The position numbers and the translations under genes are program-made. Under the pieces are notes generated by a model. That model saw nothing but the letters and a program-made list of their open reading frames with translations, searched no databases and was not told the origin of the DNA. Of a stretch of 14,436 nucleotides of DNA, positions 1 to 14,436 are shown piece after piece. How positions within the stretch are numbered: the stretch's first letter is position 1; each line of letters begins with the position of its first letter. The DNA is from Candidatus Thorarchaeota archaeon (GTDB taxonomy: Archaea > Asgardarchaeota > Thorarchaeia > Thorarchaeales > Thorarchaeaceae). The DNA is taken from positions 1 through 14,436 of the forward strand of contig JBHLRQ010000080.1 in the NCBI GenBank assembly GCA_048882385.1. Direction: 5' to 3'.

Positions 1-912
1 TATGTTGCAGGGATGCTTTCTAGCCTTGCAAGTAACATGCCTGAAGCAGTCATTAGCGGCATAGCTGCTTTTGATGGTTGGGCAACAGGAAACCAAGACC
101 TCCTAGATATTGCTGTATTATCAGTTCTTATTGCCGCTGGGTTCAACATGTTACTTCTAGGATTCACCATCATAATATCTACAAAGGGCAAAGAGGACAT
201 GGAAGTACCAGAGGAAGCTATCAAGAAAGATTCAGTTTTGATAAGATGGACATTTGTAGCCCTACTTAGTATGTTTGCACTTGGAGTAATGGACTTGGTG
301 TCCCCGGATGGACCTATTGATCCAAGATTTCCATCTATCGCATCATTTGTACTTTTTCTATCATATCTTATCTATGCAGGAGCTTTGACTACGGGAGATG
401 TTGTAGATGGGGAAACCAAACCCAGAGCTAAAGCCAGCCACTCGAAGAGGTCTGCTGCAATCTTATCATTAATGGGCTTTGTTGGAATCTTTTTTGCTGG
501 CGAGATTCTGACAAGCTCTGTCGAATTACTACTACAAGATTATCATGAGGTCATTGGACTTTTTGGAAATCAAGTTGCCATTGCAGCACTTATTCTTGGA
601 GCCGCAGGAGCTCTTCCGGAACATGGGATAGCACTTATTGCGGCTGCAAAAGGAAAGGTTGGTTTGGCTGTAGGTAACCTCATTGGAGGAGTCCTTCAGA
701 TTGTACTTCTAGTGATGGGAGGTATAGGAATATTCGTACCAATCCCATTAGACAGATACGTACTATTCCAGATAATGGTAATTGCTGGGAGTCTCTGGTT
801 CCTCAAACAAGCAATAACAGATGATCACAAACTAGATTTCTTTGAAGGAGCAATGATCATTCTGCTTCAGGCGTATGTGTTTGTACTTCTTATCGCTGGT
901 ACCCCGATATGA
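1..912 (+). CDS. Ca2+/cation antiporter (CaCA, Na_Ca_ex family), 5'-truncated by the window
   Basis: The frame is open from base 1. The protein is multi-TM with two alpha-repeat-like motifs (LASNMPEAVIS and AGALPEHGIA...AVGNLIGG). The first repeat lies at the window edge, so the true start is probably upstream. Confidence 0.85.
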   Translation, partial: YVAGMLSSLASNMPEAVISGIAAFDGWATGNQDLLDIAVLSVLIAAGFNMLLLGFTIIISTKGKEDMEVPEEAIKKDSVLIRWTFVALLSMFALGVMDLVSPDGPIDPRFPSIASFVLFLSYLIYAGALTTGDVVDGETKPRAKASHSKRSAAILSLMGFVGIFFAGEILTSSVELLLQDYHEVIGLFGNQVAIAALILGAAGALPEHGIALIAAAKGKVGLAVGNLIGGVLQIVLLVMGGIGIFVPIPLDRYVLFQIMVIAGSLWFLKQAITDDHKLDFFEGAMIILLQAYVFVLLIAGTPI

Positions 913-1537
913 CATGAGGTAGAATGGCACGTAGGTCATCCTCAAGAATCACAACATCAGCGGCACTAGCTACATCAGGGTGCTCAGGATTGAAGGCGAT
1001 AGAAAGACCGACTTTAGAAAAAACACTAACATCATTGCGTCCGTCTCCTATGAAAGCAGTATCTTCTAGAGATACACCAAAGTGTTCATTGATTTTACCA
1101 ATCTCGTTAGCCTTACCTCCCCAAGCTACAAGATTTTCAACAGTGCCTGTCAAAATACCGTTCTTGTGATGGAGTTTGTTCGTCATGACATAGTCAATAC
1201 CAAGTCTCCTTGCAATGTCGTCAGCCATTATGTCCAAACCTCCTGAAAGTATTGCTGTGTCAATTTTGTGTTCCTTTAGTGTTTGAATGGTTTCACTTGC
1301 ACCAGGAACCAACTTCGCGTTTCGAACTGTTTCCATTACTTTAGCCAAAGGTTTGTTACTCCAAAGAGCAGCATCAAGATCAGCCCATTGATCATAGGTT
1401 ATCTCTCCGGCAAAATACTGATCGTAGTATATTTTCCCCTCTTTTGTTGTCCCGAATAATTCGTGAATTCTCCACCAGATACTACTGTGTTTGGTGAGAG
1501 TACCGTCCACATCAAAGACTACTAGCTTGACCGACAA
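890..1537 (-). CDS. HAD-superfamily phosphatase, phosphoserine phosphatase (SerB)-like, subfamily IB
   Basis: Motifs FDVDGTL, LSGG, K (GGKA) and IGDGRND. TTG start with GAGGT upstream. Overlaps the convergent CaCA gene by 23 bp. Confidence 0.85.
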   Translation of the reverse strand: MSVKLVVFDVDGTLTKHSSIWWRIHELFGTTKEGKIYYDQYFAGEITYDQWADLDAALWSNKPLAKVMETVRNAKLVPGASETIQTLKEHKIDTAILSGGLDIMADDIARRLGIDYVMTNKLHHKNGILTGTVENLVAWGGKANEIGKINEHFGVSLEDTAFIGDGRNDVSVFSKVGLSIAFNPEHPDVASAADVVILEDDLRAILPHVISGYQR

Positions 1538-1578
1538 TAGAAAAACCTCTGAAAATCTATTGAAAAGAAGAAAATGAT

Positions 1579-2244
1579 TTACTTTTCAGCCTCTCGTTCC
1601 CGCTCTTCCTTTGCTTCTCGCTCAAGATCTTCTAAGAGTTCATCAATTCTTTTCTCTTCAGAGGATTCAGCCTGACCTTCTTTCGGTCGCTTCCCGCTCT
1701 CAACACCAAGAGGTGGAAGAACTCCTTCTTTCTCAAGAAGAACTTCAGCTTCCATCGCTTCCAACTGACGATCAATTCTTTCTTCACTTTCAATAGTGGA
1801 GTCTGCACCTGAGAGATCTTCAGATAGTAATTCTCCAGCGATTGAAATTGATTCGAAGGATTCTGATAATTTGTCGAGTTGCGTCTGAATCTCTTCAGGC
1901 TGCAGCATTGATCGTGCTTCTGTTAGTGCATCATTTGCGATAGTGAATGCTCGAAGTACCTCTGCTTGAGTTTTAGCTTCCTCCAAGTTTAATAAAGCAG
2001 TTTCAAGGGTGAGGAACTGCTGCTGATATCGAGACCTACGATTTTCAAGATCAACCACAATGGTAAGATGAGACCTGGCTAATGATCTATTTCCTTGAGA
2101 CATCGCATCCTTCGCGGATTTTTGCTCCTCTGTCATCCTAGTCTCAAGTCTTCGCATCCTTAGGGTCAGAGCATTCATTGTGCCCTTCATCTCAAGGATT
2201 CCACGTTCTGTATCTACTTTCTTTTTGCCACTCAGGAATCCCAT
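1579..2244 (-). CDS. Snf7-family ESCRT-III protein (Vps20/32/60-like, subclass tentative)
   Basis: Probable start ATG at 2244 (MGFLSGKKK, GGTG upstream), 221 aa. Basic N-terminal helical hairpin (AKDAMSQGNRSLARSHL, TLETALLNLEEAKTQAEVLRAF) and acidic C-terminal half (ESEERIDRQLEAMEAE) are typical of Snf7. Confidence 0.85.
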   Translation of the reverse strand: MGFLSGKKKVDTERGILEMKGTMNALTLRMRRLETRMTEEQKSAKDAMSQGNRSLARSHLTIVVDLENRRSRYQQQFLTLETALLNLEEAKTQAEVLRAFTIANDALTEARSMLQPEEIQTQLDKLSESFESISIAGELLSEDLSGADSTIESEERIDRQLEAMEAEVLLEKEGVLPPLGVESGKRPKEGQAESSEEKRIDELLEDLEREAKEEREREAEK

Positions 2245-2360
2245 GATGTACACCAATTTTGGCCTTACAACTCTACTCGTGATTTGACGCATTTAAGGTA
2301 TTGTACAACTACCGGACTAGTAATATATAGGAACAAAATTCCTCAAGACCGTGCGACAAC

Positions 2361-3170
2361 ATGACAGCTCTAATGACCATCAAGGATGCTATCATAGCTG
2401 CAAAGAAGAGTATCATCGATAATTTGGATAATGCTTCTGAAAAGACTGGCACTGTGAATCAATACGGTGATAAAACCTTGCTCCTGGATGCACAGGCAGA
2501 AGAAGAAATACTCTCTGTTCTTACAAGCTCTGGAATAGAATTTACAATTCTTAGCGAGGAGAAGGGATTTGTAAGGAGTGAAAAAAAACCTGAATATTTA
2601 GCAATTGTTGATCCTATTGATGGTTCTGCCAACCTTGAACGAGGACTCCCTCTTGTATCAATTGGCATCTCCATAATCCCCTATCAAGACACTATGACAT
2701 CAGACGATGCAGAAATCAGCGTTATTGATTCAGTTTTTACAGATGAAATGTATGTTGCCATTTCTGGAAAAGGAGTCAGGAGAAATGGAAGGAGCATTAA
2801 GGTTCGAAAACCTGTTTCGCTCGAGAATGCTATCGTTTCATACGACACCAAGAAAACTTGGGACAGCGAATTCATGAAGAAATCCTTGAATACAATCAAA
2901 GCGTTACATGATATTCGTAGGTCAGCAAGTAACCTATTGGACTTGTGTTGGACTGCTGCTGGTTTTCTAGATGGATTGGTAGATCTAAGGAACATGCTAC
3001 CCATAATTCATCTCTGCGGTACGCACATGGTGTTTGAAGCTGGAGGTTTTGTACTTGATATGACTGGAAAACGATTCAATAGTCCATTAGAACCTGAGAT
3101 AATGATGAATATTGTTGCAGCATCAAATGAAACTCTCGCTCGACAAATCTTAGCTTACTTCCAAGGTTAG
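2361..3170 (+). CDS. Inositol monophosphatase / archaeal FBPase-IMPase family protein
   Basis: GDKT..LD..AE, ILSEE, VDPIDGSAN and EAGG motifs. AT-rich TAATATATA about 30-40 nt upstream. Confidence 0.88.
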   Translation: MTALMTIKDAIIAAKKSIIDNLDNASEKTGTVNQYGDKTLLLDAQAEEEILSVLTSSGIEFTILSEEKGFVRSEKKPEYLAIVDPIDGSANLERGLPLVSIGISIIPYQDTMTSDDAEISVIDSVFTDEMYVAISGKGVRRNGRSIKVRKPVSLENAIVSYDTKKTWDSEFMKKSLNTIKALHDIRRSASNLLDLCWTAAGFLDGLVDLRNMLPIIHLCGTHMVFEAGGFVLDMTGKRFNSPLEPEIMMNIVAASNETLARQILAYFQG

Positions 3171-3232
3171 CTAACATTTCAGACATATCAGACCTTTTAT
3201 TAGACACACACTTGCGCCCGACTTTGATTGCA

Positions 3233-4042
3233 ATGTCAAAACCTCCTGTCCCTCCTGAGATTGTTGCGAACATGAAAGGTGTGAAACACAAGATTGTGAT
3301 TTTGTCTGGCAAGGGTGGTGTTGGTAAAACAACTGTGGCTACAAACTTGACAGTGTCATTTGCCAAACGCGGGAATTCCGCAGGTATTCTGGATGTAGAT
3401 ATTTATGGCCCTAATGTTCCAAAATTACTAGGATTGGAAGGACAACATCCCACAGCTAACGGTGAGTTCATTGACCCCATTCTTGGTCCACTCGATGTCA
3501 AAGTAATGAGTATGGGCTTTTTGCTAAGGAAAGATGATGATGCAATAGCTTGGAGAGGACCACTTGTTGCTAAAGCAATCAGTCAGTTTTTAGCGAATGT
3601 TCAATGGGGCGTATTAGACATTCTTGTGGTTGATCTTCCACCTGGAACCGGTGATGAGATTCTTAGTATTTTGCAGCTAATTCCAAACATTGATGGTGTT
3701 GTCATTGTATCAACTCCACAAGAAGTAGCTGTACTTGATGCACGTAGGGCCATTCAACTTGTGGAAAAGATGGGAGTACCTGTTCTTGGTATTGTCGAAA
3801 ACATGTCCGAGTTTGTTTGTCCAAAGTGCGGTGAGTCATACAAATTGTTTGGTGAAGGAGCTGCAAAGAGAGCATCAGAAGAGTACAAGGTAGATCACCT
3901 TGGAGCTCTACCATTGGATCCAAGAATCATAACATTAAGTGATGAAGGAACACCATTTGTAATTCAGGATTCAGACTCTAAGGCTGCAAAAGCATTCTCT
4001 GCAGTGGTAGACAAATTGGAGGAAAAAACAGACATGAAGTAA
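3233..4042 (+). CDS. mrp: Mrp/NBP35/ApbC family Fe-S cluster carrier ATPase
   Basis: SGKGGVGKTT, DVDIYGP, WRGP, DLPPGTGD, STPQ and ENMS..CPKC motifs. ATG at 3233 is preferred over TTG at 3212, with TTTTATT about 35 nt upstream. Confidence 0.93.
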   Translation: MSKPPVPPEIVANMKGVKHKIVILSGKGGVGKTTVATNLTVSFAKRGNSAGILDVDIYGPNVPKLLGLEGQHPTANGEFIDPILGPLDVKVMSMGFLLRKDDDAIAWRGPLVAKAISQFLANVQWGVLDILVVDLPPGTGDEILSILQLIPNIDGVVIVSTPQEVAVLDARRAIQLVEKMGVPVLGIVENMSEFVCPKCGESYKLFGEGAAKRASEEYKVDHLGALPLDPRIITLSDEGTPFVIQDSDSKAAKAFSAVVDKLEEKTDMK

Positions 4043-4067
4043 ACTGGAGTATTGGATTGGGCAGTAT

Positions 4068-4562
4068 CTAGTACTCCTCTTCTTCCTCTTCCTCAATCTC
4101 TTCTTCTATTTCCTCTTCTTCCTCTTCCTCAATCTCTTCTTCTATTTCCTCTTCTTCCTCTTCCTCAATCTCTTCTTCTACCGCCTTTTCCTCCTCCTCA
4201 TCGTCTAGGACTTCAATCTCCTCATCTTCCACTTCAGGTTCAGGTTCTGTTTCTGCTGAAATACCTGGTTTCAATTTGAGGATGTAGACGTACGCAATCG
4301 AGAAGCTAATTAGCCCAAGGAAAAGAGTAAGCCACAATGCACCATCCAGTCCAAACCATCTTAGGGGATCAAGAGCAACCATTGTCCTTGGCGTTCCCAA
4401 GATTACAACTTGGAACCACATTGCGATGACAAAAGCTAGTGGAATGCAGATAATTATCAAAAGGACAATAGACATGATAATCTCTGCAGTGTATTTCAAA
4501 ATTCGTCTTAATGTGCTGTCAACAGCCTTTTTCGCCACAGACAATTTCGCTCGCCTTGCCAT
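4068..4562 (-). CDS. Hypothetical 2-TM membrane protein with a very acidic C-terminal tail
   Basis: Basic N-terminus, two hydrophobic segments, then about 60 mostly Glu residues ending ...EEEEEEEY. Start position uncertain. Confidence 0.75.
   Translation of the reverse strand: MARRAKLSVAKKAVDSTLRRILKYTAEIIMSIVLLIIICIPLAFVIAMWFQVVILGTPRTMVALDPLRWFGLDGALWLTLFLGLISFSIAYVYILKLKPGISAETEPEPEVEDEEIEVLDDEEEEKAVEEEIEEEEEEEIEEEIEEEEEEEIEEEIEEEEEEEY
4075..4180. repeat. Perfect 36-bp coding tandem repeat, about 2.9 copies
   Basis: Unit TCCTCTTCTTCCTCTTCCTCAATCTCTTCTTCTATT at 4075-4110, 4111-4146 and 4147-4180 (34 bp). It encodes IEEEIEEEEEEE on the minus strand. Confidence 0.95.
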
Positions 4563-4666
4563 GGCACAATGTGAACTCCATTAAAACCTTCTGGCTGAGA
4601 AACAGATGTACAAAAATAAACGAAGAAGTTAATGGCTCTCAGTCATCATTAGCATGAGGGAAAGAT

Positions 4667-5119
4667 GTGAAAAAGAGAACCTGTCTTAGATGTGGGAGTA
4701 CGGACTTGTATACAGGAGTAATATTTGATCAAACACAATATGCAAAGTCACCGTTGATATTTCGAAGAAAATCAGAGCTACAATCAGGACCAGATTATGT
4801 TCCTCTAAATGCTATTCTCTGCAAAACTTGCGGTCATATTGAGCTATTGGCTAATCCAGGTTCTTTCATACAACCAAGACGACGAGAATGTCCACATTGT
4901 GGAGCAATCTATTCGTATCGCATAGAGGATGAAATCCTAACAAATGTCGTCAGATGTTATAATTGTAACAAAGAATTCGGAATCCATCCTCCAATAGTTT
5001 GTCCATCCTGTGGAGCTACATATCTCTATAGTAAAGAAAGAGTCATTGAAGGAACAGTTGTTTGTCAAAACTGCGAAATGGTCATCTTAGTTGAAGACTC
5101 TTATGAAGCAGAGGAGTAA
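4667..5119 (+). CDS. Multi zinc-ribbon protein (six CxxC motifs, about three ribbons)
   Basis: CLRC, CKTC, CPHC, CYNC, CPSC and CQNC. GTG start with GAGGG upstream. Confidence 0.8.
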   Translation: MKKRTCLRCGSTDLYTGVIFDQTQYAKSPLIFRRKSELQSGPDYVPLNAILCKTCGHIELLANPGSFIQPRRRECPHCGAIYSYRIEDEILTNVVRCYNCNKEFGIHPPIVCPSCGATYLYSKERVIEGTVVCQNCEMVILVEDSYEAEE

Positions 5120-5154
5120 TCAAAGAAATCGATCATGTATTGTTAGTAGAACTA

Positions 5155-5255
5155 AGAAAGCAGGGAGAAGGGGGCCCGTAAAAATCGGGTCGGACGGTTG
5201 GGAGAGAGGGAGGGAGTGACAGATTCATGATGGTCGCGATTCGGACCCCCTGTCC
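5155..5255 (-). ncRNA. Putative small RNA, locus 1 (terminal GC stem plus C/U-rich loop)
   Basis: On the minus strand AGGGGGUCCG (5251-5242) pairs with CGGGCCCCCU (5178-5169) with one G-U, extended by AAUCG/CGAUU. Loop contains CUCCCUCCCUCUCUCCCAAC. TATA-like element about 25-30 nt upstream. Paralogous to 8050-8130. Ends are estimates. Confidence 0.6.
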
Positions 5256-5273
5256 AAGACATAATATGAATTA

Positions 5274-5288
5274 TTAGAATATAAGCAT
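5274..5288 (-). promoter_or_regulatory. TATA-like promoter of putative sRNA locus 1
   Basis: GCTTATATTCTAA on the minus strand. The TATATTCTAA core is shared with locus 2 at nearly the same spacing. Confidence 0.55.
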
Positions 5289-5397
5289 TACTCATATTTA
5301 TTGATTGGTTTCCAAACTACTGAGCAGAAACCTTATGATAGGATAAGTCAAAGGTTTTAGTCTTGGATGTGTTATCTTCAAAGAGAGGTTGTATGCA

Positions 5398-6921
5398 ATG
5401 GGGCAAGTTAGTGGTTCAGATTGGGAGAACCGAATATTACTAGTCCTGTTTGTATTCATAACTGTCAGCTTCGCGGTTGCAGGTTTTTCTGGTCTAGCAT
5501 GGAGAATTCTTGAATTGACCGTGTTTTCATTCTGGATGGTCATAATCACATTCGCCCTTGCAATCTCTGCTGTTACTGTCTTGACATACTCTTTTGTTTC
5601 ATTTTCACAAAGTCGTGAAGTAAGACATCTAATGTTGCTTCTAATGAGTGCAAACATCATTCTCTGGGGAATCTTATTCCTCCTTTCTCACCCATCCTCA
5701 ATTGACTGGTCTGTATTATTCTCAGAGAGAAATAGAAATCGAACTTTGGCAATGGCACTTGTCCTTATTGTTATACCGACAGTCATTCTTGGTTCTTTCA
5801 CAGGAGAACTAAAACCTTCCAGACCAAGTGTGCTCCTACTTATCGTCTGGGGGACTGTAATCTTGCCAATTTTGAGCATTGGATTGTTCATAAGCCCTGA
5901 CCCTGTGTTCATCATGGTTACATCAGAAGGTGGAATTGAAGGACTGACCCCGATCGGTGCAGCGCTCTCTTTAGGATACCTCATTTCTCAGGTACTCGCT
6001 GTGCCACGACTTGCTCAGATATGGAGAAGGACTCGAAACACCCTTGATCTAGCACTTCTTCTAGCCATGATTCTCTGGCTTATCGGTACAGTCTTTATCA
6101 TTGTACTTTGGGACCCACTTCAAGTAGCTGAGCTAATATGGTTGACATCCATCATAGCTGGATTTCTCCTGATCGCATCGGTTCAATTCATCACATCTAT
6201 CATTTACCCTCATAGGCATCTTGAAACGATGGTGAATCAAAGAACTGAGGAATTGAATCTCTCAAAACAAGAGAGTGAGTTCTACCTAAGGATGTGGACA
6301 CACAAAATTGGAAATTTCCTGCAGGGCATGATTACATATCTCGACATTCTTGAGATATCTGAACAGAATAGTGAAGAAGATTTGAAGACAAGAGCAGCCG
6401 CTGGAGATTTGAGTAGAGAGGCTGCAATGGTGAATCACCAAGTTGTACAACTCTCAAGAATAAAGGAGAGCATGGATCAAGTATTATGGCCAGTTAATTT
6501 GGTTCAGCTTATAGATGACGCAATTATGTCTGCGAAAGAGCTGTTTGGCGAGGATATTTTCACAACAAGTCTTTCTGGACTCGAATCTCTGACTGTTGAG
6601 GGTGATAATCTCCTACCTTTAGCCTTTCAAAGCGCTATTGCCTTTCATTTGAAAAACCGCGTGACCAATAAGCCAGCTATATCATTTGAGATGTCAGAGA
6701 ATGAAGCAGGACCATTTGTGAAGGTCACAAGTCAAGGAAGACCCCTTCCAGAAGAACTCAAACTATTTCTGGAGGGGGATGGCATATCTGGAATGATTGC
6801 GCTGGATTTGGACCTCTTTACCATCAAGCTATTAATGAATCGTTACAAAGCAACAATTGGTTGTTCCCGAGATGATGAGAAGAATGAAAACTCCTGTACC
6901 TTTGTTTTTCCAAGAGTATAG
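5398..6921 (+). CDS. Multi-TM membrane sensor with a degenerate histidine-kinase-like (HisKA/HATPase) C-terminus
   Basis: About 7 TM segments, coiled coil LETMVNQRTEEL, H-box-like FYLRMWTHKIGNFLQG, and a HATPase-like region lacking canonical N/G boxes. ATG at 5398 with GAGGT upstream. Confidence 0.75.
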   Translation: MGQVSGSDWENRILLVLFVFITVSFAVAGFSGLAWRILELTVFSFWMVIITFALAISAVTVLTYSFVSFSQSREVRHLMLLLMSANIILWGILFLLSHPSSIDWSVLFSERNRNRTLAMALVLIVIPTVILGSFTGELKPSRPSVLLLIVWGTVILPILSIGLFISPDPVFIMVTSEGGIEGLTPIGAALSLGYLISQVLAVPRLAQIWRRTRNTLDLALLLAMILWLIGTVFIIVLWDPLQVAELIWLTSIIAGFLLIASVQFITSIIYPHRHLETMVNQRTEELNLSKQESEFYLRMWTHKIGNFLQGMITYLDILEISEQNSEEDLKTRAAAGDLSREAAMVNHQVVQLSRIKESMDQVLWPVNLVQLIDDAIMSAKELFGEDIFTTSLSGLESLTVEGDNLLPLAFQSAIAFHLKNRVTNKPAISFEMSENEAGPFVKVTSQGRPLPEELKLFLEGDGISGMIALDLDLFTIKLLMNRYKATIGCSRDDEKNENSCTFVFPRV

Positions 6922-7063
6922 ATTTCTCTCTACAAGATAAAGTCCATGAATTAGAGTATGATATTCGTGTAATCTCATGCAATCGAATCATGGGAGAAAG
7001 GAAGGAATGATGCAATTGACTGTGGTTTCTGATTTGGATCGATGCGTTCGGTGGTTTGGAAAA

Positions 7064-7984
7064 TCAATATGACTTCTTCAGATCGATGGTCACAGTACTC
7101 AAACCACTCTGACTGATTCTCGAGTCAAGAATAGTCAAATTTCTTCCTAGCGATTTCTCATAGAGGGCATAGATAAGTGATGTCGGACCTAAAGCGAGAA
7201 TAGGCGAAACAATCACTGCTACAAGAGGAATCAAGAATATCAAAAGAGAGAAACCACCTTCTGGTGGAGATATTAAAACGAATTGATACCACTCAACTGT
7301 TTGAATAATAGTAAATACATAAGCCACAAACGTTGATACTCCAGCAAATCCTTTCAATAACTTCAGCTACCAGTTACCAACTCCGTCAATATCTGTAGTT
7401 GCACGTGGAACAAGTTTTCTTTCACAGACTAATCCCTTATCTTGCATCAGCCACATGGGTGAAAAAATCAAAACAATGAAACTGACCAAGAGAAGGAGAA
7501 TAAAGAGTAGTGAGATACCAGAAACAATGGTCTGTGCTTCTGTGGCAAGAGATTCGAAACTCTCAGTCACAATGAGTGCATCGACTGCACTATTTGCATT
7601 GGAGATTGAATAAGAGAGTCCAAGAGATACGAGCCCGGGTAGAAACATACGACGAAGAGTAAATGATGTTGAAGATTTGGTATCAATCTGTTGAACATAA
7701 TAGTTATAGTTATTTCTTGTAATCCTCGAATGCATCCTCCAAAAGAAGACAGAAAGTTGGGGAGTCGCTATATAGACAACGCCCCCAATGAATATGGAGA
7801 TTAGATAGAGCTATAGAAAATCTAGAAGAATGTCTCCAGGAAGAACACGGTATATTCTCAACTCGTTGAAAGGAAAGGCACCTAGATATGTGAATGCAAC
7901 CGTCACGATAATAGTAGTGAGTACAATAATTTGGATGGTAAGAAAAAGCTTCCATGACCCTTTGGATTAAATCTCTAAACTCAT
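7064..7984 (-). pseudogene. Interrupted multi-TM membrane protein gene (306 codons, three in-frame stops)
   Basis: ATG at 7984 with GGAGTG upstream. One frame reads MSLEI*SKGSWKLFLTIQIIV...DILLDFL*LYLISIFIGG...MHSRITR...DGVGNW*LKLLKGFAG...KKSY. Stops are at 7967-7969 (TAA), 7811-7813 (TAG) and 7367-7369 (TAG). This joins the listed ORFs 7367..7735 and 7064..7357. Confidence 0.8.
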
Positions 7985-8049
7985 TTGTCTCACTCCAGTT
8001 TGAGTGTGAACATATTGGTTAGAAGATATATCCTAAGCTTGTACGATTA

Positions 8050-8130
8050 AAATGAAGGGAGAGAAAGGGGGCCCCGCAGAGAACATGGAAGGAGGAGAGA
8101 GTTGTGAGAGAGAAAGGACCCCCTGGCCCT
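8050..8130 (-). ncRNA. Putative small RNA, locus 2 (paralog of locus 1)
   Basis: AGGGGGUCC (8124-8116) pairs with GGGCCCCCU (8074-8066) with the same G-U. Loop UUUCUCUCUCACAACUCUCUCCUCCUUCC, 3' tail UUCUCUCCCUUCAUUUU. TATA-like element upstream. Ends are estimates. Confidence 0.6.
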
Positions 8131-8145
8131 AACACATAGTATTGC

Positions 8146-8163
8146 TTAGAATATATTTAAGCA
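8146..8163 (-). promoter_or_regulatory. TATA-like promoter of putative sRNA locus 2
   Basis: GCTTAAATATATTCTAA on the minus strand, matching the locus 1 upstream sequence. Confidence 0.55.
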
Positions 8164-8258
8164 AATGTCGGATTGCGGATAGTATTACTACAAATCCAGC
8201 TTGAAAGTTGACTATTCATCTATGGTTTTAGAATTCGCATTTGACAGTTATAGAATTT

Positions 8259-8561
8259 TCAAACATTAAGTACAGAGTGTTTCCTTCTGTCAAAGAAATA
8301 TTGGACTATGGCAAGAATGATGCAGAGATATCCACCGATAAGACCGAGTACGTTCCCCCATGTGATTATTACTATAAAGTAGATTGAGTAGTATCCTGAA
8401 CTTCCCACTAAGAAAGAAAGTATTGATCCAATGACATACGTCTTTGTAGCAGACGAAGCAACCTTACTACGAGAAAATAATAGAAGAAGTATTACTGCGA
8501 GTAGAAATCCTACTGCCATATACATGTAGATCGTATTAAGAAGAGATGACACACTCTGCAA
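8259..8561 (-). CDS. Small hypothetical membrane protein (about 3 TM)
   Basis: 100 aa with three hydrophobic segments and a basic C-terminus. TTG start with GGTGGA 6 nt upstream. Confidence 0.6.
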   Translation of the reverse strand: MQSVSSLLNTIYMYMAVGFLLAVILLLLFSRSKVASSATKTYVIGSILSFLVGSSGYYSIYFIVIITWGNVLGLIGGYLCIILAIVQYFFDRRKHSVLNV

Positions 8562-8890
8562 TGATCTTCCACCACGATAGCTCTGTTCTTTATTTAGAAG
8601 AGATAAATCTTACAGACACACAGATGCAAACATTCTCAGAAGCGACTACTAATGACATTATTAATGTATAAGATGAAGCCCTTGGGAGTCATTGGGAAAC
8701 TTGAAACGTTTTCATTACGCAAAAAGCATTGCGAATTAGAATTATCTATGTGGAAAGGTAGAAATTTCTCTCATTTAATTAGGGTGATGCTGAAAGGTCG
8801 ACCTGTGTGTTTTTGAGCTTATTCTCTCTTTCATCTCTGTTTTTTGCGATATTCGCAATAAAATAATGAATAATCTGTAGTTATTACCAC

Positions 8891-8903
8891 AATTATTATA
8901 AGT
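8891..8903 (+). promoter_or_regulatory. TATA-like promoter of putative sRNA locus 3
   Basis: TTATAAG at 8896-8902, about 25 nt before the start of the stem. No plus-strand ORF follows. Confidence 0.45.
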
Positions 8904-8923
8904 AATTGTGGAAAAAACAAATA

Positions 8924-9030
8924 GTGAAGTGTGTGTGAGAGGCGCCAACCCCCTCCTGAAACATCCTCTCCCTCCTCAAGCAACCATGCGAACCTGAATT
9001 TTTCTGGCGCCCTCACTCCTTCAAAACTTT
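8924..9030 (+). ncRNA. Putative small RNA, locus 3 (same architecture, different stem sequence)
   Basis: GUGAG-a-GGCGCCA (8935-8947) pairs with UGGCGCC-CUCAC (9005-9016), and UGAAG (8925-8929) with CUUCA (9019-9023). Loop contains CCCCCUCC, UCCUCUCCCUCCUC and CAAC. Confidence 0.5.
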
Positions 9031-9076
9031 GATTCTGCTATCGAGTATTGAACACTTTTGGTTAAAAGTAGAGAAA

Positions 9077-9526
9077 CTAGATCTGGGGAATCATGTTCAT
9101 AATGATAGGAGCATATCCATGTGAGAATACCTCAACCACGAATGGGTCACTAGCTTCAGCAACTTTGGTCCATGAGCCATTGTCACGACGATAATATGCA
9201 TACTGAGCATTACTGTGACGAATCTCAATTACAGTTTTGATTGGCAATCTGTTAAGATCAGATACTTCAAGAGACTGAGGCTGATTCGAGCCATCATCTT
9301 CAGGATTCGAGAGAAAGACTGAGAATATACTTCCTTCATCAGGTAGAAGCATGGCAACGTGTGGGCGGTCGATAGGATTCCAATATCGGGGAACAGGCGG
9401 ATAGCGGCATGAGAAAGCACCAGATGCTGATCGAAGAATTAGATATGTTGCTTCATCTATCGTCATTTGATCTGTTACCTCTAGCGTGCTTGACACGACT
9501 GATTGTGTGTGTATACTGCCTGTCAC
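9077..9526 (-). CDS. Hypothetical soluble protein
   Basis: 149-aa ORF with protein-like composition. TTATA about 25-29 nt upstream of the GTG suggests a leaderless transcript. Confidence 0.65.
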   Translation of the reverse strand: MTGSIHTQSVVSSTLEVTDQMTIDEATYLILRSASGAFSCRYPPVPRYWNPIDRPHVAMLLPDEGSIFSVFLSNPEDDGSNQPQSLEVSDLNRLPIKTVIEIRHSNAQYAYYRRDNGSWTKVAEASDPFVVEVFSHGYAPIIMNMIPQI

Positions 9527-9742
9527 ACAAGCAATAAACGCGAATTCGCATATAACCTTCAGTTGAGCTCATCTTACTCGGTGGTGCACCCAGAAGCTCA
9601 TTCTAGCTTGGTTACAGGTTATTTTGACGCCTCAATTCTAAATAACCTTGTCTCTAAAGGTAATGCGAAGAAACATACTAGAAAGCGATTTTTCGATATG
9701 CAACCATAATCAAGAATGGCTTAACAAATGGCCAAGGTTATT

Positions 9743-10426
9743 TCAACATCTTTCCTGCTGTTCATGAAGTGCAGCATGTAAAATCTCTGACAATGATGTG
9801 AATACACGAGATGCTCCAGCTTCACGAAGTTTTTCCGATGGAGTTTCTCCAGTTGCAACTCCCCAGAATTCAATTCCAGCTCTCTGAGCAGCAGTTCCAT
9901 CTATCAGAGCATCGCCAACAAAGACAATCTCATTTCTTTCAACTCCTAGATCTGATGCGATCTTGAGGAGACCGTCGGGATATGGTTTTGGTTTGGGAGA
10001 CTCATGTCTGGTCTGTATTATGTCAAAATGCTTGTTTAATGGGATCTGTTCAAGAATCTTGTCAACTGCAGGACGCCCATTGTTTGTAAGAATTGCAGTT
10101 TTCAATCCAGCATCACGAGCGCTCTTCACTATATCTAAAGCTCCGTTTATTGGTACTGCAGTCGCCGCAGCAAATCCCTCGTGTTGACTAAGAATACTAT
10201 CCACTTCAGATTCCATCCTGTTCCATTCATCTTCACTGTATCCGTTGGAAAGGAAGAACGACTTAGCCTTCCCAGTTGAGCTAGATATTCCATCACATTC
10301 CTCAAATTGTTCGGAGGGGAAGCCTCTGGAGATATAGTACTCTTTGGTGTCTCGCCTCATTGCTTCTAACGGTAATGTCAGAACTGTTATGGTTCCGTCC
10401 ATGTCAAACACCAAAGCCTTTAGCAT
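9743..10426 (-). CDS. HAD-superfamily hydrolase, subfamily IA (phosphoglycolate phosphatase-like)
   Basis: FDMDGT, LTNN, KPKPYP and VGDALID motifs. Start moved to ATG at 10426 (MLKALVFD, CAGGTG upstream). Confidence 0.88.
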   Translation of the reverse strand: MLKALVFDMDGTITVLTLPLEAMRRDTKEYYISRGFPSEQFEECDGISSSTGKAKSFFLSNGYSEDEWNRMESEVDSILSQHEGFAAATAVPINGALDIVKSARDAGLKTAILTNNGRPAVDKILEQIPLNKHFDIIQTRHESPKPKPYPDGLLKIASDLGVERNEIVFVGDALIDGTAAQRAGIEFWGVATGETPSEKLREAGASRVFTSLSEILHAALHEQQERC

Positions 10427-10482
10427 TCTGAGAACACCTGACCGTGAGCAAATAGATAGTACACTTAAGCATAACCTTAAGC

Positions 10483-11136
10483 TCATGTTCTATCTATTGT
10501 ATTGATTTTTCCCAAGAATCGACGAGTCCTGTTTTTCACAATCTCAATTGATCTGTTATAGAAATGACCTTCTTCCTCAATTGAAACTGTTTCTAGTTCC
10601 TGACTTCCGATGAACTTCGATAATGTTTCAATGTCTGCATGAGGAACCATCCTATCAGCCAGTCCATGAAACATTAGAGTTGGACATGTGATTCTTGTAA
10701 GTTGCGTGGTATCAAAATTCCCTTCAGCAATTAGTCCAAAAGATGCGCTTAGCGTTATCAGAAATAGTGGTAAGTGCCCAATGGCATATCGTATAGCAGT
10801 GGACCCACCGAAAGAGTAACCAGCGACACCACACTCACGAACGCCTCTAGACAATAATAGTTTCATTGCATTAGATGCATCTATGATTGCACTATCAATT
10901 CCTGAATACCCTTGAGGCGATGTGGAAGTTCCTCTGAAATCAAAGCGAAGTGTCGTATATCCTGCGTCAAGAAGTACATGCTCTAAGGCAGTCACAACGG
11001 GATTATGCATATCACCTCCGTAGAGGGGATGAGGGTGGAGGATTAGTGCACCTTTATCAAGACGTGTTTGTCCTTGGGATAAAACTCCCCTAAGCGGTGT
11101 ATCACCAGATAGGAATTCTAAGATTTCAGACACCAA
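10483..11136 (-). CDS. Alpha/beta-fold hydrolase
   Basis: HPHPLYGGDMHN, RFDFRG, nucleophile elbow GYSFG, HGLADRMVP (Asp) and GHFY (His). Confidence 0.9.
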   Translation of the reverse strand: MVSEILEFLSGDTPLRGVLSQGQTRLDKGALILHPHPLYGGDMHNPVVTALEHVLLDAGYTTLRFDFRGTSTSPQGYSGIDSAIIDASNAMKLLLSRGVRECGVAGYSFGGSTAIRYAIGHLPLFLITLSASFGLIAEGNFDTTQLTRITCPTLMFHGLADRMVPHADIETLSKFIGSQELETVSIEEEGHFYNRSIEIVKNRTRRFLGKINTIDRT

Positions 11137-11284
11137 TTTTGGTCACTCAGTGGATTTTGTGTAAACCATATTTCTTCTTTGTTGATTACTTCTCGAAATT
11201 AATAGTCTTCTCTTTTAAAAATCGAGAAAATAGGATTATCTTTAAGATGACTCACATTCGTGCTCAATATAGGAGCGTGTCTGT

Positions 11285-12286
11285 TTGGTCCAGGTTGATA
11301 CTAATGATATGCGGAGTATGGTGAGTGCATTCCCAAATCTTCTAACAGAGATTTCAATTACACCACACGTTTGGAAGACATGTGAGAAGCTTCGAGAAGG
11401 GAGGATTGATGGCATCTGTATTATTGGAATGGGAGGAAGTTCCATATCGGGGCTATATGTTCAATCACTCCTTCAGGATTCAGTATCAATTCCAATTATA
11501 AATGTCAGAGAAACATCCATTCCTTCTTATATTCAGAAGGACTGGTTGGTTATTGCAGTAAGTTACAGTGGAAATACATTTGAAACCATCAGATCGCTCC
11601 AGGAAGCTTTGAAACGAAAGTGTAAATCATTTGTAATAACTTCCGGTGGAAAATTACATTCAATAAAAGGTGTGAATGAGGAGGTGACTTTACCTTCTTC
11701 ATATCAGCCACGAGCTGCACTTCCTCTGATTTTCTCAGCATTACTAAATCTGGTTGAAATCCTAACGATGCACAGACCAACAGATTTCACTAACGTTTCA
11801 GAGAAGCTCTCAGATAAAGTGGCGAATTGGGAAATGTCAGAATTTTCACCAAAATCAATGGCCGCCGACCTACTCGGTTACATTCCAGTCTTCATTGGTT
11901 CTCAACATCTAGTCCCAGTTGCCTATAGAGCAAAGAGTCAAATCAACGAGAACGCCAAAGCAATGGCTTTCAGCTCCGAATTACCCGAAGCAAATCACAA
12001 CGAGATTGAGAGTTTTAACTCAAGCAATTTAGACTCAGTAATTCCAGTTTTTCTTAGAAGCTCATACGAAACAGACTCTATGAGAAAGAGTACTGATAAT
12101 TTGATGCAGATATATGAAGAGGAGGGATTTCCGCTTCTGAAGCTAGCAATAAGAAGCGATTCCAAAATCGAGGAGATGCTGATGTTCACATTCTACCTAG
12201 ATTTGGTTTCCATAGAACTAGCTGAGCTGAGAGGAGTCAATCCTCTCTCAGTTGATAAAATTACAAAGTTGAAATCTATGCAATAG
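11285..12286 (+). CDS. Bifunctional phosphoglucose/phosphomannose isomerase (SIS domain)
   Basis: GMGGS, SYSGNTFET, TSGGKL, QPRAA, QINENAK, PEANHNEIE and C-terminal KLK motifs. AGGAG upstream of the TTG. Confidence 0.92.
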   Translation: MVQVDTNDMRSMVSAFPNLLTEISITPHVWKTCEKLREGRIDGICIIGMGGSSISGLYVQSLLQDSVSIPIINVRETSIPSYIQKDWLVIAVSYSGNTFETIRSLQEALKRKCKSFVITSGGKLHSIKGVNEEVTLPSSYQPRAALPLIFSALLNLVEILTMHRPTDFTNVSEKLSDKVANWEMSEFSPKSMAADLLGYIPVFIGSQHLVPVAYRAKSQINENAKAMAFSSELPEANHNEIESFNSSNLDSVIPVFLRSSYETDSMRKSTDNLMQIYEEEGFPLLKLAIRSDSKIEEMLMFTFYLDLVSIELAELRGVNPLSVDKITKLKSMQ

Positions 12287-12304
12287 GAATTTTCCAAGAT
12301 CACA

Positions 12305-12844
12305 CTATATGAGCGTAACACCAGTATATTCGAACTGGATGTATCGCCTGGTAGCTGAGTCAGGTTGATTAAACGACGTGAATCGCATTCTATATGTAAT
12401 AGTCCAATTCCAAGTTCCAGTTGCATTTGCGTCAACAATAGTTTCACGATCAATTGAATTGGTTGTCCGTCCTAAAGTGAAATTACGATTGTAATTCGGG
12501 TAAAGTGGTTGTTCATCATAGGGCACTTCGTAGTATAATGGCGTATAAGACAGGATATCGTCGTTTAGATATACCTCAGCGCCTATGAATTCGATTCTCA
12601 CACTACCTTCAGATACTGCATCAGATCTCAGGTTGAAGATGATATGTAAACGCGGGAAAACGGACTCATTTGTTGGATCAAGATCGCTTATCATTATTTC
12701 AGCAAGGCTGACCTCCATCTGTCCAACAAGAGAATAGCTAGCACTATAGTACTGCACATTGCCAACCAAAAATACAGAACTCATGAGAGCAGCCAGAATT
12801 GTGACTGCAATGATGACGTTTTGAGATCGTTCGCTCGCGATCAT
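12305..12844 (-). CDS. Hypothetical N-terminally anchored exported protein
   Basis: One N-terminal TM or signal segment, then a beta-rich domain with N-glycosylation sequons (NES, NFT, NAT, NWT). Confidence 0.75.
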   Translation of the reverse strand: MIASERSQNVIIAVTILAALMSSVFLVGNVQYYSASYSLVGQMEVSLAEIMISDLDPTNESVFPRLHIIFNLRSDAVSEGSVRIEFIGAEVYLNDDILSYTPLYYEVPYDEQPLYPNYNRNFTLGRTTNSIDRETIVDANATGTWNWTITYRMRFTSFNQPDSATRRYIQFEYTGVTLI

Positions 12845-12908
12845 CTCTTCTCACTACCAGTTATCGAGATATTGTCAATAAGTCCCTTTTGCTCCACGCA
12901 TCTCATAA

Positions 12909-13784
12909 TCATCCACCTAGAAGTCCAAGAGTGAGTATATGAACAACCCAGGGGAAAAGTGCCAGTATAGCAGGAAGCGGAATTCCCGGGTGAATCTCAT
13001 TTTCACGAACAACTACTGTCATGTTGATGATAACTCCAAGTAGGGCTAGAAGCATAGACAAAACCCAGACATAAAGTGGGAAGAATAGCAATGAGTGAGC
13101 TGATATTAATGAAAATGTTATATAATCACCAACACCAACAGCGACGTTCTGCGATTGAATCATTGTCAAATCAAAAGGATCGGAACCAACTCTGTCAACC
13201 AATGCGTCTGAGTCAGTGACAGGAGAAAGTCTAGTGAGGAAGTAATCCTCAATGACAACAGACACTACTAAGATGAACATACTCTGTGTTATGAAAATAA
13301 TGCCTAGAAAGGTTCCGAATACGCTACCATAGAAAATGACGAAAAAGTTCCGCAAATAAGAAGGGATTGAATCCATAAGTATGAAAGCGAAGGAAAGGAG
13401 TAGAACTCCAAGACTGGCTAATGACAAGACACTTGGGAGGATGGAGTTTGTCACATCTTTAAACAGTAGAAGAAGTAACGACTGACCTACAATGAAGAAT
13501 GATACGGTCAGAATTGGAGAAACAACAAGGGATACAAAGGTTCTTCTTGCACTCGCTCCACGTTTTCGGAGAATCCAGAATAACGAGAGAACGACGAATG
13601 TTCCTAATCCCGTGGAAACTATTCCTTGGATAGCTATGTCAACTAAGGTAAAGGGTTGTGCATTTCGGGCTACAATTTCACTAAGGATGCTAGATCCGAA
13701 AATTGTGCCAGCCAGAATGGCACCTACAACAAGAGGTAGAGAAGATATAGAGATTAATGAAAGTCGTTGTCTGTCAAACTTCAT
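12909..13784 (-). CDS. Presenilin/signal-peptide-peptidase-like GxGD intramembrane aspartyl protease
   Basis: About 9 TM segments. First Asp in VIEDYFL, GVGDY after a loop, and PGIPLP at the PAL-motif position. Start is ATG 13784 or TTG 13790. Confidence 0.75.
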   Translation of the reverse strand: MKFDRQRLSLISISSLPLVVGAILAGTIFGSSILSEIVARNAQPFTLVDIAIQGIVSTGLGTFVVLSLFWILRKRGASARRTFVSLVVSPILTVSFFIVGQSLLLLLFKDVTNSILPSVLSLASLGVLLLSFAFILMDSIPSYLRNFFVIFYGSVFGTFLGIIFITQSMFILVVSVVIEDYFLTRLSPVTDSDALVDRVGSDPFDLTMIQSQNVAVGVGDYITFSLISAHSLLFFPLYVWVLSMLLALLGVIINMTVVVRENEIHPGIPLPAILALFPWVVHILTLGLLGG

Positions 13785-13893
13785 ATGCAAAACCCTTGTC
13801 CTCAGAATTCAATTTGTATTAAAGGGACTCTCTTTCGCGCAATTATTGATAGAATTGGAGAGTCAACCTAGCTGCAGCTCAGGATTATGAAAT

Positions 13894-13925
13894 AAAAAAA
13901 GAGGGGAGAGGGGACAAAAGTCCCC
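13894..13925 (-). terminator. Hairpin plus U-tract terminator after the substrate-binding protein gene
   Basis: GGGGAC-UUUU-GUCCCC (13925-13910), then UCUCCCCUC and U7, starting 13 nt after the stop codon. Confidence 0.7.
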
Positions 13926-13938
13926 AATGTGCGCTAAA

Positions 13939-14436
13939 CTACTTTTGCCTGAGCAGGACAAATCCACCGACTAGAATGACCACAGCAGCTCCAACTGCAC
14001 CAGCCACGATCGCTAGAGTAGGATCGAATGGTGTTGTCTCAGGAGTGGTAGTGGTTGTTGGTTCTGGTGGGAATTCTGGATAGTAGTAGAAATCAGGATT
14101 AGCTGAGATCTCGTAGAACTCACCAGCTTCATAGTCAGTAAAGATGAACGGACCAGCGTTCACATTTGGTTCTGCTGCATCAAACACAGGGTTCCAAGTG
14201 TTCCAGCCTTCGAAGCCAATCTCTGAGAATACGTGCTCCGGAATGACTGTGTCATAGGCAAAGTTGTTGAAGTGCCAGAATGACTCACTGTTGAATTCGA
14301 CTACAACTCTGTATGGAGTTGGAGCGTAGGCAGCCACAAGGTCACCCATGTCAGCTACTGCGGGATTACCAAAAGCACCACTCTCGAAAGCGTAGGTGTA
14401 TGAGAAGGCAACATCCTCGGCAGTGATTGGTTCACC
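13939..14436 (-). CDS. ABC transporter substrate-binding protein, family 5 (OppA/DppA-like), C-terminal part
   Basis: The frame is open to the window end. GEPITAEDVAFSY and NAGPFIFTDYEAGEFYEISANPDFY motifs, a Pro/Thr linker, and a C-terminal TM anchor ending RQK. Confidence 0.88.
   Translation of the reverse strand, partial: GEPITAEDVAFSYTYAFESGAFGNPAVADMGDLVAAYAPTPYRVVVEFNSESFWHFNNFAYDTVIPEHVFSEIGFEGWNTWNPVFDAAEPNVNAGPFIFTDYEAGEFYEISANPDFYYYPEFPPEPTTTTTPETTPFDPTLAIVAGAVGAAVVILVGGFVLLRQK

Follow-up and report, generated by a model that had tools for sequence, protein, structure and literature searches.

A close analogy to the three archaeal loci described here, with no homology implied, is found in the Cuckoo or CcsR sRNAs of Alphaproteobacteria (RSs0680, SmelC397 group). 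In the cited parts of PMC4615179, sister Cuckoo genes are clustered in one conserved intergenic neighbourhood beside a gene of unknown function, their stems evolve by compensatory change, their only fixed sequence is a CCUCC-rich loop motif partly equal to the anti-Shine–Dalgarno (anti-SD) sequence, and occlusion of ribosome-binding sites (RBSs) is presumed. The same parts of that source describe C-rich-motif sRNAs of Firmicutes (RsaE/RoxS, S. aureus UCCC-loop), in which C-rich words in unpaired loops pair with G-rich SD regions. Among archaea, sRNA154 and sRNA41 of Methanosarcina mazei are intergenic and trans-acting, their anti-RBS loops mask ribosome-binding sites, and their targets are experimental (PMC5867862, in the parts cited). 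Further likenesses are to the Y RNAs and bacterial YrlA, in the pairing of 5' and 3' ends and a pyrimidine-rich internal loop, and to protein-titrating sRNAs of the CsrB/RsmZ and CrcZ type, in repeated short single-stranded words, unstructured RNA and several paralogous genes.

The loci compared here (L1, L2 and L3; Table 1) belong to a 3.7-Mb, 95% complete Thorarchaeota (Asgard) MAG, of which the window, i.e. the whole stretch of DNA analysed, covers 14,436 nt. All three are present where a preliminary description had placed them, and they share the plan it had recognized, in which a TATA-like box is followed by a GC-rich stem that closes a C/U-rich loop, here G-poor, and by a pyrimidine tail. 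The features listed above for the Cuckoo sRNAs recur in this cluster, with RBS occlusion a conjecture here too. However, Cuckoo sRNAs are bacterial and, in the account cited, consist of two to four short hairpins of 24–50 nt with loops of 9–27 nt (PMC4615179), whereas each RNA here would form one end-to-end clamp around a 39–63-nt loop; the exact Cuckoo motif CCUCCUCCC occurs in 0/50 L2, 0/18 L3 and 2/16 L1 sequences. The M. mazei RNAs come from another phylum and lack sequence similarity to L1–L3, for which action in trans is our inference and targets are predicted only; for the M. mazei RNAs, the cited parts of PMC5867862 describe neither a clamp around a large loop nor a cluster of three genes. 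CsrB/RsmZ and CrcZ carry GGA- or CA-type words, compared with CUCC-type words here, which number only 2.6 to 4.6 CTCC per RNA on average and whose partner protein would be hypothetical. The Firmicutes sRNAs, unrelated in sequence, are bacterial and have Rho-independent terminators and short loops, unlike L1–L3. An Rfam search of L1–L3, Y_RNA included, gave zero matches even at E ≤ 5, which separates them from the Cuckoo, Firmicutes and Y RNAs, and ARAGORN gave no match. The earlier view of L1–L3 as undescribed small-RNA genes stands: they match no tRNA, Rfam family or C/D-box RNA, and the family is in no RNA catalogue.

Table 1. Predicted features of the three-gene cluster (positions in the window)
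Feature	Position	Strand	Remarks
L1 small RNA gene, ~103 nt	5154..5256	-	Predicted start to CU-rich tail ending TTTCTT; CM R3 match 111 bits
L1 TATA-like box TTATAT	5279..5284	-	Starts 28 nt ahead of RNA model start; read from sequence
L1 5' arm, closing stem, AGGGGGTCCG	5242..5251	-	
L1 3' arm, closing stem, CGGGCCCCCT	5169..5178	-	
L1 loop pyrimidine tract CACTCCCTCCCTCTCTCCC	5200..5218	-	Most conserved L1 part within genus; predicted unpaired P = 0.94
L1 U5 tract	5180..5184	-	Directly 5' of 3' arm; U-rich tract kept there in L1 orthologs of three genera
L2 small RNA gene, ~83 nt	8048..8130	-	CM R2 match 81 bits
L2 TATA-like box TTAAATAT	8153..8160	-	Starts 30 nt ahead of RNA model start
L2 5' arm, closing stem	8115..8124	-	
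L2 3' arm, closing stem	8066..8075	-	
L2 loop core CTCTCTCCTCCTTCC	8087..8101	-	TCTCCTCC in 41/50 family members; complement enriched just upstream of start codons
TCCGCAAT word upstream of L2 TATA box	8172..8179	-	Candidate regulator site; conserved in genus orthologs
TTCGCAAT word, L2–L3 intergenic region	8728..8735	-	
TTCGCAAT word, half of palindrome TTGCGATATTCGCAA	8852..8859	+	Upstream of L3 promoter
L3 small RNA gene, ~108 nt	8923..9030	+	CM R1 match 95 bits
L3 TATA-like box TTATAA	8896..8901	+	Starts 27 nt ahead of RNA model start; conserved CCACAATTA precedes box
L3 5' arm, inner helix, GAGAGGCGCC	8941..8947	+	
L3 3' arm, inner helix, GGCGCCCTC	9005..9011	+	
L3 loop CU tract	8949..8957	+	
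L3 loop CU tract	8964..8977	+	
L3 conserved loop element CAAGCAACCATGCGAAC	8977..8993	+	
L3 loop U5 tract	8999..9003	+	

L1, L2 and L3 are the sole such elements in the MAG. The sequence pattern of the preliminary description had just two matches genome-wide, L1 and L2 (reversed control, 0). A less strict scan, covering the 3.7 Mb on both strands (GC stem of at least 7 bp, loop of 30–120 nt, pyrimidine run of at least 12, CCTCC-like word), gave six matches of which three are L1–L3. Searches by blastn-short, pattern and CM found no further copies. The label 'multi-copy' given earlier therefore holds for three paralogous genes per genome but not for a dispersed family, as there is one locus only. 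Nearly every same-genus genome has one copy of each: by BLAST, L1 was found in 20/24, L2 in 21/24 and L3 in 16/24. Across the class, CM searches found L1 in 30/87 genomes and 2/17 genera, L2 (CM R2) in 50/87 and 7/17, and L3 in 29/87 and 6/17. L2 was not found in any of the 124 Asgard genomes outside the family (0/124), and the three genes are confined to a single thorarchaeotal family.

In relatives the three loci occupy an equivalent place on the chromosome, and their position is orthologous across at least 10 genera. The order kept across genera is HAD, a 149-aa ORF, L3 leftward, L2 and L1 rightward, a poly-Glu-tailed membrane protein, and ParA/NUBPL; the conserved neighbours include this 2-TM protein and the 149-aa protein, which has no family match. 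In this genome L2 and L1 lie on either side of a 2.8-kb insert, and an opposite-strand Zn-ribbon gene lies between L1 and the membrane-protein gene, yet L1–L3 are intact. Mean pairwise identity within the genus is 0.61–0.71 for the RNA body, 0.51–0.66 for the 70-nt promoter and 0.18–0.33 for the flanks, so conservation is limited to promoter and RNA body. These data bear on whether L1–L3 are relics of a MITE, which the preliminary description had named as a finding that would speak against small RNAs, or of another repeat. The stems could be read as terminal inverted repeats, and strain flanks differ, with contigs of other samples diverging at ~5157–5198 and 8195. Against this, there are only three copies at one orthologous locus, stems covary while loops are fixed, no target-site duplications were seen, and contigs gave no trustworthy join over a missing copy (the single joint, 8900 to 8971, with a depth of 2.4 and one side of 23 nt, falls short of the tool's trust limit). 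A MITE origin is therefore close to refuted, and we regard it as extremely improbable.

Each locus has its own TATA-like box, starting 27–30 nt ahead of the RNA model start. A TTA[AT]A[AT] box is present in 16/16 L1 orthologs (at -30..-23), a TATA-like box in 42/48 L2 family members (at -34..-28), and a TATA-like hexamer in 13/18 L3 orthologs (at -27..-25), compared with 51/1960 random positions for the hexamer. These boxes, all on the C/U-rich strand, would drive each gene separately, and a CU-rich tail containing a U run is the predicted end of each transcript.

The closing stem of L1 has 10 bp, one of them G.U, around a 63-nt loop, with a CU-rich tail to ~5154; in L2 the loop is 39 nt. L3 has an outer helix GTGAAG/CTTCA in addition to its inner helix and a loop of 57 nt, and its stem sequence is unrelated to those of L1 and L2. 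Stems change in a compensatory manner, e.g. to CAAGAGTC/GACTCTTG or CTCGAGGG/CCCCTCGAG, and in L1 of other genera to GGGAGTCCG/CGGACTCCC and CGGGGCCCG/TGGGCCCC. With alignments fitted to the model structure, which hence lean towards the model, 93.5% of cells are paired in L2 (53 rows; 7/10 pairs changed on both sides, reached by 0/500 shuffles) and 92.1% in L3 (18 rows; 8/14 pairs changed on both sides, with the 'further pair types' measure reached by 110/500 shuffles), and G.U cells outnumber A.C cells by 64 to 14 in L2, 18 to 7 in L3 and 9 to 2 in L1. On a MAFFT-only alignment L3 shows compensatory changes in 7/14 pairs. Because G.U pairs exceed A.C pairs, the C/U-rich strand is the RNA strand, as had been thought from the TATA-like boxes. 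Single-sequence folding energies do not mark out L1 (z = 0.30) or L2 (z = -1.28), and only that of L3 is conspicuous (z = -2.87). Evidence for structure accordingly comes from covariation rather than from energy.

In the loops, the L2 core TCTCTCCTCCTTC and the L3 motif CCTCCTCAAGCAACCA are near-invariant across genera. Conservation and covariation, the checks proposed in the preliminary description, were thus both found, in a pattern that reverses its picture of a conserved protein-binding stem and a variable loop: stems vary by compensatory substitution and loop cores hardly vary. The CAAC word that it placed after the pyrimidine tract occurs in L1, L2 and L3 of this genome, but among orthologs only those of L3 retain it (16/18, compared with 5/50 for L2 and 7/16 for L1). 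Its analogy with Y RNAs, by which L1–L3 would be partners of a Ro60 (TROVE) protein, draws on the paired ends around a pyrimidine-rich loop. It fails because no TROVE domain was found in a six-frame search of the 95% complete genome (Deinococcus and Bacteroides controls were positive); moreover, Ro binds a conserved helix, whereas the stem sequence is not conserved here and Rfam gave no match. We consider Y-RNA-like function hardly credible.

The same loops and promoters argue against cis elements, i.e. terminator hairpins (for instance of the convergent 149-aa gene by L3) or a leader or attenuator of the co-oriented downstream membrane-protein gene. In favour of cis action, the ORF at 9077–9526 is tail-to-tail with L3, whose reverse strand would fold into the same hairpin with a T run behind it. 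In compact clusters, L2, L1 and the membrane-protein gene share one orientation over a span of ~600 nt. Elsewhere in the genome, the L2 model gives weak scores to short GC hairpins that precede a CU tail and a T run. However, a conserved TATA box of its own lies at promoter spacing from each element on the C/U strand, loops of 39–63 nt hold the sequence that is most conserved, unlike in terminators, the excess of G.U pairs favours the C/U strand, and L1–L3 are intact despite the insert and the Zn-ribbon gene. Cis action is thus very improbable. We conclude that L1–L3 are neither MITEs, terminators nor Y RNAs, and that they are very probably real ncRNA genes.

As to what they do, we tentatively propose, at somewhat less than even confidence, three paralogous, independently transcribed ncRNA genes of ~80–110 nt acting in trans by loop–mRNA pairing. 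A covarying GC-rich helix of the RNA ends would clamp a loop that, being nearly free of G, could not fold on itself and would therefore display conserved single-stranded pyrimidine tracts. The inner pyrimidine runs are indeed predicted to be unpaired with P = 0.82–0.94, compared with ~0.5 elsewhere. These tracts are rich in CUCC and CCUCC(U), a core shared with the 16S rRNA 3' end (GGATCACCTCCTAC in a relative), and CCTCC occurs in 41/50 L2, 17/18 L3 and 16/16 L1 homologs. Most likely they would pair in trans with purine-rich SD-type mRNA regions, altering translation or stability. GGAGG lies upstream of 178/2812 long-ORF ATGs (6.3%), compared with 27/2812 control windows (1.0%).

Complements of the L2 core of at least 10 nt lie directly before the start codon of an ORF of at least 80 aa at 33/127 genomic sites, compared with 14.3 +/- 6.8 for composition-matched shuffles (2/150 reach 33; ~p = 0.013, one of four tests, all with start codons from crude ORF calls). 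No such enrichment was found for L1 (4/54 sites, shuffle mean 7.6, 61/80 shuffles doing as well), L3a (9/70, 5.1, 12/80) or L3b (9/71, 7.3, 25/80). The near-invariance of the L2 core (~14–16 nt) and of the L3 motif across genera exceeds what short SD pairing needs, and no equally conserved complementary site was found: the 14-mer complement of the L2 core, at up to one mismatch in five genomes of five genera, gave 21 matches, four of them the L2 genes themselves, with one genome lacking any other. Pairing with RBSs or purine tracts is a mechanism we put forward with reserve.

The same invariance, over genera whose flanking proteins are only 55–77% identical, together with the missing long conserved target and the lack of RBS enrichment for L1 and L3, makes protein binding a serious rival to mRNA pairing. 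L1–L3 would then be a sponge, decoy or scaffold, with their CUCC/CCUCC words and the U tract of L1 and L3 bound by pyrimidine- or U-binding proteins (KH-domain, Sm-like); as a variant, loops that mimic the 16S rRNA 3' end might titrate a factor reading that end. Archaeal Sm proteins recognize oligo-U, and aDim2/Pno1, a KH protein, binds 16S rRNA at its CCUCC end. The genome has three LSM-domain genes, L1 and L3 retain across genera a U-rich tract immediately 5' of the 3' arm, and each RNA holds several CTCC words. These copies are few for a sponge, however, and the cluster has no linked gene for a candidate protein, its conserved neighbours being the 2-TM poly-Glu protein and the 149-aa protein. 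We regard protein binding as rather unlikely, and we infer that the family probably acts in either translation control or protein binding.

The TCCGCAAT word upstream of the L2 TATA box is a candidate regulator site. It is one of only three TYCGCAAT words in the window, which all lie between L2 and L3.

L1, L2 and L3, three putative small-RNA genes in which an end-to-end helix (the closing stem) encloses a G-poor, C/U-rich loop, are very probably real, conserved and uncatalogued, as far as predicted transcripts can tell, and we tentatively regard them as a well-defined new family of Asgard riboregulators. Their positions, read from the sequence, are those first described. L1 and L2 have the promoter word TATATTCTAA and their stem sequence in common, while the stem of L3 differs in sequence from theirs.

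Features of the RNA gene cluster and its surroundings in the window
Feature	Strand	Position	Promoter box	5' arm	Loop	3' arm	Tail
L1	-	5154-5256	TTATAT, 5279-5284	AGGGGGTCCG, 5242-5251, about 22 nt past box	63 nt	CGGGCCCCCT, 5169-5178	TCTCCCTGCTTTCTT
L2	-	8048-8130	TTAAATAT, 8153-8160	8115-8124	39 nt	8066-8075	TTCTCTCCCTTCATTTT
L3 (two-part helix)	+	8923-9030	TTATAA, 8896-8901	GTGAAG...GAGAGGCGCC	57 nt	GGCGCCCTC...CTTCA	
TYCGCAAT copies		8172-8179, 8728-8735, 8852-8859					
Two-transmembrane (2-TM) protein gene downstream of L1	-	4068-4562					
Membrane-protein gene	-	7064-7955					
In-frame stop in membrane-protein gene		7367-7369					

The sequence pattern that the preliminary description had offered for finding further copies matched L1 and L2 in a genome-wide search; it left L3 unmatched and revealed no further loci. 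A loose scan of both strands of the source assembly (a Thorarchaeota MAG of 3.70 Mb, 256 contigs and 42.7% GC, in which the window is contig C80) for a GC-rich stem of at least 7 bp, a loop of 30-120 nt, a pyrimidine run of at least 12 and a CCTCC-like word gave six matches, three of them L1, L2 and L3, and a stricter version gave two, one being L2. Apart from the genes themselves, blastn-short against the same genome returned only chance matches of 13-18 nt. Weak matches to covariance models (CMs) elsewhere in the genome (contigs C11:3969, C111:4801, C92:7830, C34:12712 and others) were rejected as short terminator-like hairpins or as unconvincing. At C34:12712-12765, C92:7830-7871 and C11:3969-4016, all on the minus strand, a short GC-rich hairpin precedes a CU-rich tail and a run of T; these hairpins resemble the 3' ends of L1 and L2, and terminators of this organism may usually take this form. 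A different multi-copy element of the same genome, a repeat with GTGGTAGGAGGGGGGAGTTTCGTAA (C29:26083, C5:56106 on the minus strand, C7:17, C122:9270, C2:3840 and C123:48), often lies at contig ends and is probably an insertion-sequence end or another assembly-breaking repeat. A protein-coding reading of the three genes was ruled out, since indels of 1-2 nt among orthologs disrupt every ATG-started frame. Single-sequence folding energies were unexceptional (z = 0.30, -1.28 and -2.87 for L1, L2 and L3 respectively), as expected of RNAs most of whose length is meant to stay unpaired.

To examine the distribution of the cluster we compared it by BLAST with 40 relatives. L1, L2 and L3 were found in 20, 21 and 16 of 24 genomes of the same genus respectively, and in none of 16 genomes of other genera; nearly all the genomes with matches held one match per gene, and the loci were always close together. 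CMs were then built from 19 L1, 20 L2 and 17 L3 orthologs, excluding one L1 copy truncated at a contig end. Searches of 87 genomes of the class with these models found L2 in 50 genomes (7 of 17 genera), L3 in 29 (6 of 17 genera) and L1 in 30 (2 of 17 genera). Unfiltered searches of the fetched loci added two genera with weaker L1-like genes, placed 150-230 nt downstream of L2, and two others in which L2-like genes are arranged divergently to L3. Filtered and unfiltered matches combined place part of the cluster in at least ten genera. Outside its own family L2 was found in none of 124 genomes, from a draw of 151 Asgard genomes.

The gene order runs from a HAD hydrolase and a 149-aa ORF through L3 (leftward), then L2 and L1 (rightward), to a 2-TM protein with a poly-Glu tail and ParA/NUBPL, and the immediate protein neighbours are kept at 30-32 of the 49 loci examined. 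The three RNA genes span only about 700 nt in the genomes of several relatives. In the source genome a 2.8-kb insert, with a 510-aa gene and a disrupted gene for a membrane protein, separates L2 from L1, and a Zn-ribbon gene lies between L1 and the 2-TM protein gene. That all three RNA genes are intact despite these insertions shows that each is a unit of its own, belonging neither to a common precursor nor to a neighbouring mRNA. The disrupted membrane-protein gene (about 300 aa) is split into three ORFs here and is intact in seven relatives; contigs of two other samples have a sense codon in place of its in-frame stop (7367 C to G), so that the stop is either a nonsense change of this strain or an error of assembly. 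Pfam gave no family for the neighbouring ORFs of 164 aa and 149 aa, and the ESM Atlas gave scores of only 0.75-0.77 for the 149-aa ORF. The 2-TM neighbour, likewise without a Pfam family, ends in 60 residues of almost pure Glu/Ile repeats, and its mRNA, rich in GAR, shows general complementarity to CU tracts.

The covariation of the closing stems is firm as judged from aligned sequences. RNAalifold on plain MAFFT alignments recovered only the end-to-end helices, with compensatory changes in 7 of 14 pairs of L3, 3 of 10 of L2 and 2 of 9 of L1. With the other genera included in CM-guided alignments, the stems prove to be rewritten wholesale: L2 variants include GGGGGCC/GGCCCCC, GGGAGCC/GGCTCCC, CAAGAGTC/GACTCTTG and CTCGAGGG/CCCCTCGAG, and those of L3 include GAGAGGCGCC/GGCGCCTCTC, GAGGAGCGC/GCGCTCCTC and GGGGCGCGGGAGG/CCTCCTGCGTCCCC. 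In these alignments, which were fitted to the model and are biased in its favour (a fit on which the MAFFT result for L3 does not depend), 93.5% of L2 cells were paired and 7 of 10 pairs changed on both sides, values that none of 500 shuffles reached, against 60-81% paired in slid controls. For L3, 92.1% of cells were paired (42-57% in slid controls) and 8 of 14 pairs changed on both sides, a number reached by 7 of 500 shuffles; the covariation score was reached by none of 500 and the number of pair types by 110 of 500. Cells with G.U outnumbered those with A.C in all three genes (64 versus 14 in L2, 18 versus 7 in L3, 9 versus 2 in L1), an excess which indicates that the C/U-rich strand is the folded one. 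The strand first assigned to the RNAs thus stands, in agreement with the promoter side and the U runs.

Stems and loops proved to behave the other way round from the conserved stem and variable loop initially proposed, as the loops are conserved and the stems rewritten between genera. L2 keeps TCTCTCTC...TTCTCTCTCCTCCTTC...GTTCTC across genera and L3 keeps CTCCCTCCTGAAA and ATCCTCTCCTCCTCAAGCAACCA[TA]GCGAAC; in L1, what stays constant is CTGTCACTCCCTCCCTCTCTC inside the genus and, elsewhere, a CU tract of 25-30 nt. Only 16-17% of the nucleotides of the RNAs are G, nearly all of them in the stems; the inner pyrimidine runs have predicted probabilities of being unpaired of 0.82-0.94. CCTCC words fall in such tracts and occur in 41 of 50 L2, 17 of 18 L3 and all 16 L1 homologs. 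A U-rich tract immediately before the 3' arm is kept in L1 and L3; in the window these are U5 tracts at 5180-5184 and 8999-9003. Read by eye, small variable inner helices (AGAAgCA/TGTTCT, GAACGCG/CGCGTTC or ACGCT/AGCGT) enclose the L2 core, and L1 has an inner hairpin that is deleted in the source genome.

Conservation within the genus is concentrated on the RNA bodies (mean pairwise identity 0.61-0.71) and the 70 nt upstream of them (0.51-0.66), falling to 0.18-0.33 beyond RNA and promoter, further upstream and downstream. A TTA[AT]A[AT] box begins 23-34 nt ahead of the model start in 42 of 48 L2, 13 of 18 L3 and 16 of 16 L1 loci, against 51 of 1960 random positions of the same loci, and the remaining rows mostly have variant boxes such as TTTAATAA or ATATTTAAG. 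The word TYCGCAAT occurs three times in the window (0.81 expected; 9 of 200 shuffles reach three), always between L2 and L3, with one copy belonging to the perfect palindrome TTGCGATATTCGCAA. Orthologs retain the word upstream of both L2 and L3, and as a candidate operator it may bind a shared regulator. Among contigs assembled from four DNA runs of other samples, the L1 loop shows a 1-nt insertion at 5222, and L3 a substitution together with the loss of 1 nt at 8948/8949. Contigs of these samples match up to approximately 5157-5198 and 8195 and then continue into unrelated sequence, which suggests that the flanks of the RNA genes are prone to rearrangement while the genes themselves are kept. 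One contig joint, 8900 to 8971, had a depth of 2.4 and a side of 23 nt, below the trust limit, and was not relied on.

The RNAs match none of the families with which we compared them. As anticipated from the sequence, Rfam 15 at gathering thresholds gave no match anywhere in the window and ARAGORN found no tRNA or tmRNA in it; at E <= 5 over 5000-9200, the only Rfam match was to an unrelated snoRNA model in the coding region 6063-6142 (20.5 bits versus a gathering threshold of 40). Archaeal C/D box sRNAs have a C box (RUGAUGA) near the 5' end and a D box (CUGA) near the 3' end; RTGATGA occurs in none of the 84 homologs and no C/D model matches the loci. Y RNAs and YrlA RNAs go with a Ro60 (TROVE) protein whose gene is in the same genome and, as a rule, close by. 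The suggested analogy with them fails, since PF05731 (TROVE/Ro60) has no match in the source genome while positive controls match; moreover, their terminal stem contains a conserved Ro-binding helix, whereas the stems here differ between L1/L2 and L3 and covary between genera. The hallmarks of MITEs are many dispersed copies, target-site duplications and presence/absence polymorphism. A MITE origin was rejected: no further copies were found in the genome, the position is orthologous in relatives, and the contigs of the four DNA runs included no trustworthy empty site.

In plan and logic, the nearest analogue is the cuckoo/CcsR RNAs of Alphaproteobacteria, a likeness of function and not of descent. 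As described in PMC4615179, these are clustered sister sRNAs beside a gene of unknown function, with 2-4 hairpin modules of 24-50 nt whose stems mostly show compensatory change and whose 9-27-nt loops carry a fixed motif, CCUCCUCCC, which partly equals the anti-Shine-Dalgarno (anti-SD) sequence. Like these, L1, L2 and L3 are three genes at one syntenic locus across genera with a loop motif overlapping the anti-SD; unlike them, they are archaeal, enclose one loop of 39-63 nt in a single helix where the cuckoo RNAs have 2-4 short hairpins, and carry the exact motif CCTCCTCCC in 0 of 50 L2, 0 of 18 L3 and 2 of 16 L1 homologs. Masking of ribosome-binding sites (RBSs) has archaeal precedents in M. 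mazei sRNA154 and sRNA41, according to PMC5867862.

Our best single guess at the mechanism, though at somewhat less than even confidence, is that the loop tracts would pair with purine-rich or RBS regions of mRNAs. The loops contain anti-SD-like sequence (CCTCC) that is predicted to be accessible, and the 16S rRNA of a related genus ends in ...CACCTCCTAC, ...GGATCACCTCCTAC (this relative was used as the primer word was not found in the source genome, where the 16S gene is unassembled). GGAGG is enriched upstream of long ORFs (178/2812 versus 27/2812 controls). Complements of at least 10 nt to the L2 core lie just before the start codon of an ORF of at least 80 aa at 33 of 127 sites, compared with 14.3 +/- 6.8 for composition-matched shuffles (2 of 150 as high) and 18 of 126 for the reversed sequence. 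No such enrichment was found for L1 (4 of 54 sites; equalled in 61 of 80 shuffles) or for two tracts of L3, L3a (9 of 70; 12 of 80) and L3b (9 of 71; 25 of 80). GGAGG followed by AGAG occurs at 12 of 50 RBS-like sites, among the top contexts and not distinctive, and a search of five genera for a 14-mer complement to the L2 core, with at most one mismatch, gave no shared site. Pairing is a weakly supported guess because only L2 is enriched and no long conserved target emerged.

The length of the invariant cores suggests an additional or different reader, e.g. a protein, and action by protein binding is the main rival, one that we consider rather unlikely. The genome has three LSM genes (C1:38571, C132:8371 and C52:10721), unlinked to the cluster. 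Distinctly improbable, in our estimate, is a more specific form in which the RNAs are the cores of an Asgard-specific RNP class. In such an RNP, Sm-like proteins would dock on the end-to-end clamp and on the U tract next to the 3' arm, a tract that in some L3 orthologs is AAUUUUUUGG and looks like a eukaryotic Sm site. The invariant strands with CCUCC would mimic the 16S rRNA 3' end and so capture factors that read it in small-subunit maturation or initiation, and the cluster would act as a decoy tuning ribosome production or activity.

Asgard archaea are the closest prokaryotic relatives of eukaryotes, and to our knowledge almost nothing is known of their regulatory RNAs; a full-text search returned no description of Asgard or Thorarchaeota small RNAs among the matches listed. 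The locus offers a well-defined case for study, with three small genes, clear promoters, covarying stems and invariant single-stranded cores in at least ten genera of one Thorarchaeota family. Should the RNAs mask RBSs, Asgard archaea evolved SD-directed riboregulation independently of Alphaproteobacteria and Firmicutes, where this kind is also seen; should they bind proteins, the cluster may point to a new RNP. Either way, the three genes are ready for RNA catalogues and genome annotation, and can serve as probes for metatranscriptomes.

The searches also turned up a second conserved element, roughly 54 nt long, in which a hairpin follows a purine-rich stretch containing GGAGGTG. In the source genome it lies at C12:46221-46274, 48065-48118 and approximately 49694-49740 and at C10:12-68 (our loci L201 and L202), directly 3' of the stop codons of paralogous ORFs (about 577 aa each) that stand in tandem; 30 of the 87 class genomes have 1-4 copies, 95% identical between genera, with no Rfam match. 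It holds an 11-nt perfect complement to the L2 loop. As a partner RNA of L2 it was rejected: duplex z ranged from +0.3 to -3.2 against mononucleotide loop shuffles, significant for some copies only, and the complementary part does not track the change in L2 sequence in another genus. Set aside as evidence, the element is kept as a lead. Finally, the 16S rRNA of the related genus (genome G042, contig C2, locus L200) has an insertion of about 90 nt near its 3' end, with three CACATTTCGTG-type hairpin repeats, between the conserved GTAACAAGGTA...GCGG and CTGCGGATGGATCACCTCC.
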